A stretch of DNA of 64,000 nucleotides, taken from Candidatus Binataceae bacterium (GTDB lineage Bacteria > Desulfobacterota > Binatia > Binatales > Binataceae). The stretch covers positions 135,663-199,662 of the forward strand of contig DATKOZ010000035.1 in assembly GCA_035524375.1 (NCBI GenBank). Reading direction: 5' to 3'. Shown piece after piece: positions 1 through 64,000 of this stretch; positions within the stretch are counted from its first letter, which is position 1, and the number at the start of each line of letters is the position of its first letter. The notes under the pieces were generated by a model. That model was not told the origin of the DNA and made no database searches. It saw only the letters and a program-made list of their open reading frames with translations. The translations under genes were made by a program, and so were the position numbers.

Positions 1-268
1 CGATGACTTCCGCGCCGAAATATTTGGTGACGGTCGCGCGCGTCATGATGTCGCCGGGCCGCTTGTAGGTGATACCGACACTGGCGACCGGCGGAGGGAG
101 CGGCTCGCCGACGTCGTCGGCGGCATCGTCCGCGGTGGTGTCATCGCCCGACGACATCGCGCATCCGGCGAGCGTAAGCGACATGAACATCAGAATCACG
201 GGAATTACCGCGATCCATCGCGGCCCTTTTTTCGTCGCGTCTGTCGCGATCGCTTTGTATGCCAGCAT
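1..268 (-). CDS. Putative lipoprotein; 5' end complete, 3' end runs off the window
   Basis: Reverse-strand ATG at 268 gives MLAYKAIATDATKKGPRWIAVIPVILMFMSLTLAGC: KK n-region, hydrophobic core and an LAGC lipobox. GC3 is strongly biased, as in real genes of this genome. It lies antisense to the listed 69..323 ORF, which I reject. Confidence 0.4.
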   Translation of the reverse strand, partial: MLAYKAIATDATKKGPRWIAVIPVILMFMSLTLAGCAMSSGDDTTADDAADDVGEPLPPPVASVGITYKRPGDIMTRATVTKYFGAEVI

Positions 269-292
269 GATTATCGGTAGTCTTGGCGGCCC

Positions 293-1636
293 ATGGCGGC
301 GAATAATTCCGGCGAGAAGATAGGGCTCCGCCCGCTGCTAATTTATGCGCAAGGACAGGGAAGTCTCAACCTTTGCTCGACGCTGCTCGCCCTCCATTTG
401 CTTTATTTTTATACCGACCGGATGGCGCTGTCCGCGACATTGGCGGGCATCGCGCTGTTTGCCGCGCTTACGCTCGATGCGTTGACCGACCCGCTGATGG
501 GCAACATCTCGGACCGCGCGCGCTTCAAATCGGGGCGACGGCGGCCGTTTTTTATCGCGGCGCTACCGATGGCGATCTGCTACTACCTGCTGCTCGCGCC
601 GCCGGCCGGCGTGAATCTGTTCGTGTGGCTGTTCTGCTTCGATTTCCTGATGCTGACGGCGCGCAAGGTTTACGAGACCGCCTACGGCGCGCTGATGCCG
701 GAACTTACGCTCGATTACGACGAGCGCACGCGCTTGGCGGCGCTGCGCCAGATGTGCGGCACCGTAGGGGATGTCAGCGGCGCGCTGTTGCCGTTTGCGG
801 CGGCATATTTTTTCTCGCGCGGCACGGATTTCAAGGCGGCGGGCGCGATCTGCGCGATCGCGGCGGCGGGAGGCGCGCTGCTGGCGTACCTCGGCTTGCG
901 CGAGCGTCCGGAATTCAGTGCGCTGGAAAGCTCGCGACTGGGGCCGGCGATGAAGGCCGCGATGGCCAACCGTCCCTTTATCATCCTGCTGCTCGCGACC
1001 GGATTTGCGGTGATGGCGATTAATTTCCCGACCGTACTGCTGCGGTTTATAGCCAAATACTGGCTTCACGATGACGACGCGGCGGCGCGGATGCTGGGGG
1101 CATATTTTGCGGGCGGAATCGTTTCCTACCCGTTCTGGATGAAAATCGGCGGGCGGGTGGAAAAGAAGCAGGCGTTTGTGGGCGCGCTTGCGTGCAATGC
1201 GCTGGCTTCGCTCACGTTCATGGCGGTTACGCCGGAGAACATCCGGATCATCATGTTCCTGATGGCGTTCAGCGGATTTTCCGCGATCGGGATGTGGATC
1301 GCGCAAATGTCGTCATCGGCCGACGTAATCGAGTGGGATGAGGAGCGTACCGGGCAGCGGCAGGAGGGCGCCTACGCGGGCCTGATTTCGATGTCGATCA
1401 AGCTTTCGGCCGCAGTCGCGATACTGCTGATCGGCCCGATGCTCAATTGGATCGGCTACCGGCCCGGGATGGCGGCGCTCACGCCGGCGGCGGAGAGCAA
1501 TCTGCGGCTGCTCTTTGCAATTGTGCCGGCGGTTATCTACTCGATGGGCGCGCTGGTCTTCATGCGATATCCGATCACCCGCGACATGCATTTCGAGATG
1601 CGCCAGCGCCTGGCCACCCGCAACGCCCCGGCGTGA
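293..1636 (+). CDS. MFS transporter, glycoside-pentoside-hexuronide (GPH, MelB-like) cation symporter family
   Basis: 447 aa with about 12 predicted TM segments. Has the GPH N-terminal signature LLYFYTDxxAL and a charged loop DRARFKSGRRRPF. The start is uncertain (293 or a downstream in-frame start) because only about 24 bp separate it from the divergent lipoprotein start. Confidence 0.75.
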   Translation: MAANNSGEKIGLRPLLIYAQGQGSLNLCSTLLALHLLYFYTDRMALSATLAGIALFAALTLDALTDPLMGNISDRARFKSGRRRPFFIAALPMAICYYLLLAPPAGVNLFVWLFCFDFLMLTARKVYETAYGALMPELTLDYDERTRLAALRQMCGTVGDVSGALLPFAAAYFFSRGTDFKAAGAICAIAAAGGALLAYLGLRERPEFSALESSRLGPAMKAAMANRPFIILLLATGFAVMAINFPTVLLRFIAKYWLHDDDAAARMLGAYFAGGIVSYPFWMKIGGRVEKKQAFVGALACNALASLTFMAVTPENIRIIMFLMAFSGFSAIGMWIAQMSSSADVIEWDEERTGQRQEGAYAGLISMSIKLSAAVAILLIGPMLNWIGYRPGMAALTPAAESNLRLLFAIVPAVIYSMGALVFMRYPITRDMHFEMRQRLATRNAPA

Positions 1637-1939
1637 AAAGGAGTGTCTGTAATTGGTCAGGAAATTGGGTTCGTTTCGTAATTTTTCTATTTTTCTCAGC
1701 CGAACTCCGATCGAACGGCGTTTTTCTTGCGCACCTGGCAGGCTGGTGTGGCCATCGCTTCCCTCCGCCTTGCGCTTTTCTCATTTCTCAACACCCTGCT
1801 AACCTGAACGCCCGGCATCGGCCATCGGAACGTGCCTAGCCGAAGGGGCGACCGCCGTGATTGTACTCTCTGCGCGCGCCGCACGTCAGGCTGAATCGTT
1901 CAGCTCTGAACTGGCTCGCCAGTAAGAGACGCATTTTGT

Positions 1940-2130
1940 GGATCGTCATCCTGAAGGCTAAGGCCTGAACGAAGTGTAGGGTCTCTCTATCCAAGCCAGC
2001 GAGATGCGCTGGCTTGACCGGTAGGCTTGTCCTGAGCCGTTCGACCTCGCTCAGGGTAAACTCCGCCGAAGGAATCCCGATCCTCTTCCGCGTCGCCGTC
2101 CCCTCCCCCTGTCACCCTGAGCGGAGGCTG
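1940..2130. repeat. Left-flank copies of a short dispersed repeat family (core CGCTCAGGRTGACA and its reverse complement)
   Basis: Copies at about 1945 (cgtcatcctgaagg), about 2057 (cgctcagggtaaac) and about 2108 (ctgtcaccctgagcgg). The same core recurs five times at 5811–6085 and once at about 6700, in the opposite orientation relative to most left-flank copies. Confidence 0.45.
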
Positions 2131-2270
2131 CCGGAGTCGAACGGGTCTCGCGCGCGAAGCCCGCGCAACCCAGTGCGCGGTAGCGCTGATGATGCGCTTT
2201 TATCGCGAGCGCATGACGGTATCGTCACGCGCTGACAATCTTACCACGAACAGGCAGTTTTCTTTCTTTC

Positions 2271-2873
2271 CTATTTGATGCGGCCAAGAATCCCTGTCAC
2301 AAGGTTCTGTCGCGCGAGTTCCGAACCCACAAACGGGTATCGGTTCTGCAGAAAACTCAACGTAATATTGCCTTGTGAGTAATCACGGGCAATTTCAAAT
2401 CTTAATTCGACTAACGGCTCGCTGTTTAACTTCAAAACATCGATCGTATGGGAAATCTGGCCAATCAAGGCATTTTCCAAACCATCTCCCGGCTGCACAT
2501 AAAAGCTCGCACAGTCCAAGACAAACCAGCCCGCTTGAATCGAAAAAGGGTCGAGCAGGCCCATCTTATCGCCCTTATCATGATTAATCCGAGAGCTGCA
2601 AAGCCGGTAATTGCTCCACTCATATGCCAGTTCCGGGTGTCGAGCTTTAGGCAAGAAGTGATCTACCGAGTAATCTGTAGGAAGCCAGCAGGCTGAGTAG
2701 GCGCAGATACTATTGTAGGCTGTTCGTAGGTCTTCTAGGCAGTTTTTCCAGAAACTATTTTTAGAAAATTGCTTGCTTGTGGGGCTTGGGCAGGACGCGA
2801 GAAACGAGAGCCCCGGAGTTCGAACCTTGCTGGCAAATCCGGCCGGTTCTGGCTGAGAGGAAACTGGTATCAC
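2271..2873 (-). CDS. HNH-family nuclease, PtuB/TIGR02646-like
   Basis: 200 aa. HNH motif CAYSACW…VDHFLPK…LCSSRINHDKGDK (Cys pair, D-H, N…K). GTG start overlaps the stop of the upstream ATPase gene (ctGTGAta). Low local GC. Confidence 0.7.
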   Translation of the reverse strand: MIPVSSQPEPAGFASKVRTPGLSFLASCPSPTSKQFSKNSFWKNCLEDLRTAYNSICAYSACWLPTDYSVDHFLPKARHPELAYEWSNYRLCSSRINHDKGDKMGLLDPFSIQAGWFVLDCASFYVQPGDGLENALIGQISHTIDVLKLNSEPLVELRFEIARDYSQGNITLSFLQNRYPFVGSELARQNLVTGILGRIK

Positions 2874-4744
2874 AGCTTCACTCCTTTACTTTCGGCGAAA
2901 AACAGCCACCTAGGCCAAAATTGATCATCCTCAGGAAGGACCTTCCGGAGCTCACCCGATACCCGATGAATAACCCCAGCATCCGGTTTTACCGTCGACA
3001 TAAGTTTCTTGGCCTCTTCCAGAATGGATTCACTTTCCCGTGAGCGAGCCTGGCGCAATTCGAATATTTCCGAGGTCAACCACCTGTCAACGCTGCCGTG
3101 GCGGATGAACGGGATCTCCGTGAATTCAGCTAACCCGCCGCCGGTTAACCGAAGATGGAACAGTTTGTCAGTACTGTCTGAGAATTCCGCCTCGATCGAA
3201 GCTAGAATGAGCGGAGAATGTGTCGCAACTATGGCCTGATACTGAAGTTCGTTACTAAGTATCGTTGCAACTTCCAGAAGTGCTGGTAATGCAACGCGCT
3301 GCCATTTTGGGTGCAAATGTGCTTCTACTTCGTCTATGAGTACCACGAGTTGCCGTTGTGGTGGGCGGTTTGAAAGTTTAGAGTAGATTTTATGTTCGTT
3401 CCAACACCAAACCAGAAGATAGGCCAAGGTAACGATACGTCTAACACCCGCAGACTCGTTAGTGAAAGGAACATCGCCGTAGGGGTGTTTAAGTGTCGGG
3501 ATCTCACGCGCCTCTCCGGGAATTCGGATGGATCGACCCGGCTTCAACGGAGACATATCAGGGGGCGAAAGCTTTTCCAGTACGGCACAGAAGGTCTCAA
3601 AAATCTCGCGCTGGTCGCTGCTATTTTGCCAACGAACCCAATCGCGTAGAAGCCCTTCTATTTGCCCTTCGAGTCCATTTAAAACTTCGTCACGGGAAAC
3701 CACCAATGCCGCAACGCGCTGCTCGCGCTGAATTGGCGAGTGCCGGGCAGGGTCCCACACGGCAAAGGAACCATCGACTCGGGCATAAACAACCAAGCCC
3801 GGAAGAGTTGGCCGCCCCTTGGGCGCGGGCCATTGCTGCGTGTTCCAGTCATAGCGGATTGTTATTGATTCTGGGCGACTCTTGCTGGCAGCGATTTCAA
3901 ACTTGATGCTGACCGCAGGGAGGGACTGGTCGGGATTCGGAAAAGCCGCCCGACCGGCCCAATGGCCGGTTAGCGCCCACCAAGCACATTCAAGGATAAA
4001 GGTTTTCCCGAGGCCGTTATCTCCTGTAATAATCGATAGCCGTTCCGCCGGCTGAAAGGAAAGGTGTGCGCTCGGACCAAGACCCTTCATCTCCAATAGG
4101 CGAAGCGTTCCGCCGACCTCTGGAACGCTGTCTGGCGCCGGCTTGATGACTTGCAGTAGCCTTTTATCAGAGTACGCTTCATCGGTATACAGCTCCTGCT
4201 TCCTATATACGGTAGCAAGGAACAATTTCTCGCGTTCTTCACGCGATACATAGAAATCTGAAAAGAGCCGATCTTCAATCGCCTTCGTCCCAACAGCGGT
4301 CTGCCAATTATGATTCCGATAGATCCAGATCGCTAACCACAATGCTGGTATAGCGTGAACCTTATCTATATCAAGTTCCTGTTTTAGAATATCTATATAG
4401 TTAGTGCTCCAACCCCAGAGATTCGTGTTCCTCGGATGAACAAATGCCCCACCCAAACGCCCCCTTGTGCGCGTACTTTGCGAGCCAGAAAAGGGATACT
4501 TGTGAACAATCCAGCCGCCCTCTCTACTTGAAGTGCGAAAGGGCTGGAAAAAATACTCAGAATTAGGGTTCGGTTTATAGTACGTGTCGAGAAATGCCTC
4601 TTCTTCGTGATTGATTGAAAATGGAATAGCCTTGCCAATCGGCAGTTGCGCCTTCTTGCATACTAGGTACGAGATTCCAAAAAACGGGTGAAGCGAACGA
4701 AGCTTCTCGATTGCCTCCTGAACGATTTCGAATCGGAAATACAT
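2870..4744 (-). CDS. ABC/AAA_21-type ATPase (PtuA-like) with a roughly 230-aa N-terminal domain of unknown function
   Basis: 624 aa. Walker A ITGDNGLGKTF at about aa 238; Walker B/D-loop LVVLIDEVEAHLHP at about aa 465; H-loop ATHSPLIL. The N-terminal 230 aa (W/Y-rich, YFFQPFRTSSREGGWIVHKYPF) match no family I recognise. Its ATG immediately follows the methyltransferase stop (TGAATG). Confidence 0.75.
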   Translation of the reverse strand: MYFRFEIVQEAIEKLRSLHPFFGISYLVCKKAQLPIGKAIPFSINHEEEAFLDTYYKPNPNSEYFFQPFRTSSREGGWIVHKYPFSGSQSTRTRGRLGGAFVHPRNTNLWGWSTNYIDILKQELDIDKVHAIPALWLAIWIYRNHNWQTAVGTKAIEDRLFSDFYVSREEREKLFLATVYRKQELYTDEAYSDKRLLQVIKPAPDSVPEVGGTLRLLEMKGLGPSAHLSFQPAERLSIITGDNGLGKTFILECAWWALTGHWAGRAAFPNPDQSLPAVSIKFEIAASKSRPESITIRYDWNTQQWPAPKGRPTLPGLVVYARVDGSFAVWDPARHSPIQREQRVAALVVSRDEVLNGLEGQIEGLLRDWVRWQNSSDQREIFETFCAVLEKLSPPDMSPLKPGRSIRIPGEAREIPTLKHPYGDVPFTNESAGVRRIVTLAYLLVWCWNEHKIYSKLSNRPPQRQLVVLIDEVEAHLHPKWQRVALPALLEVATILSNELQYQAIVATHSPLILASIEAEFSDSTDKLFHLRLTGGGLAEFTEIPFIRHGSVDRWLTSEIFELRQARSRESESILEEAKKLMSTVKPDAGVIHRVSGELRKVLPEDDQFWPRWLFFAESKGVKL

Positions 4745-5650
4745 TCAGAGGATCGTAGGCGCATCCCGCAGTTGGTCGACCATGTAACGGCAAAAATCGG
4801 CGTGTAGATCTATTCCGGTTGCACAGCGCCCAGAAGCCAACGCCACTCGTAAAGTCGTACCGGAACCTGCAAACGGATCAAGTACGCGGCCTCCAGGTGG
4901 GCAGCCAATTTTGAGACACCTTTCGACAAGTTCATCAGGGAATGGGGCGGTATCAATACCATTGGTGGGCTTCGGCCTTGCCGCAATGGTCCAGACGTCT
5001 TCCTCGACTACAACGTCGGCTAATGCTTGGCGATTAAAAAAGTAGTTTCTTGACTTCGCAAACATGAATACGTTTTCGTAGCTTCGCCGCGGTCGGTCTT
5101 TCACGGCTTCGGCAAGAGCATGTTTGCGATGCCAAATAATAGCACTGCGTAATACCCAATGTCGCTGTGCGAGTTCTAGTGCTGTACGCCAAGGTATTCC
5201 GATTACAGATTTTGGCCGGATGCCAATACCTACGCCGCCGCTCTTATCTACTGCACGTAAGCCGAACCGACGTTTTGCGCTCTTGCGGTCTATGCCCTGC
5301 GACTCGCCTTTGCCAGAATAGTAGGTATCGCCAAGATTCAGGAAGAGGAGACCGTCTTTTCGCAGAACGCGATACACCTCGCTCATGATATCGGCTATAG
5401 AGGTTATATATTCGGTAACTGTGTCTTCATGGCCGATTTGGCCTTGGATGCCATAATCGCGGAGCCAATAATAGGGGGGGGAAGTGACGACACAATCAAA
5501 CTGATCTTCTGGAAGGTGAGCGAGAACCGTCCTTGCGTCACCGCAATACACTTCCCATTTCTGGCGACGCCCGGTTGCGCCACACCAGCGTTTCAAATCT
5601 CTGGAGCACCCGGCAGTTCTGGCAACAAGTGGGCCCTCCCCCAGTCTCAC
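4745..5650 (-). CDS. DNA methyltransferase, beta-class N4-cytosine/N6-adenine (N6_N4_Mtase family)
   Basis: Motif IV VVTSPPYY precedes motif I LDPFAGSGTT (order IV→I, beta class; SPPY favours N4-cytosine). 301 aa; the true start may be downstream of 5650. Confidence 0.85.
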   Translation of the reverse strand: MRLGEGPLVARTAGCSRDLKRWCGATGRRQKWEVYCGDARTVLAHLPEDQFDCVVTSPPYYWLRDYGIQGQIGHEDTVTEYITSIADIMSEVYRVLRKDGLLFLNLGDTYYSGKGESQGIDRKSAKRRFGLRAVDKSGGVGIGIRPKSVIGIPWRTALELAQRHWVLRSAIIWHRKHALAEAVKDRPRRSYENVFMFAKSRNYFFNRQALADVVVEEDVWTIAARPKPTNGIDTAPFPDELVERCLKIGCPPGGRVLDPFAGSGTTLRVALASGRCATGIDLHADFCRYMVDQLRDAPTIL

Positions 5651-5804
5651 AGTTCCACCCTTTGCTGGCTGTGATGGTGGCGCCTGTGTTCGGGGACCAC
5701 GGGGGCGGTTTCGTCGGATTCAACGCGCACCATTTGGTTGTGCTTTATAGCATAGGTGGAAAGAGCGGCCAACTCTGGAGCGGGGTCTCAGCGACGCCGA
5801 ACGG

Positions 5805-6095
5805 GTAGGAATCGCTCGGGATGATAGAAAAAAGCAGCAGCCCGGCGCACCATCGGTTGCGCGCGCTGCGCGCGCGAGATCCTTCGACTCGTGCAACGCT
5901 CGCTCAGGATGACAAAAAGCGCGGGGCGAGGCGCGGAAAAAGATTCGGGATCCCTCGACTTCGGCTCGGGATGACAGAAAGAGGGCGGCATCCGGGATTC
6001 CTCACGCGCCGGCCTCGCGCGGGAATGACATGGAGAGGGGCAGGGCTCAGGGCTTCGGCTCGGATGACCAAAAAGGAGAGACTTCTCGGAGCCAA
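5805..6095. repeat. Degenerate tandem array (about 4.5 units of 60–70 bp) of the CGCTCGGGATGACAGAAAG repeat family
   Basis: Units begin at about 5811 (cgctcgggatgatagaaaaaag), 5890 (cgctcaggatgacaaaaag), 5957 (ggctcgggatgacagaaag), 6019 (cgcgggaatgacatggag) and 6058 (ggctcggatgaccaaaaag). Each is preceded by gat(c/t)cctcgact(t)cg. Confidence 0.55.
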
Positions 6096-6144
6096 ATGGT
6101 TCACGACCTTGCCGGGCCAACTCGGCAGCCGTACAATAACCCGC

Positions 6145-6375
6145 ATGAGCGGCCATCGAGCGCGGGTCGAGAAAGGGAGGCTGATTCTCGACGAGCCGAC
6201 AACACTGCCCGAAGGCACGGTTGTCGAGTTGGTCGCCGACGACGAGGGCGACGACCTTTCCGATAAGGAACGCCGCGCGCTCCACGAAGCGCTATCCGCG
6301 TCTTGGCAATCGGCTGAGCGGGGGCGTCTTCGCCCGGCATCGGCGATTGTGGACGAACTGCGCCATCGCCGGTGA
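6145..6375 (+). CDS. Type II antitoxin (ParD/Phd-like addiction-module antidote)
   Basis: Small acidic protein (…VVELVADDEGDDLSDKERRALHEAL…). Overlaps the downstream ParE-like toxin gene by 4 nt (ATGA). An alternative upstream start at 6064 (MTKKERL…) is possible. Confidence 0.6.
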   Translation: MSGHRARVEKGRLILDEPTTLPEGTVVELVADDEGDDLSDKERRALHEALSASWQSAERGRLRPASAIVDELRHRR

Positions 6376-6677
6376 GCCTACCGGTACGAACCACCCCCGA
6401 AGCGGACGCACAGATCCGCGCGATCGATAAATGGTGGCGCGAGAACCGCACCGCCTCATCCGAGCTGTTCGCTGACGAATTGGCCGCGGCGTTCGACCTC
6501 ATCGGTCATGCACCCGGCATTGGCCGCTCGTATCGGCGTTCTCCCGTATCAAGCACACGCCGCATCCTCCTTAAAGCCGCTCGCTATCACGTTTATTACG
6601 CGTCAAGCACCAATGAGGTGCGAGTGCTCGCAGTGTGGCATGCACGGCGCGGCGTTGGACCACCGCTTCGCGCATAA
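6372..6677 (+). CDS. parE: Type II toxin, ParE/RelE family
   Basis: 101 aa; EADAQIRAIDKWW…RSYRRSPVSSTRRILLKAARYHVYYASSTNEVRVLAVWHARR matches the ParE/RelE fold signature. Confidence 0.8.
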   Translation: MSLPVRTTPEADAQIRAIDKWWRENRTASSELFADELAAAFDLIGHAPGIGRSYRRSPVSSTRRILLKAARYHVYYASSTNEVRVLAVWHARRGVGPPLRA

Positions 6678-6753
6678 GGCGGGCGCGCCCCTGCCAGACA
6701 GGGCAGGATGACAAGCAATAGAGGGGGGAGCGGCGCGGACGATCCTGCATCCG

Positions 6754-7602
6754 TCAGCGCAAGCCCAGCAGCGAACCAACTATGACGCTCAGGAAGAGCG
6801 CCGCGTCCAAGATGACGTGCGACATCATCGATGCTTCCAGACCATGCCGGAGGTAGAGAGCGCCGAGAACGATTCCAACCCAGGTCTGCGGAAGCGCGAG
6901 CGCGACGATCGGGGCCAGGACGTTCCATTGATATGGGGCGGCGAACCCACGGTCCAAATGCACGAGCCCAAACGCATACGCTTGCAGGATGTTCGCGCAC
7001 CATAGAACGCCCCGTTGCGGCCTACCCGCCGGATCGCGCCAGAGTTGCGAAATTGCCAGCGCGCAAAAGGTGAGAACTACCAGTCTGTAGGCAACCTCTT
7101 CGTAGATGGCCGTGCCGGCGCTTGCGCTGAGCGCGCCGAACGCAAGCTGGCCCGGCATTTGTCGAACCGCTGGCGGACTGAAGCCCCGGCTCAATTTCGA
7201 GGGCCCGGAAATGGGCACGAATCTCAACGTGTGTTCCACGATGGCAGCCGCTCGCTCGGCTGCAATGCTGACCAGGGCATACAGCATCGCCGGCTTGAGA
7301 AAGCTGTGTAGCCGCCGGCCGGGCACTTCGTTTCTCAGCCGGGCCGACAACCATGGCGATCCGGGCAAGCCCAACTTCGGCACAAACCATACTGCCGCGG
7401 GCACCAAACACACCAGAATCAACGTCCCTCGATGAAGATGAAGCGGCCCGTTGCCGCTGATTGATTTTATCAACGGCAATTCGAGCGCAATGCCGGCGAC
7501 GGCAAGTCCGATAAAGGCGGCGGACTCCTTCGCCCAATCCAAGAGCCGCCCCGCAGGTGCCGGTGTATCGATTGGTGCGGATGATCCCAGCGGTTGCGTC
7601 AC
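6754..7602 (-). CDS. CPBP family intramembrane glutamic endopeptidase (CAAX protease/Abi-like)
   Basis: Multi-TM protein with the EExxxR motif (YEEVAYRLVV) and the FxxxH motif (AFGLVHLDRG). Confidence 0.75.
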   Translation of the reverse strand: MTQPLGSSAPIDTPAPAGRLLDWAKESAAFIGLAVAGIALELPLIKSISGNGPLHLHRGTLILVCLVPAAVWFVPKLGLPGSPWLSARLRNEVPGRRLHSFLKPAMLYALVSIAAERAAAIVEHTLRFVPISGPSKLSRGFSPPAVRQMPGQLAFGALSASAGTAIYEEVAYRLVVLTFCALAISQLWRDPAGRPQRGVLWCANILQAYAFGLVHLDRGFAAPYQWNVLAPIVALALPQTWVGIVLGALYLRHGLEASMMSHVILDAALFLSVIVGSLLGLR

Positions 7603-8423
7603 TTAATCGGTGGCAGGAAGTCGGGCATGTCCTTGGAGGCCTTGAGCTTCCAGGCCGGTTTGCGCTTCTGCAGGAAGGCGGTCACGCCCTCGTAGGCGTC
7701 GGGCTGCATCCCCGCCCACATGAACGTGCGCGTGTCCATCGCCTCGACTTCGTCGGCCGATTCCTCAGTCATGAACCGGTAGATTAGCCGCTTGGTCATC
7801 GCGACCGAGACCGGGGCGGTGTTATCCGCGATGTCTCGCGCCATCTCGCGGACCTTCGGCATGAATTCCGCGTCGGGCCACACATGGCTGACGACGCCGA
7901 ACTCAAGCGCCTCGCGCGCGCTGATGACCTTTCCCGTCATCAGCAGCTCGTTGGCGCGTGCCAGTCCGATCAAGCGCGGCACCGTCCACATGCTGAGCGC
8001 CTCGGGCGTGATCCCGCGCCGGACGAATACGAAGCCGATCTTGGCGCTCTCCGCCGCCACGCGAATGTCCCACTGCATCGGGAGCGTGATGCCGACGCCG
8101 ACCGCCGGGCCATTGATCGCGCCGATAATCGGTTTGCGGATGTTCCAAGGGCGCACCGAATGCGGCTGGAACGCCTCCCCGGTTTGCGCGCGCTTGTCAT
8201 AGTCGAAGGTCTCGCCGCCGGTGCCAAGGTCGGCGCCCGCGCAGAATGCGCGGCCGGCGCCGGTCACGACGATTACCCGCACATCGTCATTGGTGTCGAA
8301 TTCGGCGAATGCATCGTGCAGTTCCGCGCCCATCCGCTGGGTATAGGCGTTAAGCCGCTCGGGGCGGTTGAGCGTGATGGTTGCGACGCCGTCTTTAATC
8401 TCGGTCAGAACCTGGCTGGCCAT
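7599..8423 (-). CDS. Enoyl-CoA hydratase/isomerase (crotonase) family protein
   Basis: ITLNRPERLNA…VVTGAGRAFCAGADL crotonase signature. Confidence 0.85.
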   Translation of the reverse strand: MASQVLTEIKDGVATITLNRPERLNAYTQRMGAELHDAFAEFDTNDDVRVIVVTGAGRAFCAGADLGTGGETFDYDKRAQTGEAFQPHSVRPWNIRKPIIGAINGPAVGVGITLPMQWDIRVAAESAKIGFVFVRRGITPEALSMWTVPRLIGLARANELLMTGKVISAREALEFGVVSHVWPDAEFMPKVREMARDIADNTAPVSVAMTKRLIYRFMTEESADEVEAMDTRTFMWAGMQPDAYEGVTAFLQKRKPAWKLKASKDMPDFLPPIK

Positions 8424-8543
8424 GCGATGTTCCTCCTGCGGGCAAATCCGCGCTCCGCATTCGCGTTATAGCCCGCAATTGGCCGATTGGAAAAGCACAG
8501 GGACAACGATAGTTGGAAAGAGAGGTCCGGTAACCGACGCGCG

Positions 8544-9503
8544 TCAGCGGCGGACGGGGCGGGCCTCGGCCGTCTCGCTCACCGGATCGCTGGTGCTCAG
8601 CATATCGCGCCATCCTTTTCGGCGGCGGGAACCGCGCGGTTTGGCGCCAAGGCGCTGCAGGTGCAGTTCGAGGACATTCTTTAGTTCCTCGTTCAGGAGC
8701 TCGATTTCGACCTCCTCCGGCATTTTCGGACGCGGCTGGCCTTCGGCGACTCCACCCTGGCGCCGGCGCCCGTAAAGCTGTTGGAGTCGCAATTCCGCCT
8801 TTGCCAGAGAGGCTTTGTATTTGTAATCCAAATGGCCGAGGGCATCGGCGAGTCCGGCCAGCGCGACGAACCGGCGCCGCATCCGCCACCATTCGAACAT
8901 CGACACCAGCATCACGCCGAACATCAAAACCGCAGCCACTCCAATGCTTGCGGCGGTTGCGCGCCACCAGGTAAGGGCCTGCTGGTTCGCCTGCAATTCG
9001 TGGTTATCGGCGGTCAGTTCCTGCACCTGGCTTTGGAGCGATCTGATATCGTCCTGCGCCGACTCGGCCTTTTGGTTGGAATTACGCAATTGAGCCGCGG
9101 TACCGTTCAATTGCGATTGGAGCGTTTCCACCTGAGCGGCGAACGGATTTGGCACCTTAAGGACATCGCCCGCGACCAATTCATCGTCCGGATTAATTTT
9201 ATTGGCATGTGCCAGCGTCTCGGACGGAACTCCGAACATCTTTGCGACGCCGCCGAAAGTATCGCCGGGGCGAACGGTGTAGGGAATCATCGCGGCCGGA
9301 TGCTCGGAAACCGCGGCAGCCGGCGCAGCCGATTCAGTCTTCGGCTGGATTACGGGAGGAGTCTCAGGGCGTTCAACCGGTGCGGAAGGACCAATCGATG
9401 ATTCGGTTACGTCGGTCTGCGCCGTTGCGATTTGGCAGTATGCCGCGAAGGCGACCGCTACCGCCATCCCGGACAATGTCAGTTTGATTCGCCTGAGTCT
9501 CAT
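8544..9503 (-). CDS. LysM domain-containing membrane/periplasmic protein with coiled-coil
   Basis: N-terminal signal/TM; LysM YTVRPGDTFGGVAKMFGVPSETLAHANKI…GDVLKVP; coiled-coil segment; C-terminal TM. Confidence 0.7.
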   Translation of the reverse strand: MRLRRIKLTLSGMAVAVAFAAYCQIATAQTDVTESSIGPSAPVERPETPPVIQPKTESAAPAAAVSEHPAAMIPYTVRPGDTFGGVAKMFGVPSETLAHANKINPDDELVAGDVLKVPNPFAAQVETLQSQLNGTAAQLRNSNQKAESAQDDIRSLQSQVQELTADNHELQANQQALTWWRATAASIGVAAVLMFGVMLVSMFEWWRMRRRFVALAGLADALGHLDYKYKASLAKAELRLQQLYGRRRQGGVAEGQPRPKMPEEVEIELLNEELKNVLELHLQRLGAKPRGSRRRKGWRDMLSTSDPVSETAEARPVRR

Positions 9504-9742
9504 GGCGAAACCATCAATACATCAAGTATTCATCAGATGACCGCGCGGGTCTAGGGTTCAAGGGGAAGAAAGATTAATTCACGGCGCTAATTTCGTCTAA
9601 TCCGAGTGGAATCGAGCATTAGTGGCGCTGGTGGGCGTAGATGCTTCGCAGCCAAAGCATCGCGAACGACGCTGTTTGCCATGGCTGCGTTATGATAGCT
9701 AGGCATCATGAGTCAGAATTCTTTAACGAAAAGGTGCAGAAG

Positions 9743-10180
9743 ATGAGAACAAAATTTATTTTTCCAGCCGGAATACTGGCCATTGCCGTATCGATCGGGG
9801 TTGCAAACGCCTCTCAATTATTCGTCTACCCGAAAAATGGGCAAAGCGCCGAGCAAAAGGATCGCGACGAGTACGATTGCTACAAGTGGGCGAAAGAGAA
9901 CAGCGGCGTCAATCCGAACGCTCCCGCCCAGACGGCCAAACCGGGAGAACGAGCGGGCGCGGTTATCGGCGGTGGCGCCAAGGGCGCGGCACTCGGGGCT
10001 GGAATGGGCGCGATCGCGGGCAACGCCGGCAAGGGAGCCGCAATGGGAGCGGTTGGTGGCGCGGTTGTTGGGCGGCGGCAGCGGTTGATGAACGAAAAGA
10101 TGGAACACAGCATGACGACCCATACCTACCATCGCGCCTTTGCGGCCTGCATGGAGGGTCGCGGGTATACGGTGAAATAG
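9743..10180 (+). CDS. Glycine-zipper (Gly/Ala-rich) small secreted/outer-membrane protein
   Basis: Signal peptide MRTKFIFPAGILAIAVSIGVANA followed by GAVIGGGAKGAALGAGMGAIAGNAGKGAAMGAVGG. The start is taken at the internal ATG of the listed ORF 9641..10180. Confidence 0.6.
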   Translation: MRTKFIFPAGILAIAVSIGVANASQLFVYPKNGQSAEQKDRDEYDCYKWAKENSGVNPNAPAQTAKPGERAGAVIGGGAKGAALGAGMGAIAGNAGKGAAMGAVGGAVVGRRQRLMNEKMEHSMTTHTYHRAFAACMEGRGYTVK

Positions 10181-10425
10181 ATCGACAGACTGATTTAGCC
10201 CGGGTCTCGTTTTTCAAGCGTGATGTTAAATTCATAGGATGCAAGAAAACCCTTGATGGGGTTGGGTTCGATTTGGACGGTGTGTTGGAATTAGCCGCAC
10301 GAGCCTCCGATATGTCCGGGAAAGCGGCCGGAACGGCCCGCGGCGGGCCAGGACCAGCGTCGAAACTGCCAAACTTTGCGCAGAGAGGCGGGTCGCCATT
10401 TCAGATTGGTCAGGATTGGGGAGTG

Positions 10426-11175
10426 ATGATGGAGAACCCGCTCAATTTGGTAATCGGGGGTTTGCTCTTCGTACTGTTATGCGGCACGAGCGCGTATGGC
10501 GCGCCGACGTCGGGATTTATCGACGCGAATGGCATCAAGGTTCCCTACCTGATCGATGGTACCGGCGAACCGGTCGTATTGATCCATGGCCTCGATTCCA
10601 GCGCGGAAGCCACTTGGCAAAAGCCGGGCACAATGGAAGCGCTGGCGAAGAATCACCAAGTTATAGCGATCGATTTGCCGGGATTCGGACAATCCGGAAA
10701 TTCCGACGAGTCCACCGCATACGGCGACCGCTGGGTCGATGACGTAACGGCTCTTCTCAACCAACTGAAAATCCGCAGGGCGCATATCGTCGGCTACTCA
10801 ATCGGTGGGCTCGTCGCATTAAAATTCGTCGACGAGTATCCGGACCGCGCAATCTCCGCAACGCTGGGCGGGATGGGGTGGCTGGAAGCGGACAGCGGCC
10901 TGGAGAGAGACTGGGTGCGGAAGCAAAACCCGCTTGCCTTCGGCGTCAGCCAGCTCGCGCTAACGCGAGGCGATCTGGAGTCGATTCAGGTTCCAGTTAT
11001 TATACTCGTCGGCGACTACGATAAATCGAACGAGTTCTATGTAGCGCCCCTTCAAAAGCTGCGTCCCGATTGGAGGGTCGTTGCGATAAAAGATGCCAAT
11101 CACCTCACTTGCGTTTCCAAGCCGCAATTCATCGACGCACTCGTGAAATGGATCGATGCTAACCGACAAAAATAG
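10426..11175 (+). CDS. Alpha/beta hydrolase fold protein
   Basis: VVLIHGLDSS…nucleophile elbow GYSIGG. The start is reset to MMENPL (RBS ggggag upstream); the upstream 183 aa of listed ORF 9877..11175 overlaps the previous gene in another frame. Confidence 0.8.
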   Translation: MMENPLNLVIGGLLFVLLCGTSAYGAPTSGFIDANGIKVPYLIDGTGEPVVLIHGLDSSAEATWQKPGTMEALAKNHQVIAIDLPGFGQSGNSDESTAYGDRWVDDVTALLNQLKIRRAHIVGYSIGGLVALKFVDEYPDRAISATLGGMGWLEADSGLERDWVRKQNPLAFGVSQLALTRGDLESIQVPVIILVGDYDKSNEFYVAPLQKLRPDWRVVAIKDANHLTCVSKPQFIDALVKWIDANRQK

Positions 11176-11265
11176 CGGGGCAGCTCACAGTGAAGTCTAT
11201 TCTTGTTGGATGAAATCCGAGGAACCAAAAACCCGCTCTTCGGACGGGAACTCACCGATCTCCAT

Positions 11266-12258
11266 TTAGATGATCTTTCCCGCTGAGCGCGTGGGCGGAT
11301 GAAGGGCGGCATAGGCGGCACCGACCACTCCGCCGGTGGGGCCAAGCGCGGCGCGGACGATGTTTGCCTGCGAGTACATGACCTTGAAGGCGCGAGCATG
11401 CACTTGGGCCATCATCGTGCGGCGCATGTACGGCAGAGCGCCGGCCACTCCGCCGCCGATTACAACCAATTCCGGATTGAAGATGTTGATAAACGACGCA
11501 ACCGCGACGCCTAAGTAACCGCCCGCAATCGCGAACATTTCGCGAGCCAGCGAGTCGCGGCGCCGCGCCGCCGCCGCCATCTTGCGGACCGAAAAGTTTC
11601 CCTCAGGATCGGTTAAGTACGCGGGTAGAGGAGCCCCGGGGCGAAGTCCGCACCGCTTTTCGATCAACCCGCGCAGACCCGACGCTGACGCATATGCTTC
11701 AAGGCATCCGCGTGCACCGCAATCGCACGGCATTCCATCGGATTCGACGGTGATGTGTCCCAGCTCGCCCGCCATTCCGCCGCCGCCATGAACCAGCCTG
11801 CCGCCCACGATGAGCCCGCCGCCAACTCCCGTACCGAGCGTGAGCAGCACCACGTCCGTTTTGCCTCGCGCCGCGCCGCGCCAGTACTCGCCCAGCGCCC
11901 ATGCGTTGGCGTCGTTTTCGACCACGACCGCGCGGCCCATCAGCGATTCGAGCCTGCGTTTGAGCGGGTACGCGCTCCAAGCCTTCACGTGCGGCGCGGC
12001 CATCACAACTCCGCGATACACGTCGAGCGGGCCGGGAACCGCGACTCCAATTGCGTGTGGCCGCCCCCATCCGCGCCCACGCGCGGTTTCCAACAGGTGA
12101 TTCAGTTGTGCGGCGATATTTTCAGCGACTGCGCCGGCATCGCGCGTGGCATACGACGGAGCCTGCTCCATCAGGAGTACCTCTCCCGCAAGCGACACTG
12201 CGGCGCACCGGATATTGGTGCCGCCCATGTCCAGTCCCGCCACCCATCGGCGCGTCAT
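11266..12258 (-). CDS. ROK family sugar kinase (glucokinase/N-acetylglucosamine kinase-like)
   Basis: ATP-binding N-terminus GLDMGGTNIRCA and the ROK zinc motif CDCGARGCLEAYAS. Confidence 0.85.
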   Translation of the reverse strand: MTRRWVAGLDMGGTNIRCAAVSLAGEVLLMEQAPSYATRDAGAVAENIAAQLNHLLETARGRGWGRPHAIGVAVPGPLDVYRGVVMAAPHVKAWSAYPLKRRLESLMGRAVVVENDANAWALGEYWRGAARGKTDVVLLTLGTGVGGGLIVGGRLVHGGGGMAGELGHITVESDGMPCDCGARGCLEAYASASGLRGLIEKRCGLRPGAPLPAYLTDPEGNFSVRKMAAAARRRDSLAREMFAIAGGYLGVAVASFINIFNPELVVIGGGVAGALPYMRRTMMAQVHARAFKVMYSQANIVRAALGPTGGVVGAAYAALHPPTRSAGKII

Positions 12259-13007
12259 CGTCCGGCCGGATCCTCGGTTTTTCCGGAATGTTTCATAAGC
12301 GCCAGATATTCGCGATTTCCGGCCGCTCCTGCAATGGGCGATTCAATCGTGCCGATGCATTCAAGGCCGATCGATTCGGCGAACGCGACGACGCCCGCGA
12401 CCGCCTCTTGCCGGTGAGATTCTTTGCGCACGATGCCGCCCTTGCCGACCTTGCGCCGCCCAACCTCGAATTGCGGTTTGATCAGCGCGACGATCTCCGC
12501 GCGTGGCGCGGCGAGAGTGAGTACAGCGGGTATAACCAGGCGCAGCGAAATGAAACTGGTATCGATCGTCACCAGGTCGGGAACGTGCGGCATGTCGGCG
12601 GGAGTGGCCAGCCGGATGTTCATGCGGTCGAGCACGGTCACGCGCGGATCGTTGCGCAGTCTCATCACGAGTTGCCCGTAGCCGACATCGATAGCGATAA
12701 CGCGTTTCGCGCCGCGCCGGAGCAGAACGTCGGTAAAACCGCCGGTGGATGCGCCCACATCCATCGCCAGGCGGTCCGTGGGATCGATCCCGAAATGGTC
12801 GAGCGCCGCGATTAGCTTGTACGCTCCGCGTGAGGCATATTCGGGTCCGCCCGGAATCACCGTAAGCTCCGTTTCCGCCGTAACTTTCATGTCGGGCTTG
12901 CGCGCGGTAAGCGTACCGATGCGCACGCGCCCGGCCATTATCAGGCGCTGCGCGCTCTCGCGGCTTTCGGCCAGTCCGCGCCGCGCCATCTCGGCATCCA
13001 AGCGCAC
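12255..13007 (-). CDS. tlyA: TlyA family rRNA (cytidine-2'-O)-methyltransferase
   Basis: S4-like N-terminus and FtsJ-like SAM motif MDVGASTGGFTDVLL. Confidence 0.85.
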   Translation of the reverse strand: MRLDAEMARRGLAESRESAQRLIMAGRVRIGTLTARKPDMKVTAETELTVIPGGPEYASRGAYKLIAALDHFGIDPTDRLAMDVGASTGGFTDVLLRRGAKRVIAIDVGYGQLVMRLRNDPRVTVLDRMNIRLATPADMPHVPDLVTIDTSFISLRLVIPAVLTLAAPRAEIVALIKPQFEVGRRKVGKGGIVRKESHRQEAVAGVVAFAESIGLECIGTIESPIAGAAGNREYLALMKHSGKTEDPAGR

Positions 13008-13026
13008 GCGACCACCGGCGGCCTTG

Positions 13027-13314
13027 CTAGAAGGGGGTTTCGTCGTCGTCCTTTCCGCCGCCCCGGCCTTTGGGATTTGCCTCGAATGCGGCGGTGCGCA
13101 ATTCGCCGCCGGAGTCGCGGGTCAGAATTTCGATCTTTTGCTGCGCCTCGTCGAGCTTGCGGTTGAGCGTTTTGACCAATGCGATGCCGCGCTCGAAGGC
13201 CTCGATCGATTCTTCCAGCGTTAGTTCGCCCGAATCGATTCGGGTAACGATTGCTTCCAGGTATCTGAGTTCGTCTTCGAATTTCCTTGCTCGCGCCGCC
13301 ATCACAGTCCTCAA
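13027..13314 (-). CDS. xseB: Exodeoxyribonuclease VII small subunit
   Basis: FEDELRYLEAIVTRIDSGELTLEESIEAFERGIALVK; overlaps xseA by 4 nt. Confidence 0.85.
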   Translation of the reverse strand: MRTVMAARARKFEDELRYLEAIVTRIDSGELTLEESIEAFERGIALVKTLNRKLDEAQQKIEILTRDSGGELRTAAFEANPKGRGGGKDDDETPF

Positions 13315-14537
13315 TTCTGCCGCGCGATCGCGCGCGCCCTGATTCCGCCCCGGGACAGCCGGATGTCGAGTTCGTCGCCCGCCTCGACGGTCTGCGCATC
13401 GAGCACGGCGCGTCCATTGCGCCGGTTGACGACGATCGCATAGCCGCGATTGAGCACGCTCAGCGGAGATAGCGTGTCCAGACGCACTGCCAATTCGGCC
13501 AGCGCGGCGCGGCTTTTTTCGAGCGCGCGGGTGGCGCCATGCTCCAGCGATCGCGCCAGCGCCTGCGTGCGCAGGCGAATCTCGCGCACCATCGCGCCAG
13601 GAACGCGGATGCGGGCGGAGAGATCGTCGATGGTTTCGCGCAGGTCCGTGGTCCGCCGATCGATTGCGGTGAACAGCGCTGCCGCGGATGCATCAGCGCG
13701 CTCCTTCAGTTCCGCTTTGCTCGGCACGACCATCTGGGCGGCGGCGGTGGGTGTGGGCGCGCGAAGATCCGCAACGAAGTCGGCAATCGTGTAATCGATC
13801 TCATGGCCGACCGCGGAGACAACGGGGATCGCCGACTTGAAGATGGCGCGCGCGACGGCCTCCTCGTTGAATGCCCACAGATCCTCCAGCGAGCCGCCGC
13901 CGCGGCCGACAATCAGCACCTCCGCACGAGCATCGCGGTTGAGGTCGGCGATTGCGTCCGCAATCTCCTGTGCGGCGCCGTCGCCCTGCACCTTGGCGGG
14001 ACGGACAATCACGTGCAGATTGGGAAAGCGATCGAGCAGCACGCGCAGCATGTCGTGCAATCCCGCGCCGCCACGCGCGGTTACGATTCCCACGGTCTGC
14101 GGCAGGAATGGAATCGGCCGCTTGCGCGCAGGATCGAACAAACCCTCCGCTTGTAGCCGTTTCTTAAGTTGTTCAAAGGCAATCTGCAGCGCACCCGCGC
14201 CGCGCGGCTCGATCTCTTCGGCATACAGTTGAAGCTGGCCGCGTGCCTCGAACAGGCTGACGCGTCCGCGAACGATAATTTCGATTCCGTCGGTGACCTT
14301 GAAGCGCACGCGCGAGAATTCATTGCGGAACATCACAACGCTGATTGCGCCGCGCGCATCCTTGAGCGTGAAATAAAAATGATTCGACGGCGCAAGCCGC
14401 GCATTCGAGACTTCGCCCACCACCCAGCATTCGTCGAGATTGGACTCCAGCGTGTCGCGCACCATCCGCACTAAATCCGATACGGCGATCGGATTTGCGC
14501 GCATCCCCTCCGGGGAGAATTCAAGCGACTCGTCCAT
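13311..14537 (-). CDS. xseA: Exodeoxyribonuclease VII large subunit
   Basis: OB-fold N-terminus plus catalytic core (VGEVSN…GRGGGSLEDLWAFNEE). Confidence 0.9.
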   Translation of the reverse strand: MDESLEFSPEGMRANPIAVSDLVRMVRDTLESNLDECWVVGEVSNARLAPSNHFYFTLKDARGAISVVMFRNEFSRVRFKVTDGIEIIVRGRVSLFEARGQLQLYAEEIEPRGAGALQIAFEQLKKRLQAEGLFDPARKRPIPFLPQTVGIVTARGGAGLHDMLRVLLDRFPNLHVIVRPAKVQGDGAAQEIADAIADLNRDARAEVLIVGRGGGSLEDLWAFNEEAVARAIFKSAIPVVSAVGHEIDYTIADFVADLRAPTPTAAAQMVVPSKAELKERADASAAALFTAIDRRTTDLRETIDDLSARIRVPGAMVREIRLRTQALARSLEHGATRALEKSRAALAELAVRLDTLSPLSVLNRGYAIVVNRRNGRAVLDAQTVEAGDELDIRLSRGGIRARAIARQN

Positions 14538-14586
14538 CAGGCTTCAATTTAGCAAAATCGATCGAAATAAACCCGCCCGGCACTAG

Positions 14587-14740
14587 CAGGGTGTTGAGAT
14601 ACTCGTGGATATTGATAGCAATGCAACTCAGTTCTCAACACCCTGCGTGAAAGATGGCCTCTTTCCGCCATCTTCTCCCCCGCTCTTTCGCGGGGGAGAT
14701 AAGAGAGAGGGAGCAGGCTGTGATTTATCAACAGCCTGCT
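14587..14740 (-). other. Cluster of four consecutive stem-loops in the bioD–xseA intergenic region (possible terminator/attenuator or structured RNA)
   Basis: Inverted repeats at 14587–14645 (13-bp stems cagggtgttgaga/tctcaacaccctg), 14651–14674 (aagatggc/gccatctt), 14675–14698 (ctcccccgc/gcgggggag) and 14712–14740 (agcaggctg/cagcctgct, overlapping the bioD stop). Two loops share GAAAGAG. Confidence 0.4.
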
Positions 14741-15404
14741 AGAGCAGCTGTTCGACGATTTGCTTGGAGAGCGGCTCGCGATGGCGCATCCGGCCCAGGT
14801 ATCGCACGGAGGTCAGGCGGCGGAGCGAATCCTCATTGGTCTGCGATGCGATCGATTCCGCCGGCTCGACATCGCACAGGATGTAGCCCGCAACGTTCAG
14901 GCCGCGTGCCGCCGCATATTTTAATGTCAGCACGGCGGCATTGAGGCATCCTAATCGATTGCCGATAACGACGATGAGTTCCAAATTCAACCGGAGCGCC
15001 AAATCCGCGTAGTCGGTGTCCCAAGTGATCGGTACGGTAAGGCCGCCCGCGCCCTCAACCAGAACGGTATCGCTCTCCGACGCGATTTTATCGAAGCATC
15101 GCTTGATTTCGCCAAGATCGGGCGGCGCGATGCGGTCGATTTCAGCGGCTGCTGCGGGCGCGAGCGGAGATCGATAGCGATACGGACAGATCAGGTCGAT
15201 TGGCATCGCACATGACGCCGCGGCGGCGAGCGCTCTCGCGTCGGCCGGTTCGAGGGTTCCCTCGGCTTCTTTGCAATCGGTTTCCGCAGGTTTCATGACA
15301 CCGACGCGCATTCCGCGTGCGCGCAGCGCATAGGCAAGCGCGCATCCCACCGTGGTCTTTCCCACGGCGGTATCCGTGCCAGTGATTAGAAAACGCCGTC
15401 CCAT
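14739..15404 (-). CDS. bioD: Dethiobiotin synthase
   Basis: P-loop FLITGTDTAVGKTTV. Confidence 0.9.
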   Translation of the reverse strand: MGRRFLITGTDTAVGKTTVGCALAYALRARGMRVGVMKPAETDCKEAEGTLEPADARALAAAASCAMPIDLICPYRYRSPLAPAAAAEIDRIAPPDLGEIKRCFDKIASESDTVLVEGAGGLTVPITWDTDYADLALRLNLELIVVIGNRLGCLNAAVLTLKYAAARGLNVAGYILCDVEPAESIASQTNEDSLRRLTSVRYLGRMRHREPLSKQIVEQLL

Positions 15405-15419
15405 TGGGATTGTCTTAGC

Positions 15420-16787
15420 CTAGCTGGTGCGCTCGGTTACTTCGACAATCGCCGCACGCGTCACGTCGAGGAGTGTGTCGAGTTCGCTTTCAGTGATCGA
15501 TAGCGGCGGCATTAGGACGATCACATTGCCGAGCGGGCGAATGACGACACCTGCGTTGCGTGCGGCCATGATGACAGCCACGCCGATTTGGCGCTCGGTT
15601 TTGTACGGGACTTTTCGCGCAGGATCGTCCATCAACTCGATGCCGGCCATCATTCCGCACTGACGGATATCGGCGACATTCGCCAGCTTGGCGAATCGAT
15701 CGCGCAACCCGTCTGCAAGTTGTGCGATGCGCGGCTGGATTCGGTCGAGCACGGCTTCGTCGCGGAAGATTTTTAAATTCGCGCGCGCGACGGCCGCGGC
15801 GAGCGGATTTCCCGTATAGGTGTGCCCGTAATAGAAGGCGCGAAAATCCGCCGGCTCGCCCAGAAACGCCGAAAATATTTTTTCGCATGCGAGGGTCGCC
15901 GCAAGCGGCAAATATCCGCCGGTGATTCCCTTGCCCATGCATAATAGGTCCGGCTCAATCCCGGCATGTTCGGATGCGAACATCTTTCCGGTGCGGCCGA
16001 ATCCGGTTGCAACCTCATCGCAGACGATGAGCGCGCCCGCCTCGCGGGCCACCGCGGTGATGCCGCGCAGGAATTCCGCGGAGTGCGTCCAGATTCCCGC
16101 CGCGCCTTGAACCATCGGCTCGATCGCGAGCGCCGCAAGCTCGCGGCCATGCTCCTGGATGAATTGGCGCGCGGCAGACAGTGCTTCCTGGGTTGCCGCT
16201 TCGGGCGCCATTCCGCGCTGGAATCGAAATATGTGCGGCGGATCGGTCTTGATCGTTGAAAACAGCAGCGGACGGACGTGGCGATGGAACATCTCGCTGT
16301 AGCCGAGGCTGACCGAGCCGATCGTGTCGCCGTGGTAGGACTCAGTGAGTGTCAAAAAGCGCGTGCGATGGGGTTGGCCTGTAACTTGCCAATATTGGGC
16401 TGCCATCCGGGCCGCGACCTCGACCGCCTCCGCGCCCGAATCCGAATAGAACACACGCGAAAGCTCTGGCGGTGCGATTTCGACAAGCTCGCGCGCCAGC
16501 ATCGTTGCCGGAACGTTGGCCAGGCCCAGCATCGTCGAATGTGCAATCTGCTTCGACTGTTCGATGAGCGCGTCGTCGAGTTCGCGCTTGCGATGGCCGT
16601 GCACGTTGCACCACAGTGACGACACGCCGTCGAGGTACCGCCGCCCCTGCGTATCGATCAGGTAGTTGCCCTCGCCGCGTTCGATGATGAGCGGATCGGC
16701 GGCCATCCAGGTGCGCATCTGCGTGAACGGATGCCATACGAAACGATGGTCGAGTTCTTTGAGTTCGCGGTAGCGGGAATCGCTCAT
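15420..16787 (-). CDS. bioA: Adenosylmethionine-8-amino-7-oxononanoate aminotransferase
   Basis: Class III PLP aminotransferase, 455 aa, BioA-like throughout. Confidence 0.9.
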
Positions 16788-17155
16788 CCAGCCCGCCTCA
16801 CGCGTTGCGGCTTGCCTTGGATCGAATGTTTGCGTTCAGCACGCTGCCGGCTCTGGACGAAGGCGCGAAGCACGGCGTCGATCTGCGTCTGGTAGCGTCT
16901 GCCGTGCGCCTTAAGCCAATCAAGGATGTCGCCATCGAGGCGAATGTGAATGTCGCGCTTGGGATGTGGCAGGCCGATCACTATCGAATCGTCCCAGTCT
17001 TCCGGCAAGGCACCCTCGTCCCGATCCGCAAGCCGATCGACTTCCGCCTGGGGCATCGCGTTAACGCGCTTCCAGTCGGTCTTGCTGCCGCCGCGCGCGA
17101 TTCGGCGTCGGATCTCTTCAGCCGAAAAGCACGCGATATTTTCCTTGTTCCGCAT
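16784..17155 (-). CDS. BrnA-like antitoxin (DUF4415/COG3514), orphan (no adjacent BrnT)
   Basis: …IRLDGDILDWLKAHGRRYQTQIDAVLRAFVQ matches the BrnA signature. Start placed at MRNKEN (17155) to avoid overlapping higA. Its stop overlaps the bioA start by 4 nt (ATGA). Confidence 0.55.
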   Translation of the reverse strand: MRNKENIACFSAEEIRRRIARGGSKTDWKRVNAMPQAEVDRLADRDEGALPEDWDDSIVIGLPHPKRDIHIRLDGDILDWLKAHGRRYQTQIDAVLRAFVQSRQRAERKHSIQGKPQRVRRAG

Positions 17156-17160
17156 ATATT

Positions 17161-17451
17161 TCACGCGGCCCTCGGGCTGAATCGCTCGACGACGATCTCC
17201 GCCGCGCGCCGCCGGACTTGGGCGAGATCGTAATTTACCTGCATCCGCAGCCATAGATCCGCCGTCCCGCCGAAAGCCTTTTCGAGCCGGAGCGCCATTT
17301 CCGGCGTTACGGCGCTCTTGCCGTTGATGACGTTGTAAAGCTGCTGGCGCGTCACGCCAAGCCCTGCGGCAGCGGTGGCCACCGACAGGCCAAGATCATC
17401 GAGATTTTCCCGGATCAGTTCGCCGGGATGGGGCGGGTTCTTCATCGGCAT
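17161..17451 (-). CDS. higA: HigA antitoxin (XRE-family HTH)
   Basis: PGELIRENLDDLGLSVATAAAGLGVTRQQLYNVINGKSAVTPEMALRL (HTH_XRE, HigA-like). Confidence 0.75.
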   Translation of the reverse strand: MPMKNPPHPGELIRENLDDLGLSVATAAAGLGVTRQQLYNVINGKSAVTPEMALRLEKAFGGTADLWLRMQVNYDLAQVRRRAAEIVVERFSPRAA

Positions 17452-17470
17452 CGTCCGACACTCCTATCCT

Positions 17471-17749
17471 TCAGTGATAATCGATGAGATCGACATCGCA
17501 AACGTTCTCTCCGTCGAAACGAAAAATAATCCGCCAGTTCGCTCGCACCGTGATCGCCCAGAAACCCCGGAGACCGCCCTTGAGAGGATGAAGATGAAAT
17601 GCATGAACCTCCAAATCTTTCGGATTCCGAGCCGCGTCGAGCGCGGCAAGGATAACGCAAATTCGGCTTAGGTCCTCGGCGGGAACTTTCGATGAATCGT
17701 CTTTCTCATAGAGGCGTCTTAGGCCGCGATGCCGAAAGCGCGTTACCAC
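17471..17749 (-). CDS. higB: HigB toxin (RelE/ParE superfamily, plasmid-maintenance killer)
   Basis: 92 aa; FRHRGLRRLYEKDDSSKV…HPLKGGLRGFWAITVRANWRIIFRF is the HigB signature. Confidence 0.75.
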   Translation of the reverse strand: MVTRFRHRGLRRLYEKDDSSKVPAEDLSRICVILAALDAARNPKDLEVHAFHLHPLKGGLRGFWAITVRANWRIIFRFDGENVCDVDLIDYH

Positions 17750-17812
17750 TTAGTTATCTGTAAAACGTCAATTAACATTTGTCAACAGGCGCGAGGCTCG
17801 GAAACCCCGTGG

Positions 17813-18994
17813 CTAACTTATTAAGCCAAGTCCCCGGCCAGCCGCCGTGAACGCCATGACCGCTTCGTCCAGGTCGGCGCGCGTATGCGCGGCGGTCGGA
17901 GTCACGCGCAAGCGCGCGGTGCCTTCCGGAACTGTCGGCGGGCGGATTGCGATCACGTAAATTCCGCGCTCCAGCAGCCCGGCAGACATGTTGATCGCCG
18001 CATAAGACGCGCCAATCATCACCGGAATTATCGGGGTCTGCGTCGGCGCGATCGTGAAGCCGGCCGCGATAAGTTCCCCGCGGAGGTATTCGGCGTTGTC
18101 CCACAGCCGCTCGATCAGAGTCGGATCGGACTCGATGAGATTGAGCGCGGCGGATGCCGCGGCGGCCATCGCCGGGGGGAGCCCCGTCGAAAAGATGAAG
18201 CTGCGCGCACGATTAATCAGGAAATCGACAAGCGGGCTCGACCCGGCGATGTACGCGCCATACGCGCCGAGCGCCTTGCTTAGAGTGCCGGCGTGGATGT
18301 CGATTTCCTTTTCCAGTCCAAGCTTGGCCGCCAATCCTGCTCCTCCCGGCCCGACCACGCCGATGGCGTGCGCCTCATCGATCATCACGGCGGCGCGATG
18401 ACGCCGCGCAAGGTCCACGATTTCCGCAAGCGGTGCGCAATCGCCGTCCATGCTGAAGACCGAATCGGTGACAATTAGGCGCCGGCGTGCGTCGTGCGAT
18501 TCGCGGAGCAGCGCGGCCAGATGATCGACGTCGCGATGGCGATAGATCTGAATGGCCGCCTTGCTGAGGCGGCATCCGTCGATCAGGCTGGCGTGGTTCA
18601 GTTCATCGCTGAAGATCACATCGCCCGGGCCGGCCACGGCGGTAATCGCGCCGATGTTGGCCAAATAGCCGGAGCCGAATACCAATGCCGCCTCAACGCG
18701 CTTGAGCCGCGCGATGCGCGCTTCCAATTCATGCAGCGGGGCGAGGCTGCCGGCGATCAGGCGCGATGCGCCAGCGCCAACGCCGTAGCGGTCGATCGCA
18801 TCGGCCGCCGCGCGCTTTAATGCGGGATGCGCCGCCAAGCCCAGGTAATTGTTGGACGACAGCATGATGAATTGGCGCCCGTCCGCCTCGATTCGTGGCG
18901 CGTGAGCGCTGCCGATCTCGCGCAAATGGCGGCGCAAGGAATCGCGCCCAAGGGCGTCGAGCGCGGCGCGAAATTCGTCGTCCAAGATGCCCAT
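17813..18994 (-). CDS. bioF: 8-amino-7-oxononanoate synthase
   Basis: PLP-dependent acyltransferase with the BioF-type lysine motif (…FSTGLPPA…) and overall KBL/BioF similarity. Confidence 0.9.
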   Translation of the reverse strand: MGILDDEFRAALDALGRDSLRRHLREIGSAHAPRIEADGRQFIMLSSNNYLGLAAHPALKRAAADAIDRYGVGAGASRLIAGSLAPLHELEARIARLKRVEAALVFGSGYLANIGAITAVAGPGDVIFSDELNHASLIDGCRLSKAAIQIYRHRDVDHLAALLRESHDARRRLIVTDSVFSMDGDCAPLAEIVDLARRHRAAVMIDEAHAIGVVGPGGAGLAAKLGLEKEIDIHAGTLSKALGAYGAYIAGSSPLVDFLINRARSFIFSTGLPPAMAAAASAALNLIESDPTLIERLWDNAEYLRGELIAAGFTIAPTQTPIIPVMIGASYAAINMSAGLLERGIYVIAIRPPTVPEGTARLRVTPTAAHTRADLDEAVMAFTAAGRGLGLIS

Positions 18995-19123
18995 TATCGA
19001 TCGAGCTTAGCTCGCCAGCGCGCCGCTTGCACACCACTGGCGCTTGAAAGTACCGTTCCAAACGCAGCAGAATTGTAATGTATCGGCGGTGCAGCCAATT
19101 GGATTGCCTGCGCCGGCTGGGAA

Positions 19124-20170
19124 ATGGACAAAGATTCCGCGAATCAACCGCTCTCCAATCGGCGCCACGCGCTGCTGCTGGCCGCAGTGCAGGAGTTTAT
19201 CGCCACTGCCGGACCGGTGGGATCCGCGCAAATCGTTTCGCGTCATCAGCTCGGCGTGCGCGCCGCGATGGTTCGCAACCTGATGGCGGAACTCGAAGAG
19301 CGGGGCTATCTCCGTCAGCCGCATACCTCCGCCGGACGGGTGCCGACGGAGCGTGCGTTTCGCTACTACGTCGATCATCTGGGGACCGGGGCGCGAATCG
19401 GATTCGAGGACCGTGCCAAAATCGAATTACACTGCTCGGCCGGACCGCGCGGGTTGATCGATGTGTTGCGCGATACGCCGCGGCTGCTTGCGCTGATGAC
19501 GGGGCAGGCCGCACTGGTCATGGCGCCGCGGCTGGAAACGGCGATTCTCGAAAGCGTCAACCTGGTACGGCTGCGCGAGCGCCAGGTGCTCGCGATATTC
19601 ACGGCCAGTGGCGGTGGCGAACAGCATCGCATTGTTGAGACCGAACGCGACCACTCGCAGGACGAACTCGATCGGATGGCGCGCTACCTTAACGAGTCGC
19701 TCAAGGGCCGCACGCTGGAAGAAGCGCGAAAATGGATTGCGCTCCAGCTTGAGGAGGAGCGGGCGCGCTACGATCGCTTCATGCTTGAGGCGCTGGCCTT
19801 GGGCGGCGCGATCGCCGATCGCACGGGCAGCCCGGAATTGTATGTCGAAGGCGGACTTGGCGCGCTGGAGCAGCCGGAATTCTCCGACCGCGAGAAGATT
19901 CGCGGACTGCTGCGCGCGCTGGACGACAAGGCCGCGCTGTTGGAATTGCTCGAACGCGCAATCGAGAGCGGCGGGCTTACGGTTTCAATCGGCTCGGAAA
20001 ATAGCGATCCGCGCCTGTCGTCGCTGAGCGTAATCGCGGCAAAGTATGCCAGCGGCTCGATGCCGCCGGGGAGCCTTGCGGTGGTTGGTCCGGTCAGGAT
20101 GGACTACGACCGCCTGATTCCGCTGGTCGATTATACCGCACGGGCATTGTCGCGCCTGATGGAACCTTGA
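19124..20170 (+). CDS. hrcA: Heat-inducible transcription repressor HrcA
   Basis: HrcA winged-helix N-terminus LLAAVQEFIATAGPVGSAQI…VRNLMAELEERGYLRQPHTSAGRVPT. Confidence 0.85.
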   Translation: MDKDSANQPLSNRRHALLLAAVQEFIATAGPVGSAQIVSRHQLGVRAAMVRNLMAELEERGYLRQPHTSAGRVPTERAFRYYVDHLGTGARIGFEDRAKIELHCSAGPRGLIDVLRDTPRLLALMTGQAALVMAPRLETAILESVNLVRLRERQVLAIFTASGGGEQHRIVETERDHSQDELDRMARYLNESLKGRTLEEARKWIALQLEEERARYDRFMLEALALGGAIADRTGSPELYVEGGLGALEQPEFSDREKIRGLLRALDDKAALLELLERAIESGGLTVSIGSENSDPRLSSLSVIAAKYASGSMPPGSLAVVGPVRMDYDRLIPLVDYTARALSRLMEP

Positions 20171-20183
20171 GCGCGCGCAAGGT

Positions 20184-20573
20184 TTATTTTTTCGCACAAA
20201 ACTTTTGCGATCTCAGGTAGGCAACCGAGTTGTCGGTGAGTGGAGCGTCTGCCCTCGCATTCGCCTTGACGGCCGCGCCACTTCCCGGCTGGAAGTAGCA
20301 GGTCAGCTTAATCGACTGTCCGGCCGGGATCTGGAAATCCAGCGATTCCGGCAAGCTCGGCATATCAGGCGACCCCGTCCGCTGCGGTGTCCCGCCTCCG
20401 CCCGCCAGATCGTTGCACATCCGGACCGCATCGATAACGCAACTACCCGCGGGAGCGGGCTTGAGCTTGAACTTCGAAAGATCGACCACCGTACTGGGCT
20501 GGCTGCTCGTGCAAGCGGAAGCGACCAGCGCAGTCGCGGCTATCAGCGACAGCATTCGCCGCATGCGCTTCAT
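20184..20573 (-). CDS. Hypothetical lipoprotein
   Basis: Signal peptide with lipobox LVASAC; 129 aa; no recognised domain. Confidence 0.5.
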   Translation of the reverse strand: MKRMRRMLSLIAATALVASACTSSQPSTVVDLSKFKLKPAPAGSCVIDAVRMCNDLAGGGGTPQRTGSPDMPSLPESLDFQIPAGQSIKLTCYFQPGSGAAVKANARADAPLTDNSVAYLRSQKFCAKK

Positions 20574-20590
20574 GTCGGAACAACCTGTGA

Positions 20591-21901
20591 TTATGCGGCG
20601 GTAGAGGCGCGCGCGGGCGCATCGATGCGCGCGGGTTCCGCCAATTCGACTTTGCGGCAGCGTAGGATCAATTCGCTGCGGGCGATATAGGCCGCTTCCA
20701 GCACCTCGAAGCCGTGCCGCTTGAGAATCTCGCGCAGCGAATCCTGCGTGTAATGCGTGATGTGCTCGTCCTTGTAGCCGCCCGGCATCAGGAACCCGTA
20801 AATCGGTTCGACCGTGCGCCAGCCGATAGTGGCGTAGTCGGGCGTGCCGAGAATCAGCGTTCCGCCGTCGCGCAGCACGCGGCGCATCTCCCTGAACAAG
20901 ACTTCGTCGTACGGGATATGTTCGATAACTTGCGAGCTAATCACGCAATCGAAGATGCCGGACTTGAACGGCAGTGCGAACGAGGATGCGTTGACCAGCG
21001 GGATGCCGTAGCGGCGCAGGAAACGGAGCTTGGGGAAGCCAAAATCCATGCCGACAGCGTCATTCAGGCTCTGCACGATCAGGCTGGAACCGCATCCTGC
21101 GTCCAAAGTGAGGCCGCTGCCGCGCGCCCAGTTGACGGTGATTCGATGCCGCCGGCGCTGCCAGAAGCGCTGGAACGGAATCAGGCTGTAGAATGCACGC
21201 TCGTCGTAGTCGGCCGATTCCAGCGAGTTGCGAGTCTTCCAGAGGTTCCACACCGAGCCGGCAATCGTCATGCCGAATGCGAACAGGCGCGCATGCGAGC
21301 GGCCTGCGCCGCGCGGAAAATAGACGAATGGAACTTCGACAACGCTGAAGCCGCGCGCGTACGCGCGCACCAGGATTTCCTGGCAGACCTCGAAGTTTAC
21401 GCTGTTGAGCTTGAGGTTCTCGATCGCCGCGCGCCGGTAGAGGCGGAAACCGCTGGACATGTCCTGCACCGGCATCGACAGCACCCGATGCATCACGATG
21501 TTCAGGAACTTGCTGGTGGCCTTGCGGATGAAATCGGTATACGCCACGCCGCCGCGCGTGTAGCGCGAGGCAACCACGATGTCGGCGCGGTTGCGCGCCC
21601 GCCACATCTTCCCGACGAAGTCGGGATCGTGGGACATGTCCGCGTCAAGAGTGAGAACGTAGTCGCCGCGCGCCTCGGCAAATCCGGTCTCGATCGCGCC
21701 GGCATAGCCGCGGCGGCGCTCCTTCACCACACGCGCGCCGAGTTCGGTGGCGACGTCGGGCGTGCCGTCAGTCGAGCCGCCGTCCACGACGACGATCTCG
21801 AAGCTGATGTTCTCGCGATCGAACCACGCCTTAAGGCGCGGAATCAGCTCGCGCAGATTGGCGGCTTCATCCTTGACGGGCAAAACGACAGACAGGTCCA
21901 T
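20591..21901 (-). CDS. Bifunctional glycosyltransferase family 2 / class I SAM-dependent methyltransferase
   Basis: N-terminal GT2 (LSVVLPVKDEAANL…VVDGGSTDGT, DPM1-like). C-terminal methyltransferase type 11 (LDAGCGSS…DCVISSQVIEHIP). Confidence 0.8.
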   Translation of the reverse strand: MDLSVVLPVKDEAANLRELIPRLKAWFDRENISFEIVVVDGGSTDGTPDVATELGARVVKERRRGYAGAIETGFAEARGDYVLTLDADMSHDPDFVGKMWRARNRADIVVASRYTRGGVAYTDFIRKATSKFLNIVMHRVLSMPVQDMSSGFRLYRRAAIENLKLNSVNFEVCQEILVRAYARGFSVVEVPFVYFPRGAGRSHARLFAFGMTIAGSVWNLWKTRNSLESADYDERAFYSLIPFQRFWQRRRHRITVNWARGSGLTLDAGCGSSLIVQSLNDAVGMDFGFPKLRFLRRYGIPLVNASSFALPFKSGIFDCVISSQVIEHIPYDEVLFREMRRVLRDGGTLILGTPDYATIGWRTVEPIYGFLMPGGYKDEHITHYTQDSLREILKRHGFEVLEAAYIARSELILRCRKVELAEPARIDAPARASTAA

Positions 21902-22032
21902 AATTGCTTAGTTTCCTTTACGCATTATCGCTGGAAAAGGGAATAAGCGCAAAATTGGCTTTGCGGCACGAATTGTTGCTTTGGGATGCTTGCCCGCGGG
22001 CGCGGCGCACCGTAGCTTCGAGGAGGGTGGTC

Positions 22033-23310
22033 ATGATGCGGATGGCGGTGGGCGCACGGCGCAATTCAAGATTAGGCATTATTTCAGCTTTTGGGATGGC
22101 TTTCGCGGTCGTGGCGGCGACGCCGGCACTAGCGGCTCGGCCGCATAAACATCGCGCGGCGCAAAAGACCGCTGCTGAGAAGCCGCCGCCTCCATTGGCC
22201 GTCCCACTCGATCAAATCCACGTGCTGGGCGGAATTCCGGCGCCGTTCGAACTGGAGGCCAAAGCCGCCTATCTAATCGATGTGGACACCGGCGCAGTCC
22301 TGTATGCATACGCCGAGCATCAGAAGATGCAGCCGGCCAGCTTGGCGAAAATCATGACTTTCTACCTCGCCCTCAATGCGCTCAAGGCCGGCAAGATTAG
22401 CCTCGACACCAAGATGCCGGTGAGCGAACAGGCATGGCGCCTGTCAGTCGATCAAACCGTGTCGCACATGTTCCTTGAAGTGGGACAGCAGGTCGCCGTG
22501 CGCGATTTGCTCTACGGGCTGATGGTTTCCTCCGGCAACGATGCCGCGGTTGTCGTCGCGGAATACCTGGGCGGGAGCGCGGAGTCATTCACGAAGATGA
22601 TGAATGATGAAGCCGCACGAATCGGCCTGAGCGAAACTCACTTCGACAATCCCGACGGACTGCCGGCCGAGGGTGAGTACACCACCGCCTCCGACATGGT
22701 GAAGCTTGGCCATACGCTACTGCGCGACCATCCCGAAGCGCTGACCTACACGTCGGCCAAGGAATTCACTTTTCACGATATCGTGCAGCGAAATTTCAAC
22801 ACGTTGCTTTTTTACGATGCGCGCGTTGACGGAATCAAAACCGGCCATGTCGATGAAGCCGGATATCACTTGGTCGCATCCGCGAAATCCAATGGCATGC
22901 GGCTCATCTCGGCGGTGATGGGCACCAAGAACATGGAAAAGCGGCGGCTTGAAACCGACAAGCTGCTCGATTGGGCTTTCCGCACGTTCGTGGATTACCG
23001 GCCGAACCTGAAAGCGTCGGTCCCGGCGTCGCTCCCGGTGCGCGGCGGTGTCGCAGAAACCGTCGCGATTGGGCCGGCCACCGATGCGGTCTTTACGCTA
23101 CCGCGCGGCGAGGAGACCAAGGCCGCAATTCAGTTCACCCCCGCGGCGGCATACTTGGAAGCTCCCGTACCCAGCGGTTCGCAGGTCGGCGAGATTTCGA
23201 TCACGCTTGCCGGCAAGCCAATTGCCACCGTTCCGGTGGTAACACAGGCCGGCGTGGGCCGGGCGGGATTTTTCGAGCGGATGCGCCAGAAGCTGCATCG
23301 CGCGCTGTAG
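22033..23310 (+). CDS. dacA: D-alanyl-D-alanine carboxypeptidase (PBP5/6 family serine peptidase S11)
   Basis: SxxK (PASLAKIMT), SGN (VSSGNDAAV) and KTG (KTGHV) motifs; signal peptide. Start reset to MMRM (RBS aggagg); the listed ORF began at 21904. Confidence 0.85.
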   Translation: MMRMAVGARRNSRLGIISAFGMAFAVVAATPALAARPHKHRAAQKTAAEKPPPPLAVPLDQIHVLGGIPAPFELEAKAAYLIDVDTGAVLYAYAEHQKMQPASLAKIMTFYLALNALKAGKISLDTKMPVSEQAWRLSVDQTVSHMFLEVGQQVAVRDLLYGLMVSSGNDAAVVVAEYLGGSAESFTKMMNDEAARIGLSETHFDNPDGLPAEGEYTTASDMVKLGHTLLRDHPEALTYTSAKEFTFHDIVQRNFNTLLFYDARVDGIKTGHVDEAGYHLVASAKSNGMRLISAVMGTKNMEKRRLETDKLLDWAFRTFVDYRPNLKASVPASLPVRGGVAETVAIGPATDAVFTLPRGEETKAAIQFTPAAAYLEAPVPSGSQVGEISITLAGKPIATVPVVTQAGVGRAGFFERMRQKLHRAL

Positions 23311-23331
23311 CGGAAGCGGAAAGCAAACCCC

Positions 23332-23571
23332 TCATTTCTCGATCCGCAGGGTATAGATTCCATCGCGGGCCGATGATTCCAACATGATGTAGCCCTCGGC
23401 TTCGGCGGCGCGCGGAATGTCACGCGCGCCACGAGGATCGTCCAGTACTATCTCAAGTTGCTCGCCGCGGTGCATCTGCTCCAGCCGCACTTTCGTATGC
23501 GCCCAGTTGAGAGGGCATTTGACGCCTCGCAAATCGATCCGAATTGCCACGATTGCGAAAATTATCACAAG
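23332..23571 (-). CDS. TusA-like sulfurtransferase family protein (start uncertain)
   Basis: IDLRGVKCPLNW…LEIVLDDPRGARDIPRAAEAEGYIML matches the TusA/SirA fold (LDLRGLxCP). The listed ORF extends to 23817 but the N-terminal part is low-complexity. Confidence 0.5.
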   Translation of the reverse strand, partial: LVIIFAIVAIRIDLRGVKCPLNWAHTKVRLEQMHRGEQLEIVLDDPRGARDIPRAAEAEGYIMLESSARDGIYTLRIEK

Positions 23572-23801
23572 GAGTGCCAAATCATAAATGCCGCGCCACC
23601 GTGGAGATTTCCTCGCGCGCTCAAACTTGGCGACCCGTCGTCGATACCTCACGGCGGGAGATAATGCCGGATGTAGTGATATACGGTCGTCGCTGATTCG
23701 TGCGCGCGCTTGCGCTTGGATTCGCGGCGTGGTTTCGTTTGGATGGCGGCGCGGAATGGATGCTCCGTCGGAAAATTCAATCTTTGGAAAAATCGAATTA
23801 A

Positions 23802-24581
23802 ATGAATGCGAATGCACCGGCCGCCCGAGAAGAGGTAATCGAATACTCTAATTTTGCGTCGGTTGTGACCGGCGAAGGTGCATGGGCCCCGGCCGGCTTC
23901 CCGCTGCCCGATGGGAGTTTCTGGAAGTACTCGGAGCCCGACGCGGTTGTAATCGTGCAAGACGGTTTTCTGCGGGTTGCCGCGGTTCCCTACACGCGCC
24001 GGCATGACTCGATCCAGATTCTCGACAATGCCAAGCACATGTATTTCAGCACGCGCAGCTTCGAGTGTCCCAAGGGTGGCTCGATTTCATTTTCGCTCGA
24101 TCTATCCGCGACCATCGTTCATGGCGCGCCGGGCGATCTCTACGATGCCTTCGTGTCGTTCAACGTGCTGGATTTCTCGACCGGTGCCGCGCTGGATTTC
24201 TTCGTCGGCAACGATGTATTTGCCACCGTCTATGCCAAACTCCCATTCCCCGGCGTGCCTGTGAACGATCCCGTCCACGGTCCGCGCCATTTCTGCCTGT
24301 TCGAGGAGATGCACGGAATCACCAAGCCGGGCCAATTGCATCACTTCGAGATCGCTTACGATTCCGCCGCCGATCGCGTGACGTTTATCGCCGACGGCAA
24401 GGAAGTGCGGAGCTATTCCAATGTTCCCGTCAAGCTCGGACCATGCACCCTGGCGCTGGGCCTGATGAGCGAGAAGGACATCATGCCCGGCAAGGGCAGC
24501 GTTTCGTGCCGCGGGCAGGGCGCGGTTGGAAAATGGGGTAACGTCCGGATCGTGCGTTATTTTCCCGCAGCGCTGCCGTAG
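23802..24581 (+). CDS. Hypothetical protein (possible beta-sandwich/jelly-roll fold)
   Basis: 259 aa, good GC3 bias, no motif I can assign with confidence. Confidence 0.5.
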   Translation: MNANAPAAREEVIEYSNFASVVTGEGAWAPAGFPLPDGSFWKYSEPDAVVIVQDGFLRVAAVPYTRRHDSIQILDNAKHMYFSTRSFECPKGGSISFSLDLSATIVHGAPGDLYDAFVSFNVLDFSTGAALDFFVGNDVFATVYAKLPFPGVPVNDPVHGPRHFCLFEEMHGITKPGQLHHFEIAYDSAADRVTFIADGKEVRSYSNVPVKLGPCTLALGLMSEKDIMPGKGSVSCRGQGAVGKWGNVRIVRYFPAALP

Positions 24582-26476
24582 AGAATCTTCCGAGGATCGG
24601 GCGCGATCGCCGAGCCATCGGCGCGCATCGTGCGATGGTTGAAGTCGGGATGCTCGACGCGCAACGTCAAATCCGAATCGGCGGCATTTGCAGGCGTAGC
24701 GAACACGGCCCGGCCGTCATCGGATGTAGTCGCTTCCGCCAGGATCGCATCGCCGCTTCCGCGCAGCGATACGTGCACGCCCGTAACGGGCGGATGGTCC
24801 CCTTCTGGAAGATGGTCGTTGTCCAGCACGGTGACGCGCATGCTGCGCAAGTCGCGCGAGCGCTCCAATTCCACGCGCAGGTCGCGCAGATAGATCATCG
24901 GCTCGGCGAACACGCCCTTGATTCCCTCGCGGGCCGGCTCGCATGCCGGGTTGGCCTTGAGTTCCACCTGTTGCGCGGCCATCCCGTGGTCGGAAGTCAT
25001 GATGAACAGCGTTGAATCGAACAGGCCGCGCTTGCGCAGCAGATCGAGGACCGCGCCGATTCTCGCGTCGGTGCGATAAAGCGCTTCGCGCAGCCCCTCG
25101 TGATGCGGCCCATAGTCGTGCCCGGCGCCGTCGGTCAGTACGAATTCATGCGCGACGAACACCGGCGCCTTTTCGCCCGCATGCTCGAACAGATTCAGGA
25201 CCTGCGCCATCCCGCGCAAATCGACGATTTCCTCGCGATACATCGCGGCCTTGTTATCGGCCATCCAGCGCGGGCTCACATCGGAGATGAACTCCTGCGT
25301 CAGTTCGCGAAGCCGCTTCTTGTCGCCGACGACGCGCCGCTCGAAAACGGCATGATCGGCGCCGCGCCCCTGCGGTTCGTGAATCGACGCGGTAATCGCG
25401 CCCGGGCCGGCCACCCGCTTGAACGCCTCGTACAACGTCTCGACGTCGTGATTCAAAAAGCGCTCGGTCTCAAAAATGTTGCCCTGGATCGGCACGGTCT
25501 CGCGATGCTCGCGCAGGTGGAAGGTCGGGTTGACGACATCGTGATGGCCGCACCATGCGCCGGTTAGAATCGTCGAATGGCTGGGCCAGGTGATACTGGG
25601 GAAATTGACGATCGATCCATGCGAGAGCATCGCGCCGCGCGCAACCAAGCCGGCCAGATTCGGGATCGAGCCGGGATTATTCTCAAGCTGATAGCAAAGC
25701 TCGGAATGCGAAAGGCCGTCGAGCAGGAACATATATGCGCGCGCTGGCGGCGGTTCGGACGCGTCGATGATTCCGTCCAGCGGCGCACCATCCTGGCGCT
25801 TAATGTACACGCGTGACGGAGTTCCGGCGGCGCCGCGGCCGTCGATTTCCGGAAAGCGCATCAGCTTTGCAATCGTCGGTGCGATATCGACCGCGCGCGA
25901 CCCCAATTGAAAGCGTCCACGCCGCACTCCCGGCCCCGCGAATACCAGCGGCGCTCGCGATTGCACGACATCGAGCGCGCCATGCTGTCCCGGCTGGATG
26001 CCGTAGGTGTACGCCTTGGGACTGATGATCAGGTCGGGCCCGCGGGGACTGTCGAATACCTGCGCGATTCTCTCGTACGCGTAGGGATGGCTTACCACAT
26101 GCGGCTCAAGCCATGCGGCATTGGGATCCGTGGTCGGATGACCGCTTGCGCTTGCGGCTTCGAGCTCCTCCTCGATTGTCGAAATGATGTACGGGTCCTG
26201 GTTGGCGAGCGGATTTTCTCCGATCTGCTCGACGATTTTGAAAGATAACGCGCCGCGATCATCTACTTCGCGATGAAAGCGGATCATCCCGCGCCGCGAC
26301 CATACTTCGTACGCGCCGTTTCGCCACGTCGCGACGATATCGACCTGGTCGGCTGCGGGCGGTTTGGCCAGCAGCGCCAGGATCGCGCGGTTGCCGGATT
26401 CGTCTTGATGGGCGTCGAGGCCCTGGCCGCCTTTGCGTTCGGGTCCGTGTACTTGTGCCATTCGCAGGTTCCTCAA
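24557..26476 (-). CDS. Alkaline phosphatase superfamily protein (type I phosphodiesterase/nucleotide pyrophosphatase-like) with C-terminal carboxypeptidase-regulatory-like domain
   Basis: Metal-site region LLDGLSHSE…ITWPSHSTILTGAW…HHDV. C-terminal beta-sandwich RVTVLDNDHLPEG…TLRVEHPDF. Confidence 0.7.
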   Translation of the reverse strand: MRNLRMAQVHGPERKGGQGLDAHQDESGNRAILALLAKPPAADQVDIVATWRNGAYEVWSRRGMIRFHREVDDRGALSFKIVEQIGENPLANQDPYIISTIEEELEAASASGHPTTDPNAAWLEPHVVSHPYAYERIAQVFDSPRGPDLIISPKAYTYGIQPGQHGALDVVQSRAPLVFAGPGVRRGRFQLGSRAVDIAPTIAKLMRFPEIDGRGAAGTPSRVYIKRQDGAPLDGIIDASEPPPARAYMFLLDGLSHSELCYQLENNPGSIPNLAGLVARGAMLSHGSIVNFPSITWPSHSTILTGAWCGHHDVVNPTFHLREHRETVPIQGNIFETERFLNHDVETLYEAFKRVAGPGAITASIHEPQGRGADHAVFERRVVGDKKRLRELTQEFISDVSPRWMADNKAAMYREEIVDLRGMAQVLNLFEHAGEKAPVFVAHEFVLTDGAGHDYGPHHEGLREALYRTDARIGAVLDLLRKRGLFDSTLFIMTSDHGMAAQQVELKANPACEPAREGIKGVFAEPMIYLRDLRVELERSRDLRSMRVTVLDNDHLPEGDHPPVTGVHVSLRGSGDAILAEATTSDDGRAVFATPANAADSDLTLRVEHPDFNHRTMRADGSAIAPDPRKILYGSAAGK

Positions 26477-26639
26477 TTCGGTAAAGCTACATTCTGGCGC
26501 ATTGAGGGATATTTGCGCAAAGGTATGGTGCGGCGGATCGCGGGCGCAAATACATTAAATTCACGTGTTTGTAATATGTCGGCTTCTTTGCCATTTTGTT
26601 CGCGCATCCGGCGAACTTCGCGCTGGCATCGGAGGCGTT

Positions 26640-27197
26640 ATGATTCCATTGCTCTCGCCTGAGGAGGCGCAAAAGCGAGGCGCCGAGTCCGGGGTTCCAT
26701 CTCCGCTTACCACCGTCAATGCGTTCCGCGTGCTGCTCAACAATCCCGCCGTGGCGGGTCCGGCGGGCAGGATGCTGGCGGCGCTGTTGTTTGGCGGTTC
26801 CCTTGATGCGCGCCTGCGTGAATTAATCATCCTGCGCAATGGATGGCTCTCCGGTTCGGAGTACGAATTCTGCCAGCATGTTGCCGTTGCGCGTCGCCTC
26901 AAGATTCCCGAACAGGACATCCTTGGCGTTCGCGATCCCGCCAACTGCAAGTCGTTCAATGAGCTCGATCGCGCGGTAATCAAGATGACCGACGATTTGA
27001 TGAAAGGCACCGACATCGGCGCTGAAGTGTGGTCGATCCTCACGCGGACTTTTCAGGCGCCGCAACTTATCGAATTAGTTATGGTCGCCGGGTATTGGCG
27101 GCTCTTTGCGGCGTTTCTAAAGGCGGCACAGGTTCCGCTGGATGAAGGCGTTGCCAGTTGGCCAGAGGGCGTGAAGCCGCCGGCCGCACTTGGCTGA
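26640..27197 (+). CDS. Carboxymuconolactone decarboxylase (AhpD-like) family protein
   Basis: RELIILRNGWLSGSEYEFCQHVAVAR motif; RBS ggaggcg before the ATG at 26640. Confidence 0.75.
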   Translation: MIPLLSPEEAQKRGAESGVPSPLTTVNAFRVLLNNPAVAGPAGRMLAALLFGGSLDARLRELIILRNGWLSGSEYEFCQHVAVARRLKIPEQDILGVRDPANCKSFNELDRAVIKMTDDLMKGTDIGAEVWSILTRTFQAPQLIELVMVAGYWRLFAAFLKAAQVPLDEGVASWPEGVKPPAALG

Positions 27198-27227
27198 CTA
27201 TGGCGCGAAAGCGAGGAAAATCGAACG

Positions 27228-28097
27228 ATGGCATCGGGATTTGATTTTGGAAATGCGGCTGCGGCCGAACCGTACTGCGGGATGCTTGGGATTCGGCTCG
27301 AACATGCGGACAAGGACCGCGCAAAAATCGGGTTGCCGTTTCGCGAGGAGATAAGCAATCCGGGCAATCAAGTGCACGGCGGCGTCGTGTCATCGATGCT
27401 CGGAATCGCCGCGCGAATCGGCGCGCTCTCGGGGCTTGATATCTCCGCACCACCGCTGACGAATACGATTGAACTTCATTGCGCCTACCTGTCATCCGCC
27501 GTGGGCGAGGAGATGATCGGCGAAAGCCGTGTGCTGCGCCGTGGCAAGGAACTGACGCACCTCACCGCCGATGTAAAGACCGCGAATGGAAAGCCGATCG
27601 CGACCGGAACCGCGATATTCCGGAGCGTTCCCGGCCCGGAGGCTACCGCCGGGACGCCAGCCAACCCGCCATTTCCGGTTGAGGAGAGAGAGATTCCCCA
27701 ACTGGCGAAGATGCTGACCTCGGTCGCCTTCATCGGACGGCTTGGAATCCAGATGGATTACTATCATCAGGGGCGCGCGCGATTGCGCCTGCCGTATCGC
27801 GCCGATTTGGCCGACAGTGCGGGCTCGATGCATGAAGGCGCGCTGGGAGCACTGATCGATACGGCGGGAGCGATGGCGGCATGGTCGCTGGTGAAGGCGC
27901 AGCCGGGGATGCGCGTATCGACGATCTCAATCGACGTGAATTTTTTCGCATCGGCACCGGAGAAGGGTGTCGCCGCGTATTCGTACAATTATGCGCGCCG
28001 CAAGGAAGTGTATTTCAACCGCGTTGATGTGATCGCGGACGATGGGACGATCGTGGCGTCCGGTTCGGTGATCTATCGAATCGTGATCCCGGAGTAA
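27228..28097 (+). CDS. Tandem double hotdog-fold thioesterase (PaaI family)
   Basis: Two PaaI-like domains (NQVHGGVVSSMLG… and …MHEGALGALIDTAGAMAAW). Confidence 0.75.
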   Translation: MASGFDFGNAAAAEPYCGMLGIRLEHADKDRAKIGLPFREEISNPGNQVHGGVVSSMLGIAARIGALSGLDISAPPLTNTIELHCAYLSSAVGEEMIGESRVLRRGKELTHLTADVKTANGKPIATGTAIFRSVPGPEATAGTPANPPFPVEEREIPQLAKMLTSVAFIGRLGIQMDYYHQGRARLRLPYRADLADSAGSMHEGALGALIDTAGAMAAWSLVKAQPGMRVSTISIDVNFFASAPEKGVAAYSYNYARRKEVYFNRVDVIADDGTIVASGSVIYRIVIPE

Positions 28098-28101
28098 GGC
28101 G

Positions 28102-29199
28102 ATGGCGACCAAAAGCATGGCGGTGGTCCAGACCGGACCGCATAAGCTGGAAATCCGCGAGTTCCCGCTGCCCGAGATCGGCGCGGATGACGGCCTGCTC
28201 CGGATGGAGGCGTGCGGTATTTGCGGCAGCGACTACGAACAGTATGAAGGCGCGTTCGGCGGAATCCGCTATCCGGTAATCCCCGGCCATGAACCGCTGG
28301 GGATAATCGAAAAGATCGGCCCGGCCGCCGCGAAGCGATGGCAAGTCAAGGAAGGCGACCGCGTCGCCGTCGAGGTGATGCTTCCGTGCGGCTTCTGCGA
28401 GCAATGCCGGTCGGGACAGTACCGCCTGTGTTTCGGTAAAGGCCGCATGTCGGCCTACGGTTACACGTCATGCAAGGAGCCGCCGGCTTTGTGGGGCGGC
28501 TATGCGGAGTACATGTATCTCGACCCGCATACGGTGCTGCACAAGGTCTCGCACAAAATCGCTCCCGAAATTGCGGTGCTGTTCAATCCGCTGGGAGCGG
28601 GTATCCGATGGGCCGTGCAGATGCCCGGCACGACGATCGGGGACAGCATCGTGATCCTCGGGCCAGGACAGCGCGGTTTGGCCAGCGTTGTTGCCGCGCG
28701 CGAGGCGGGCGCCGACAAGATCATCGTCACGGGGCTGAAGCGCGACGCGAAGAAACTCGCGCTGGCGCTCGAATTCGGCGCGACGCACGCCGTCAACGCC
28801 GACGAAGTCGATCCCGTCGTCGCGGTGCGCGATATCACCGGCGGCAGGGGCGCGGACATCGCGGTGGATGTGGCGGCATTCTCCGCCGACACGGTGGTCC
28901 AAGGCATCGATATGGTGCGGCGCGGCGGGACGGTGGTGCTGGCGGGCACCAAGGGGCCCAATATGATCAAAGAACTGATGAGCGACAAGATCGTGTTCAA
29001 GGAAATTCGCATACTGGGCGCGATGGGGGTGGACTACAATTCGTACGCGCCCGCCGTGCGCATAATCGAATCGGGCCGCTACCCGCTTGAGAAGATGCAC
29101 ACGCATACGATGCCGCTGGAAAAGGCCGAACACGCGATCCAGATCCTTGCGGGCAAAATCCCCGGCGAAGAAGCGATTCACATCGCGCTCAAAATGTAG
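28102..29199 (+). CDS. Zinc-dependent alcohol dehydrogenase (MDR family, threonine/sorbitol dehydrogenase-like)
   Basis: CGICGSD, GHEPLG, and a structural zinc Cys cluster CGFCEQCRSGQYRLC. Confidence 0.85.
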   Translation: MATKSMAVVQTGPHKLEIREFPLPEIGADDGLLRMEACGICGSDYEQYEGAFGGIRYPVIPGHEPLGIIEKIGPAAAKRWQVKEGDRVAVEVMLPCGFCEQCRSGQYRLCFGKGRMSAYGYTSCKEPPALWGGYAEYMYLDPHTVLHKVSHKIAPEIAVLFNPLGAGIRWAVQMPGTTIGDSIVILGPGQRGLASVVAAREAGADKIIVTGLKRDAKKLALALEFGATHAVNADEVDPVVAVRDITGGRGADIAVDVAAFSADTVVQGIDMVRRGGTVVLAGTKGPNMIKELMSDKIVFKEIRILGAMGVDYNSYAPAVRIIESGRYPLEKMHTHTMPLEKAEHAIQILAGKIPGEEAIHIALKM

Positions 29200-29213
29200 T
29201 CTGGCCGCGTGAT

Positions 29214-31742
29214 TTACCGCTGCGGTTCGGGCGGGGAGGGAGGTTTTGGAGCGGGCGCGGATTGCGCCGGCTCCTGCACCACGCGGGTTTCGCTGACGGC
29301 GCGAGCGTGAATCGCCTCGGCCATCGACTTCAGCCGCTGGTCCACCAAATGATTGATTGTTCCCGAATCGCTGATTTTTCCGGCGCGAATCCCAGTCAGA
29401 ATCTCGATTCCATCGTCGATCGTATCCACCGGGTGGATATGGAATTTTCCTTGTTCAATCGCCGCGACCGTCTCCGCGTCAAGCATCAAATTGGCAACGT
29501 TCGATCGCGGCACCAGCACTCCCTGCGTGCCCGACAGGCCGATTGCCTTGCATACGCGGTAGAAGCCTTCAATCTTTTCGTTGACACCGCCGATCGCCTG
29601 CACCGTGCCGTGCTGATCGACCGAGCCGGTTACCGCAAGGTCCTGGCGAATCGGCACGCCCGACAGCGCGGATAGGAGCGCATACAGCTCGGTTGAACTG
29701 GCGCTATCGCCGTCAATTCCCGAGTACGACTGCTCAAAGCAGATCGACGCGGTCATCGCCAGCGGATGCGATTGCCCGAAGCGCGAGCGCATGAAGCCGC
29801 TCAGAATCATGATGCCCTTGTCGTGAGTGGAGCCGGACAGGCGCGCCTCGCGCTCGATGTTGATCACCCCCGCCTGACCGAGCGCGACCGTCGCGGTGAC
29901 GCGTGCGGGGCGGCCGAAGGCGTAACCGCCGACATCGAGCACGGCCAGTCCGTTGATCTGGCCCTCGCTCTTGCCCTTGATGTTGACGATAAGCGTACCT
30001 TGGGCGATCAGGCGGCGGATTTCTTCCTCGATGAAATTGAGCCGCAGCCGGCGCTCGCCAATCGCGCGTTCGACATGCTGCGCGCTCACGCGTTGGGAAT
30101 TTTCCCCGCGGGCGAAGTAGGCCGCCTCCCGCGCGAGATCGTCGATCGGCTCGAGCATCGCAAGCACCCGCGCACGATCGCCCGCCATCCGCATCCCAAA
30201 TTCTACGATCCGCGCAAGCGCGCCGGCTTCGAACGGCGGCAGCTTTTCGCGGCGCGCGAGGGCGCCTACTCGGCCGGCGTAATGGGTGGCCGCGGATGCA
30301 TCGGCGTCGACCGCCGGACGCATCTCGGCTTTCACCTTGAACAGTTCGGAGAAGTCCGGATCGTAGAAATAGAGCAGATTGTAAAGGTACCGCCCGCCAA
30401 TCACGACGACTTTGGCGCTGATTTCGATCGGCTCGGGCTTGAGGCCGCTGGAAAAGAACAGCGGAATCGGCTCCAGCGTTTCCAGCGTCATCCGCCCGGA
30501 CTTGAGCGTGCGCTTTAGCGTGTTCCATACGCCCGGTTCGATCACGGCATCCTCGAGGTCGAATACCAAATAACCGCCGTGCGATTTCAACATCGAGCCG
30601 CCGATGATCCGAGTGAAATTCGTGCCCTGGCGGCCCAGCGGATCGATCCAGCGCTCGATTGTGCCGAACAGATTGCGATAGGTGGGTGCGTCTTCGAGCA
30701 CGACCGGCGCTCCGTGCGTGCGCGAATTGTCCACCATCACGTTGACCTGGTACTCGAACCAGCGCGGGCCGTCATCGCCAAGTGGCGGCTGCATTTGATC
30801 GGGCGGCGGCTCGCGGAAGCGGTCGAGATGGGCCAGCATGTGCTCGGCCACGTTCTCCAGCCATGCAGTGACGCCGGGATTGTCGAAGTGATGCTTTAGC
30901 TGGTCGATCGACGGCGTGATCAGCCGTGCTGCGAATGCCCGTTCGACCGCGCGGATGTCCGCGATCATTTCGCGCACGATCTCCTGCTGGCGCATCATCA
31001 GGCCCCCCAGTTCGTTCTGGAGTTCCGTCTGCGCGATGCTCAGCTGTTCGCGCTCGGCCTCGGTCTTTTTCTCCATCGCGGCGCCGAGCGCGTCGGGCGA
31101 TTCGGGCATTTTGCCGTCGATCAGCGGAATGAAGATTACGCGGCCCTGCGGCGTGCTCTGGATCGCGAAACCGCGTTCGCGGGCGTGGTCCTCGAATTTT
31201 CCGAACAGGTCCTGCGCGCGCTTGTTGTATTTGTCGCGGAGCGCGGCGCGTTCCTGATCGAAATCCTCACGCCGGAATGCCTTGGGCAGCTGTTCGACGA
31301 CGAAATGAAGCAGCTCGGACATCCGAGTTCGGAGCTCCACTCCCTGCCCCGGCTTGAGATAGATCGCGGATGGCGATTCCGGACTGAGGAAATTATTGAC
31401 GTACACCCAATCGCCCGGCGTCGGCATTCCGGCCGCCCGCTCCGCCAGCAGGCGCATCACCGATTCGCGTTCATGGCGAGTGCGCAATCCGCTGACGAAG
31501 ACGTTATATCCGGGCCCTTCGATTCCGATCGCAAGGCGGATCGCGTCCAGGGCGCGTTCCTGGCCCAAGAGCGGCTCGGCGCGGCCGTCAAAGGCGGCAC
31601 GTTCGAGCGCCGCGGAATCGAGCGGAATCGGCGCGCGCAATTGGTCCGCCGAAAGCTCCGGATGAGGCGGTGCCGAGACGAGCGGCGCCGATGCGGTCAC
31701 GGCGGCAGTGTCGGGTTTCTCAGCCATGGTGCAAAAGTGCAA
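29214..31742 (-). CDS. Lon-like ATP-dependent protease (S16 family, LonB/COG1067-type)
   Basis: C-terminal S16 proteolytic domain with a Ser-Lys dyad context (DGDSASSTELYALLSALSGVPIRQDLAVTGSVDQHG…). 842 aa. Confidence 0.8.
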   Translation of the reverse strand: MHFCTMAEKPDTAAVTASAPLVSAPPHPELSADQLRAPIPLDSAALERAAFDGRAEPLLGQERALDAIRLAIGIEGPGYNVFVSGLRTRHERESVMRLLAERAAGMPTPGDWVYVNNFLSPESPSAIYLKPGQGVELRTRMSELLHFVVEQLPKAFRREDFDQERAALRDKYNKRAQDLFGKFEDHARERGFAIQSTPQGRVIFIPLIDGKMPESPDALGAAMEKKTEAEREQLSIAQTELQNELGGLMMRQQEIVREMIADIRAVERAFAARLITPSIDQLKHHFDNPGVTAWLENVAEHMLAHLDRFREPPPDQMQPPLGDDGPRWFEYQVNVMVDNSRTHGAPVVLEDAPTYRNLFGTIERWIDPLGRQGTNFTRIIGGSMLKSHGGYLVFDLEDAVIEPGVWNTLKRTLKSGRMTLETLEPIPLFFSSGLKPEPIEISAKVVVIGGRYLYNLLYFYDPDFSELFKVKAEMRPAVDADASAATHYAGRVGALARREKLPPFEAGALARIVEFGMRMAGDRARVLAMLEPIDDLAREAAYFARGENSQRVSAQHVERAIGERRLRLNFIEEEIRRLIAQGTLIVNIKGKSEGQINGLAVLDVGGYAFGRPARVTATVALGQAGVINIEREARLSGSTHDKGIMILSGFMRSRFGQSHPLAMTASICFEQSYSGIDGDSASSTELYALLSALSGVPIRQDLAVTGSVDQHGTVQAIGGVNEKIEGFYRVCKAIGLSGTQGVLVPRSNVANLMLDAETVAAIEQGKFHIHPVDTIDDGIEILTGIRAGKISDSGTINHLVDQRLKSMAEAIHARAVSETRVVQEPAQSAPAPKPPSPPEPQR

Positions 31743-31751
31743 GCCGGTTGG

Positions 31752-32129
31752 TTATGGCTTCCGCTGGTTGTTTTGGCGGATTTTCTTTTTGGGCAGCATG
31801 ATTGTCAGGACGCCGTTGGACCATTGCGTGACCGCCGCTTTGGCATCGATCGCGGTTGCGAACGAAAAGATGTTCTCCAGCGCCTCCCCGGACAGTGACG
31901 GGATGCGCACAGTCAGGCGCTGCCCGGATGCGTCCACCTGAATCTGGGACGGATCAGCGACGCGGGCGGTGATCCGCACTTCGTATCGATCGGCGCGATC
32001 GATTATCTGGGCGCGTTCGGCCTCTGCTCCGGGCCGGAATGATTTCCACGGGTCGATAAGCAGTTCGTCGAAGATTTCATCGAGCGCGCGCTCGAATTCC
32101 TCGATTCCAAAGCCGCGGCGGATGGACAT
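31752..32129 (-). CDS. Hsp20/alpha-crystallin family small heat-shock protein
   Basis: Alpha-crystallin domain …YEVRITARVADPSQIQVDASGQRLTVRIPS…GVLTIMLPKK. Confidence 0.85.
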   Translation of the reverse strand: MSIRRGFGIEEFERALDEIFDELLIDPWKSFRPGAEAERAQIIDRADRYEVRITARVADPSQIQVDASGQRLTVRIPSLSGEALENIFSFATAIDAKAAVTQWSNGVLTIMLPKKKIRQNNQRKP

Positions 32130-32164
32130 GGCGGATAGTTTTCCATGAAATTCGGAAAATTGTA

Positions 32165-32698
32165 ATGGCGCGCTTGCCTGCGCGGGACCAGCGGGATATC
32201 GTTCACTTCGTGGCGACGATATCCAAAATTCTGGCGGCGACCGATTTTTCCGAGGATTCCAGCCTTGCGCTGCAATACGCCGAGGAAGAGGCGCGCAAAT
32301 TCTCCGCCGAACTGATCGTCCTGCACGTCGATCAGCCGCTGGCTCCCGTGATTATGACTCCGGAGCTTGGCCCCGCGATGGACGTGGGCGCGATGAACCG
32401 GATTGCGGAGGAGCAGCGCCTGATGGCGCAGCGCGAGCTGGACAAAATCGTCCGCAAGCTGCGCGACGGCGGGCTCAAGGCCAAAAGCATGCTCAAGGTC
32501 GGGTCTCCGTTCCTCGAAATCCTGCGCACCGCGCAGACCGAAGGCGCAGATTTAATAGTCCTTGGCACGCACGGCCGCACCGGCTTGGCGCACGTTCTGC
32601 TGGGCAGCGTGGCCGAGCGCGTGGTTCAAAAGGCGCATTGCCCGGTGCTGACGATTCGCCACCCCGACCGCAAGTTCAAGCATCCGCTTGAGAAATAG
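32165..32698 (+). CDS. Universal stress protein UspA family
   Basis: ILAATDFSEDS…LIVLGTHGRTGLAHVLLGSVAERVVQKAHCPVLTIR. The true start is probably the GTG at about 32207, given only 35 bp to the divergent hsp20. Confidence 0.8.
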   Translation: MARLPARDQRDIVHFVATISKILAATDFSEDSSLALQYAEEEARKFSAELIVLHVDQPLAPVIMTPELGPAMDVGAMNRIAEEQRLMAQRELDKIVRKLRDGGLKAKSMLKVGSPFLEILRTAQTEGADLIVLGTHGRTGLAHVLLGSVAERVVQKAHCPVLTIRHPDRKFKHPLEK

Positions 32699-32774
32699 CG
32701 CCGGCCCTCGCCCCGTATCAGCCGCAAATCGCGCCCATTGAATCGGGCTCGCATCGGCTGTTAGTAAAGCCGTA

Positions 32775-34469
32775 ATGTTTTCGTCAAACCGCCGCCGCTC
32801 GCATGCGTTCGTCCTGTCCGCGTTTCTGTCGCTGGCCATAAATGCCGCCGTGCCGTGCGGCGTCATCGCCGCCCCGCCGGCGCAATCCGCCGTGGGGCAG
32901 CATGCGATGGTCGTCTCCGAGAGCGCCGATGCCACGCATGCCGGACTGGCAATTCTCAAGCAGGGCGGAAATGCGATAGACGCCGCATGTGCGACCGCGC
33001 TTGCAACCGGAGTAACCAACCCGGGCGCATCCGGAATCGGCGGCGGCGGCTTCATGCTTATCTATCTGGCCAAGCCGCATGCGCTTTATTCGCTCGATTT
33101 CCGCGAGACCGCGCCGCTCAAGGCAACTCCAGACATGTACATCCGTAACGGCAAGGCTGACGAAGAGCTGGCGCGCACGGGAGCGCTGGCGGTTGCGGTA
33201 CCCGGCGAAGTTGCGGGCATTGATGCCGCGCTCAAGCGCTTCGGAACGATGAAGTTCCAGCAGGTCGCCGCTCCGGCGGAAAAACTTGCACAGGCCGGCT
33301 TTGCCGCCAGCCCGCACCTGGCGGACGAAATCGCAAAGAACGCCGCTGCGCTGGGCAACGATCCGCAATTGCGCGAGGTGTTCATCACGGCGGCCGGCGT
33401 GCCGCACAAGGCCGGTGACACGATCGTCGAGAAAAATCTGGCCACTGCGCTGAAGGCGCTGGGCGACGATCCGGCGGCGAATTTTTATCATGGCGATGTT
33501 GCCCGGCACATCGTCGCGTTGATGAAGGCCGGCGGCGGAATCATTCGAAAGGCCGATTTGGCCGCCTACCAGCCGGTTTGGCGCGATCCGATTCATCATC
33601 CGTACAAGGAATATGAAGTGTACGCGATGCCGCCGCCGTCGTCGGGCGTGGTGATTCTGGAGATGCTGGGGATGCTGTCGTCGGGACGGCTGGCGGGGCT
33701 GGGCTTGAATTCAGCGCCGTATTTGGCGCGGCTTATCGAAGTGATGCGCCAGGGGTTCATCGAGCGCGCGCGCCTTGGAGATCCCGCATTTAATCCGGCG
33801 CCAATCGATACGATGCTGTCGGATGCGCATATCGCGGAACTTCGCGACCGTGCGATGCATCATAAGGCACAGCCGGATGCAGTTCCGGCTCACGATCACG
33901 GAACCTCGAATCTGATCGTGGCTGACAGCGCCGGCAATATCGCCGTGATTACCACCACGATCAACACGGCGTTCGGGGCAAAAATCTCCGTGCCCGGCAT
34001 GGGAATCATCCTGAACGACGAGATGGACGATTTTTCGGTCGCACCGGGAGTGCCGAACGCATATCAATTAGCGGGTGCCGCCGCCGATGAGATCAAGCCG
34101 GGCAAGCGCCCGCTCTCTTCAATGTCGCCAATCATTGTTACGAAAAATGGGCAGCCGGTGATGAGTGCCGGCGGCTCCGGCGGCCCGATGATCGTAACCG
34201 GAGTTCTGCAGGTGACGCTTAATCTGCTCGACTTCCATATGGGGGTGGCCGGCGCGGTTGCCGCCCCGCGCATCCACGAGCAGGCCTCGCCCGACGTGGT
34301 CAGCGTGGAGCCGGAAATTCCCGTTGCGGCTACCAGCGAGCTGCGCCAGATGGGTTATGCGCTTAAAATCACGCCTACGACCGGCGCAATCGGAGCGGTG
34401 ACGATTGCACCGGGGGATCTTCGCGGAGCGTACGACCCGCGCAAGGGCGGGGGAGCCGAAGGCTATTAG
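32775..34469 (+). CDS. ggt: Gamma-glutamyltransferase
   Basis: Signal peptide; nucleophile Thr region GTSNLIVAD; TTTINTAFGAKISVPGMGIILNDEMDDF; GGSGGP. Confidence 0.9.
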   Translation: MFSSNRRRSHAFVLSAFLSLAINAAVPCGVIAAPPAQSAVGQHAMVVSESADATHAGLAILKQGGNAIDAACATALATGVTNPGASGIGGGGFMLIYLAKPHALYSLDFRETAPLKATPDMYIRNGKADEELARTGALAVAVPGEVAGIDAALKRFGTMKFQQVAAPAEKLAQAGFAASPHLADEIAKNAAALGNDPQLREVFITAAGVPHKAGDTIVEKNLATALKALGDDPAANFYHGDVARHIVALMKAGGGIIRKADLAAYQPVWRDPIHHPYKEYEVYAMPPPSSGVVILEMLGMLSSGRLAGLGLNSAPYLARLIEVMRQGFIERARLGDPAFNPAPIDTMLSDAHIAELRDRAMHHKAQPDAVPAHDHGTSNLIVADSAGNIAVITTTINTAFGAKISVPGMGIILNDEMDDFSVAPGVPNAYQLAGAAADEIKPGKRPLSSMSPIIVTKNGQPVMSAGGSGGPMIVTGVLQVTLNLLDFHMGVAGAVAAPRIHEQASPDVVSVEPEIPVAATSELRQMGYALKITPTTGAIGAVTIAPGDLRGAYDPRKGGGAEGY

Positions 34470-34586
34470 GCTCGATTTCTCCTGTCCGGATTTGCTGATA
34501 ATTTGTGGATAATGACCCGTTCGCATTCGCAGCCTTGACGCGGCGACAGTAATTCACGCGGTCGGCTGACTCGCGGCGCGGCGCAC

Positions 34587-36734
34587 ATGGAATCCATCAA
34601 CCGCACTCCTTCAACAAAGCAAAACCCTGAGCCGCTCCAAGTCGAGGGTTCGGGGGAGGGAGATACGGCAGCCGCGGCCCCTGCCGAAGAGCAGCAAGAA
34701 TCGTCCGCGTTTCAACCGTTTTTTACGGCGTTTGGCGCGGGCAACGCGCAAGCCGGGGCCTGGCTCGCGCGACTGCTGATAGTCACGGCTCTGGTTTACA
34801 GCCGATGCTTAAAGGGCGAGTTCGTATACGACGACCACGAGTGGGCAAATCATCGATTTGTCGCGAACTGGTCGTTCATTTGGAAGTCGCTGGTTCACGA
34901 TGCATGGTGGTTCTCCAATCCCGATCATTCTCCCGCAAGTTCCTATTATCGGCCGTTTCTGGATATCTGGACCGCGCTGAATTTCCATCTGTTCGGTTTG
35001 GCTCCGTTCGGGTGGCACGCGGCGATGGTGGTTCTCTATCTGATCGTCGTGTGGCAGGTGTTTCGCGTATCTGTGCTGTTGGCGCGCGATCAGTGGACGG
35101 GTCTTTTGGCCGCGATGCTGTTTGCGCTGATGCCGGCGCACGTCGAGTCAGTCGCATGGCCGTCGGCGATCTGCCAGCCGTTGCTGGCGGGGTTCGAGCT
35201 GGCAGCATTCGAGTTGTACCTTCGCCGCCGCGAGATTCATCCGCCCGATGATCGACTCGTGCGATGGCTGGGCTGGTCGCTGTTGTCATTCGCAGGGGCG
35301 CTGCTGACTTATGAAAGCGCAGTAACATTTCCGCTTCTAATCGCCGCTCACACGTTCATTTTTCAGGAAGGGAAGAGCGATGGCGAAGCCGGCGGCGAGA
35401 ATCCTCCGGTAATGGAATCTGCGAGTTCAACGCTCAGAGATCGAGTACACGCGGCGGTCGCCGCGATGTCGCCATATGCGATCGCGGTGGCGGTCTACTT
35501 TGGCGTGCGCTTTTGGGTGTTGGGATTTATCAGCCGGTCATATCCGGGCAATCGCACGTCCGCGCTCGAAGTCGCGCTGACGCTTCCGGGCGCACTATGG
35601 CGGTACCTGATGATCCTCCTGCTCCCGTGGCGGGCCGGCCCGGTTCATCACATGGATATCGTCCAAAGCGCCGCGTCGCTGGATTTTCTTCTGCCGATGG
35701 CCGGGCTAATCGCGGTTTGCGCCGTGAGCTTCACGTTACTGAGAAATAACTCGCATCGCCGCCTGTATCTATTCTGTGCGGCGTGGTTTCTGATCGCGCT
35801 TGCGCCGATGCTCAATATCGGCGGTCTTTTTCTGCAGGCATTTATACAGGATCGCTACGTTTTCTTTCCTTCGTTCGGGTTTTGTCTCATCGCCGCCGAT
35901 ATGGCCGCCGGGTTCGCTCGCGGCAGCGAGTCGCGGGAGAGATCCGTTCTGATCGGAGCGCTGGCCGTGGCAGCCGGATACTCGGTACTGCTCATTCAAA
36001 TTGAAGGCCTATGGCACGACGACGCGACCCTGTTTTCGCGCTGCGTGACGCAGACTCCACTGGTCGAGTTTTGCCATAACCGGATGGGACTGGCACTCGC
36101 ATCGCGCGGCGACTATGCCGGTGCACGCGGAGAGTTCGAGCAGGCGGCGGCCCTTGTTCCGGATGATGGCTGGAACCTCTACGATCTCGGGTTGGTCTAC
36201 GAGCATTTGGGCGATCGGCATACTGCGGCGGTGAAAATGGCGGAAGGATTGAAGCACGCGGAGGACCCGTCGCTGGACAATTTCATCCGGCTCGCGTTCG
36301 TAGCCGATACCGCCGGTGACGCGAACTTGGCGAATGCCGCCCTTGCCCGCGCCGCCGATATGCCCGGCGGTGCCGAAGCCGCCGCCCTGACGCAAGCGCA
36401 GTTCCGGTTTCGTCACGGAGATAACAAAGGCGCCGAAGAATCGGCACGTCAACTGCTCAGCCGTGATCCGAACAATGCTCAGGCACTGGTTACTTTGGGC
36501 TCGGCCCTTTCGGTGGAGCATCGGTATGACGAGGCGCTGGCAGCCTACCGGCGTACCGTGGAAATTTCTCCCGACGCACCGTTGATTCACTACATGCTCG
36601 CATCGACGCTGCATCAATTGGGCCGCGATCGGGAGGCGCACGACGAATGCACAATCGCGATCGAGGCCGCGCCCAACGACCCCAATGCGCGTGCCCTGAT
36701 GTCCGCCATTGAGCATGGCGGCCCGGTGCGCTAG
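34587..36734 (+). CDS. TMTC-like membrane protein (DUF1736-type multi-TM domain + C-terminal TPR repeats), paralog 1 of 3
   Basis: N-terminal about 10 TM with FVYDDH and HAESVAW motifs; C-terminal TPR array. Same architecture as paralogs 2 and 3. Confidence 0.7.
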   Translation: MESINRTPSTKQNPEPLQVEGSGEGDTAAAAPAEEQQESSAFQPFFTAFGAGNAQAGAWLARLLIVTALVYSRCLKGEFVYDDHEWANHRFVANWSFIWKSLVHDAWWFSNPDHSPASSYYRPFLDIWTALNFHLFGLAPFGWHAAMVVLYLIVVWQVFRVSVLLARDQWTGLLAAMLFALMPAHVESVAWPSAICQPLLAGFELAAFELYLRRREIHPPDDRLVRWLGWSLLSFAGALLTYESAVTFPLLIAAHTFIFQEGKSDGEAGGENPPVMESASSTLRDRVHAAVAAMSPYAIAVAVYFGVRFWVLGFISRSYPGNRTSALEVALTLPGALWRYLMILLLPWRAGPVHHMDIVQSAASLDFLLPMAGLIAVCAVSFTLLRNNSHRRLYLFCAAWFLIALAPMLNIGGLFLQAFIQDRYVFFPSFGFCLIAADMAAGFARGSESRERSVLIGALAVAAGYSVLLIQIEGLWHDDATLFSRCVTQTPLVEFCHNRMGLALASRGDYAGARGEFEQAAALVPDDGWNLYDLGLVYEHLGDRHTAAVKMAEGLKHAEDPSLDNFIRLAFVADTAGDANLANAALARAADMPGGAEAAALTQAQFRFRHGDNKGAEESARQLLSRDPNNAQALVTLGSALSVEHRYDEALAAYRRTVEISPDAPLIHYMLASTLHQLGRDREAHDECTIAIEAAPNDPNARALMSAIEHGGPVR

Positions 36735-36744
36735 CGGATGAGTC

Positions 36745-38817
36745 ATGGCTTCGCGTGAGCGAAAGGCTGCCTTTAAGGAAGCGAACCCGTCTGCCGATTC
36801 GGAAGGATTACGACCGGAGCTGGCAGATGAAAGTGATCCAGTGGCGGCACTTGCTGCTGCCTACGGCAACCAGCGATCGTGGCTGATTCGGTCTATGATT
36901 CTCTCGGCGCTGGTATTTTCGCCGGCGCTATTCAACGAATTCGTTTTCGACGACTGGGATCAGATCGTCAGCAATCGATATATCGGCAACTGGGCGTTCG
37001 TCTGGAAATCTTTCGTCAATGACGTGGTGTGGTTTCGCAATCCGCTGAATCTCCCACAAAGTGCGTTTTATCGTCCATTTCACAGTGTCTGGCTGGCGGT
37101 CAACTTTTTTCTGTTCGGTCCACATCCCATGGGTTGGCATGCGGCGGCTATCGTACTGCATCTGACCGTGGTGTGGCTGGCATTCCGGGTTTCCACACGA
37201 TTGGCCGGTGACGCTTGGACCGGCCTGATCGCGGCAACCCTGTTTGCGCTGATACCCATCCACGCCGAGACGGTTTCGTATGCCGCAGCAGTCGCGCCGA
37301 TGATTGCGGCGGCATTCGAGTTCGGAGCCTTCGATTTATATTTGCGCTGTCGCTTGGATGTGGAAGGGGCCCAATCGCGATCGAAGTGGAACTCGGTCGC
37401 GTTGGCATTGTTCGGGTGCGCGCTTCTGAGCTACGAGAGCGCGGCGGTTTTTCCGCTGCTCGTCGCGGCGCATACCTTCATTTTTTCTCGAGACGCCGGT
37501 GATGCTGAACTTCCGGTTGCTGATCGGGGGAGTAAGGCTGCTGCTGCGGCATGGCCCTATGCGGTCATTTTGGCGATTTATTTGGGGCTGCGGTTGCGGG
37601 TGCTCGGTTTCCTCAGCCAGCCGCATCCCTTGAATTCGCCGACTTGGCCCGAGGCGGTCCTGACGATTCCGGCGGCGATCGCAGCTGACCTGAAATTGCT
37701 TGCGCTGCCATGGCTTGCCGCACCGACTCATTCCCTGGAATTCACAAATCGCGTTTGGTCGGTGGGATTCATTCTGCCGCTATTGGAGCTGTCGATCTTG
37801 ACCGCCGCAGGTTTCTTCGCGCTGCGGAGGCATCCGCATCGCCGGCTGTATCTGTTTTGCGCACTATGGTTTGCGATCGCGATCAGTCCGACGCTCAACC
37901 TTCGCGCACTTTTCTCGCAGGCCGCGATTCAGGATCGGTACCTTTATTTCGCGTCATTCGGCTTCTGCGTGATGGCCGCAGATCTGGCGGCGAGCTATGC
38001 GCGCGCTGGGGAACTGCAGGCGCGGTATGCAGCGATCGGGACGGCAGCGGTGGGATTGATATACGCAACGATTTTGCTTTCGGTCGAGCGATACTGGCAC
38101 GACGACGTCGCATTGTTCTCACGATGCGTCGAAGAATCGCCGGATGATTGGATTTGGCACAATGCTTTGGGGGTGACGCTTGCGGGGCGGGGTGAGTATC
38201 TAAAGGCACGCACCGAGCTGGACCGCGCTAATTCGCTGCAACCGGATCAGGTCGGCAATCTTTATTATCTGGCATTGGTGGATAAAAGGCTCGGCGATTT
38301 GCAGTCGGCAGAAGCAGCGACTGCTGCGCGGCTGAAGCTGGTCAAGCACCCCTCAGCCGCCGCATATGCCGAACTGGCACTGATCGCCGATTCCGCCGGC
38401 GACAAGGCGGGCACTGAGGCGGCGCTCAAACAGGCCGCCGCGATGACGGGCGGGCCGGAAATCGCGAGCTTGGCGCGTGCGGAATTGAAATTCAGGCATG
38501 GCGACACCAAGGGCGCTGTGCAAGAAACTAGCGGACTGATCGCGCATCCATCGAGCGATCCTGATCAGCGAATCTCGCTGGCAATGGAGCTGATGTCGGA
38601 GCATCGATACGCTGAGGCACTCGACGCATTCAAGCGGGCCGCCGCGCTGCGGCCCGGTGACGCCGGGCTCCATTATCGCATCGCATCGACACTTCACAGC
38701 CTGGGCCGCGATAGCGAAGCGCGCGACGAGTGCGCGCTGGCGCTCGCCAAACTGCCAAACGATCTTGACGCAATATCATTGATGGCCGAGCTAAAGCGCG
38801 GCGGCGCGCCGCAATAG
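36745..38817 (+). CDS. TMTC-like membrane protein (DUF1736 + TPR), paralog 2 of 3
   Basis: FVFDDWDQIVSNRYIGNWAFVWKS…; starts 11 bp after paralog 1. Confidence 0.7.
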   Translation: MASRERKAAFKEANPSADSEGLRPELADESDPVAALAAAYGNQRSWLIRSMILSALVFSPALFNEFVFDDWDQIVSNRYIGNWAFVWKSFVNDVVWFRNPLNLPQSAFYRPFHSVWLAVNFFLFGPHPMGWHAAAIVLHLTVVWLAFRVSTRLAGDAWTGLIAATLFALIPIHAETVSYAAAVAPMIAAAFEFGAFDLYLRCRLDVEGAQSRSKWNSVALALFGCALLSYESAAVFPLLVAAHTFIFSRDAGDAELPVADRGSKAAAAAWPYAVILAIYLGLRLRVLGFLSQPHPLNSPTWPEAVLTIPAAIAADLKLLALPWLAAPTHSLEFTNRVWSVGFILPLLELSILTAAGFFALRRHPHRRLYLFCALWFAIAISPTLNLRALFSQAAIQDRYLYFASFGFCVMAADLAASYARAGELQARYAAIGTAAVGLIYATILLSVERYWHDDVALFSRCVEESPDDWIWHNALGVTLAGRGEYLKARTELDRANSLQPDQVGNLYYLALVDKRLGDLQSAEAATAARLKLVKHPSAAAYAELALIADSAGDKAGTEAALKQAAAMTGGPEIASLARAELKFRHGDTKGAVQETSGLIAHPSSDPDQRISLAMELMSEHRYAEALDAFKRAAALRPGDAGLHYRIASTLHSLGRDSEARDECALALAKLPNDLDAISLMAELKRGGAPQ

Positions 38818-38818
38818 C

Positions 38819-40843
38819 ATGGCGGGCAAGACCGACTCCCATAGCGGGGCCAAGTTGGTTGTTCGTCCGGGCACCGAACGGGTTTGGCTGATTCGCATTC
38901 TAATCGTAACCGCGTTGTTCTACAGCCGCAGCCTTGGCAACGAGTTTGTTTTGGACGATTTGCCGCAAATTGTCCTCAATCGATACATCGCCAGCTGGTC
39001 GTTCGTTTGGAAGTCGCTGGTCAACAATGCGCTGTGGTTCGTCGATCCGCTCCATCCGCCGCCGGTGTCGTATTACCGGCCGCTACAGAACATCTGGTCC
39101 GCACTAAATTTCCATCTATTTGGACTGAATCCGATCGGCTGGCATGCGGCGATGCTCGCGCTTCATTTGCTGGTGGTTGTCCTCGTATTTCGTCTGGCGT
39201 CGATTTTGACCCGCAGCCCATTCACGGGATTGCTCGCAGCGGCACTGTTCGCGTGGATGCCGGTGCATGCCGAAGCAGTGGTATGGCCGGCGGCGGTAGC
39301 GACGCCATTGAGCGCGGCCTTCGAATTGGCCGCATTCGAGTTCTATTTGCGCAGCCGCGGCGGCGGCGCAAATAACCACAGTCGCCCCGGACTTGCAATT
39401 TCGCTCGGCTTGTTCGCCGGCGCCCTGCTTAGCTACGACAAGGCGATCGAATTTCCAGCTCTTATCGCCGCATACGCATATATTTTTCCGCGCGAATTAG
39501 TTGGCGAAAATCGCGCGGTTGAAAAGGCTGCCGCTGCGCCGATATCGACTCGCGGAAGCGCCGCGCTCATCGCCGCGTGGCCCTACGTGCTCGTAACGGT
39601 GGCATACATTACGCTGCGATATTGGGTGCTCGGATTCGTTTTCCATTCGAATCTCGGCAGCGATCTGACCGCGCGGGAAGCCGTGCTGACGGTCCCCGCC
39701 GCGATAACGCGGTACGTCGCGCTACTGGTGTTTCCGTGGATGGCCGATCCGGCCCATCCATTGGACTTCGCCGGCAGCGTCGCACAAGCGGAATTCTTGC
39801 TGCCGGCCACGGCATTGACCGCGCTTTTTATCTCGGGTTTTTTTCTGTTTCGCGCTCACCGGCATCGGCGCCTTTATCTGTTTTGCGCCGCATGGATGCT
39901 CATCACGCTTGGCCCGATACTCAAGCTTGATGCGCTGTTTCCGCTGGCTGCCATTCAGGATCGCTATCTTTATCTGCCATCGTTCGGATTTTGCGTAATA
40001 GCGGCCGACATTGCAGCCGGTTTCGTCGCAGAAGGCGAGCGCACCGCTCGAATCGCCTGGGTCGCAACCGCGGCGGTTGGGATCTTTTACGGATGGAATC
40101 TCTTCTCGGTGCAGCAATATTGGCACGACGAGGTTGCGTTGATCCGGCGTCACGTTCAAAAGTCTCCCGAAGCCGCCGCTTACCACGGTGGTCTTGGCAT
40201 GGCGCTGGTTGCACGCGGCCAATATGCCGATGCACGGACGGAACTTGAGATTGCCAAGAAGCTCTCGCCCGGCGACACGGAAAATCTGTACGATTTGGCG
40301 CTGGTTGAAGAGCGGCTGGGCGATTCGCGCGCCGCGGCGGAAGAAATGAACGCATGGCTTGAACACATCAAGTCGCCGTCGCCGGACGCATACGCAAAAG
40401 CTGCGCTGTTCGCGGATGCCGCCGGTGACACCACCGGCGCCAACGCGGCGCTGGCTCGCGCAGCCGCAATTCCGGGCGGCGCTGAAGTTGCCACTGTAAC
40501 GCGCGCACAGGTGCTGCTGCGACATGGTGATTCCAAAACCGCCGAGCGGGAACTGAGGAAGGTGCTCGATCGTCATCCTCTTAACGTTGCAGCGCTGGGC
40601 GCACTCGGTGCCTTGCTGTCAGATAACCGCCACTATGACGAAGCGCTCGACGTGCTTCAGCGTGCCGCATCGATCTCGCCCGAGGATCCCAATCTTCATT
40701 ACCAGCTTGCCACGACACTGTATCAATTGGGACGAAATCCCGAAGCGCAAGCGGAGTGTGCGGTTGCGCTTTCACGAGCGCCCTACGATCCTAATGCGCG
40801 TGCGCTGATGGCTCAAATCGAGCGTGGCGGAGCGCCGCACTAG
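38819..40843 (+). CDS. TMTC-like membrane protein (DUF1736 + TPR), paralog 3 of 3
   Basis: FVLDDLPQIVLNRYIASWSFVWKS…; starts 2 bp after paralog 2. Confidence 0.7.
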   Translation: MAGKTDSHSGAKLVVRPGTERVWLIRILIVTALFYSRSLGNEFVLDDLPQIVLNRYIASWSFVWKSLVNNALWFVDPLHPPPVSYYRPLQNIWSALNFHLFGLNPIGWHAAMLALHLLVVVLVFRLASILTRSPFTGLLAAALFAWMPVHAEAVVWPAAVATPLSAAFELAAFEFYLRSRGGGANNHSRPGLAISLGLFAGALLSYDKAIEFPALIAAYAYIFPRELVGENRAVEKAAAAPISTRGSAALIAAWPYVLVTVAYITLRYWVLGFVFHSNLGSDLTAREAVLTVPAAITRYVALLVFPWMADPAHPLDFAGSVAQAEFLLPATALTALFISGFFLFRAHRHRRLYLFCAAWMLITLGPILKLDALFPLAAIQDRYLYLPSFGFCVIAADIAAGFVAEGERTARIAWVATAAVGIFYGWNLFSVQQYWHDEVALIRRHVQKSPEAAAYHGGLGMALVARGQYADARTELEIAKKLSPGDTENLYDLALVEERLGDSRAAAEEMNAWLEHIKSPSPDAYAKAALFADAAGDTTGANAALARAAAIPGGAEVATVTRAQVLLRHGDSKTAERELRKVLDRHPLNVAALGALGALLSDNRHYDEALDVLQRAASISPEDPNLHYQLATTLYQLGRNPEAQAECAVALSRAPYDPNARALMAQIERGGAPH

Positions 40844-40894
40844 CGCTGAAGCGCGGATTTCGCCGGACTTGGCCGCGGACTAAACTCATCGACC

Positions 40895-42613
40895 ATGCCC
40901 GAGATCGCGCCCAGCGCTGAAGTGTCGCATAGCGGCGAATTGCATATCCCGCCGTCAGCCCCATCCGCTCGCGAGGCCGCGACGGTCGCTGTGCTGTCAT
41001 CGGCGTTGTTTCTATTTCATCTGGGATCGTTCGGGCTGTGGGAGCCGGACGAGGGCCGCTATGCCGAAATCGCGCGCGAAATGATCGAGAGCGGCGGGCT
41101 AATTGTGCCGCACCTGAACTACGTCGCATATATCGAAAAGCCGCCGCTACTCTACTGGGCAACAGCGCTATCGATGCGCATCTTCGGCGTGAATGAATTC
41201 GCGGCGCGCCTGCCGGTTGCGATCGCCGCCGTGATCGGCGTGCTCGCGGGTTATTATTTTGTGTATCGGGTTTTCGATCGCCGCCGCGCAATATTGGCCG
41301 CCGCGATTCTTGCGACCTCGCCGCTGTACGCCGTATTGGCGCAGACGCTGACCACCGACATGATGCTGGCCGCGATGGTGACGATCGCATGGTTCGCGCT
41401 CTTTCTTCACTGGCGCGAGGGTGGCAGGTGGTGCTGGATCGCATACGTGGCAATGGCGCTCGCGGTGCTTGCGAAAGGACCCGTCGGCGCGGCGCTGCCG
41501 ATTCTCGCCACGGCGGCCTTTCTTCTCTGGAACCGCGAATTGCGCGGTTCTATAGGAAGGTTTCGCGTCATACCGGGAATCGCGCTGATGCTCGCGATCG
41601 CTGCGCCATGGTTTGTAGTGGCGGCAATCCGTGAGCCGGGCTTCACTGATTTCTATTTCATCGGCGAACATCTCCGCCGCGCGCTCGATCCAACCTACAG
41701 CCACACCGAGCCGTTCTACTTTTATTTTCCGGTGATTGTATTGGGCCTGCTGCCGTGGTCGTTGATGTCGCCGCTGTTTGCATGGAGCGAAGTGCCGCCG
41801 AATCCGGCGCGCCGCTTCTGTATCTGTGCGGCGACGGTGACAATAGCCGCCTTCTCATGTGCAAACGCAAAATTGATTCCATACGTTCTTCCGGCGGCCG
41901 CGCCGATTTCTGTTTTGATCGCGGATGGCATCGCGACATGCGCATGGCCGGCGCCCGGAGCACGTGCGGCGGTGCGGCCTCCCGACTCGCGAATTTTGCG
42001 CGAGGTTGGCCCGCTGCTTTCTTTGATGGGCGTCGCCGCAATTGCATCCGCAATTGAGGCCGCGCATTTCAGGACGCCATATGTGATGGCAGTTAGGCCT
42101 GCTCTGGTTGCTATCGGCTTGATTATGCTGGCCGGCGGAATGGTGGCGACCGCGATGTTCCGGGCGCGCCGCGCGGCGGCTGGACTTGCCGCGATAACGA
42201 TCACGATGGCGTTCGCCCTGATTGCGGGAGGATGGGCGCGAATCGATGCGGAACCGCTGCGTTCGTATGCGGATCTTAGCCGCACCGTCGCAATGAAGGA
42301 GCCGGATGCCACCCTCATCTGCTACCATCGCTATGTGCAATCGCTGGCATTCTACAACCGCCGTCGCGTAATCCTTGTTGGCCAGCTCAACGAGCTGGAT
42401 TTCGGGGCAAAGCGTGCCGATGATGCCGCGCAATGGTTTCCAACCACCGACGAGCAGCTGCTCGCGCTGTGGAAGCAGCCGAAAAAGAGCGTGCTCTTGA
42501 TCGATCAGCCGGAACTGGAGCGGCTTGGAGCGCGGCTGGCTCCATACGAATTGATCGCCGCCGAGGGGCGCAAGCGCGCAATCATCAAAAGTGACGCAGC
42601 CGATTCCAAGTGA
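40895..42613 (+). CDS. Glycosyltransferase family 39/83 (ArnT/PMT-like, dolichyl/undecaprenyl-phosphate-sugar dependent)
   Basis: LWEPDEGRYAEIAREMIESGGLIVPHLNYVAYIEKPPLLYWA is the ArnT/PMT N-terminal signature; 572 aa multi-TM. Confidence 0.8.
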   Translation: MPEIAPSAEVSHSGELHIPPSAPSAREAATVAVLSSALFLFHLGSFGLWEPDEGRYAEIAREMIESGGLIVPHLNYVAYIEKPPLLYWATALSMRIFGVNEFAARLPVAIAAVIGVLAGYYFVYRVFDRRRAILAAAILATSPLYAVLAQTLTTDMMLAAMVTIAWFALFLHWREGGRWCWIAYVAMALAVLAKGPVGAALPILATAAFLLWNRELRGSIGRFRVIPGIALMLAIAAPWFVVAAIREPGFTDFYFIGEHLRRALDPTYSHTEPFYFYFPVIVLGLLPWSLMSPLFAWSEVPPNPARRFCICAATVTIAAFSCANAKLIPYVLPAAAPISVLIADGIATCAWPAPGARAAVRPPDSRILREVGPLLSLMGVAAIASAIEAAHFRTPYVMAVRPALVAIGLIMLAGGMVATAMFRARRAAAGLAAITITMAFALIAGGWARIDAEPLRSYADLSRTVAMKEPDATLICYHRYVQSLAFYNRRRVILVGQLNELDFGAKRADDAAQWFPTTDEQLLALWKQPKKSVLLIDQPELERLGARLAPYELIAAEGRKRAIIKSDAADSK

Positions 42614-43586
42614 TTCGAGGGCACCATCGCCCGGCCAAGCGCCCAAGCGCGGCGATCATCCATATCGTGCGTTTGTGATTCGCGCCGGCTTGGGCATCGC
42701 AATCGCGGTATTTCTGCTCTACCACTTCGGCGCGCGCGCGATCTTTCAAGCAATCGGCCGCGAGCGGCCCGCCTACTTCATCACCGCGGTGATAATTTAC
42801 ACATTGGGGCAATTGATCCCCGCGTGGCGATGGCAAATGCTTGCCGCAATCGTGAAAGTGCACGGCGCGTTCACCGAGTTCGCTTCGTACGTTTACATCG
42901 CGATGTTCACCAACTTGTTTGTGCCCGGATTGCTTGGTGGAGATGCCGCGCGCTCCATTTATCTGGGACGGCGGCATAGCCGGATGGGCGAGGCGGTTGC
43001 TTCGGTCGTCGCCGACCGGGCCCTGGGGCTGATCGTTCTGTTTTGGCTGGCAGCATTCGCGGCGATTTTTCTCAATTTCGCGGCGCTGCCGCCCGCAGTG
43101 ACACATCCGGTGATCGCGGTTGGCGCAGCAGCTATGGCGGGTTATCTCGCATCGCCATTGGTGGCGCGGCTGATCCATCTGATGCCCGGGCCGATTCGGC
43201 GCGCTGGCGGAATCGTCGCGCCGTATCTCCATCATCCGCTGGAATTGATCGGGCCGATCGGATTGTCGCTTCTGCTTCAGGTCGAGCTGGCATTTTGCCA
43301 GTTTGTGCTCGCGAGAGGGTTGGGGCTGCCGTTTGGACTTTCGCTGTTCGTGCTGTGCGTTCCGATTTCCAATGTATTCACCAGCCTGCCGCTGACGCTC
43401 GGAGGCATCGGCGTGCGTGAGGCCGCCAACGTTGCGCTATTCGGGATGGCTGGAATGAGAAAAGACGACGCGATCGCGCTGGGTCTTTTGTGGGATGCGG
43501 CGTTGATGCTCGGCGGTCTGGCCGGAGCGATCGCGTTTGTTACGACGCCCTCGCCCGGTTCAACCGGGCATCCCGGCAAGGAGTAA
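42591..43586 (+). CDS. Lysylphosphatidylglycerol-synthase-TM-domain (UPF0104) flippase-like protein
   Basis: Multi-TM protein with the GGDAARS… motif typical of LPG_synthase_TM/AglD-like proteins often encoded next to GT2/GT39 genes. Confidence 0.7.
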   Translation: MTQPIPSDSRAPSPGQAPKRGDHPYRAFVIRAGLGIAIAVFLLYHFGARAIFQAIGRERPAYFITAVIIYTLGQLIPAWRWQMLAAIVKVHGAFTEFASYVYIAMFTNLFVPGLLGGDAARSIYLGRRHSRMGEAVASVVADRALGLIVLFWLAAFAAIFLNFAALPPAVTHPVIAVGAAAMAGYLASPLVARLIHLMPGPIRRAGGIVAPYLHHPLELIGPIGLSLLLQVELAFCQFVLARGLGLPFGLSLFVLCVPISNVFTSLPLTLGGIGVREAANVALFGMAGMRKDDAIALGLLWDAALMLGGLAGAIAFVTTPSPGSTGHPGKE

Positions 43587-43611
43587 TCTGATCGGAAGAT
43601 CGCCGCCGACA

Positions 43612-43893
43612 ATGGAGCCTGACATCGAAAAAGTGCGTGGTGATTGGAATAAGCGCGGATTCGGCTGCGACGTATGGACCGATCCGCCCGGCCAGGTGTG
43701 GAACGGCTATGTTCATCCGGTGGACGAACTGCTGATGGTAGTCCAGGGGCGGCTCGAACTGGAGATCGACGGCAAGCCCGTCCAGCCAAAAACGGGCGAG
43801 GAGATTTTCATCCCCGCGCATGCTTGCCACACCGTACGCAACATCGGCGGCACCACCGCGCGATGGCTGTACGGCTACCGCGGCCGCACCTGA
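43612..43893 (+). CDS. Cupin domain protein
   Basis: Cupin motifs …HPVDELLMVVQGRLELEI…IFIPAHACHTVRNIG. Confidence 0.6.
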   Translation: MEPDIEKVRGDWNKRGFGCDVWTDPPGQVWNGYVHPVDELLMVVQGRLELEIDGKPVQPKTGEEIFIPAHACHTVRNIGGTTARWLYGYRGRT

Positions 43894-43922
43894 AGCATTT
43901 GCATCGATACGTTAGGGCAAAT

Positions 43923-44645
43923 TTATCGCGATGCGAACATGCGTCCCGCGCCGTAGGTGACTGCCGCCGCCGCAACCCCGGTCAGCATGCTCTCCAGACC
44001 GCTGCGCCACCACGGGCGGCTGGTGATGATTGTCTTTACGGCGCCAACCACGAATAACACGACGACGGTTCCGATCGCCGAGGCCATCACGCCGCGCGCC
44101 GGGTCGACGAACAAGTAGGGTGCAACCGGGACGGCTGCGCCAAGCAGATAGGAAAGTCCCACCGCAAAAGCCGAGCGCAGCGGCGGCTCGAAGGAAGATT
44201 CGTCGAAACCCAACTCCTCGCGCATCATGACGTTGCGCCATCTTTGCGGATCGGCGGTGATGTGCGCGACGATTTGCTCGAGAAGCGCGCCGCTGAAACC
44301 CTTGGCACGATAGATTTGATTGATTTCGTCGCGTTCGCGCTCGGGCCATCGATTGATTTCGTCGCGCTCGCGCTCGATTTCGCTCTGGTAAAACTCTATC
44401 TGCGAGCGGGCTGAGATGAATGCCGCCAGTCCCATCGAGACCGCCCCGCCCAGCATCTCCGCCAACCCCGCCATCACGGCGATGTTCCCGGTCGCAAACG
44501 CGCCTGCCACGCCGGAGGTCACCGCGAATGATGCCACCAGCCCGTCGTTCAACCCAAGCATCACGTCGCGCACCCAGGTGCCGCCGGCGGCATGCACCTG
44601 CTCGGTGTGATGGTCGTACTCGCGCCTGCGGACTGAGAGTGCCAT
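43923..44645 (-). CDS. VIT1/CCC1 family iron/manganese transporter; carries a 33-bp in-frame tandem duplication
   Basis: LGLNDGLVASFAVTSGVAGA motif. Start reset to MALSVRRREYDHH (44645); the listed ORF extended into the upstream kinase gene. See finding on 44318–44383. Confidence 0.75.
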   Translation of the reverse strand: MALSVRRREYDHHTEQVHAAGGTWVRDVMLGLNDGLVASFAVTSGVAGAFATGNIAVMAGLAEMLGGAVSMGLAAFISARSQIEFYQSEIERERDEINRWPERERDEINQIYRAKGFSGALLEQIVAHITADPQRWRNVMMREELGFDESSFEPPLRSAFAVGLSYLLGAAVPVAPYLFVDPARGVMASAIGTVVVLFVVGAVKTIITSRPWWRSGLESMLTGVAAAAVTYGAGRMFASR

Positions 44646-45445
44646 CAGGACTTCTTCGCTCCGCCGCGCGCCTTGCGCCGATCGATTTGCGATTTCATCG
44701 CCAAGATCTCGGCGACGATTCTGCGCGAATCTCCGCGCGCAGGCCGCCCTCCAAGGTATGCATACAGAAAATCGAGCCGCGCCGCGCGGCATAGAAAGCG
44801 CCCGATACTGCGATCCAGATGCACCAGATTAAGCATCCTGCGCTCCCACGAGACTGGCCGCTTGCCGCCGGGGCGCCGGAAATCTTCAAGGTCGATGAAA
44901 TAGACGCGATAACCGGTTAGGTTGTCGCCCTCGACCATGACGTTGGTCTCCTGAAGGTCGCGCGTGTACAGACCGGATTCGTGGAGCCGGCGCACCTGAC
45001 CGGCGACCGCGTGAGAGATGCAGCGAAGACGCCGGACGTCGCGGCCGCGAATCCCGCGCGGGCCAAGCGCGAAGCGGCTTAACGATTCGGCACGATCGAG
45101 CGGTTCGCTGATGAGATAACAGTAGCGAAGCGCGCCCGCATGATAGGCCTCAACCGCGGCGATCGGTTCGGGATGCGCCAAGCCGGCCGCCTTGAGCATT
45201 GCCGCACCCTTAAGCGCGCGCGCGGCGCGCGAGCCGCGCGCGCGTTCGGCAATCCCTCGCCGCCATGATGGACTCTCGACGCGTTTCAGGAACGCGCGGC
45301 CCGCGCCCGGTACATCGATGAAGCCGGCCAAGGTGCGGCCCTCCGCCTTAAGCGGGCGGAAATCCGGACCCTTAATCAGTTCCGCGGCCCTGAGCGCGGC
45401 GGCGCGCCACGCAGGCGAGCGCGCATGGAGAACTACCGTGCGCAT
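44645..45445 (-). CDS. Kdo/lipopolysaccharide kinase (InaA/RIO-like) family protein
   Basis: Kinase catalytic loop YTRDLQETNVMV and FIDLEDF (DFG-like); 266 aa. Confidence 0.65.
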   Translation of the reverse strand: MRTVVLHARSPAWRAAALRAAELIKGPDFRPLKAEGRTLAGFIDVPGAGRAFLKRVESPSWRRGIAERARGSRAARALKGAAMLKAAGLAHPEPIAAVEAYHAGALRYCYLISEPLDRAESLSRFALGPRGIRGRDVRRLRCISHAVAGQVRRLHESGLYTRDLQETNVMVEGDNLTGYRVYFIDLEDFRRPGGKRPVSWERRMLNLVHLDRSIGRFLCRAARLDFLYAYLGGRPARGDSRRIVAEILAMKSQIDRRKARGGAKKS

Positions 45446-45505
45446 TCGCGATCCAACCTATCAGGCCGCGGGTGTGGATCGCGATCCGTCGCGCGCGCCT
45501 GGCGC

Positions 45506-45916
45506 CTACTTCTTGGGCTCGACTTCCAGCTGCCCGCCGATGTGCGCCGGATGAAGCTGGCAGATATACGGGAAAACGCCCGGCTTGTCGGCGGTGAATT
45601 CCACCGTGGTGTCAGTACCGCGAGTGACAATCGTCGTGACGTTGTAGGCCGGGATGGAAAAGCCGTGCTGATTCGACGCGCCCGGGATGTTGTTCTTTAG
45701 CGTCAGCTTGACCTTGTCGCCCTGGTCAACAGTGATCGTGCTGGGCAACCAGAATTTCGCACCGTCGATTTCAACCGCAACCAGCGTGAAATGCTTGGTG
45801 CCCGGCTCCTGCGCCGCCGGTGCATCGGCCGCCCAAGCAAACCGAGCCGCACTCGGAAGCATCAATGCACCAACCGCCGCGAGCACGGCCATCGTCCGGA
45901 TAATCGTCTTGTTCAT
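45506..45916 (-). CDS. Cupredoxin (plastocyanin/azurin-like blue copper protein)
   Basis: Signal peptide; copper ligands in …NQHGF… and YICQLHPAHIGG (Cys-x2-His-x4-Met-like region). Confidence 0.8.
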   Translation of the reverse strand: MNKTIIRTMAVLAAVGALMLPSAARFAWAADAPAAQEPGTKHFTLVAVEIDGAKFWLPSTITVDQGDKVKLTLKNNIPGASNQHGFSIPAYNVTTIVTRGTDTTVEFTADKPGVFPYICQLHPAHIGGQLEVEPKK

Positions 45917-45962
45917 TGGAAATCCTCCTCCTTAACGCGATCGTGTGATTGTTTCGCAGCCG

Positions 45963-46982
45963 CTAGCCGTTGAACCGCTTTGCAAGCTTGCGCCATTGCG
46001 CGTCGTCGATCCCCGCATGGTAGGGGATGTAAAATGCGACGCGATCCAACAGGCCATCGTAGCGCTCATGCACTTTGTCGGCGATATCGTCGAACGTGCC
46101 CGATACGGTGTAGACGTCGAGCATTTCATCGGTAATTTGCTGACCCATTGCGGCCCAGTCGCCCTTGGCTGCCATCGCATTCAGGCGATCGCACACCTCG
46201 CCCCAGCCGTGGGTTTCCAACACCACCTTGTAGGTCCGCGTCGAAGCGTAAAATGAAATCTGCTGGCGGATTCCAGCGCGGGCGCGTTCGATTTCATCCT
46301 TGTTGTTGCCGACGATCACAAACGCGGTCGTCGCCATCGTGAAGTCCTTGCGCGAGCGTCCGGCCTTGGCCAGTCCCTTCTCGACGTTGGGGATCACGAA
46401 CTCGCGCAGGTACTTGGGCGAATTGAACGGATGCGCATGCAGGCCGTCGCACAGCTCGCCAGCCAGCCGGCAGATGTATTCATTCACGCCCGCAATGTAA
46501 ATCGGGATGTTCGAGTAATTGTGCGGCGGCGGGGTGAAGAACGGCGTCATTAGGGAAAAGTTGTAATACTTTCCCTTAAACGAAAGCTTCGAGCAGCCCT
46601 CGGACCAGCATTTGAAAATCGCGCGCAGCGACTGGATGTACTCGCGCAGGCGCGGCACCGGCTCGTCCCACTTGACGCTGAAACGCCGCTCGATATGCCC
46701 CTTTACCTGCGTGCCCAGCCCCAGCATGAAGCGCCCCTGCGACAATCCCGCCAAGTCCCATGCGGTGTAGGCGGTGACCATCGGGCTGCGCGGGAACGCG
46801 ATCGCCACGGACGTGCCGGTTTTGATCCGCTTGGTATGCTCCGCAATCAGCGCCGCCGGCAGAAAGCCGTCGTTGCCGGCCTCCGGCACCCAGATCGCAT
46901 CGAAGCCGGCATCCTCCGCCGCCCGCGCGATTTCGGGCACCTCGCGCAAATTGCGTGTGGCAAGTCCGGTGTCGAGTTTCAT
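45963..46982 (-). CDS. LLM-class flavin/F420-dependent oxidoreductase (luciferase-like monooxygenase)
   Basis: MKLDTGLATRNLREVPEIARAAEDAGFDAIWVPE TIM-barrel LLM N-terminus. Start at MKLD (46982) rather than 47045. Confidence 0.8.
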   Translation of the reverse strand: MKLDTGLATRNLREVPEIARAAEDAGFDAIWVPEAGNDGFLPAALIAEHTKRIKTGTSVAIAFPRSPMVTAYTAWDLAGLSQGRFMLGLGTQVKGHIERRFSVKWDEPVPRLREYIQSLRAIFKCWSEGCSKLSFKGKYYNFSLMTPFFTPPPHNYSNIPIYIAGVNEYICRLAGELCDGLHAHPFNSPKYLREFVIPNVEKGLAKAGRSRKDFTMATTAFVIVGNNKDEIERARAGIRQQISFYASTRTYKVVLETHGWGEVCDRLNAMAAKGDWAAMGQQITDEMLDVYTVSGTFDDIADKVHERYDGLLDRVAFYIPYHAGIDDAQWRKLAKRFNG

Positions 46983-47084
46983 AAAAGCAGTCTCCCGCGT
47001 GAAAATCTCAGAGGCGGGCGGATCGTAACAAGGCCCCAGCCCCATGAAAAGCCCCGCGATCGGACACGCCGGAGAGGGGAAATT

Positions 47085-47194
47085 GCGAAACCCCGCGCGG
47101 GTTTCGCGCTTCCTGTTTCACCCGGAGCCGTCCGAAAACGCCGTCCCGCCGTTTTCGGCACTGCGGGAAGTCCGAAACCCGTTAGGGGTTTCGG
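47085..47194. repeat. Three adjacent REP-like palindromes sharing CCGAAAMC…GKTTTCGG stems
   Basis: 47085–47109 gcgaaaccccgcgcgggtttcgcgc; 47132–47158 ccgaaaacgccgtcccgccgttttcgg; 47172–47194 ccgaaacccgttaggggtttcgg followed by gggttttctg. Confidence 0.45.
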
Positions 47195-47210
47195 GGTTTT
47201 CTGCCTCCGC

Positions 47211-48020
47211 TCACCGCGCGCGGCGGCGGAGGACATCGAGCAGGAGGCGAGGGTTGTCGCTGATGATTCCGTCCACGCCGATATCGAGCAGGCGGGTCAT
47301 CTCCGCCGGCTCATTCACAGTCCAAACGTGGACTTCAATCCCGAGCCGATGCGCGAATGCGACGCTCTCCGGCGTGACAAGCTGCCATGACTCGTAGCTG
47401 GGCGGAATCTGAAGGGCATCGCCCGGCGGGCGGTAATTGGCGTCGTGCGCCGCCATCGCCTGAAAAAATCCGCCGCCCTCAAGGTACGAAAAATTGGTTG
47501 GAATCCCCGGCGCAAGGCGGCGAACTTCGTCCAACGGCTCCTGATGCTCGCTGGCGACGACGACCATTCGGCTCATCCCGGCACGATCGATTACGCCGAG
47601 CAGGGGAGCGGCGAGGCTCGGCACAGTCTGCTTTATTTCGACGATGACGCGCATCTTAGGGAACGCCGCCATCACCTCGGACAGCTTGGGTGGCGCGATG
47701 CCTTTATCGCGGAACGGATGGGATGCGCCGCCGTCGAGCGTGAACATCCGGCCCGCATCGGCAGCGGCGACTTCGGCATAGGTCATTTCGCGGATGAGCC
47801 GGTTCTGGCCGCAGGTGCGTTTAAGGTTTTCGTCGTGACATACGACGATTTCGCCGTCACGTGTCATGTGAACGTCGAGTTCGATGTATTCGGCGCCGGC
47901 GGCGTTCGCTTCAGCGAAGGAAGGCATCGTGTTTTCAGGATGGGTGGCGGCGGCGCCTCGATGACCAATCGCGCGCGGCTTTGGCAGCGTGAAAAAATCG
48001 GATTTTAAGGAGTCGCGCAT
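47211..48020 (-). CDS. ugpQ: Glycerophosphodiester phosphodiesterase
   Basis: GHRGAAATHPENTMPSFAEA…ELDVHMTRDGEIVVCHDENL is the GDPD signature. Confidence 0.85.
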   Translation of the reverse strand: MRDSLKSDFFTLPKPRAIGHRGAAATHPENTMPSFAEANAAGAEYIELDVHMTRDGEIVVCHDENLKRTCGQNRLIREMTYAEVAAADAGRMFTLDGGASHPFRDKGIAPPKLSEVMAAFPKMRVIVEIKQTVPSLAAPLLGVIDRAGMSRMVVVASEHQEPLDEVRRLAPGIPTNFSYLEGGGFFQAMAAHDANYRPPGDALQIPPSYESWQLVTPESVAFAHRLGIEVHVWTVNEPAEMTRLLDIGVDGIISDNPRLLLDVLRRRAR

Positions 48021-48108
48021 CGCGAAAGTGACCTTAGCGGATTGGTGCGATCTTGTGGATGCGGTCGACGGATTTATCCACCAGCAGGCTGGGGACTGCG
48101 CGAGTTCC

Positions 48109-49626
48109 CTACAGGCCGCCGGTTGTGGCGGTGGAGCCGTCGTACGACGAATTCATCCGGCTAGAGAGCCGGAGAGTGTGGCGATGCCGATGCCGGTGCG
48201 TCGGCTCTGTAATGGTGCGCATCGAGACGTGATAACTCGGGGCCGCATGATGTGCGGCAATGGGCTTGGCGACAACTGTGGCGGCGTCGGCGAGCTTGGG
48301 GCTGATATCGGGAATCTCGGACAGCGCGGACTCGTAATGCTGCTTCATCTCGTCGAACAGCACCTGCATCCGCGGCGACACCGGCGGATGATTCTCGCCC
48401 AGATGCTGCAAGAGCGGGTTCACGTACGAGCCGCCCTTTTCGATCGCGAAATGGAGATGCGGGCCGGTGGACAATCCGGTCGAGCCGACCCGGCCGATAA
48501 ACTGGCCCACGCGGACATAGGCGCCCTGATGAACTCCTATCGAGGACAGGTGGCCATAGATGCTGACGACGCCGTGCGGATGTTGGATTCTCACGCAATT
48601 GCCCAACTCGCCCTGCCACCCCGCACTCTGAACGCGGCCATCAGCCACGGCCATCACCGGTTCGCCGTAGCGGGCGACGAGATCGACGCCGACATGGGGA
48701 CGATACTCATGGAGCAGCGGATGGTAGCGATGGAAGGTAAAGCCGGATGAGATGTATTTGAAATTAACCGGGAAGCGCAGCGCCTGAGGCCCAAGCACAC
48801 GGCCCTCTTCATCGTAGAGATGCGCGCGGCCCTCTTCATCTTCGAACGCGTAGGCCTTGAGCGTGCGGCTGCCGAAGGAAATCTGGGCGGCCTCGACCCC
48901 TTCGGCTAGGCGGTAAGTCCCGTCGCGGCTGACCTTCTCGCGGTATATCAGCTTGACGGCGGAGCCGGGCGCCAGATGATCAAGGTTGTGACGATCGCCG
49001 AAGGCATCCTGCAGAGTTGCGATAATCGGCCGCGGGATTCCGTTGTTGGCGGCGGCGCGCTGGAAGCTGTCGGTGATCGTGAAGCTCGATTTTACCGGGC
49101 GCTCGATATATTCGATCGGTGTGACGGCGGCCTTGATCACGCCTGAGCCAAGATGAGCCTCGATAATCGAGGACTTATAGCTGAGGTCATATCTGAAGCC
49201 GCGCAACTCGCCGGTGGCCGGATCTTTGTAGATCGTGAACGGATGGCCACTGTGCAAATCCCGGTCAGCGGTCAGTCCTTCGAAGTAGGACGCCCATTGC
49301 GCAGCGGCCTCTTCGTCCAGGCCGGCATCGCGGAGATAGCTTTCGATTGAAGCAGTCCGATCAAGGGTTGTGCTAATCATGATTGCAGGAGGCGCAGGAT
49401 CGATGGATTCGGAATCGCCAAAAATAATCGGCTGGTTACGTCCAGCGTCGAATTCCGCAAGCGGCGACCCGAAGGTGTCCGGGTTGGGCTGGATATACAC
49501 GACCAAGGCGGCAACCGTCGCAGCAATCCCGACGATTAGGCCGGTCAGTATGCGCAGCGACACTACCGCGTTCCTTCCCCGAGGCATCATAGGCAGAAAA
49601 CTAGGCCATTTTGCTGCCGAGCGCAA
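48109..49626 (-). CDS. M23 family metallopeptidase (LytM/lysostaphin-like), membrane anchored
   Basis: HxxxD…HxH motifs: HVGVDLVAR…NCVRIQHPHGVVSIYGHLS…STGPHLHF. N-terminal TM. Confidence 0.8.
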   Translation of the reverse strand: MRSAAKWPSFLPMMPRGRNAVVSLRILTGLIVGIAATVAALVVYIQPNPDTFGSPLAEFDAGRNQPIIFGDSESIDPAPPAIMISTTLDRTASIESYLRDAGLDEEAAAQWASYFEGLTADRDLHSGHPFTIYKDPATGELRGFRYDLSYKSSIIEAHLGSGVIKAAVTPIEYIERPVKSSFTITDSFQRAAANNGIPRPIIATLQDAFGDRHNLDHLAPGSAVKLIYREKVSRDGTYRLAEGVEAAQISFGSRTLKAYAFEDEEGRAHLYDEEGRVLGPQALRFPVNFKYISSGFTFHRYHPLLHEYRPHVGVDLVARYGEPVMAVADGRVQSAGWQGELGNCVRIQHPHGVVSIYGHLSSIGVHQGAYVRVGQFIGRVGSTGLSTGPHLHFAIEKGGSYVNPLLQHLGENHPPVSPRMQVLFDEMKQHYESALSEIPDISPKLADAATVVAKPIAAHHAAPSYHVSMRTITEPTHRHRHRHTLRLSSRMNSSYDGSTATTGGL

Positions 49627-49666
49627 CCCCTAACGATACCGAGTTTGCATTAGGTAGACTAATATC

Positions 49667-50086
49667 ATGGGTTATGCAGCGCTAGATGTCGGGAGGCATC
49701 GGATAGGCGTGGCCGTCGCTGGTCCAGCCGGAGCCGGTGCTTATCCATTAGGCACCATCGAGCGCAAGTCGTTCCACCATGACTCGAAGGCGCTCGCGGC
49801 GATGTTCGACGGGCGTGGCGTAACTACTATCATCGTCGGCCTGCCGCTCAATATGGACGGCAGCGACGGCCCCGCGGCACGCTCGGCGCGGGCGTTCTCC
49901 CGAAGGCTGGCAGAAGCCTTGGGTATCGCGGTTGAGCTGTTCGACGAGCGGCTGACAAGCTTTGAGGCGCGGGAGCGGATGCGTGGGATGGACTTCGGCA
50001 AGGGCAAGCGGAAACCGGCCACCGATGCGATCGCGGCGGCGGTAATCTTGGAAGGATGGCTGCAGGCGCGCCCGGAAAGAGTGTGA
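49667..50086 (+). CDS. ruvX: Holliday junction resolvase-like YqgF/RuvX
   Basis: ALDVGRHRIGVAVAG…IIVGLPLNMDGS. Confidence 0.85.
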   Translation: MGYAALDVGRHRIGVAVAGPAGAGAYPLGTIERKSFHHDSKALAAMFDGRGVTTIIVGLPLNMDGSDGPAARSARAFSRRLAEALGIAVELFDERLTSFEARERMRGMDFGKGKRKPATDAIAAAVILEGWLQARPERV

Positions 50087-51123
50087 TGCCCAGGTTATCG
50101 TCAATCATTTCGCGGCTGGCGGCCATCTCCGCGATTGTAATAATTGGCGCCGCGGGTGCGGGTTATTATTTATGGCTGAGGCCAACGGAGATCTTCAGCC
50201 CGCCGCGCATCGTGAAAATCGAACGGGGTGAGCGGTTTCAGCAAGTCGCGCGCGACCTGTCCGAAGCCGGTGTCGTCCGCAGCGAATTGGCACTGCGATT
50301 GTATGCCGGATTCAACGGTACCGCGCGGCAGGTGAAGCCGGGCGAGTATGCATTCTCAGGCGGCGAACGGGTCGCGGACGTGATGCGCCATCTGGTACGC
50401 GGCGATTTCAACGTTGTGACGGTTACGATCCCGGAAGGACTCACCCTCCATCAGATCGCCGAAAAGATAGGCGCGGCGGGGCTGGTCTGTCCTGATGATT
50501 TCGAGCGTGCCGCGCGCTCCGGTCCGATTGTGCAGGCGCTTGGCCTGACGCCACCGGGTGCGGAGGGGTATCTATTCCCCGCGACGTATCATTTTGCTCC
50601 GCACGCCACTGCCGATGAAATTCTGTTCGCAATGCTCGCGAAGTTCTCGGAGATCCTGACGCCGGAGAGGCAGGAGCGAATGTTCGCGCTTGGACTGTCA
50701 CCGCGCGAAGCGATCACGATGGCCTCGATTATCGAAAAGGAGGCGCACGTGCCGGGCGAACGGCCGGTGATTGCGGGGGTGTTCTACAATCGGCTGCGGC
50801 TCAAGATGCCGCTGCAGTCAGATCCGACGGCGGAGTACGATCTTGCGGACGAAACTATCCGCCCGGCGGAAGCGGTCCGAACACCATCCCCGTTCAACAC
50901 GTATCAAATTGCGGGCCTGCCACCGGGTCCGATCGCCAACCCGGGATTGAAATCAATCGAGGCCGCCCTTTATCCGACCGACACGAATGCTCTCTATTTC
51001 GTTGCCCGCGATGACGGCACGCACATTTTTTCGCGGACCTTTAGCGAGCACAAACGCGCGATCGCTGGTCATGCGCCGGTTGCGGAATCGCCGGTTCCGA
51101 CGGACGCAGGCGGCAAGAAATGA
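50086..51123 (+). CDS. mltG: Endolytic murein transglycosylase MltG (YceG family)
   Basis: N-terminal TM and YceG domain. ATG overlaps the ruvX stop (TGATG). Confidence 0.85.
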   Translation: MPRLSSIISRLAAISAIVIIGAAGAGYYLWLRPTEIFSPPRIVKIERGERFQQVARDLSEAGVVRSELALRLYAGFNGTARQVKPGEYAFSGGERVADVMRHLVRGDFNVVTVTIPEGLTLHQIAEKIGAAGLVCPDDFERAARSGPIVQALGLTPPGAEGYLFPATYHFAPHATADEILFAMLAKFSEILTPERQERMFALGLSPREAITMASIIEKEAHVPGERPVIAGVFYNRLRLKMPLQSDPTAEYDLADETIRPAEAVRTPSPFNTYQIAGLPPGPIANPGLKSIEAALYPTDTNALYFVARDDGTHIFSRTFSEHKRAIAGHAPVAESPVPTDAGGKK

Positions 51124-51200
51124 TGGTCGCCTTCGCAAATTCAATCACGCGCGGCCGTCTGGAAAACGCGGATAACGGCTGATAGCAGTGGCGTAATTCC

Positions 51201-51605
51201 ATGGATCAGGCAATGACCCGCAGCAAATGGTATCCAGTGCTGGGATGGTGCGTGGTGATCTTCGCGCTTTCCACCACCTGGTTTTCAGCTGCCAATACCT
51301 CGCGCGTGATCGAGCCAATTTTCGGGATGCTGTTTCCCGCGATGACTCCCGCCGCGATCGGAGTTTGCCACGTGCTGACCCGCAAGCTGGCTCATTTCAC
51401 GATCTATGCAGTCCTCTACTGGCTGCTCGCGCGCGGTCCACTGGCCGGAAGGCCGGGCTTGGCGTTGCTGCTATGTGTGATTTTCGCGCTCACCGACGAA
51501 GGCCATCAGTACTTCGTGATGGGCCGCAATGCGTCGCTCTACGATGTCGGCCTGGATTCCTCCGGCGCGCTGTTCAGCCGCTTTTTAATCACCGCGATCA
51601 AATGA
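51201..51605 (+). CDS. VanZ family protein
   Basis: 4-TM VanZ-like protein (…LAHFTIYAVL…ALTDEGHQYF…). Confidence 0.7.
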   Translation: MDQAMTRSKWYPVLGWCVVIFALSTTWFSAANTSRVIEPIFGMLFPAMTPAAIGVCHVLTRKLAHFTIYAVLYWLLARGPLAGRPGLALLLCVIFALTDEGHQYFVMGRNASLYDVGLDSSGALFSRFLITAIK

Positions 51606-51614
51606 TCAGCGCAC

Positions 51615-52286
51615 TTATGCGGTCTTGTCGCCGAGTGCCGATGTAATGCGATCGATTCTCGCGAAATAGGCGCGCAGATTTTTCAATTCGGACGGAATTT
51701 TCAATTCGCCCGTGAACGCGAAATAGAACAACTGGCCGTACAACGCAAAGTCCGCCAGCCCAATCCGGCCGGTCAGAAACGGCTTGTCCCCGAGCTGATC
51801 GTCGAATGGCTTAAGCGCCTCGCGCGCGCGTTCCCAATTGGCGTCATGGTCGGCGATCATCCGATCGACAAAGCCCATTCCGTATTTTCGCTCTCGGATC
51901 AGCCTCCAAAACGCGGCGCGGTCGGCGCCTTCGCGTTCGTGAACGGCCAGCTCGTCGGCGATCACAGCGCGATAAAGCGCATCCTCAAGCTGGGTGTCGA
52001 AATAATCCGCAAGCGCGAGGTGCACGCCGCGCCATCCGGGCGGGAAGATAGTCGGCTCAGGATACAACTCCTCCAGCCGGATCGCGATTTTCGCCGAATC
52101 GGCGATCGTCTCGCCGCTGTCGAGTGTCACGGCGGGAACCATTATCTGCTTCGATGCGATTAGCAACTCCTTGCGCTCAAGGTAATCGAGCTCGATTACT
52201 TCGAATTCGATGCCCTTGAAGGCGAGCAGCTTGCGCACCTTCGCGCAGAAGGGACTGCCGATAAATTGATAGAGTCGGGCTGCCAT
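51615..52286 (-). CDS. Glutathione S-transferase family protein
   Basis: Thioredoxin-like N-terminus LYQFIGSPFCAKVRKLLAFKGIEFEV…VPAVTL. Confidence 0.8.
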   Translation of the reverse strand: MAARLYQFIGSPFCAKVRKLLAFKGIEFEVIELDYLERKELLIASKQIMVPAVTLDSGETIADSAKIAIRLEELYPEPTIFPPGWRGVHLALADYFDTQLEDALYRAVIADELAVHEREGADRAAFWRLIRERKYGMGFVDRMIADHDANWERAREALKPFDDQLGDKPFLTGRIGLADFALYGQLFYFAFTGELKIPSELKNLRAYFARIDRITSALGDKTA

Positions 52287-52996
52287 TACGATGCTCCCTT
52301 GCGCGCGCTGGCGTCCAAACCGGCGAGCGCGCGCAGTATTTCATCAAGATCTGTCAGGGCGAGGGAAGGGCGCACGATTTCCGCAGTCGCGAGTTTCGCC
52401 ATGTCGATCGAATGTGCGATGCCGAGCGTTCTCATCCCGGCTTGTCGCGCGCCTTCGATTCCGGCGGGAGTGTCTTCAATAACCAGGCATTCTTCCGGCT
52501 GAATCGCGTCGCGGTTGCGAAGAAGATAGCCGAGCCTGCCCAATGCGATGACAAACGGGTCGGGCGCGGGCTTGCCGCGTTCGGCGTCCTCGGCCGTGAC
52601 GATATCGAGGAAAAGCTCGCGGAGCCCCGTGCCGCGGAGAGCCGCTTCGGCGTCGGCCCGCAGCGCGCCTGTTGCGACGATCAGTGGGAATCGTTCGGCG
52701 GCCGCGCGCACGAATCGTTCGGCGCCAGGATATGCCGTGGCGTTTTTGCTCGCCATCGTTACGAAAGCGCGCGATTTGCGCGCGATCAGTTCCCGCACGC
52801 GCGCGCCATCCTTCCCATGCTCGGCCATCACCGCCAGAAAGCAATCGTGATCGGTAAAGCCCACGAATCGTGTGTAGTAATCGGCGGGTGTAATTTCGAT
52901 GCCGTCCGGACGCAGCGCCTCGTTGAATGCTGCCAGATGGAGCGGTTCCGTGTCGGCAATTGTGCCGTCGAGATCGAATATGAGCGCGCGGATCAT
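52286..52996 (-). CDS. HAD-IA family hydrolase (beta-phosphoglucomutase-like)
   Basis: FDLDGTIADTE motif I; …IEDTPAGIEGARQAGM motif III. Confidence 0.8.
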   Translation of the reverse strand: MIRALIFDLDGTIADTEPLHLAAFNEALRPDGIEITPADYYTRFVGFTDHDCFLAVMAEHGKDGARVRELIARKSRAFVTMASKNATAYPGAERFVRAAAERFPLIVATGALRADAEAALRGTGLRELFLDIVTAEDAERGKPAPDPFVIALGRLGYLLRNRDAIQPEECLVIEDTPAGIEGARQAGMRTLGIAHSIDMAKLATAEIVRPSLALTDLDEILRALAGLDASARKGAS

Positions 52997-53478
52997 TTCA
53001 ATTGCCGTTTATGGCCACGCGCTGCACGTTGGAAGCGCGCACCCCAGACGTGTACGCGCTTCGGATCGATTCTGACGACAGGGTTTATGTCGCGCCGGAG
53101 GTTCATCGCTCGGTACTGCGGGTACTTGGCGCGAAGCCGGCGCATCGCGCGCGCGTATTCTTTTGTGTTTCGAACGATTCGCGCCGCTCCCGCGATCAGT
53201 ACGTAAGCCAGCTTGGTCCAATCTTCCTCATAATGATCGATGACTACCGCGACTCGTGGATTTTCCGCGATATTGCGCATGCGCTTCAGCGCCATCGCTG
53301 GAGCACGTTTGGGCTTGTTGTCGATCACGAAATAGATGCTTTCGCCGATGAAGCAATAGCACAGTGGGACATTATGCGGCGTTCCCTTCCGGTCCGCCGT
53401 CGCGAGATGGGCGACACGCGCTGCCGCAATAAAATCGCGGATGCGCGAATCATCGAACGATGCTTCGATTGCGGCCAT
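52993..53478 (-). CDS. Pyridoxamine 5'-phosphate oxidase-like (PPOX/F420-dependent) family protein
   Basis: …ARVAHLATADRKGTPHNVPLCYCF… split-barrel FMN-binding signature. Confidence 0.7.
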   Translation of the reverse strand: MAAIEASFDDSRIRDFIAAARVAHLATADRKGTPHNVPLCYCFIGESIYFVIDNKPKRAPAMALKRMRNIAENPRVAVVIDHYEEDWTKLAYVLIAGAARIVRNTKEYARAMRRLRAKYPQYRAMNLRRDINPVVRIDPKRVHVWGARFQRAARGHKRQLK

Positions 53479-53558
53479 CTACCAATGCTATCGGGTGTGA
53501 TTCAGCCGGAACAGGGCGCGAATTGACGCTGGCGCACTGGCGGCGGTAAAGATCGCTC

Positions 53559-55001
53559 ATGGAAGCGGAACAGGAAGCCAAGGTGAAGGCGCTGCGCGCC
53601 AAGCTTAACCACCCGGTCATCGATGCGGACGGTCATATGATCGAACCGCCGCCGCTGCTGAACCACTACTTGCACAAGGTCGGCGGCGCCGAATTGATCG
53701 AACGCTACCGGCGCGAACTTAAGGAACATCCGGTGGCGCCGCGCGGAAATCGCGAAACGGGGGACATGCGCGGCGTATGGTGGGGACTTAATAACGATGC
53801 CTACGACCTTGCCACCGTGATGGCGCCGAAGCTCCTTCACAAGCGATTGGAAGAAATAGGGATCGATTTCGCGATTCTTTACCCGACTGTCGGCCTTGCG
53901 ATTCCTACGACCTACGACGGCGATGTGCGGCGCGCCGCGTGCCGCGCGATTAACACGATGAATTCGGAAATCTGCGGCCCGCTTCGCGACCGGATAGCCC
54001 CGGCGGCGGTCATTCCGATGCATACGCCAGAGGAGGCGATCGCCGAGCTGGAGCATGCCGTGACGAAGCTCGGATTCAAGGTCGCGATGGTTTCGCCGGG
54101 CGTTGCGCGTCCGATCCCCGCGCTGGAAAAGAGCGCGCCGGAAGCTTTTCCATATGCCAGCTACTTCGATTGCTTCGGTCTCGACAGCATTTTCGATTAC
54201 GACCCGGTCTGGAGGAAGTTCATCGAACTGGGAGTCGCGGTCACTTCGCATGGCAGTGTGGGGTTGCGTTACCTTCCGCTAGGCCGGCGCTCGCCAACCA
54301 ACTACATGTTCAACCACATCGGGGCGCATGCCTATCAGCAGGGCGAATTGTGCCGCTCGATCGTGATGGGCGGCGTCCCGGCGCGCTTTCCGAAGTTGAG
54401 CGTCGGCTTCCTTGAATGCGGCGCGGGATGGGCCGTCGATTTGCTCCATTCGCTGGAAGAGCATTGGGAGAAGCGCAATCTCGAAGGAATGAAAAATTAC
54501 GATCCGTCGAAACTCGACCGGCCCCGGCTCCTTCAATTGCTGGCCGAATACGGTGGCAAGGATCTCCTTTCGGCGGCCTCCGACCCTGAGATGATGCGCT
54601 CGTATGGTGAAGGGATGGGCAAGGCGAACCGTTCAATTGAGGATCGCGACGAATGGGCACTGTGCGGAGTCAAGGAAGAACACGACTTCGCGAAGCTGTT
54701 CGCCAACTTTTTTTTCGGATGCGAGGGCGACGATCCAAGCGTGATGCGCGCGATGGACGCCGCGCACAATCCATTAGGAGTGCGCTTTCAAGCGATCTTT
54801 AGTTCGGATATCGGCCACTGGGATGTTCCGGATCTGAAGAACGTGCTGCTCGAAAGTCATCGCTTGGCCGACAAGGGCCTGATGTCCGCCGCCGATTATC
54901 GGGATTTTGTCTTTACCTATCCGGCGCGTTTGCATCTCAACGCCAATCCGGATTTCTTCAAGGGCACCGTGGTCGAAGGCACGATGAGCGCGGCGCGATA
55001 A
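53559..55001 (+). CDS. Amidohydrolase family protein (Amidohydro_2/PF04909-like)
   Basis: VIDADGHMIEPP… metal-binding start of amidohydrolase-2 TIM barrel; 480 aa. Confidence 0.75.
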   Translation: MEAEQEAKVKALRAKLNHPVIDADGHMIEPPPLLNHYLHKVGGAELIERYRRELKEHPVAPRGNRETGDMRGVWWGLNNDAYDLATVMAPKLLHKRLEEIGIDFAILYPTVGLAIPTTYDGDVRRAACRAINTMNSEICGPLRDRIAPAAVIPMHTPEEAIAELEHAVTKLGFKVAMVSPGVARPIPALEKSAPEAFPYASYFDCFGLDSIFDYDPVWRKFIELGVAVTSHGSVGLRYLPLGRRSPTNYMFNHIGAHAYQQGELCRSIVMGGVPARFPKLSVGFLECGAGWAVDLLHSLEEHWEKRNLEGMKNYDPSKLDRPRLLQLLAEYGGKDLLSAASDPEMMRSYGEGMGKANRSIEDRDEWALCGVKEEHDFAKLFANFFFGCEGDDPSVMRAMDAAHNPLGVRFQAIFSSDIGHWDVPDLKNVLLESHRLADKGLMSAADYRDFVFTYPARLHLNANPDFFKGTVVEGTMSAAR

Positions 55002-55021
55002 TAATTACGCGGCCGATACCG

Positions 55022-55765
55022 TCACCGGCGGTTTAGTTTCGCAAGCGCGCTTTGCGCCGCACCGCGTACGCCGGCATCGGTGTCGGACTCAAGACATCTG
55101 TTTAAGATTCTGGCCGCTTCCGCGCCCGTCTCGTCGATCCGGGAGAGCACGGAGACGGCGGCCAGCCGCACGAATCGGTTTTCGTCCGCAAGCGCGCGCT
55201 CGATCGCCGCGATTACATCGCCGCCGCAACATCCAAGATCGCGGATGCAATAGAGCGCCATCCGGTGAACGTTAGGCTCGCCATGGCCTGCGAGCTCGAG
55301 CAGGCGGGCGCGAATCTCATCCGGATGCCGTAAGCCGAGCCGGGTGAGAAGTTCCGCCGCCGACCATCTAACGTCGCTGTCGGGATTACCCAGCGCCTCC
55401 GCGATCGCGTCCACTGCGTCAATCCCGAACGCATCGCCATCGATCCGCGAAAGAGCAAATGCCGCGCCCCATCGCATCCGGGGGCTGGGATCGCGAAGGG
55501 CCGCGCGCAACATTGCCGCCGCCCGTTCATCGCTGGCGCCGGCAATTGCGGCCAGCGCTTTCGCTGCGCCGAGCTGAACCGATTTGGCCGCGGCGCCGAC
55601 GCATCGCACCAGTGCAGCCATCACTTCATCGGAGACGCGCTCGCCGGGTGCGGCGGCAATGTTCGCGATTGCGGCGGATTGGATGCGCGGATCGGCGCCG
55701 GAAAGGCCGTCAATCAAGCGCCGGTCTGTGTCGTCTGCCGCCAAGGGGGACCTGCTATGCGGCAA
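55022..55765 (-). CDS. HEAT repeat-containing protein
   Basis: Repeated …DPSPRMRWGAAFALSRI…/…NPDSDVRWSAAELLTRLG…/…DENRFVRLAAVSVLSRI… (PBS-lyase HEAT repeats). Confidence 0.7.
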   Translation of the reverse strand: MPHSRSPLAADDTDRRLIDGLSGADPRIQSAAIANIAAAPGERVSDEVMAALVRCVGAAAKSVQLGAAKALAAIAGASDERAAAMLRAALRDPSPRMRWGAAFALSRIDGDAFGIDAVDAIAEALGNPDSDVRWSAAELLTRLGLRHPDEIRARLLELAGHGEPNVHRMALYCIRDLGCCGGDVIAAIERALADENRFVRLAAVSVLSRIDETGAEAARILNRCLESDTDAGVRGAAQSALAKLNRR

Positions 55766-55842
55766 TGCTATCGGGCGCGATCCGGCCCCGACAAGGAGCG
55801 GCTATTCGGCTGGATCGCGCTATACTTCGGCAGGGGCCGGAA

Positions 55843-56820
55843 ATGAACGCTGCGAAATGGACTCTTGCCGCCATTGCGATTGTGGGCGCAAGCATCGCGA
55901 CGCTCCAGGCCATCGCGCAGTCGGGCACAACGACCGCCTGCGTGATCGGCGAGCCGCATGGCCCGACACCGCCGCGCGCACATCCGCGTGACCTTTTTGC
56001 TGCCGAGGATACGCGGTTAACAGTAACTTCGTTGGTGCCGGTCAATCCCAATTTGCAACCAAGCAGCGTTATGCTAGTTCAGGTTGATTCAAGTGGGACT
56101 CCAATCGCCACTTTGGGCCCGATGTATGACGACGGCACTCATGGCGACGCAGTGCCCGGCGACACCCAATACACCGCCCAGCCTACCCTGAATCCGCCGG
56201 CAGCAGGCCAGATATATCTGGCTGTCCAAGCCACCTACTCCAGTACTCCGGGATGTCGCCAGTCGAAAAACAATGACTGGGACATTGTTGTCTCGAGGCC
56301 ACGGGTCCCGGTTGCACAAATAAAAGCAGAGTGGAATGCCCATCAAGCGGCAATCCAGTTCTACGAAGGCGAAAAAAAGGATGGAGTCGATCCGGACCAG
56401 GCGAAACAAGACCTGAAGACTTTTATGATGGCGAGCTACGGTCCCAACGGTACTATCTATCCCGGATTAGTAGAAAAAGTGGCTACACCTTCGTTGGGTG
56501 GAAGGCTGATAATGATTACCTTTAGCTCCGGAGGGGTATTTGGCATCGCCGATTCGCCGCCGGACTTTTTGGAAGGTACGGGGGCCTCAAAAACGTCGAA
56601 ATCGCATATTGGCAAATCACTTGAAAGGCAAGGGGTGAGTACATCTGCGCGAAAACGCAAAGCACCCATTACCTACAACAGCAACAAGCTGTCTTCCCGT
56701 AGCAAACCCGCACAGGCACCCATACTGCCACAAGCGCGCCCTCCGGTCACCCAACAAGGCGCTGGCGGCCCCAATGCCAGCCAGGAGAAGGTCAAGCAGG
56801 CCACCGAGAGCAAGCCATGA
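55843..56820 (+). CDS. Secreted hypothetical protein, duplicate copy A (Ser/Lys/Pro-rich C-terminal tail)
   Basis: Signal peptide MNAAKWTLAAIAIVGASIATLQAIAQ; conserved core …LGPMYDDGTHGD…; about 325 aa; about 88% identical to copy B. Confidence 0.6.
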   Translation: MNAAKWTLAAIAIVGASIATLQAIAQSGTTTACVIGEPHGPTPPRAHPRDLFAAEDTRLTVTSLVPVNPNLQPSSVMLVQVDSSGTPIATLGPMYDDGTHGDAVPGDTQYTAQPTLNPPAAGQIYLAVQATYSSTPGCRQSKNNDWDIVVSRPRVPVAQIKAEWNAHQAAIQFYEGEKKDGVDPDQAKQDLKTFMMASYGPNGTIYPGLVEKVATPSLGGRLIMITFSSGGVFGIADSPPDFLEGTGASKTSKSHIGKSLERQGVSTSARKRKAPITYNSNKLSSRSKPAQAPILPQARPPVTQQGAGGPNASQEKVKQATESKP

Positions 56821-56980
56821 ACCACATCGCCGTGAGAGGGCTGCAAAACAGGCGCTCGCCGGGTGCGGCGGCAATGTTCGCGATTGCGGCGGATTGGATG
56901 CGCGGATCGGCGCCGGAAAGGCCGTCAATCAAGCGCCGGTCTGTGTCGTCTGCCGCCAAGGGGGACTTGCTATGCGGCAA
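56792..56980 (-). pseudogene. Truncated duplicate of the 5' end of the HEAT-repeat gene
   Basis: Its first 42 codons (MPHSKSPLAADDTDRRLIDGLSGADPRIQSAAIANIAAAPGER) are near-identical to the start of 55022..55765, then it diverges to a stop. Confidence 0.55.
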
Positions 56981-57057
56981 TGCTATCGGGCGCGATCCGG
57001 CCCCGACAAGGAGCGGCTATTCGGCGGGGTTGCGCTATACTTCGGCAGGGGCCGGAA

Positions 57058-58035
57058 ATGAACGCCGCGAAATGGACGCTTGCCGCCATCATAATTCTGG
57101 GCGCAAGCATCGCGATGCTCCAGGCCATCGCGCAGTCGGGCACAACGACCGCCTGCGTGATCGGCGAGCCGCATGGCCCGACAGCGCCGCGCGCAAATCC
57201 ACGTGATCTTTTTGCTGCCGAGGATACGCAGTTAACGGTAACTTCGTGGGTGCCGGTCACGCCCAATTTGCAACCAAGCAGCGTTATGCTAGTTCAGGTT
57301 GATTCAAGTGGCACTCCAATCGCCACTTTGGGCCCGATGTATGACGACGGCACTCATGGCGACGCAATGCCCGGCGACACCCAATACACTGCCCAGCCTA
57401 CCCTGAATCCGCCGGCAGCAGGCCAGATATATCTGGCTGTCCAAGCCACCTACTCCGGTACGCCGGGATGTCACCAGTCGAAAAACAATGACTGGGACAT
57501 CCTTGTCGTGAATCCACGGGTCCCGGATGCGCAGTTGAAAGCAGAATGGGATGCCAGGCATAAGGCGGTCGCGTTTTACAGAGCCGAGATTAATAACGGA
57601 GTGGATCCCGATCAGGCGAAACAAGACCTGAAGACTTTTATGATGGTGAGCTACGGTCCCAACGGTACTATCTATCCCGGACTAGTGCAAAAGGTGACCC
57701 TTCCCTTGCCGGGTGGCCGGTTGGTATTGATGACCTTCAGCTCGGGGGCGATGTCGGGCATCTCTGACCCCCTGCCAGACTTTTTGGAAGGATCGGGGAG
57801 CTCAAAAGCGTCGAAATCGCACGTTGGTAAATCACTTGAAAAGCAAAGGGTGAGTACATCTGCGCGAAAACGCGAAGCACCCATTACGCACAACGACAGC
57901 AAGCCGTCTTCCCCGAGCAAACCCTCACAGGAGTCCAGATTGCCCCAAGCGCCTCCCCCGGTCACCCAACAAGCCGCTGGCGGCTCCAATGCCAGCCAGG
58001 AGAAGGTCAAGCAGGCCACCGAGAGCAAGCCATGA
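57058..58035 (+). CDS. Secreted hypothetical protein, duplicate copy B
   Basis: MNAAKWTLAAIIILGASIAMLQAIAQ…; same architecture as copy A with scattered substitutions concentrated in the C-terminal half. Confidence 0.6.
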   Translation: MNAAKWTLAAIIILGASIAMLQAIAQSGTTTACVIGEPHGPTAPRANPRDLFAAEDTQLTVTSWVPVTPNLQPSSVMLVQVDSSGTPIATLGPMYDDGTHGDAMPGDTQYTAQPTLNPPAAGQIYLAVQATYSGTPGCHQSKNNDWDILVVNPRVPDAQLKAEWDARHKAVAFYRAEINNGVDPDQAKQDLKTFMMVSYGPNGTIYPGLVQKVTLPLPGGRLVLMTFSSGAMSGISDPLPDFLEGSGSSKASKSHVGKSLEKQRVSTSARKREAPITHNDSKPSSPSKPSQESRLPQAPPPVTQQAAGGSNASQEKVKQATESKP

Positions 58036-58124
58036 ACCACATCGCCGTGAGAGGGCTGCAAAACAGGCGCTCGCCGCAATCGCGCTGCTGGGCTCGGCCA
58101 GTCCGCGCCGCGATCACGCGCCAG

Positions 58125-59225
58125 TCAACGTTCCTCGCCGAACAGGAAAATCGAGAGTGCAATCATCCCGAATGTGAAATTCGGCAGCCATGCTGCCAGC
58201 CACGGTGCGATCAGTCCTGAACGTCCAAGCGAGGAAGTCAAGCCGAGCGCCAGCCAGTACCCGAACCCAATCAAGATTGCGAGGCCGAAGCTGCGGCCCA
58301 AGCTCAGGTTGCGCGGCAGTGGATCGAGGCTTAGCGCCATCCCGAGTGCGACCATGATTAAGCATGCCAGCGGCATCGCGTATTTGAGGTCGCGATCGAC
58401 GACATAGCCGCCGGGATCGAGACCCTTGCTTCGAAGGTCGTTGATATAGCGGTCGAGGTCCCAAAGGCTGAATTCTTCCGGGTCCAGCCGGAGCATCCCG
58501 AAATCGGCGGGCGTCAGCCCGAGATTGAGATCCCCTTTGCCGGTGGCGGTCACTGTACCGCCCCGGTCCAGTTGCATTTGGGTCATCCCGGTTGGAACCC
58601 ATCCATGTCCGTCCCAAGTGGCGGTCTTTGCGCGCGCGATACTTTGGACGCCGAAGTTATTATCCAGTTGATAATGGGTTACGCCGGTCAGCCGCGCGGT
58701 CTGGTTGTTGAAGCTTCCCGCGGAAACGAAACCGTCGCGCACGCGGATGAAAATTCCCCGGCTTGCGAACACCGCCTTGAGTTCACGCTTTTTGAGTTCA
58801 ACCTCGTACAGGTATTTTGCCTGCCGTGTGGCGATTGGGACCAGCGTTTCCGCCAGCACGAAATTGAATACCGAAATCAGCGCCGCGATTATCAGGATCG
58901 GCACCGCCATATCAACCCGGCTGATGCCAAGTTGCTGGCAGGCCAGTACCTCGCCGGACCGATTCAGCAGCGCGAATCCGAGCAACACGCCAGCCAGACT
59001 CGCAACCGGCAGGAGTTGCGAGACGGTCAACGGCAGCTTGAGGGCGAAATACTCCAATCCGATCAAACCGAGCCCGCCGTACCGGATCAGGTCGTTGAAG
59101 CGATCGAACATATCGCCCAGCATGTAAGCCGCCGTGAATGCGCCCAGGCAGACCATGAATGGGCCGAAAAATTGGCCCGCTAAAAAACGGTCGATAACCG
59201 GCGAAAGGCGCGGCCGGATTGTCAT
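58125..59225 (-). CDS. lptG: LPS export ABC transporter permease LptG
   Basis: YjgP/YjgQ family 6-TM permease. Start reset to MTIRPRLSPVIDRFL (59225), overlapping the lptF stop by 4 nt. Confidence 0.8.
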   Translation of the reverse strand: MTIRPRLSPVIDRFLAGQFFGPFMVCLGAFTAAYMLGDMFDRFNDLIRYGGLGLIGLEYFALKLPLTVSQLLPVASLAGVLLGFALLNRSGEVLACQQLGISRVDMAVPILIIAALISVFNFVLAETLVPIATRQAKYLYEVELKKRELKAVFASRGIFIRVRDGFVSAGSFNNQTARLTGVTHYQLDNNFGVQSIARAKTATWDGHGWVPTGMTQMQLDRGGTVTATGKGDLNLGLTPADFGMLRLDPEEFSLWDLDRYINDLRSKGLDPGGYVVDRDLKYAMPLACLIMVALGMALSLDPLPRNLSLGRSFGLAILIGFGYWLALGLTSSLGRSGLIAPWLAAWLPNFTFGMIALSIFLFGEER

Positions 59226-60418
59226 GCCGCCTGCCTGCTGCGCTCGAAGCGCTCGATCAGATCCCAAACGAAATCGCCCGGTCCGCGGCCCTGATCGCCG
59301 CGGTCGGACGCCGCCCGCCAGAACAACCATACGGCAAGCGCGGTGAACACCAAGTCAGGGATGCTCATCGCGACGAACGCATTTAGTTTTCCCCGCTGCG
59401 CAAGAGATTCACCAACCTTCATCAGCGAGTAGTAGAGAAAAAACAATGCGACCGCGACGCCGAAGCGTTCCGAATGGCCGCCGCGCGCCGGCTTCAGTCC
59501 CAGCGACACGCCCAAGAGTGCGAACAGGAGCGTTGCGACCGGGATGGTGAACTTCCCGGCCAGTTCGGTTTCGGCCTCGTAGTCGCGGGTGTGCGATGCG
59601 CGGGCATCCGAGATGCGGCGTTTCAAAGCTACGAACGGCAATTCGCTGACATCTTCTTCGCGGAACCGCAGTACCTCATCGGACACGCTCAGATCGTAGG
59701 TTCCAAAGCGGGTGACATGAGTCGCGTCGCTTTGTGCCTCAACGCCGTACACGGCCCCGTCGAACAATCGCAGCGTAATCTGGCTGTGTTCTTCATCGGG
59801 CACCAGCAGCCCGCGCTTGCCGATGATGGTGTTCCATTGATGCGGGTCGCGTCCGTCGGTAATCATCACGCCCTTAAGCGTGCCGTCGGTCTTGGACACT
59901 TCATCCACATATATGAGCAGACCGGGGAAATTGTCATTGAAAATTTTCTCCCGCAGCCCGGCGCTCGTGCGAGTCTGGCTCAGATGGTAAAGCTCCTGGC
60001 GCATGCGTCCGTTCGCCCACGGCCGGAGCGAAAACGCAAAGTATGTCGATGCGGCATAGACCAGGAACGCGACGGCCAGAACGGGTGCGGCCAGCCGGTA
60101 CAGGCTGATACCGCACGCGCGCGCCGCGATCATTTCCTGATCGCCGGACATCCGGCCAAATCCCATCAGCACACCCAACAGCAGCGCCATCGGGAACGTC
60201 AATTCGAGGAAGGCCGGCATGATGTAGGTCATCAGTCCGACGACCTCGCTCACCGCGACACCGTGATTGACGACCATCTCGATAAGCTTGAGCATCCGCG
60301 CCGTTACCAGCGCGAACGTCAATAGCGCGACGCCGACGCCGAATGGCGCCATCACTTCGAGCGCGACGTAGCGATCGAGGATGCCGGTTCCTGGAATCTT
60401 GCCCTTCACCTTCAGCAA
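59222..60418 (-). CDS. lptF: LPS export ABC transporter permease LptF
   Basis: YjgP/YjgQ family; ILDRYVALEVMAPFGVGVALLTF N-terminus. Confidence 0.8.
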   Translation of the reverse strand: MLKVKGKIPGTGILDRYVALEVMAPFGVGVALLTFALVTARMLKLIEMVVNHGVAVSEVVGLMTYIMPAFLELTFPMALLLGVLMGFGRMSGDQEMIAARACGISLYRLAAPVLAVAFLVYAASTYFAFSLRPWANGRMRQELYHLSQTRTSAGLREKIFNDNFPGLLIYVDEVSKTDGTLKGVMITDGRDPHQWNTIIGKRGLLVPDEEHSQITLRLFDGAVYGVEAQSDATHVTRFGTYDLSVSDEVLRFREEDVSELPFVALKRRISDARASHTRDYEAETELAGKFTIPVATLLFALLGVSLGLKPARGGHSERFGVAVALFFLYYSLMKVGESLAQRGKLNAFVAMSIPDLVFTALAVWLFWRAASDRGDQGRGPGDFVWDLIERFERSRQAA

Positions 60419-60540
60419 GTTTAAACAGGCGTGGCCCTGATTGAAACGCCCGCGAATGGATCATGAGCGGGCGCCCTGAGGCTCAGCGAAGGGTCTCGAG
60501 GGCCGGGGCGCGAAGCGGCGGGCTTTGGTATCATCTCGCG

Positions 60541-61386
60541 ATGGATCGCTTTCGAGGCAAGGGACGTTCAACTCGATTCGCTCCGGATCGCCCGCCGCCG
60601 CGTCCACGCGAAGAGGCTGGCGCTCCGGGTGGCGATGATCGCCAACTCGTGTATGGCGCCGAGCCGATTCGCGAGTTGATCGCGGCCGCACCTGGCGCAA
60701 TCCGCGTTCTGTATGTGAAATCGGGTGAGGAGCGGCGTTTTTCCGCGGAAATCGAGCGGGTTCGCGCCAGCGCCTCCGGGTCTGGTGGCGGGCGCGTCGA
60801 GTTTCTGGATGAAGCCGCGCTGGCGCGGGTCGCCGGCCAGGCCGCGCGCCATCAGGGAATCGCGGCCCTGATGCGCGAGTATCAATATGCGAACGTCGAT
60901 GATTTTTTGAGTGAAAAGCCGGATCCGATCGTCCTGGTCGACGGCGTCACCGACCCGCGCAATTTGGGCGCGCTGATGCGTTCAGCCGAAGGCGCGGGCG
61001 CCGGCGCTATCGTGCTGGCCCGCGACCGCACGGTCGGAATCACTCCCGCCGCGGTTAAGGCGTCGGCGGGCGCATGGATTCATTTGAAAATCGCGCGATG
61101 CGGCAATGTCGCGCGTACGCTCGAGGAGTTTAAGGAGGCCGGGTATTGGATCGCGGCGCTGGCTCCCGCCGGCGATACTTCGCTCTATAACCTCGATACG
61201 ACGCGCAAGCTGGTCATCGTGGTGGGATCGGAGGACCGGGGCGTTCGAGACATCGTTCGTAAAAATGCGGACTTCGTTGTAGGAATTCCGATGCGCGGCA
61301 AGGTCGCCTCGCTCAACGTATCGGTGGCCGCGGCCGTCGCGTTGTTCGAGGTATCGCGGCAGCGGGATGCGGCGAAAAGCCGGTAA
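60541..61386 (+). CDS. rlmB: 23S rRNA (guanosine-2'-O)-methyltransferase RlmB (SpoU/TrmH family)
   Basis: SpoU_sub_bind N-terminus (LVYGAEPIRELI) and SPOUT motifs (LVDGVTDPRNLGALMRSAEGAGA; IVVGSEDRGV; IPMRGKVASLNVSVAAAV). Start uncertain (60463 or 60541). Confidence 0.8.
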   Translation: MDRFRGKGRSTRFAPDRPPPRPREEAGAPGGDDRQLVYGAEPIRELIAAAPGAIRVLYVKSGEERRFSAEIERVRASASGSGGGRVEFLDEAALARVAGQAARHQGIAALMREYQYANVDDFLSEKPDPIVLVDGVTDPRNLGALMRSAEGAGAGAIVLARDRTVGITPAAVKASAGAWIHLKIARCGNVARTLEEFKEAGYWIAALAPAGDTSLYNLDTTRKLVIVVGSEDRGVRDIVRKNADFVVGIPMRGKVASLNVSVAAAVALFEVSRQRDAAKSR

Positions 61387-61467
61387 ACGCGCGGTGCGAA
61401 TCGTTTGCCTCTCCAAATCGGCTTGACAGGATGATAGGCTCCTAATAGCTTTTTCCCTTTGCTGTTG

Positions 61468-61539
61468 GCCGATGTAGCTCAACGGTAGAGCACCTGATTT
61501 GTAATCAGTAGGTTGCGAGTTCGATTCTCGCCATCGGCT
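61468..61539 (+). tRNA. tRNA-Thr (anticodon TGT)
   Basis: Cloverleaf gccgatg/catcggc acceptor, anticodon loop tttgtaa, T-loop ttcgatt. Confidence 0.8.
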
Positions 61540-61563
61540 TTTGGTCGGCATGATGACCTTAGC

Positions 61564-61649
<86 letters not shown>

Positions 61650-61678
61650 TTGAGCGGAGCGTTTGTTTTGGAGAGAGA

Positions 61679-61754
61679 GCGGGAATAGCTCAGTTGGTAG
61701 AGCGCGAGCCTTCCAAGCTCGGGGTCGCGGGTTCGAGTCCCGTTTCCCGCTCCA
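61679..61754 (+). tRNA. tRNA-Gly (anticodon TCC), CCA encoded
   Basis: Acceptor gcgggaa/ttcccgc, anticodon loop cttccaa, T-loop ttcgagt. Confidence 0.8.
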
Positions 61755-61842
61755 GTTTTACCCGGTCCATCGGATGGACCGGAGATGACGGAACCGCCGC
61801 GAGGATGTTCCTTCGAGGATGTAAAGGGCCGGAACGATGGAT

Positions 61843-61915
<73 letters not shown>

Positions 61916-61965
61916 TTCAAAAATTTTGCGCCGGCGAATCGGCGCGGTGATATTCGAGGTCGAGT

Positions 61966-62121
61966 ATGAGAGATTTAATCGGACTTGCGTGCGACGGATG
62001 CAAACGGCGCAATTACATAACCAGCAAGAACAAAAAGAAGCAGACCGACAAGTTTGCCATTAAGAAGTTTTGCCCCAACTGCCGCACCCATACGGTGCAT
62101 CGCGAGAGCAAGATTTCTTGA
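61966..62121 (+). CDS. rpmG: 50S ribosomal protein L33
   Basis: 51-aa ORF MRDLIGLACDGCKRRNYITSKNKKKQTDKFAIKKFCPNCRTHTVHRESKIS with a C4 zinc ribbon (CDGC…CPNC). Below the 60-aa cutoff of the supplied ORF track. Confidence 0.85.
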   Translation: MRDLIGLACDGCKRRNYITSKNKKKQTDKFAIKKFCPNCRTHTVHRESKIS

Positions 62122-62223
62122 GAGGCACGGGCTTACGCGGAAAATGGGTCGCGTCCGGCCGGACTTCGGTTGGCACGCGCGAATCGTTTCGAAACGGCGC
62201 CCCTTTTGAGGAGATGATGATCA

Positions 62224-62300
62224 GGGTCAGTAGCTCTAATTGGCAGAGCATCGGACTCCAAATCCGAGGGTTGCAGGTTCGAATCCTGCCTGGCCCGCCA
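62224..62300 (+). tRNA. tRNA-Trp (anticodon CCA), CCA encoded
   Basis: Acceptor gggtcag/ctggccc (one G·U), anticodon loop ctccaaa, T-loop ttcgaat. Confidence 0.75.
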
Positions 62301-62331
62301 GCCTATTTAGCGCTTGCTTTGAGAGGAGAAA

Positions 62332-62535
62332 ATGGATAGTCTGAAGAGTTACCTCGAACAGGGCGTAAACTTCGTTAAGGAAGCATGGACCGAGTTGTCG
62401 AAGGTCCACTACCCCTCGCCCAAGGAGACGATGCAGGCCACCGTGGTCGTGATGGGCTTGGCAGCTTTGTTGGCGGTATGGCTGGGAGTGGCCGATTTCT
62501 TCGCGGTGCGCGGCGTACGGATGTTGATTGGCTGA
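62332..62535 (+). CDS. secE: Preprotein translocase subunit SecE
   Basis: 67 aa, single C-terminal TM; FVKEAWTELSKVHYPSPKETMQATVVV. Confidence 0.85.
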   Translation: MDSLKSYLEQGVNFVKEAWTELSKVHYPSPKETMQATVVVMGLAALLAVWLGVADFFAVRGVRMLIG

Positions 62536-62614
62536 GGCGCGTGAGAACTAAGGATACGCCCGGCGCTTGACGCGAACAGGCCCGCATGGCGGGCCGGTGC
62601 AGAACGTGGAACCA

Positions 62615-63178
62615 ATGACCGAATCAGTTACAGAAGCGTCCGCTCCAGCCAAGAAGTGGTATATTGTGCACACTTACTCCGGCTACGAGCATAAGGCCAA
62701 AGCCGCGCTTGAAGAGCGCGTACGATTGCTCCACGTCGAGAGCAAGTTCGGCGAGGTACTGGTGCCCGTCGAGCGGGTGCAGGAACTCGGCAAGGGTGGC
62801 CAGCGCAAGGTTTCCAGCCGCAAATTTTTTCCCGGATACATTTTCGTGAACATGGTGCTGGACGACGAGACCTGGCACGTGATCAAGGATACTCCAAAGA
62901 TCACCGGCTTCGTCGGCCATTCTACCAATCCGCCCGAGGTTCCCGAATCCGAAGTCCGCGAGATTACCCAGCAGATGGCGGAAGGCGCGGTTCGGCCCAA
63001 GCCCAAGTTCCAATTCGAGGTGGGCGAGGCAATCAAGGTGATCGACGGACCGTTCCAGGACTTCAATGGGACAGTCGAGGAAGTGAAGCCCGACAAGGGC
63101 AAGGTACGCGTATTGATCTCGATCTTCGGCCGCGCAACTCCGGTCGAACTCGATTTCGTACAAGTGGAGAAGGCTTAA
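62615..63178 (+). CDS. nusG: Transcription termination/antitermination factor NusG
   Basis: KKWYIVHTYSGYEHKA NGN domain and C-terminal KOW (…FEVGEAIKVIDGPFQDFNGTVEEV). Start at MTESV preferred over 62567. Confidence 0.85.
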   Translation: MTESVTEASAPAKKWYIVHTYSGYEHKAKAALEERVRLLHVESKFGEVLVPVERVQELGKGGQRKVSSRKFFPGYIFVNMVLDDETWHVIKDTPKITGFVGHSTNPPEVPESEVREITQQMAEGAVRPKPKFQFEVGEAIKVIDGPFQDFNGTVEEVKPDKGKVRVLISIFGRATPVELDFVQVEKA

Positions 63179-63261
63179 CGGGCGGCGGAAGCCGCCGGCG
63201 CGGGGCCGATGCGGCCTTGGACGCCGATGTTTGACTTTGATTGACGGGAAGCTGAAATCGC

Positions 63262-63687
63262 GTGGCTAAGAAAGTTGTAGGACAGATCAAGCTCCAGATT
63301 CCGGCCGGGGCCGCAAATCCCTCGCCGCCGGTGGGCCCTGCGCTCGGCCAGCGCGGTGTAAATATCATGGAGTTTTGCAAGGCCTTTAACGCCCAGACGC
63401 AGAACATGCAGGGAATGACGATCCCGGTGATCGTGACCGTGTATGCCGATCGATCGTTCACCTTTGTAACCAAGAGTCCGCCCGCATCGAGCCTCCTGCT
63501 CAAAGCGGCCGGAATCGAGAAGGGCTCCGCAACGCCCAACAAGAACAAAGTCGGCAAGGTGACTCGCGCTCAGGTTGAGGAAATCGCCAAGCTGAAGCTC
63601 AAGGACCTTACCGCCGCCGATCTCGATGCCGCGATCAACACGGTGGCGGGAACCGCACGCTCGATGGGTATCGAGGTCGCCGGGTAA
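63262..63687 (+). CDS. rplK: 50S ribosomal protein L11
   Basis: [44 protein letters not shown]. Confidence 0.9.
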
Positions 63688-63713
63688 CGGCGCGAAAAGA
63701 GAGAGAAGCCACG

Positions 63714-64000
63714 ATGGCAGGGAAGAAATACCGCGAAGCGGCTAAAAAGATAGATCGAGATCGCCGCTATCCTTTGGAAGAGGCGATCAAGCTGACCGCC
63801 GCCACTAAACTGGCCAAGTTTGACGAGACCGTCGAAATAGCGGTCCGCTTGGGCGTCGATCCCCGTCAGGCCGACCAGAACGTCCGCGGCACCATCGTGC
63901 TGCCTCACGGCACCGGCGCGGTTGCGCGCGTGCTGGTGATCGCCAAGGGCGAGAAGGAGCGTGAAGCGCGCGAGGCGGGCGCGGACTTCGTCGGCGCCGA
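63714..64000 (+). CDS. rplA: 50S ribosomal protein L1 (3' end truncated by window end)
   Basis: [27 protein letters not shown]…[12 protein letters not shown]. Confidence 0.85.

Follow-up and report, generated by a model that had tools for sequence, protein, structure and literature searches.

Ssn-related hairpin motifs in a variable spacer that also holds a Septu-methyltransferase cassette in a Candidatus Binataceae genome

Results

Gene content and composition of the locus

We analyzed a window of 64 kb, the whole stretch of DNA under study, from a Candidatus Binataceae MAG. At the locus, a conserved MFS_2 transporter gene on the left and a conserved CPBP/Rce1-like protease gene on the right enclose a group of low-GC genes, a toxin-antitoxin pair, and two clusters of short repeats (Table 1). 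The low-GC part is a three-gene MTase-PtuA-PtuB (Septu) cassette, resembling Septu in its full-length PADLOC PtuA match, its PtuB match, and its overlapping genes; the PtuB-like gene also had below-cutoff matches to the NCBIfam models TIGR02646 (32.5 bits, cutoff 52) and PtuB (32.0 bits, cutoff 150). Consistent with a GC drop described in an earlier note on this DNA, GC content was 0.511 over positions 2271-5650, whereas the flanking genes had 0.62-0.63 and the window as a whole 0.604. That note had placed both a defense operon and a ParDE-like pair in an island between the repeats; the operon was indeed of low GC, but the toxin-antitoxin pair had a host-like GC of 0.634 and lay outside the low-GC segment. 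As the note had also stated, the ORFs of positions 1-9000 yielded no match to an integrase or transposase domain, and the region is free of recombinase genes.

Gene callers run the antitoxin gene back to 5821, giving a 184-amino-acid product (the call made in L001/L002) that crosses the repeat cluster. The resulting N-terminal extension (...LAQDDKK...LGMTE...AGMTW...ARMTKK) is translated repeats. For the 76-amino-acid antitoxin, a promoter-like site lies at 6109-6137.

Table 1. Genes and hairpin units at the locus (window coordinates)
Feature	Position	Strand	Evidence and remarks
MFS_2 transporter, conserved left flank	293-1636	+	Pfam MFS_2 E 9e-75
R1, decayed SRM hairpin unit (CGTCATCCTGAAGG...GGGTCTC)	1944-1985	+	5' half intact, 3' stem eroded; core 3 mismatches; below CM threshold
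R2, decayed SRM unit (TTGTCCTGAGCC...CGAAGGAATCCC)	2027-2082	+	Internal CCTGAGC/GCTCAGG palindrome; sequence and fold
R3, near-intact SRM unit (TGTCACCCTGAGCGGAG...GGAGTCGAACGGGTCTC) with adjoining GC-rich hairpin	2110-2180	+	Extra C in 3' stem; exact core match 2110-2123; left arm of longest inverted repeat
PtuB-like HNH nuclease (Septu)	2271-2873	-	PADLOC PtuB E 4e-62
PtuA-like AAA ATPase (Septu)	2870-4744	-	PADLOC PtuA E 2e-230; Pfam AAA_21, AAA_15
N6/N4 DNA methyltransferase, first gene of cassette	4745-5650	-	Pfam N6_N4_Mtase E 1e-37; PADLOC MTase_II E 4e-79
F1, decayed SRM unit (TATCATCCCGAGCG...)	5785-5826	-	3' stem lost; core 1 mismatch at 5813-5826; no CM match
F2, intact SRM unit (TGTCATCCTGAGCGAGCGTTGCACGAGTCGAAGGATCTC, 5876-5914) with GC-rich hairpin (5846-5875)	5846-5914	-	Right arm of longest inverted repeat; CM
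F3, intact SRM unit (TGTCATCCCGAGCCGAAGTCGAGGGATCC)	5948-5976	-	CM 32.0 bits
F4, SRM unit, NTS-like type, continuous stem (TGTCATTCCCGCGCG...CGCGTGAGGAATCCC)	5994-6030	-	CM 15.4 bits; fold -14.7 kcal/mol
F5, decayed SRM unit (GGTCATCCGAGCCGAAGCCC...)	6043-6069	-	Sequence; no CM match
Antitoxin (76 aa) of ParE pair	6145-6375	+	Weak RelN-type antitoxin match E 2e-4
ParE-family toxin	6372-6677	+	Pfam ParE_toxin E 1.6e-9; GC 0.634
F6, SRM half-site (TGTCATCCTG) fused to different hairpin; doubtful as SRM copy	6682-6713	-	Between ParE and CPBP stop codons; 3 core mismatches
CPBP/Rce1-like protease, conserved right flank	6754-7602	-	Pfam Rce1-like E 9e-10
ECH gene	7599-8423		Overlaps CPBP gene

Oriented hairpin units on both sides of the cassette

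Searching the window for the repeat core CGCTCRGGRTGACA with at most one mismatch returned four matches (2110 on the minus strand; 5813, 5901, and 5963 on the plus strand) against 0.13 expected, and none of 100 shuffles reached four. All four lie at this locus, and the repeats described in the earlier note are genuine and non-random; allowing two mismatches added no match anywhere in the 64 kb. Other copies claimed there, at about 1945, 2057, and 6700, each carried three mismatches, and the one near 2057, read as forward, is not an independent copy: a palindrome inside the left-hand unit at 2027-2082 supplies it as its 3' arm. The opposed orientation of the two sides held: the unit reads TGTCA... 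on the plus strand at left and on the minus strand at right, so that the TGTCA ends face away from the cassette. What had been read as a tandem array of about 65 bp at 5811-6085 consists of five clustered hairpin units that share one orientation and are unequally preserved, with unit ends spaced 88, 62, 54, and 40 nt; Tandem Repeats Finder (minimum score 30) gave only a 9-nt GC repeat.

A covariance model (CM) built on the canonical unit scored only three copies, F2 (5874-5916; 36.3 bits, E 2.5e-7), F3 (5945-5978; 32.0 bits, E 3.4e-6), and F4 (5992-6032; 15.4 bits, E 0.076), with the remaining six decayed or indel-bearing and below the CM threshold. With three of nine copies intact, relics fit better than a maintained system. 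All credible copies within the 64 kb were confined to this locus, and the right junction containing F2 was reproduced in an independent assembly (L002).

Chance likeness of GC-rich palindromic spacer sequence, with no repeat family at the locus, could be argued from the six of nine claimed copies that need three mismatches or indels, from the 34 window sites that match the 14-mer core at up to three mismatches, and from the background of a generic hairpin detector (about nine matches per 64 kb). However, the strict-core count, the two CM matches of E <1e-5 only 29 nt apart (F2 and F3), and the match of these units to a motif with covarying stems in hundreds of unrelated contigs refute this reading, which we regard as highly improbable.

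Structure and distribution of the hairpin unit

On the opposite strand, the complete unit runs TGTCATYCYGAGC-N(3-30)-CGARGRATCTC. It forms a hairpin in which a 5-bp covarying stem leads through a tandem G·A internal loop to a GNA-type apex. The pattern TGTCATYCYGAGC-N(3-30)-CGARGRATC occurred at at least 120 loci each in IMG/VR and GTDB species genomes. Among the matches listed, it was present in more than 10 phyla, with Nitrospirota, Firmicutes, Bacteroidota, Chloroflexota, Planctomycetota, CPR groups, Acidobacteriota, Proteobacteria, Verrucomicrobiota, Gemmatimonadota, and Campylobacterota among the taxa represented. Two degenerate stem positions covaried as Watson-Crick pairs with 3 exceptions in 354 pair-observations (177 units), 2 of them wobble pairs, and the commonest apices (GCAG, GAAG, and GGAG) produce GC-GNA-GC mini-hairpins. 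An Rfam search gave no matching family. Outward-facing pairs were mostly close (86 of 94 less than 150 bp apart), and the great majority of close pairs were TGTCA-outward doublets.

These hairpins might instead act mainly in RNA. In line with a role proposed for REP elements, they would stabilize the 3' ends of the converging MFS and CPBP transcripts or serve as terminator-like structures, and their proximity to the island would be incidental. The left copies lie downstream of the MFS gene and F6 downstream of the CPBP gene, both in sense orientation, and across 240 loci the motif was depleted between divergent genes (30 versus 76-86 per other arrangement). However, between tandem genes the motif showed no bias toward the transcribed strand (76 versus 78), which fits a DNA-level rather than an RNA-level element. 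F1-F5 are upstream of both adjoining operons, the hairpins have no following T-run, a terminator scan found none at these sites, and fold energies were no better than shuffled (z -0.7 to +0.9). Furthermore, the RNA form is not bound by Neisseria SsnA (PMC11893778). We consider an RNA-level role quite unlikely.

The repeats belong to the Ssn-related motif family

The flanking repeats are members of an already described bacteria-wide hairpin family, the target sites of Ssn. The earlier note was right to suspect a REP/MITE-like interspersed hairpin family, and it overlooked the prior description of such copies as Ssn-related motifs (SRMs), the ssDNA hairpins recognized by small GIY-YIG Ssn nucleases (Chenal et al., Nat Commun 2025; PMC11893778). 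The NTS/dRS3 repeats of Neisseria are relatives of this motif family. SRMs have xGTC directly 5' of a stem that starts and closes with AT, followed by a C; the upstream GTC is required for cutting and the C after the palindrome for binding, with the loop dispensable (PMC11893778). Ssn, a single-domain GIY-YIG nuclease of about 95 amino acids studied in Neisseria and three other tested species, binds the hairpins solely as ssDNA, recognizes only the xGTCAT strand, and cleaves on the 5' side of the motif, a few nucleotides away (PMC11893778). The ssn gene is typically bracketed by motifs in an insertion-sequence-like manner, and the numerous copies without a gene, like the close doublets, resemble derivatives of REP/REPIN or MITE elements in their behavior (PMC11893778).

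The copies at this locus share with NTS/SRM the xGTC, the stem starting and ending with AT, the following C, and an apex that is variable or dispensable. Both sets are oriented, mostly intergenic, clustered in an SRM-gene-SRM layout, and widely spread phylogenetically. In the subtype here, a 5-bp stem leads into a tandem G.A/A.G internal loop and then into a short GC helix with a GNA-type (GC-GNA-GC) or extended apex, whereas NTS has a continuous 8-bp stem (ATTCCCGC/GCGGGAAT); F4 alone is NTS-like. The Ssn biochemistry concerns other subtypes than this GA subtype.

We examined the association of the motif with Ssn-like genes in 80 metagenomic loci encoding the small GIY-YIG family, whose closest solved structure is the UPF0213 protein BH0048 (1ZG2, E 2e-4). 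An oriented motif was found upstream in 55 of the 80 loci (71 of the 80 include 150 bp or more of upstream sequence) and downstream in 56 (75 include 100 bp or more on that side). Both sides carried it in 45 of 80, versus 42% in the published work (PMC11893778). The GA subtype accounted for 212 of the 264 hairpins across these 80 loci. In L167 and L215, a small GIY-YIG gene lay exactly between an outward motif pair. The published degenerate SRM string (PMC11893778) does not match the GA subtype, found only 4 of the 80 loci, and had no match in our window versus 0.45 expected; SRM membership therefore rests on the shared constant features and the association test, not on the operational definition of the authors.

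In contrast to NTS-ssn-NTS units, no ssn gene was found near the locus: hmmsearch (E up to 10) returned no homologue in the window, its 7-kb left extension (71 kb together), or the distinct loci of relatives, which total about 107 kb, so a cognate Ssn in the host organism is hypothetical. Neither the host phylum, Binatota, nor a Septu-MTase cargo was described in the SRM study (PMC11893778). Since the repeats belong to a described family, the locus adds one more case to an arrangement already known; it does not define a novel type of mobile element.

Neisseria dRS3, NIMEs, and "minimal mobile elements" involve hairpin repeats proposed as markers of sites prone to recombination or used for phage integration. 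The likeness lies in short hairpin repeats clustered in spacers between conserved genes that hold strain-variable cassettes, but those repeats reach hundreds of copies per Neisseria genome, far above the density here, and we saw no sign of repeat-based homologous exchange between strains and no Nf-type phage or Piv/IS110-type recombinase. REP/REPIN elements are likewise interspersed imperfect palindromes of 20-40 nt, commonly in inverted doublets, and REPIN-RAYT systems share ssDNA hairpin recognition, a conserved 5' tetranucleotide, and a cognate gene flanked by its own repeats. However, the 5' element of REP is GTAG rather than xGTC, RAYT is a Y1 HUH transposase rather than a GIY-YIG nuclease, and REP sequences are species-specific, whereas the SRM core is conserved across phyla.

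The island is missing from relatives, and its cassette occurs elsewhere without the repeats

In a synteny comparison of the kind suggested by the earlier note, Binataceae relatives had none of the 5.1 kb that separates MFS from CPBP here. None carried the island; their ECH genes were 74-79% identical, with other content at this position. In L244, ECH lies 74 bp from the orthologous MFS gene (74% identical to MFS here). In other relatives, ECH-CPBP, kept in L245-L250, is followed by an orthologue of the gene beyond MFS in this genome. These findings support the locus as a variable spot, as the earlier reading implied.

The MTase-PtuA-PtuB cassette (65-72% identity) occurs in three other genomic contexts (L251, L252-255, and L256/257), where the DNA is similar only as far as the coding region extends and the borders carry no motif copy. 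The family is not specific to islands: an intact copy in a relative lies between bioD and xseA. SRM density in Binataceae appears low (about one intact copy across the roughly 107 kb of distinct loci of relatives), and background density alone therefore does not account for the nine-copy cluster beside the island.

R3 (2110-2180) and F2 (5846-5914) could be terminal inverted repeats, bounding a MITE-like composite element. Such an element would have carried in the cassette, with a nuclease or transposase from another place mobilizing it in trans. The two arms share about 70 nt, beyond the universal core, with an extension that forms the longest inverted repeat (2143-2179/5846-5882; 37 nt, 81% complementary) and has no other copy in 337 fetched loci. 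As in short doublets and NTS-ssn-NTS units, their TGTCA ends point outward, giving TGT...ACA-type termini around a 3.7-kb segment of foreign composition, and the low-GC segment lies entirely inside them. However, no target-site duplication flanks this pair (...CTCCCCC/TGTCAC and GATGACA/AAAAGCG), the cassette homologues lack the R3/F2 arms, the decayed unit F1 sits inside the right arm, and neither a transposase nor an ssn gene was found. Each arm is also an internal hairpin with a covarying stem, which inverted repeats recognized as dsDNA would not need. Outward-facing pairs with a separation above 600 bp flank ordinary housekeeping genes of native GC in other genomes, and Ssn is not known to transpose (PMC11893778). 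We judge such an element unlikely. The SRM clusters lie in a variable spacer; a role as ends of a mobilized cassette is not supported, given the motif-free cassettes elsewhere, the missing duplication, the wide pairs around native-GC genes, and the presence of the family outside islands.

Discussion

Taken as a whole, the locus is probably best explained by SRM copies, mostly decayed, in a spacer that also holds a foreign Septu cassette and a ParE pair. SRM units may have built up where the MFS and ECH-CPBP genes converge, in a spacer that is non-essential and prone to recombination, and the foreign lower-GC cassette and the toxin-antitoxin pair would then have come to share it. The cassette, now between left and right clusters of opposite orientation, may have landed in a former R3-F2 SRM doublet.

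If this genome encodes a cognate Ssn that is active today, the nuclease would be predicted to cut the plus strand just left of 1944, 2027, and 2110, and the minus strand just right of 5826, 5914, 5976, 6030, and 6069. Either strand entering during transformation would then lose one of two homology arms, which would make the cassette less likely to be gained, lost, or replaced by recombination.

As an observation on the cargo, separate from the repeats, the N6/N4 methyltransferase upstream of the Septu pair accompanies it in at least four contexts and is conserved with PtuA and PtuB at four other loci.

A Septu operon with a methylase in a lineage-specific segment

The low-GC segment is a single minus-strand operon encoding a Septu system with a methylase. 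The gene for a PtuA-type ATPase is followed by an adjacent PtuB gene, the pair required of a Septu system, and the two overlap by 4 nt. To the right of this cassette a ParE toxin gene follows a small antitoxin ORF, again with a 4-nt overlap, as is required of a ParDE-type pair. The region is flanked by an MFS_2 transporter gene on the left and, on the right, by a CPBP protease gene joined in one operon to that of an enoyl-CoA hydratase (ECH). GC content does drop, as the earlier note described, to 0.511 across 2271-5650 compared with 0.62-0.63 for the flanking genes, but the drop is narrower than had been claimed; the toxin-antitoxin pair, which had been counted into the low-GC island, is host-like at 0.634. 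The PtuA protein carries a region of about 210 aa at its N terminus ahead of the ATPase core. We also observed PtuA and PtuB with the upstream N6/N4 methyltransferase as a fixed three-gene unit in at least four genomic contexts.

Genes of the cassette and of the adjacent toxin-antitoxin pair (positions in the window)
Feature	Position	Strand	Remark
N6/N4 DNA methyltransferase	4745-5650	-	low-GC operon
PtuA-type ATPase	2870-4744	-	PADLOC PDLC00270, E 2e-230
PtuB-type HNH nuclease	2271-2873	-	PADLOC PDLC00348, E 4e-62
ParE toxin	6372-6677		right of cassette; Pfam ParE_toxin, E 1.6e-9
Antitoxin, 76 aa	6145-6375	+	weak RelN-type match, E 2e-4, below cut-off

Relatives of the CPBP protein were not found in JGI metagenomes, and related loci were gathered by the ECH protein instead. 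These Binataceae relatives keep a BioD-XseAB-FtsJ-ROK-LysM-ECH(-CPBP) block and differ in what comes after it. An orthologous MFS gene (74% identity) lies 74 bp from ECH in L244, CPBP is followed by an orthologue (54% identity) of the gene beyond MFS in L245 and L246, and a nitroreductase takes the position after the block in L247-L250. Across L244-L250 the block is conserved and the following content varies, so the 5.1-kb stretch that separates the stop codons of CPBP and MFS is lineage specific and the spot is variable.

Structure and orientation of the repeat copies

The repeats flanking the cassette are real and non-random, and their REP/MITE-like nature had been correctly recognized. The 14-nt core, CGCTCRGGRTGACA, has four matches with at most one mismatch (2110 on the minus strand and 5813, 5901, and 5963 on the plus strand), where 0.13 would be expected per 64 kb, and a window-wide scan allowing up to two mismatches added none to these four. 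The other copies listed in the earlier note are weaker, since those at about 1945, 2057, and 6700 and the last two members of a proposed array require three mismatches or an indel. What had been listed as a forward copy at about 2057 belongs to one left-hand unit, as the 3' arm of the palindrome inside it. A tandem array with a period of about 65 bp had been proposed at 5811-6085, where Tandem Repeats Finder (score of at least 30) detected none and the copies are spaced by 88, 62, 54, and 40 nt. The right-hand junction agrees base for base with an independent Logan assembly.

Read on the opposite strand, the full unit is TGTCATYCYGAGC-N(3-30)-CGARGRATCT(C). Three left-hand units (R1-R3) lie on the plus strand and six right-hand units (F1-F6) lie on the minus strand, with their TGTCA ends pointing away from the cassette. 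The unit is predicted to fold into a 5-bp stem followed by a symmetric G.A/A.G internal loop, a GC helix of 2 bp, and a terminal GNA triloop, and longer units are predicted to carry an extra helix at the apex. A covariance model of the canonical unit scored F2 at 36.3 bits, F3 at 32.0, and F4 at 15.4, with no other credible match in the 64 kb; this model, built from pattern-selected units, is too strict and missed both R3 and a copy in the relative L245. R3 is near intact with a one-base insertion, and R1, R2, F1, F5, and F6 are decayed. We considered an RNA structure and dropped it, as single-unit folds were no better than those of shuffled sequences.

Two overlapping SRM-like hairpins, CGTCATGCGCTCGCGATAAAAGCGCATC and TGTCAGCGCG..., are located at 2191-2237 on the minus strand just downstream of the PtuB stop codon, in an orientation opposite to that of R1-R3. 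They may represent chance or a terminator because the generic hairpin detector has a background of about nine matches per 64 kb, which is too high for its use.

Assignment of the repeats to the SRM family

What appeared to be a new cassette-mobilizing repeat is accounted for by a system published in 2025. Chenal et al. defined the Neisseria Transformation Sequence (NTS), CGTCATTCCCGCGMAVGCGGGAATCYRG, which contains the old dRS3 repeat, together with a variant, CGTCATACTCGGGNNNNNCCCGAGTATC, and a wider class of Ssn-related motifs (SRMs) (PMC11893778). SsnA, a 94-aa GIY-YIG nuclease (CDD cd10448), binds the hairpin only as single-stranded DNA (ssDNA) and on one strand only, and it cleaves a few nucleotides upstream of the motif (PMC11893778). 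In Neisseria, cleavage requires the GTC 5' of the palindrome, and binding depends most on the C that follows the palindrome; the loop is dispensable (PMC11893778). This biochemistry of ssDNA binding and cleavage comes from the Neisseria and Wolbachia homologues only (PMC11893778).

The units in the window have the constant features of an SRM in common with this class. An xGTC lies directly 5' of the palindrome, as TGTC in R3, F2, F3, F4, and F6 and CGTC in R1; F1 has TATC there and F5 has GGTC. The AT...AT semi-palindrome is intact in F2 (ATCCT/AGGAT), F3 (ATCCC/GGGAT), and F4 (ATTCC/GGAAT) and carries one inserted base in R3. A C follows the palindrome immediately in F2 (GGATC), F3 (GGGATC), F4 (GGAATC), and R3 (GGGTC). 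The invariance of this C across 140 aligned units arises by construction, the base being fixed in our search pattern, and the T that follows it in 129 of 175 units is the sole independent family-wide signal there. At the two stem positions that the pattern does not constrain, bases covary as Watson-Crick pairs with only 3 exceptions in 354 pair observations (177 units), two of them wobble pairs.

In contrast to these likenesses, the G.A internal loop places the window units outside the published SRM search string (PMC11893778). For this reason, HGTCWYN(0-2)YYVSBRHN(0-5)WNVSBRGN(0-2)RNCYNB gave no match in the window, where 0.45 would be expected; the string was assembled from 29 genomes as a tool for searching and does not define the family. 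With hmmsearch --max and E values up to 10, no ssn homologue was found in the 64-kb window, in the 7 kb adjoining it on the left (L003), or in the loci of the relatives; about 71 kb of this genome was covered. Given the mismatch to the string and the outcome of this search, we class the repeats as imperfect members of the SRM family, in a G.A subtype. The repeats belong to a known family and are not demonstrated to be cassette ends. They extend SRM hairpins to the uncultured phylum Binatota.

Rfam searches gave no relevant family, either at gathering thresholds for the window or at E-value thresholds for the locus and six motif-rich loci, and returned only spurious miRNA and snoRNA models. Literature searches with the raw motif letters or peptide translations returned only human primer sequences. 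Resemblances to hammerhead-like motifs, k-turns, attC, dif/pdif, and the IncP nic site were dropped because the conserved positions do not fit. Five clustered tRNA genes at 61468-62297 on the plus strand (Rfam tRNA, 55-76 bits) are unrelated to the repeats.

Distribution of the G.A subtype and its association with Ssn-like genes

Exact scans with the degenerate pattern found at least 120 loci each in IMG/VR and in GTDB species genomes. Hosts among the matches listed represent more than 10 phyla; CPR groups are among them, and one host is an isolate, Lacinutrix jangbogonensis. Conservation of sequence stops at the unit borders. The motif is depleted between divergent genes, and between tandem genes it favors neither the transcribed strand nor its complement (76 versus 78). 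Neighboring copies mostly form close doublets with TGTCA outward, and in 86 of the 94 outward pairs the distance is below 150 bp. Outward pairs separated by more than 600 bp are rare; the genes inside them, which encode a carboxypeptidase, a BtpA protein, and a Cys/Met PLP enzyme, all have native GC. On IMG/VR contigs classed as viral, the motif is common (at least 120 stretches) and often lies between phage structural genes, such as a portal-like gene.

Clustering of the 509 nearest flanking ORFs by blastp revealed no recurrent family. Among the ORF-enclosing outward pairs inspected, one in L167 exactly brackets the gene for a 109-aa GIY-YIG protein, and a second small GIY-YIG gene is exactly bracketed by an outward pair in L215. 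We then used 80 metagenomic loci encoding the L167-type GIY-YIG family as a test set. Upstream of the GIY-YIG gene, 55 loci have a motif half in the expected orientation within 300 bp, and 71 loci extend far enough on that side (at least 150 bp). Downstream of it, 56 loci have the reverse half within 200 bp, and 75 extend far enough (at least 100 bp). The motif is present on both sides in 45 of the 80. For published ssn genes, 71% are flanked by at least one SRM and 42% by SRMs on both sides; the authors likened NTS-ssnA-NTS to an insertion sequence and drew a parallel to REP/RAYT (PMC11893778). The nearest solved structure to the GIY-YIG proteins of our loci is the UPF0213 protein 1ZG2.

Hairpins of the G.A type make up 212 of the 264 in these Ssn-type loci. 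The published string matched in 4 of the 80 loci (6 sites), where the G.A-type pattern has 146 sites, and it gave 20 matches against 257 across the 120 genome loci. The subtype with a G.A loop and GNA apex appears to be very widespread, with at least 120 loci in both the genome and viral collections, and is missed by the published string, so surveys using this string probably undercount the SRM family.

The Binataceae relative L245 has an intact SRM, CGTCATCTTGAGCGGAGTCTGCGGAGTCGAAAGATCTC, at 3910-3947 between bioD and xseA, and the orthologous spacer in the window (14538-14738) has no SRM and contains an unrelated hairpin instead. This SRM is a presence/absence polymorphism at a housekeeping site, and the family is therefore neither island specific nor fixed in position. 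In a Dehalococcoidia chromosome (OZ244885.1; L153, 6240-7145), a spacer of about 0.9 kb between two housekeeping-type genes is occupied by three units of about 330 bp in tandem. Every unit combines outward SRM doublets (TGTCATTCCGAGCGACAGCCGAGGAATCCCAACCG...) with other hairpins, so that SRMs form the seed of larger composite repeats at this site.

Relation of the repeats to the cassette

The earlier note had read the repeats as possible ends of a mobilized cassette. Terminal inverted repeats are present at 2143-2179 and 5846-5882 (37 nt, 81% complementary), within arms of about 70 nt that include the core motifs. Against this reading, the outer flanks, CTCCCCC on the left and AAAAGCG on the right, share no direct repeat that could be a target-site duplication. 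As had been noted, neither integrase nor transposase is present: we detected no recombinase Pfam domain in 1-9000 or in the called genes to 10 kb on each side. The extension of the R3/F2 arms was found nowhere else in the 337 loci.

The same cargo also occurs elsewhere without the motif. Homologues of the methyltransferase-PtuA-PtuB cassette with 65-72% identity follow fmt in L251, dnaJ in L252-255 (apparently a further Binataceae genome), and an ECH gene in L256/257. They are always lower in GC than their surroundings, their similarity never extends past the coding ends, and no conserved noncoding ends are shared among the copies in other hosts. The motif was never present at the borders of these homologues. 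Together with the missing duplication and transposase, this argues against the repeats as the ends of a mobilized cassette. No new mechanism is demonstrated at this locus, where a defense cassette is found in an SRM-gene-SRM layout.

The most probable history is that SRM units gathered in a dispensable, recombination-prone spacer and that the Septu-methyltransferase cassette arrived independently, perhaps within what had been an R3/F2 doublet. Were the genome to encode a cognate Ssn, every predicted cut would fall on the outer side of the cassette, to the left of positions 1944, 2027, and 2110 (plus strand) and to the right of 5826 to 6069 (minus strand), so that either incoming strand would be short of one homology arm. 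The outward geometry resembles the configuration that lowers transformation in Neisseria, where NTS-flanked DNA transforms about five-fold better upon knockout of ssnA (PMC11893778). We regard it as unlikely that the opposed SRM clusters, with an Ssn encoded elsewhere, form an ssDNA fence that restricts transformation and governs gain, loss, and replacement of the island. On this reading the cassette may also have landed in the middle of a doublet, and SRM doublets would then be preferred landing pads for defense cassettes.

Translation of SRMs by gene callers

At 5821-6375 on the plus strand, gene callers placed a 184-aa protein, seen in L001 and L002, in place of the 76-aa antitoxin. The first 108 or so residues of this call are a translation of the SRM cluster (...LAQDDKK...LGMTE...AGMTW...ARMTKK), and the true start of the antitoxin is probably at 6145, behind a promoter-like site at 6109-6137. 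Such SRM-derived peptides are likely a common annotation artifact wherever SRMs occur.

Follow-up and report, generated by a model that had tools for sequence, protein, structure and literature searches.

Septu type I systems consist of an ABC-type ATPase, PtuA, and an HNH nuclease, PtuB, encoded in a tightly coupled operon, as in the E. coli Septu (PDB 8EE4/8EEA). Canonical PtuA opens with the ATPase, and its Walker A lysine is located near residue 43. The characterized Septu systems act by abortive infection, through DNA nicking or tRNA-Tyr cleavage, and they are known to be triggered by phage proteins and by ATP depletion. In this study, we analyzed a 64,000-nucleotide stretch of DNA from Candidatus Binataceae bacterium (hereafter, the window), which encodes the same ABC-type PtuA and HNH PtuB in a tightly coupled operon, with intact catalytic motifs and full-length matches to the PADLOC PtuA and PtuB models. 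Unlike in Septu type I, the Walker A lysine (K247) lies behind an extra domain of 215 aa, and the pair is accompanied by a dedicated, co-inherited DNA methyltransferase (MTase). The co-inherited MTase and N-terminal domain (N-domain) suggest that a Septu module has been rewired so that methylation distinguishes self from foreign DNA. The PtuA/PtuB pair, including the N-domain, is already covered by the PADLOC Septu models, and we found no published description of an MTase-linked Septu; what appears new is limited to the coupling with the MTase and the role of the N-domain.

The three genes are closely packed on the minus strand, with the following junctions and flanking elements.

2095–2185, plus strand: REP/MITE-like unit in the downstream flank, inverted relative to the upstream copies
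2271–2873, minus strand: PtuB, predicted HNH nuclease (PADLOC PDLC00348)
2870–2873, minus strand: PtuA stop/PtuB start overlap, GTGA (sequence reading)
2870–4744, minus strand: long-form PtuA with N-terminal domain, ABC-type ATPase and C-terminal helical region (PADLOC, Pfam and AF2)
4742–4747, minus strand: MTase stop/PtuA start junction, TGAATG (sequence reading)
4745–5596, minus strand: beta-class N4/N6 DNA MTase, probably m4C-type (Pfam N6_N4_Mtase and PADLOC MTase_II)
5744–5772, minus strand: putative sigma-70-like promoter, TTGGCC, 17 nt, TATAAA (read from the sequence)
5800–6080, minus strand: array of approximately five REP/MITE-like units in the upstream flank, core GTCATCCYGAGC

The open reading frames encode 200 aa (2271–2873, GTG start), 624 aa (2870–4744, ATG start), and 301 aa (4745–5650, GTG start). 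The TGA of the MTase (4747–4745) abuts the ATG of the ATPase (4744–4742) in the same frame. PtuA and PtuB have a −4 overlap that is kept in 45 of the 52 complete homologous loci, and the gene packing is therefore not due to chance. The longest MTase frame reaches the GTG at 5650; the start is probably the in-frame TTG at 5596, which gives 283 aa, the most frequent length among the 120 closest MTase homologs, the majority of which have 281–310 aa. The initial annotation described three coupled minus-strand genes in an island of 47% GC against a background of 65%. The coordinates and both junctions bear out the coupling, and the cassette is the lowest-GC 3.4-kb stretch of the window, although the two figures have to be corrected to 51.1% for the cassette and 60.4% for the window. 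The putative promoter was not reported by the promoter scanner because its rule accepts only −10 hexamers that end in T.

The catalytic motifs of the Septu pair are located as follows.

4001–4024, minus strand: PtuA Walker A, GDNGLGKT (K247; sequence reading)
3329–3346, minus strand: PtuA Walker B, VVLIDE (D471 and E472; sequence reading)
3212–3226, minus strand: PtuA H-loop, ATHSP (H509; sequence reading)
2583–2660, minus strand: PtuB HNH catalytic core, H72 … N88 … N97

The ATPase matches the PADLOC PtuA model (PDLC00270) with 1–624 of 627 aligned (E = 1.8e-230), and it also matches Pfam AAA_21 (1.5e-14), as had been expected, and AAA_15 (2.2e-12). A Foldseek search of the PDB with its AF2 model (pLDDT of 87) placed a PtuA chain at every one of the best 50 positions (probability 1.00, E = 6e-14 to 1e-10); the modest TM-scores of 0.4–0.57 are due to the extra domain and the flexible arms. 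The Walker A motif, which is part of the longer string ITGDNGLGKTF, and the Walker B motif are invariant in 31 homologs, as are T508, H509, S510, and P511 of the H-loop. The Walker B string quoted in the initial annotation, VLIDEVEAHLHP, is also present and covers D471 and E472. The HNH protein aligns with 1–192 of 198 of the PADLOC PtuB model (E = 4e-62). Its domain matches are limited to HNH/PtuB-family models, and domain searches did not recognize a DNA-recognition domain of its own. H72, N88, N97, and K100 are conserved to at least 98% in 52 loci, and the HNH core is also intact in loci that lack the MTase or have a short-form PtuA. The protein scores below the cut-offs of TIGR02646 (32.5 vs 52.15 bits), NCBIfam PtuB (32 vs 150 bits), and Pfam HNH_4 (17.7 vs 22 bits). 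The earlier reading as a Septu PtuA/PtuB pair is thus confirmed by the PADLOC and Foldseek matches, whereas the label TIGR02646-like for PtuB is replaced by the end-to-end PADLOC match. With an ABC-type PtuA carrying its motifs, the PtuA fold, and a downstream HNH PtuB, the cassette belongs to Septu; because of the 215-aa N-domain and the conserved MTase, it is a variant rather than a canonical two-gene Septu with an N-terminal ATPase.

The motifs of the MTase are located as follows.

5471–5485, minus strand: MTase catalytic motif IV, TSPPY
4853–4873, minus strand: MTase SAM-binding motif I, FAGSGTT (sequence reading)

The order of TSPPY N-terminal to FAGSGTT places the MTase in the beta class, and the matches to Pfam N6_N4_Mtase (PF01555; E = 1.4e-37, 130.2 bits against a gathering threshold of 26.7) and PADLOC MTase_II (PDLC03387; E = 4e-79) agree with the initial annotation of a beta-class SPPY methyltransferase upstream of the ATPase. 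The S-P-P-Y motif is typical of N4-cytosine enzymes. The nearest solved relatives include TTHA0409 (2zie) and the N4-cytosine MTase 8s9m, which both have TSPPY, but the adenine enzymes RsrI, MboIIA, and CcrM match as well. The product is probably m4C. The cassette MTases are uniform over phyla, with a mean pairwise identity of 61%. TSPPY is invariant in all 52 cassette MTases, and the F, G, G, T, and T of motif I are invariant in alignment A3. The invariance of the catalytic motifs indicates that methylation itself, and not the mere presence of the protein, is under selection.

The MTase gene is located directly upstream of PtuA in 64 of the 73 informative long-form loci, which span more than 15 phyla; these MTases are 53–75% identical, and the genomic contexts of the 64 loci are otherwise unrelated. 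No fourth gene is conserved among the homologous loci. When loci were selected by the MTase instead, all seven places had the MTase followed by a long ATPase frame of 626–629 aa, which a frameshift divides in one place and the end of the contig truncates in another, and a third frame of approximately 150–215 aa was present wherever the contig continues. Both close copies in IMG/VR carry the identical gene order. The distance matrices of the MTase and PtuA are correlated (r = 0.82, Mantel p = 0.001; 0.66 for PtuA and PtuB). In partial correlations, the MTase covaries with the ATPase core (r = 0.52) at least as strongly as with the N-domain (0.36), and the matrices therefore show co-inheritance and not specific co-evolution. 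The MTase is absent from all four short forms of PtuA, which do not have the N-domain. Two of these short forms fall within an MTase-positive long-form clade with 91% bootstrap support, and none of 100 replicates recovered the long forms as monophyletic; loss of the N-domain went together with loss of the MTase. Eight long-form loci without the MTase among the adjacent genes keep PtuA and PtuB intact.

The N-domain and its most informative positions are the following.

4100–4744, minus strand: PtuA N-terminal domain, aa 1–215, proposed methylation-state reader
4478–4480, minus strand: Q89 codon, in the N-domain loop SGSQSTRTRG
4436–4438, minus strand: H103 codon, in the N-domain

The initial annotation proposed an unknown domain of approximately 230 aa ahead of the ATPase core. 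An extra domain of approximately 215 aa is present and has no Pfam match, but the PADLOC PtuA model already spans it. Its fold matches are weak, yet they are consistently to winged-helix DNA-binding domains, and we infer that the N-domain binds DNA. No relative was detected among solved structures, nor was similarity to the N-terminal domains of McrB and LlaJI detectable. Only the long-form PtuA cassette and one sister system have this domain. Q89 is present in all 62 MTase-positive long forms, whereas of the nine long forms that have no intact MTase next to them, seven carry a substitution and two keep it (Fisher p = 2.7e-8, with phylogeny ignored). The rule based on Q89 was used to predict P0314 and P0357 beforehand, and both predictions were correct. 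H103 behaves similarly, being present in 61 of 62 MTase-positive and four of nine MTase-less long forms; in the latter, the conserved residues of the ATPase core are still 94–100% intact. L028 and L033 have no adjacent MTase, yet they retain both Q89 and H103. We propose, from these substitution patterns, that the loop with Q89 and H103 may be the functional site of the N-domain.

The sister system was found in other genomes, where the N-domain recurs (31% identity, E = 1e-22) in fusion with an McrB-like AAA_5 ATPase, with Q89 in four of four and H103 in three of four of these proteins. The gene adjoins one for a PD-(D/E)xK nuclease that weakly matches McrC, and the MTase beside it belongs to the same clade (48–52% identity) and the same PADLOC model as that of the cassette. 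All six informative loci of the fusion have this MTase clade and the nuclease, compared with none of the 69 AAA_5 relatives without the N-domain. The MTase and nuclease genes of the sister architecture are co-transcribed, convergent to the N-domain gene, an orientation that is typical of restriction–modification layouts. McrB-family enzymes read DNA with their N-terminal domain, which in classical McrBC recognizes methylated cytosine. Together with the 64 of 73 loci, the matrix correlation, the joint loss, and the Q89 pattern, this re-use with an McrBC-like module supports the functional link between the MTase and PtuA/PtuB that had been suggested initially.

On this basis, we somewhat favor the view that a Septu module has become gated by methylation and now operates in the manner of restriction–modification. 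The beta-class TSPPY MTase, probably an N4-cytosine enzyme, would mark a specific motif in host DNA, and the N-domain of approximately 215 aa in long PtuA would be the matching reader and signal DNA without the mark. The ABC-ATPase oligomer would relay this signal, and the bound HNH nuclease PtuB would then cut nucleic acid. The trigger is presumably unmethylated rather than methylated DNA, the substrate of PtuB would be invading DNA, and the overall activity would amount to ATP-dependent HNH restriction. Because the characterized Septu systems act by abortive infection, respond to phage proteins, and nick DNA or cleave tRNA-Tyr, the effector may do something other than restrict incoming DNA. 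It is about an even question, and perhaps slightly doubtful, whether the MTase and N-domain form a previously unrecognized, portable writer–reader pair that has been joined to two or more NTPase–nuclease effectors with no relation to each other.

Several other explanations of the cassette were considered. The same position and order of the MTase in 64 of 73 loci over more than 15 phyla and otherwise unrelated contexts make it very improbable that an orphan or type II-like MTase simply lies beside an ordinary Septu in a defense island, with the N-domain serving a Septu-internal role such as oligomerization or trigger sensing. Such independence would fit the separate sorting of PtuA/PtuB and MTase_II by PADLOC, the frequent clustering of defense genes, and the eight long-form loci that presumably function without an adjacent MTase. 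It is contradicted by the MTase–PtuA association, which holds when selecting by either gene, by the joint loss of the N-domain and MTase, by Q89, which tracks the presence of the MTase, and by the recurrence of the pair with a different effector (6/6 loci vs 0/69 controls). We also give very little weight to a type IV-like logic, in which the N-domain reads methylated DNA and the MTase acts on the invader instead of protecting the host. The N-domain of the sister architecture does sit where McrB reads methylated cytosine. However, the MTase is the first gene of the operon, and its constitutive co-expression would methylate the host and lead to self-targeting; the loss of Q89 after loss of the MTase is also easier to understand if selection was relaxed or if the change relieves self-targeting of unmethylated DNA.

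A guard or toxin–antitoxin arrangement is rather unlikely. Here, PtuAB would be kept off either by the MTase protein or by methylated host DNA bound to the N-domain; phage attack on methyltransferases, SAM supply, or host DNA would free PtuAB and cause death or arrest, and methylation would not be a cutting mark for incoming DNA. PtuAB is toxic and restrained by other partners, with the retron RT–msDNA acting as an antitoxin, and the related ABC-ATPase system PARIS is set off by the anti-restriction protein Ocr. A protein–protein or DNA-tether interface would account just as well for the correlation of r = 0.82 and for the changes in the N-domain loop after loss of the MTase. The invariant TSPPY and FxGxG, however, would be needless in a purely structural antitoxin, and the MTase and N-domain also accompany an McrBC-like module, in which a DNA-reader role has precedent and the MTase is transcribed with the nuclease, as is typical of restriction–modification.

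If the MTase and N-domain are indeed a portable writer–reader pair, each effector that they join, whether of the abortive-infection type or modification-dependent, would become a restriction–modification system that leaves methylated self DNA alone. Such systems would make up a class of ATP-dependent restriction–modification that is new, and methylation-based self/non-self discrimination could be added to defense effectors as a module.

Among known systems, Septu type II, another name for the type I-A retrons (Ec78/Eco7 and Ec83/Eco4), likewise places PtuAB under an added upstream sensor or antitoxin, and its PtuA also gains extra structural elements to contact the added module. That module is a reverse transcriptase with msDNA, whereas here it is a DNA methyltransferase with an N-terminal protein domain. 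The retron type I-A equivalogs score far below their cut-offs (NF041760 PtuA, 59.9 vs 500 bits; NF041761 PtuB, 32 vs 150 bits), the RT gene is absent, and an Rfam search gave no match to a retron ncRNA. PARIS (AriA/AriB) does not fit, as AriA matches with E = 1e-18 compared with 1.8e-230 for PtuA and the partner is HNH, not TOPRIM/DUF4435. MADS (methylation-associated defense system) and the methylase-linked Menshen operons also combine an MTase with ABC or AAA ATPases and nucleases, and the Menshen paper suggests that the methylase may prime an ATPase–nuclease system; their gene content differs from that of the cassette, in which MAD3 scores 16.5 against a cut-off of 420 bits and mad2 (E = 2.4e-17) is far weaker than MTase_II. 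Type II restriction–modification, in which an MTase is paired with an ATP-independent endonuclease that finds its site unaided, shares the beta-class N6_N4 MTase (PADLOC MTase_II) adjoining a nuclease gene. Type II systems diversify in specificity, whereas the cassette MTase is unusually uniform, and the obligatory, conserved ABC ATPase with intact Walker motifs, together with a PtuB that has only HNH/PtuB-family matches, rules out this class. LlaJI-type McrBC-like restriction–modification has a protective MTase, an NTPase with an N-terminal DNA reader, and a separate nuclease subunit. The cassette in the window is outside this class, since its motor is of the ABC type (Rad50/OLD-like) and not an AAA+ GTPase and its nuclease is HNH and not PD-(D/E)xK; the logic that we propose for it is the same, and the sister architecture matches the LlaJI layout.

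The cassette consists of three closely packed minus-strand genes, all of which were found as the initial annotation had described them:

2271–2873, minus strand: HNH protein (PtuB) ORF, 200 aa, GTG start
2870–4744, minus strand: ATPase (PtuA) ORF, 624 aa, ATG start
4745–5650, minus strand: methyltransferase (MTase), longest ORF, 301 aa, GTG start

Read on the minus strand, the MTase stop codon abuts the ATPase start in the same frame (TGAATG, 4747–4742), and the ATPase stop and HNH start share GTGA (2873–2870), as had been claimed for both junctions. The quoted motifs ITGDNGLGKTF, VLIDEVEAHLHP, ATHSP and TSPPY are all present. The MTase most likely starts at an in-frame TTG at 5596, because the resulting 283 aa is the commonest length among its 120 closest homologues (most have 281–310 aa); the first 18 codons of the longest ORF (5596–5650, from the GTG at 5650) are not conserved among homologues. 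The cassette does occupy the lowest-GC 3.4-kb stretch of the window, but the contrast is 51.1% versus 60.4% GC, not 47% versus 65% as first estimated. The window corresponds to a Candidatus Binataceae MAG (phylum Binatota), an NCBI protein of which has 100% identity to the window ATPase.

The proposed Septu pair was borne out by PADLOC, whose PtuA model PDLC00270 matches the ATPase end to end (residues 1–624 of 627 model positions, E = 1.8e-230) and whose PtuB model PDLC00348 does the same for the HNH protein (1–192 of 198, E = 4e-62). The label TIGR02646-style fits the HNH protein less well: it does not reach the curated cut-offs for TIGR02646, NCBIfam PtuB or Pfam HNH_4, and its assignment comes from the PADLOC model. 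The N-terminal part of the ATPase, previously called unknown, is indeed an extra domain but is already included in the PADLOC PtuA model; therefore, long PtuA with its N-terminal part is already in the Septu catalogue, and PADLOC would label the window locus as Septu type I with a type II methyltransferase left unassigned. The AF2 model of the full-length ATPase has a pLDDT of 87, and PtuA chains, from E. coli Septu and type I-A retrons, make up all of its best 50 Foldseek matches in the PDB. The first gene encodes a beta-class PF01555 methyltransferase (130 bits in Pfam), in which the motifs TSPPY and FxGxGTT are invariant among aligned homologues. Among the nearest relatives with a solved structure are TTHA0409 and an N4-cytosine methyltransferase, both with TSPPY, and the comparison points to m4C as the probable product.

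We sampled 80 loci encoding PtuA relatives, one genome per species, from Acidobacteriota, Chloroflexota, Desulfobacterota, Planctomycetota, Nitrospirota, Cyanobacteriota, Bacillota, Bacteroidota, Spirochaetota, Pseudomonadota and other phyla. Seventy-three were informative loci for the long form of PtuA, which carries the additional N-terminal domain of approximately 215 aa (N-domain). The coupling to an MTase suggested by the window recurs here: a homologue of the window MTase (53–75% identical) lies directly 5′ of long PtuA in 64 of the 73 loci, and PtuB directly 3′ in nearly all. The MTase has the highest mean pairwise identity of the three proteins (0.61 versus 0.43 for PtuA and 0.43 for PtuB), and the PtuA distance matrix tracks that of the MTase at r = 0.82 (Mantel p = 0.001) and that of PtuB at 0.66. 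A search starting from four MTase homologues gave the same arrangement in 7/7 places, with a long AAA_15/AAA_21-type ATPase ORF directly after the MTase: five of these ORFs are intact (626–629 aa), one is broken by a frameshift and one runs off the end of its contig; an ORF of approximately 150–215 aa follows the ATPase wherever the contig continues. Two peptide patterns run against IMG/VR retrieved only two close MTase copies, each followed by a long PtuA, and no orphan copies of this clade in phages, which would be a sign of counter-defence. The flanks are unrelated from locus to locus, and no conserved fourth gene or regulator was found among the 80 loci, where the best flanking family occurs in seven. 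Judged from these sequence comparisons, MTase, PtuA and PtuB form a self-contained, horizontally mobile three-gene cassette, and its MTase-linked form is spread over more than 15 phyla and several hundred protein clusters.

The comparative locus counts led us to reject a merely accidental adjacency of the MTase. Co-evolution of the MTase specifically with the N-domain was also considered; partial Mantel tests show co-variation with both the N-domain (0.36) and the ATPase core (0.52) and do not discriminate between them. Some of the sampled loci are from long-read MAGs, which are prone to frameshift errors. L023 (379–1202 and 3070–3249) is a decaying copy with a frameshifted MTase and a truncated PtuB.

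The immediate surroundings of the cassette in the window contain the following features:

2095–2185, plus strand: REP/MITE-like unit, one long copy downstream of the cassette, inverted relative to the upstream copies
5800–6080, minus strand: REP/MITE-like units, approximately five tandem copies upstream, inverted relative to the downstream copy
6145–6375, plus strand: ORF for a likely antitoxin, 76 aa, weak AF2212-like match only, 4-nt overlap with the toxin ORF
6372–6677, plus strand: ParE-family toxin ORF (Pfam ParE_toxin, 1.6e-9)

The inverted REP/MITE-like copies, with the core GTCATCCYGAGC…GTCGAAGGATCTCGCGCGCG, bracket the cassette and may mark an insertion site or a local recombination hotspot. 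The core is absent elsewhere in the 64-kb window (4 matches versus 0.96 expected) and adjoins only 2 of the 80 related loci. The ParE toxin/antitoxin pair lies directly upstream on the opposite strand, and the 184-aa ORF called at 5821–6375 probably extends too far, running through the repeat array. Neighbouring genes (293–1636 and 6754–9503) are of housekeeping type: an MFS_2 transporter, an Rce1-like CPBP protease, an enoyl-CoA hydratase and a LysM protein. Within approximately 8 kb of the cassette there is no integrase, transposase or tRNA gene, and the low-GC island is therefore without a recognisable mobility gene. A tRNA cluster at 61467–62300, with Thr(TGT), Tyr(GTA), Gly(TCC), Thr(GGT) and then Trp(CCA), is unrelated to the cassette; its order is that typical of the tuf/secE–nusG region.

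A profile search with the N-domain against 1.84 billion representative proteins gave 279 hits. In the near-full-length hits, the domain always begins at the N-terminus or no more than a few residues after it, and these proteins are mostly 610–660 aa long, with a further group of 564–605 aa consisting of fusions to an AAA_5 ATPase; the remaining hits are fragments. All four short forms of PtuA in the locus sample, which lack the N-domain, also lack the MTase, and PtuA in the plasmid collection occurs only as the short form without MTase. In a bootstrapped neighbour-joining tree of the ATPase core (396 alignment columns, rooted with a plasmid short form), monophyly of the long forms was recovered in 0/100 replicates, and two short forms are nested with 91% support within an MTase-positive long-form clade. 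This nesting implies that the N-domain and MTase were lost jointly.

Nine long-form loci have no intact adjacent MTase (an Anabaena/Dolichospermum clade, L028, L056, L074 and L080). They keep 94–100% of the conserved ATPase-core residues and intact PtuB catalytic residues. Q89, located in the loop SGSQSTRTRG of the window N-domain, is substituted in seven of the nine (H, H, H, H, E, K and D, in several independent lineages) and is Q in 62/62 MTase-positive long forms, and H103 is kept in 4/9 versus 61/62 (Fisher p = 2.7e-8 for Q89 and 5.5e-5 for H103, in tests that ignore phylogeny). L028 and L033 keep Q89 although they have no adjacent MTase; an unlinked MTase may lie elsewhere in genomes of the MTase-less kind, of which Anabaena azotica SJ-1 (NZ_CP178454.1) is an example. 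The Q89 rule was then applied prospectively to independent representatives: absence of the MTase upstream was predicted for P0314, which has Q to H, and for P0357, whose loop is deleted, and both predictions were correct. Carriers of the MTase that are in culture include Pelotomaculum propionicicum MGP (L018) and Trinickia soli GP25-8 (L049).

Several of these loci deserve a separate description. L080 retains only MTase fragments (5575–6004) beside intact PtuA and PtuB, and its PtuA has Q89H and H103R; an intact MTase, Q89 and H103 are all present in its sisters L047 and L050 (100% bootstrap). In the Anabaena/Dolichospermum clade, long-form PtuA–PtuB occurs with no adjacent MTase in L033, L037, L041, L043 and L044 (with L030 and L039), the Q89 loop of PtuA carries insertions and substitutions, and a 169-aa gene (MTQELMELR…) is conserved 5′ in four loci. 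A solitary cyanobacterial MTase at another genomic site might take the place of the missing one.

The same N-domain occurs on another effector. P0353, a representative that keeps Q89, is not a PtuA; it is 31% identical to window PtuA residues 8–213 (E = 1e-22). In four proteins of 564–605 aa, the N-domain is fused to a McrB-like AAA_5 ATPase, with Q89 in 4/4 and H103 in 3/4. In all six loci with sufficient DNA, the fusion gene is convergent with a two-gene unit whose first gene encodes a same-clade MTase. Full-length identity of this protein to the window MTase is 48–52%, and a shorter pairwise alignment gives 56% for L108; the L109 copy matches PADLOC PDLC03387, the same model as the window MTase. 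The second gene encodes a protein of approximately 510 aa with an invariant PD…D-x-K motif and a weak McrC Pfam match, and no match was found in a sequence search against the PDB. The motif together with the weak McrBC-type Pfam match suggests that this partner is a nuclease. A same-clade MTase was found nearby in 0/69 AAA_5 relatives without the N-domain. Two unrelated NTPase–nuclease effectors are thus accompanied by the N-domain together with this MTase clade. DNA reading is the role of the N-terminal domain in McrB-family enzymes, and the recurrence of the pair on a McrB-like effector is the strongest argument for the N-domain as the reader of the MTase mark. The sister system spans L108–L120 (e.g., L109:652–4946 and L116:6001–10064), is rare, with eight full-length loci in the metagenome scan, and is seen by PADLOC only via the N-domain part of a PtuA model.

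The best-supported model, which we hold with modest confidence, is a methylation-gated Septu in which the MTase marks the host, the N-domain detects unmarked DNA and PtuAB acts. It builds on the gene identities, intact active sites, co-inheritance, co-loss, residue coupling and modular re-use seen in the compared genomes. The MTase, encoded first in the operon, would methylate a host motif, probably as m4C; the PtuA N-domain would sense unmarked DNA, its Q89/H103 loop acting as the functional site; the ABC-ATPase oligomer would relay the signal, and the HNH nuclease PtuB would cleave. Which base is modified, that the N-domain binds DNA, which state of the DNA it senses and what the nuclease cuts are inferences of the model. 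Lineages that lost the MTase would survive through deletion of the reader, as in the short forms, or decay of its loop. Because characterised Septu systems act by abortive infection, with DNA nicking or tRNA-Tyr cleavage, the effector step may by analogy be other than classical restriction. The main rival, a guard or antitoxin arrangement in which the MTase or methylated host DNA restrains PtuAB until a phage interferes, has a precedent in retron–Septu, where RT–msDNA restrains toxic PtuAB; we regard it as less likely than the methylation-gated model. Mere co-location of the MTase with Septu is very unlikely because of the locus counts, since those for the MTase, N-domain, Q89 and the sister architecture all stand against it.

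Septu is among the commonest bacterial defence systems. To our knowledge, there is only a partial account of how stand-alone Septu discriminates between infection and normal growth, and we know of no documented add-on sensor for Septu other than the retron. The cassette points to a second, widespread Septu sensor consisting of a dedicated MTase and a family-specific reader domain. If this is true, restriction–modification architectures would gain an ABC-ATPase/HNH type, the domain that PADLOC silently folds into 'PtuA' would be accounted for, and Q89 and H103 would be functional residues open to test. The occurrence of the same writer–reader pair with a McrBC-like effector suggests that self-recognition through methylation can be exchanged as a module, with consequences for defence-island annotation and for the prediction of gene-transfer barriers in uncultured soil and sediment bacteria.

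Published systems include stand-alone Septu, the retron-linked Septu type II and a co-occurring system, Hma, with an m5C methylase, and methylases have been speculated to prime Menshen. In PubMed Central open-access and bioRxiv full text, the scope of our search, we found no description of an N6_N4-methyltransferase-coupled Septu or of the N-domain. Unlike retron-linked Septu, the window cassette is without a reverse transcriptase, and an Rfam scan of window positions 1–9000 gave no RNA family match; its proteins also differ from those of retron Ec78 in scoring far under the cut-offs of the NCBIfam PtuA and PtuB equivalogs. The PtuAB effector is an already catalogued Septu, and the novelty lies in the conserved writer–reader add-on, which is also re-used with a McrBC-like effector.

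Follow-up and report, generated by a model that had tools for sequence, protein, structure and literature searches.

What is the long N-terminal region of a Septu-like ATPase in Candidatus Binataceae for, and how is it connected with the DNA methyltransferase (MTase) gene beside it? The ATPase is encoded by an open reading frame at positions 2870-4744 (reverse strand) of the 64,000-nucleotide stretch of DNA analysed here (the window). This is a real gene; its 624-aa product is 100% identical to a protein labelled by NCBI as 'AAA family ATPase [Candidatus Binataceae bacterium]' (P0009). The body of the protein matched Pfam AAA_21, AAA_15 and AAA_23, the last from residue 217, and the PADLOC model PDLC00307 over residues 214-622 (E 3.4e-145), while the PADLOC PtuA model PDLC00270 was matched over the full length (E 1.8e-230). 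A Foldseek search with the predicted body returned only PtuA structures as its top matches (E 2e-14 to 1e-10). Together, the curated PtuA profiles, the Walker A, Walker B and H-loop motifs and the adjacent PtuB HNH gene identify the protein as a Septu PtuA. In PtuB, the HNH core (DH...N...NH) lies at residues 71-98 (nt 2580-2663); NCBIfam TIGR02646 and PtuB models were matched below their cut-offs and Pfam HNH_4 was matched weakly. The GTG start of PtuB overlaps the PtuA stop by 4 nt (GTGA) and the TGA stop of the MTase directly abuts the PtuA ATG (TGAATG), so that translational coupling links MTase, PtuA and PtuB here. As in a restriction-modification (R-M) system, a cognate-type MTase and a nuclease gene are encoded together. 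The features are listed in Table 1. The low-GC island is not delimited by a tRNA or an obvious att site.

Table 1. Features of the MTase-PtuA-PtuB cassette, with positions in the window.
Feature	Residues	Position (nt)	Strand	Remarks
Low-GC island		2000..5700	.	Composition profile: ~50% GC vs ~63% in flanks; holds all three cassette genes
PtuB HNH nuclease	200 aa	2271..2873	-	PADLOC PtuB PDLC00348, E 4e-62
PtuA ABC-type ATPase body	209-624	2873..4120	-	Stop codon 2870-2872
PtuA H-loop ATHSP	507-511	3212-3226	-	
PtuA Walker B VVLIDEVEAHLHP	467-479	3308-3346	-	
PtuA Walker A GDNGLGKT	241-248	4001-4024	-	
PtuA N-terminal domain	1-208	4121..4744	-	AlphaFold2 pLDDT 92.8, pTM 0.90
Acidic linker of N-terminal domain	179-208	4121-4210	-	
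Folded core of N-terminal domain	1-~178	4211-4744	-	
AFxHxxxxxxWGWxxxY motif	100-116	4397..4447	-	H103, W110, W112, Y116
Loop motif KYPFSGSQSTRTRG	82-95	4460..4501	-	Y83, Q89 near-invariant
HPFFG motif	19-23	4676..4690	-	H19, F21, G23 invariant in both architectures (alignments A4, A5)
N6_N4 (beta-class) DNA MTase	301 aa	4745..5650	-	Pfam PF01555, E 1.4e-37; PADLOC MTase_II, E 4e-79
MTase FAGSG (AdoMet motif I)	260	4859-4873	-	
MTase SPPY motif	57	5471-5482	-	

The secondary structure predicted by AlphaFold2, Pfam AAA_23 and PADLOC PDLC00307 agree that the first strand of the ATPase lies at ~209-213, and the extra domain therefore comprises residues 1-~208. A sequence-only reading of this DNA had proposed a domain of ~230 aa ahead of Walker A; more than 200 residues do precede the P-loop, but the last ~20 of those assigned to the domain are part of the ATPase. 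The N-terminal domain (N-domain) consists largely of helices, with few and short strands, and is an autonomous fold; an acidic linker joins it to what is a bona fide PtuA ATPase. It had also been described as aromatic- and Trp-rich. Aromatic residues (F+W+Y) are indeed enriched, at 15.4% compared to 8.7% in the ATPase part, whereas Trp is not (2.9% in the domain and 3.4% elsewhere in the protein). The core is mildly basic, with a median pI of 8.6 (range 5.3-9.9); some McrB-type proteins carry an acidic version.

That the domain matches no nameable family was confirmed by profile and structure searches against Pfam, NCBIfam, PHROGs, PDB and BFVD. Residues 1-230 gave noise alone in Pfam, NCBIfam and PHROGs (FGAR-AT_N, E 0.24), and a profile of 28 diverse N-domains gave one chance match among all PDB sequences (E 0.28). 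Foldseek of the domain against PDB yielded no match beyond scattered winged-helix proteins at a probability of at most 0.06, and BFVD yielded none. Neither sequence nor Foldseek comparison revealed likeness to the DUF3578, YTH, EVE, B3 or SRA reader folds. One PADLOC model of PtuA, PDLC00270, is 627 positions long and includes the domain (residues 1-229, E 3e-55), which is thus catalogued within a PtuA subfamily model, yet without a name or explanation. Using tblastn against PLSDB and INPHARED, it was not found on sequenced plasmids or phages. No convincing free-standing gene was detected; short matches (P0003, P0006 and others) were short contigs or disrupted genes, and at one locus (L037) the N-domain gene is cut off by an IS5-like fragment.

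An exhaustive search of 1.84 billion representatives returned 250 clusters at E<=1e-3, in which the domain was invariably N-terminal. A word-indexed search with the domain alone recovered 8 fragments, and the family size was taken from the full-length and exhaustive searches. In GTDB genomes, 46 loci encoding an N-domain-PtuA were found across many phyla, with the invariant motifs, which together with the 250 clusters puts the family far above chance. Carriers in culture include Lonsdalea britannica LMG 26267 (L028), Dyadobacter sp. CY356 (L033), Microcoleus vaginatus DQ-U2 (L017) and Microseira wollei NIES-4236 (L008). The domain was found on two motor types only: the PtuA ABC ATPase, with PtuB next to it, and McrB-type AAA_5 NTPases, with McrC or LlaJI-R2 next to them. 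Gene order across the 46 PtuA-type loci is MTase, N-domain-PtuA, PtuB, and the MTase directly upstream is intact in 34, absent in six, a remnant in five and unknown in one. AAA_5/McrB_lid NTPases bearing the domain are P0160, P0163, P0170, P0178, P0247, P0250 and P0262, and genomic contexts were fetched for five of them (P0160, P0163, P0170, P0178 and P0250). The partner in these contexts is McrBC (PF10117), RE_LlaJI (PF09563) or another PD-(D/E)xK-like protein, and an N6_N4 MTase with 50-61% identity to that of the window, sharing the TSPPYY motif, stands alongside in 5/5.

Beyond the HPFFG motif, conservation is concentrated in the loop at residues 82-95, which also occurs in the variant form (R/D)YxS(S/T)GLQAINTQ, and in the motif at residues 100-116. 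Its invariant histidines, tyrosines and glutamine (H19, H103, Y83, Y116 and Q89) would suit a second catalytic activity, with the domain acting as a nuclease, glycosylase or similar enzyme. We consider this very doubtful: a conserved cluster of acidic residues that could support metal-dependent catalysis is lacking (E48 and D127 vary across architectures), a dedicated nuclease is already the partner in every system, and the structural searches matched no enzyme fold.

In the window MTase, motif IV precedes motif I and the catalytic motif is of the SPPY type, the arrangement of beta-class N4-cytosine enzymes. Among its relatives in the PDB are the SPPY enzyme 2zie and the cytosine-N4 MTases 8s9m and 8s9n, and we take SPPY in this protein to be N4C-specific. 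From these motifs, the product is probably N4-methylcytosine. In both architectures the N-domain is accompanied by MTase orthologues (50-81% identity), whose central region is near-invariant across the two, suggesting a single specificity, which a conserved reader could match. Derivation of the N-domain from the recognition region of the MTase was rejected (hhalign A5 versus A6, probability 0.2%).

The nearest PtuA-PtuB pairs lacking the N-domain (39-41% identity) have no MTase, and the close MTase orthologues that were sampled (n=3, 72-78% identity) are followed by a PtuA of domain-bearing length in 3/3. For the N-domain and the MTase alike, the McrB-type systems find their closest PtuA-type relatives at L031, L032 and L036, which suggests that the two travel as a unit. 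Distances of N-domain and MTase, measured from the McrB-type systems to PtuA-type loci, showed no significant rank correlation (rho -0.04 to 0.24). Where the MTase is intact, Q89 is retained in 39/39 loci; where it is missing or a remnant, Q89 is replaced in 4/9 (Fisher p=6.5e-4). The four loci with a replaced Q89 (L022, L041, L043 and L034) come from four phyla, and PtuA and PtuB are still intact in them. At L015, L018 and L039 there is no adjacent MTase, yet every key residue of the N-domain is retained.

The N-terminal domains of McrB proteins are interchangeable DNA-recognition modules (DUF3578, YTH, EVE, B3) (PMC7680126, PMC12707154). The N-domain resembles these McrB specificity domains (DUF3578/ADAM, YTH, EVE/PUA, B3) in its placement, N-terminus-linker-motor, and in modular swapping; it is MTase-linked rather than part of an MTase-free Type IV system. 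LlaJI consists of a McrB-like R1 with an N-terminal B3 reader, a McrC-like R2 and MTases; it reads the unmodified site, and the MTases are paired with the system (PMC7680126, PMC12707154). The combination of an MTase, a reader-bearing NTPase and a separate nuclease, with attack on unmodified DNA, is common to LlaJI and the system proposed here, and the sisters, in which McrB-type NTPases carry the N-domain, have RE_LlaJI or McrBC partners. In contrast, the window has an ABC ATPase motor, an HNH nuclease, one MTase rather than two and a putative reader that is not of the B3 fold. An AAA_5 GTPase with a McrC-type partner, which characterises LlaJI/McrBC, is present only in the sisters P0160, P0163, P0170 and P0178 and not in the window. 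Given a position equivalent to that of the modified-base readers of McrB, and conserved aromatics (W78, Y83, W110, W112 and Y116) that could make a base-binding cage, the N-domain might resemble that of E. coli McrB in recognising a foreign modification. This Type IV-like role is improbable in our judgement. A co-inherited MTase would mark self DNA for attack unless the marks differ, the domain has no likeness to SRA, YTH, EVE or DUF3578 folds in PDB, and MTase-associated McrBC branches were called 'surprising' for Type IV, and left unexplained, in the CoCoNuT census (PMC11090510).

The pairing with one MTase clade, the McrB/LlaJI-type reader position and the decay of the loop upon MTase loss lead us to think it somewhat probable that the N-domain reads an unmethylated target site and licenses the motor-nuclease, which would make the cassette a Septu of R-M type. 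The same comparative genomics renders plausible the nucleic-acid or modification sensing that the sequence-only reading had suggested. The fold matches no known DNA-binding domain and the basicity of the core is mild, which both speak against a reader. Likewise, the intact domains at L015, L018 and L039 call for an unlinked MTase or some other explanation.

The main rival is a docking adaptor, as in Type III systems, in which the N-domain binds the MTase, and the MTase recognises the sequence and reports its methylation to the motor-nuclease. The pairing with the MTase and the coupled decay are predicted equally by such a role. That a single MTase clade accompanies the domain on both motors is explained as well by docking as by reading, and PtuA proteins that lack the domain and an adjoining MTase, as well as the decay of the Q89 loop upon MTase loss, fit it too; modest basicity without a known DNA-binding fold would suit a protein-protein module. 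However, the N-terminal domain itself binds DNA in all characterised McrB-family enzymes, including the MTase-linked LlaJI, and small beta-class MTases (~280 aa) usually work alone. At one locus (L053) the MTase sits in a convergent operon rather than upstream, and the three loci with an intact domain and no adjacent MTase are at odds with docking as well. We regard the adaptor as rather unlikely.

Compared to Septu type I (E. coli PtuAB; 8EE4, 8EEA and 8SUX), the window system is alike in its PtuA and PtuB profiles, fold and overlapping genes, but has in addition the ~208-residue N-terminal domain on PtuA and a co-transcribed MTase. The Walker A lysine is K247 in the window PtuA and K43 in canonical E. 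coli Septu (PMC13096335). The sequence-only statement that PtuA-type ATPases normally start at the P-loop is accurate for the latter but not for retron PtuA, which has a 63-residue N-terminal domain (NTD) (PMC12673091). The description of Septu subtypes in PADLOC has no MTase-linked type (PMC8565338). Retrons of type I-A (Ec78/Eco7, Ec83) share the ATPase-HNH effector pair with the window, and their PtuA sets a precedent: its N-terminal appendage couples the effector to a nucleic-acid sensor, contacts msrRNA and is required for defence (PMC12673091). The retron NTD is unrelated to the window N-domain, and the sensor there is RT-msDNA rather than an MTase. The window proteins also missed the NCBIfam retron equivalog cut-offs (PtuA NF041760, 59.9 versus 500 bits; PtuB, 32 versus 150), and no reverse transcriptase or ncRNA gene was found adjacent to the window PtuA.

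Septu is thought to be triggered by infection cues, such as ATP level or phage factors, and not by sequence. The N-domain might accordingly be an infection sensor that binds a phage protein or nucleotide, or a lid that keeps the PtuA oligomer inactive, with the MTase functionally separate. The want of a recognisable DNA-binding fold and the persistence of some loci without an MTase agree with this. It leaves unexplained why the same MTase clade stands beside two unrelated motors, why domain-less sisters have no MTase beside them and why the genes are translationally coupled, and we consider it unlikely, more so than MTase docking.

If the N-domain is a methylation-sensitive reader, the MTase would mark a fixed short sequence of host DNA, probably with N4-methylcytosine. 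The N-domain would bind the same sequence when unmethylated, via a surface formed by H19, the Y83-Q89 loop and H103-W110-W112-Y116. Binding would be passed on to the ATPase ring and license the partner nuclease. PtuB could then cut foreign DNA, or host tRNA as in E. coli Septu/retron-Eco7, and infection would stop. On the McrB-type motors of the sisters, the N-domain would serve a DNA nuclease of the McrC type, like the B3 domain of LlaJI. Characterised PtuAB effectors may cut tRNA and not DNA, so that classical restriction cannot be taken for granted. More tentatively, and as a possibility short of an even chance, we propose that the N-domain has a fold not described before and reads a specific DNA sequence with sensitivity to its methylation (probably N4-methylcytosine), that it serves as a plug-in self/non-self head on at least two unrelated motor-nuclease machines, and that the PtuAB cassette is a methylation-gated hybrid of restriction and abortive infection.

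The triggers implicated so far in the firing of Septu are ATP level, phage factors and the msDNA of retrons. The present subfamily points to a third, much simpler trigger, in which the self-marking logic of R-M is borrowed through a dedicated reader domain. The presence of the domain on McrB/LlaJI-type motors as well indicates that the MTase and putative reader act as an exchangeable specificity cassette, which is relevant to the assembly of new restriction systems and touches the MTase-associated McrBC branches that the McrBC census left open (PMC11090510). Annotation pipelines call such loci plain 'Septu' beside an orphan Type II methylase, and the link is missed. A DNA reader as compact as this (~180 aa), and possibly sensitive to N4-methylcytosine, would also be a useful reagent. 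If true, the proposal would define a new R-M class with an ABC ATPase as its motor and an HNH enzyme as its nuclease, in which a Septu effector that is otherwise infection-cued, and sometimes tRNA-cutting, becomes methylation-gated.

The window ATPase carries more than 200 residues ahead of its P-loop, as the sequence-only reading had proposed: Walker A (GDNGLGKT, residues 241-248) is followed by Walker B (467-479) and the H-loop (507-511). That reading had matched residues 1-230 to no nameable domain, and Pfam, NCBIfam and PHROGs returned nothing credible for them. The full-length PADLOC PtuA model PDLC00270 (627 positions) spans residues 1-229 (E 3e-55), and the architecture therefore already sits under the label 'PtuA', with its N-terminal part never separated or named. 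The extra domain is thus real, but it extends to ~208 residues rather than ~230, because a second PtuA model, PDLC00307 (424 positions), begins only at residue 214 and the first ATPase strand of the full-length model (pLDDT 92.1, pTM 0.81) is at 209-220. This N-domain consists of a ~178-residue core and an acidic linker with a net charge of about -5. It is aromatic-rich as described (F+W+Y 15.4% versus 8.7% in the ATPase part), but tryptophan is not specially enriched.

AlphaFold2 modelled residues 1-212 very confidently from a 128-sequence alignment (pLDDT 92.8, pTM 0.90), with predominant helices and few short strands. Foldseek against 350,542 PDB chains gave no match to this model better than E ~1; the only hint was scattered winged-helix proteins at probability <=0.06. 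The model had no match in BFVD, nor did a 28-sequence profile in all PDB sequences, and the N-domain is unnamed in every family library searched. Kinship with the cognate methyltransferase was also considered, and hhalign between the two gave nothing. The modelled fold may be new.

To the body of the ATPase, the top PDB matches of the full-length model were all PtuA chains (Foldseek E 2e-14 to 1e-10), from retrons Ec83, Ec78 and Eco7 and from E. coli Septu (8EEA, 8EE4, 8SUX); PDB sequence searches reached the same proteins via the Walker B region. The NCBIfam retron-type PtuA and PtuB equivalogs scored far under cut-off. No reverse transcriptase was found near the cassette, so the window pair is Septu-type. 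Its profile matches, fold and partner gene make the ATPase a member of the Septu PtuA family, not a retron-type PtuA. NCBI holds a 100% identical entry, 'AAA family ATPase [Candidatus Binataceae bacterium]'. The three genes lie in a low-GC island (~50% GC versus ~63% in the flanks by composition profile). Between methyltransferase and ATPase the stop codon runs straight into the start codon (TGAATG), and the HNH gene begins within the end of the ATPase gene (GTGA, shared by start and stop), so the three genes are almost certainly co-translated.

Coordinates of the cassette, its surroundings and features of related loci
Sequence	Feature	Position	Strand	Remarks
Window	HNH protein, 200 aa	2271-2873	-	PADLOC PtuB E 4e-62
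Window	PtuA ATPase, 624 aa	2870-4744	-	PADLOC PtuA models
Window	N-domain, residues 1-~208	4121-4744	-	
Window	N6_N4 DNA methyltransferase, 301 aa	4745-5650	-	Pfam PF01555 E 1e-37; PADLOC MTase_II E 4e-79
Window	37-nt imperfect inverted repeat	2143-2179; 5846-5882		81% complementary; GC-rich GCGCGC core
Window	REP-like element GCTCGGGATGAyAGAAA	5814-5830; 5902-5918; 5964-5980		three direct copies; TTTCTGTCATCCCGAGC on minus strand
Window	Long ORF	5821-6375		no Pfam match
Window	ParE-family toxin gene	6372-6677	+	PF05016 E 1.6e-9
L037 (Anaerolineae MAG)	Disrupted N-domain copy	8001-10906		N-domain reading frame runs into IS4/IS5 transposase fragment (DUF4096), not ATPase
L052	P0178	6001-8013		extra domain of ~150 residues
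L051	Small HTH or PhdYeFM-like gene	818-1027		just upstream of methyltransferase
L052	Small HTH or PhdYeFM-like gene	4887-5126		just upstream of methyltransferase
L047	Small HTH or PhdYeFM-like gene	4921-5130		just upstream of methyltransferase

The inverted repeat flanks the cassette almost exactly and could represent mobile-cassette ends or chance in GC-rich DNA. The REP-like copies lie upstream of the methyltransferase and are overlapped by the long ORF, whose 5' part is probably spurious; its end overlaps the start of the ParE-family gene just past the cassette, and its C-terminal part may be an antitoxin.

When 1.84 billion representative proteins were searched exhaustively by HMM, 250 N-domain clusters came up, of which 110 reached E<=1e-30; in every match the domain started at residue 1. 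Among GTDB genomes, sampled at one per species, there were 46 loci, in Acidobacteriota, Cyanobacteria, Chloroflexota, Bacteroidota, Proteobacteria (including cultured Lonsdalea britannica), Planctomycetota, Spirochaetota and Firmicutes; the N-domain was not found on any sequenced plasmid or phage. The residues conserved across members are grouped in few motifs: H19-P-F-(F/Y)-G23, F66-x-P68, W78, (K/R)Y83-x-x-(S/T)G-(S/L)-Q89-x-x-x-T93, A100-F-x-H103, W110-G-W112-x-x-x-Y116 and P133 ... W140. Locus L037 lies in a defence island and its copy is disrupted; the gene after the interrupted reading frame encodes a 627-aa protein that resembles a DUF262/GmrSD-type Type IV enzyme and has an HNH motif at its C-terminus.

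The N-domain is an autonomous module used on two motors. It precedes a PtuA ATPase in 82 representatives and an AAA_5 (McrB/dynein-type) NTPase in seven long proteins, some with McrB_lid, which match PADLOC 'REase_II' models. The five neighbourhoods examined for these seven are McrBC/LlaJI-type restriction layouts: a small PhdYeFM-like gene, N6_N4 methyltransferase, N-domain-AAA_5 and a 416-aa partner (L047-L050); HTH_17, methyltransferase, N-domain-AAA_5 and RE_LlaJI (PF09563; L051); HTH_3, methyltransferase, N-domain-DUF8426-AAA_5-McrB_lid and McrBC (PF10117; L052); methyltransferase, N-domain-AAA_5-McrB_lid and McrBC (L055); and N-domain-AAA_5 convergent with an operon of a methyltransferase and a 514-aa protein (L053). 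The small gene upstream of the methyltransferase, which recalls the C (controller) proteins known from Type II restriction-modification, has no counterpart in the window. Loop residues 82-95 of the N-domain alignment exist in two forms, SGSQSTRTRG and SGLQAINTQ. The latter occurs in PtuA-type loci L023, L027, L028, L031, L032, L036 and L040 and in four of five aligned McrB-type loci (L053 has TTLQRARTT), and the split therefore does not track motor type. The domain inserted before the motor of P0178, the L052 protein, is DUF8426 in precomputed Pfam and matches PADLOC PDC-S02 models; it resembles PUA/EVE-like modified-base readers by eye, and P0178 may carry two readers. The system in L047-L050 (P0160-type) neighbours DNA polymerase A, a PD-(D/E)xK/DUF2800 protein, an Enc34-like ssDNA-binding protein and a VapE/D5-type primase-helicase, which points to a phage-like or integrative mobile element as its likely carrier.

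The N-domain is strictly paired with one methyltransferase clade. The co-occurrence that the sequence-only reading had raised was seen in most of the 46 GTDB loci, with PtuB alongside and, directly upstream, a methyltransferase 62-75% identical to that of the window, a conservation above that of the N-domain (29-58%), ATPase (41-62%) and PtuB (40-56%). The methyltransferases of McrB-type systems are 50-61% identical to that of the window over full length and have TSPPYY in common. The centre, GDTYYSGKGKSxGxDxKSxKRRFGLRxVDKSGG...PWRVA, is almost invariant in both architectures and is where beta-class enzymes hold their target-recognition region, which argues for a single methylation specificity across both. 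Relatives in the PDB include cytosine-N4 enzymes; from these and the SPPY motif, we take N4-methylcytosine to be the predicted product. Three close methyltransferase orthologues (72-78% identity), picked at random, each precede a PtuA of 626-629 aa and a PtuB-sized gene, called at 146-214 aa. The closest PtuA relatives without the N-domain (39-41% identity) are in plain PtuA-PtuB pairs on plasmids of Allocoleopsis, Azospirillum and Azotobacter, with no trace of methyltransferase or N-domain within 4 kb.

Decay of the N-domain is coupled to methyltransferase loss. Intact PtuA-PtuB lacks an adjacent methyltransferase at six loci, and only a methyltransferase remnant is present at five. Scoring 25 conserved positions in every locus revealed that Q89 was kept in 39/39 loci with an intact methyltransferase and replaced in four of nine without (Fisher p=6.5e-4). 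These four, L022 (R), L041 (F), L043 (L) and L034 (R), are from different phyla, and the first three also lose nearby conserved residues (Y83, G87, T93, H103, W110). Such decay is expected if the Q89 loop is the working surface for a function rendered harmful or useless by methyltransferase loss. Yet L015, L018 and L039, also without an adjacent methyltransferase, keep all key residues, which an unlinked methyltransferase might explain. In L007, L038, L042 and L045, a frameshifted or IS-interrupted PtuA accompanies a methyltransferase remnant, suggesting that all parts of the cassette are lost together.

We propose that the methyltransferase would mark a fixed site on host DNA, and that the N-domain, joined to the PtuA ring by its acidic, flexible linker, would bind the same site when unmethylated and so license the ATPase-nuclease. 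The strongest rival is that the N-domain docks the methyltransferase, as in Type III-like systems, which fits all three genetic arguments equally well; the modest basicity of the domain (median pI 8.6, range 5.3-9.9) does not separate the two. However, the N-terminal domain of the McrBC/LlaJI family is an established interchangeable DNA-recognition module, with DUF3578 reading 5mC (E. coli), YTH reading 6mA (Thermococcus) and B3 of LlaJI, which is paired with methyltransferases, reading an unmodified specific site (PMC7680126, PMC12707154). Since every characterised N-domain of this family, methyltransferase-linked LlaJI included, binds DNA directly, a DNA reader is favoured. Bell et al., in their McrBC census, called methyltransferase-associated branches surprising and postponed them to a subsequent publication (PMC11090510). 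Two further readings, an infection sensor or lid that acts independently of methylation and a Type IV-like domain that recognises foreign modifications, are less likely than a DNA reader. A catalytic role is likewise less likely and a weak proposal, as the N-domain lacks a conserved acidic cluster and a nuclease is already present in each system. Retron PtuA offers a precedent for coupling PtuA to a nucleic-acid sensor through an N-terminal appendage: its residues 1-63 contact msrRNA, and removal of the two N-terminal helices (3-36) abolishes defence (PMC12673091).

The proposed working logic of the window system is like that of LlaJI-type restriction-modification, but its ABC ATPase motor and HNH nuclease place it outside that type. 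No methyltransferase-linked Septu subtype is described in the literature searched, including the PADLOC paper (PMC8565338). We classify the system as a Septu effector with a restriction-modification-type specificity cassette, and its PtuAB version may act, under methylation gating, as either a restriction enzyme or an abortive-infection device.
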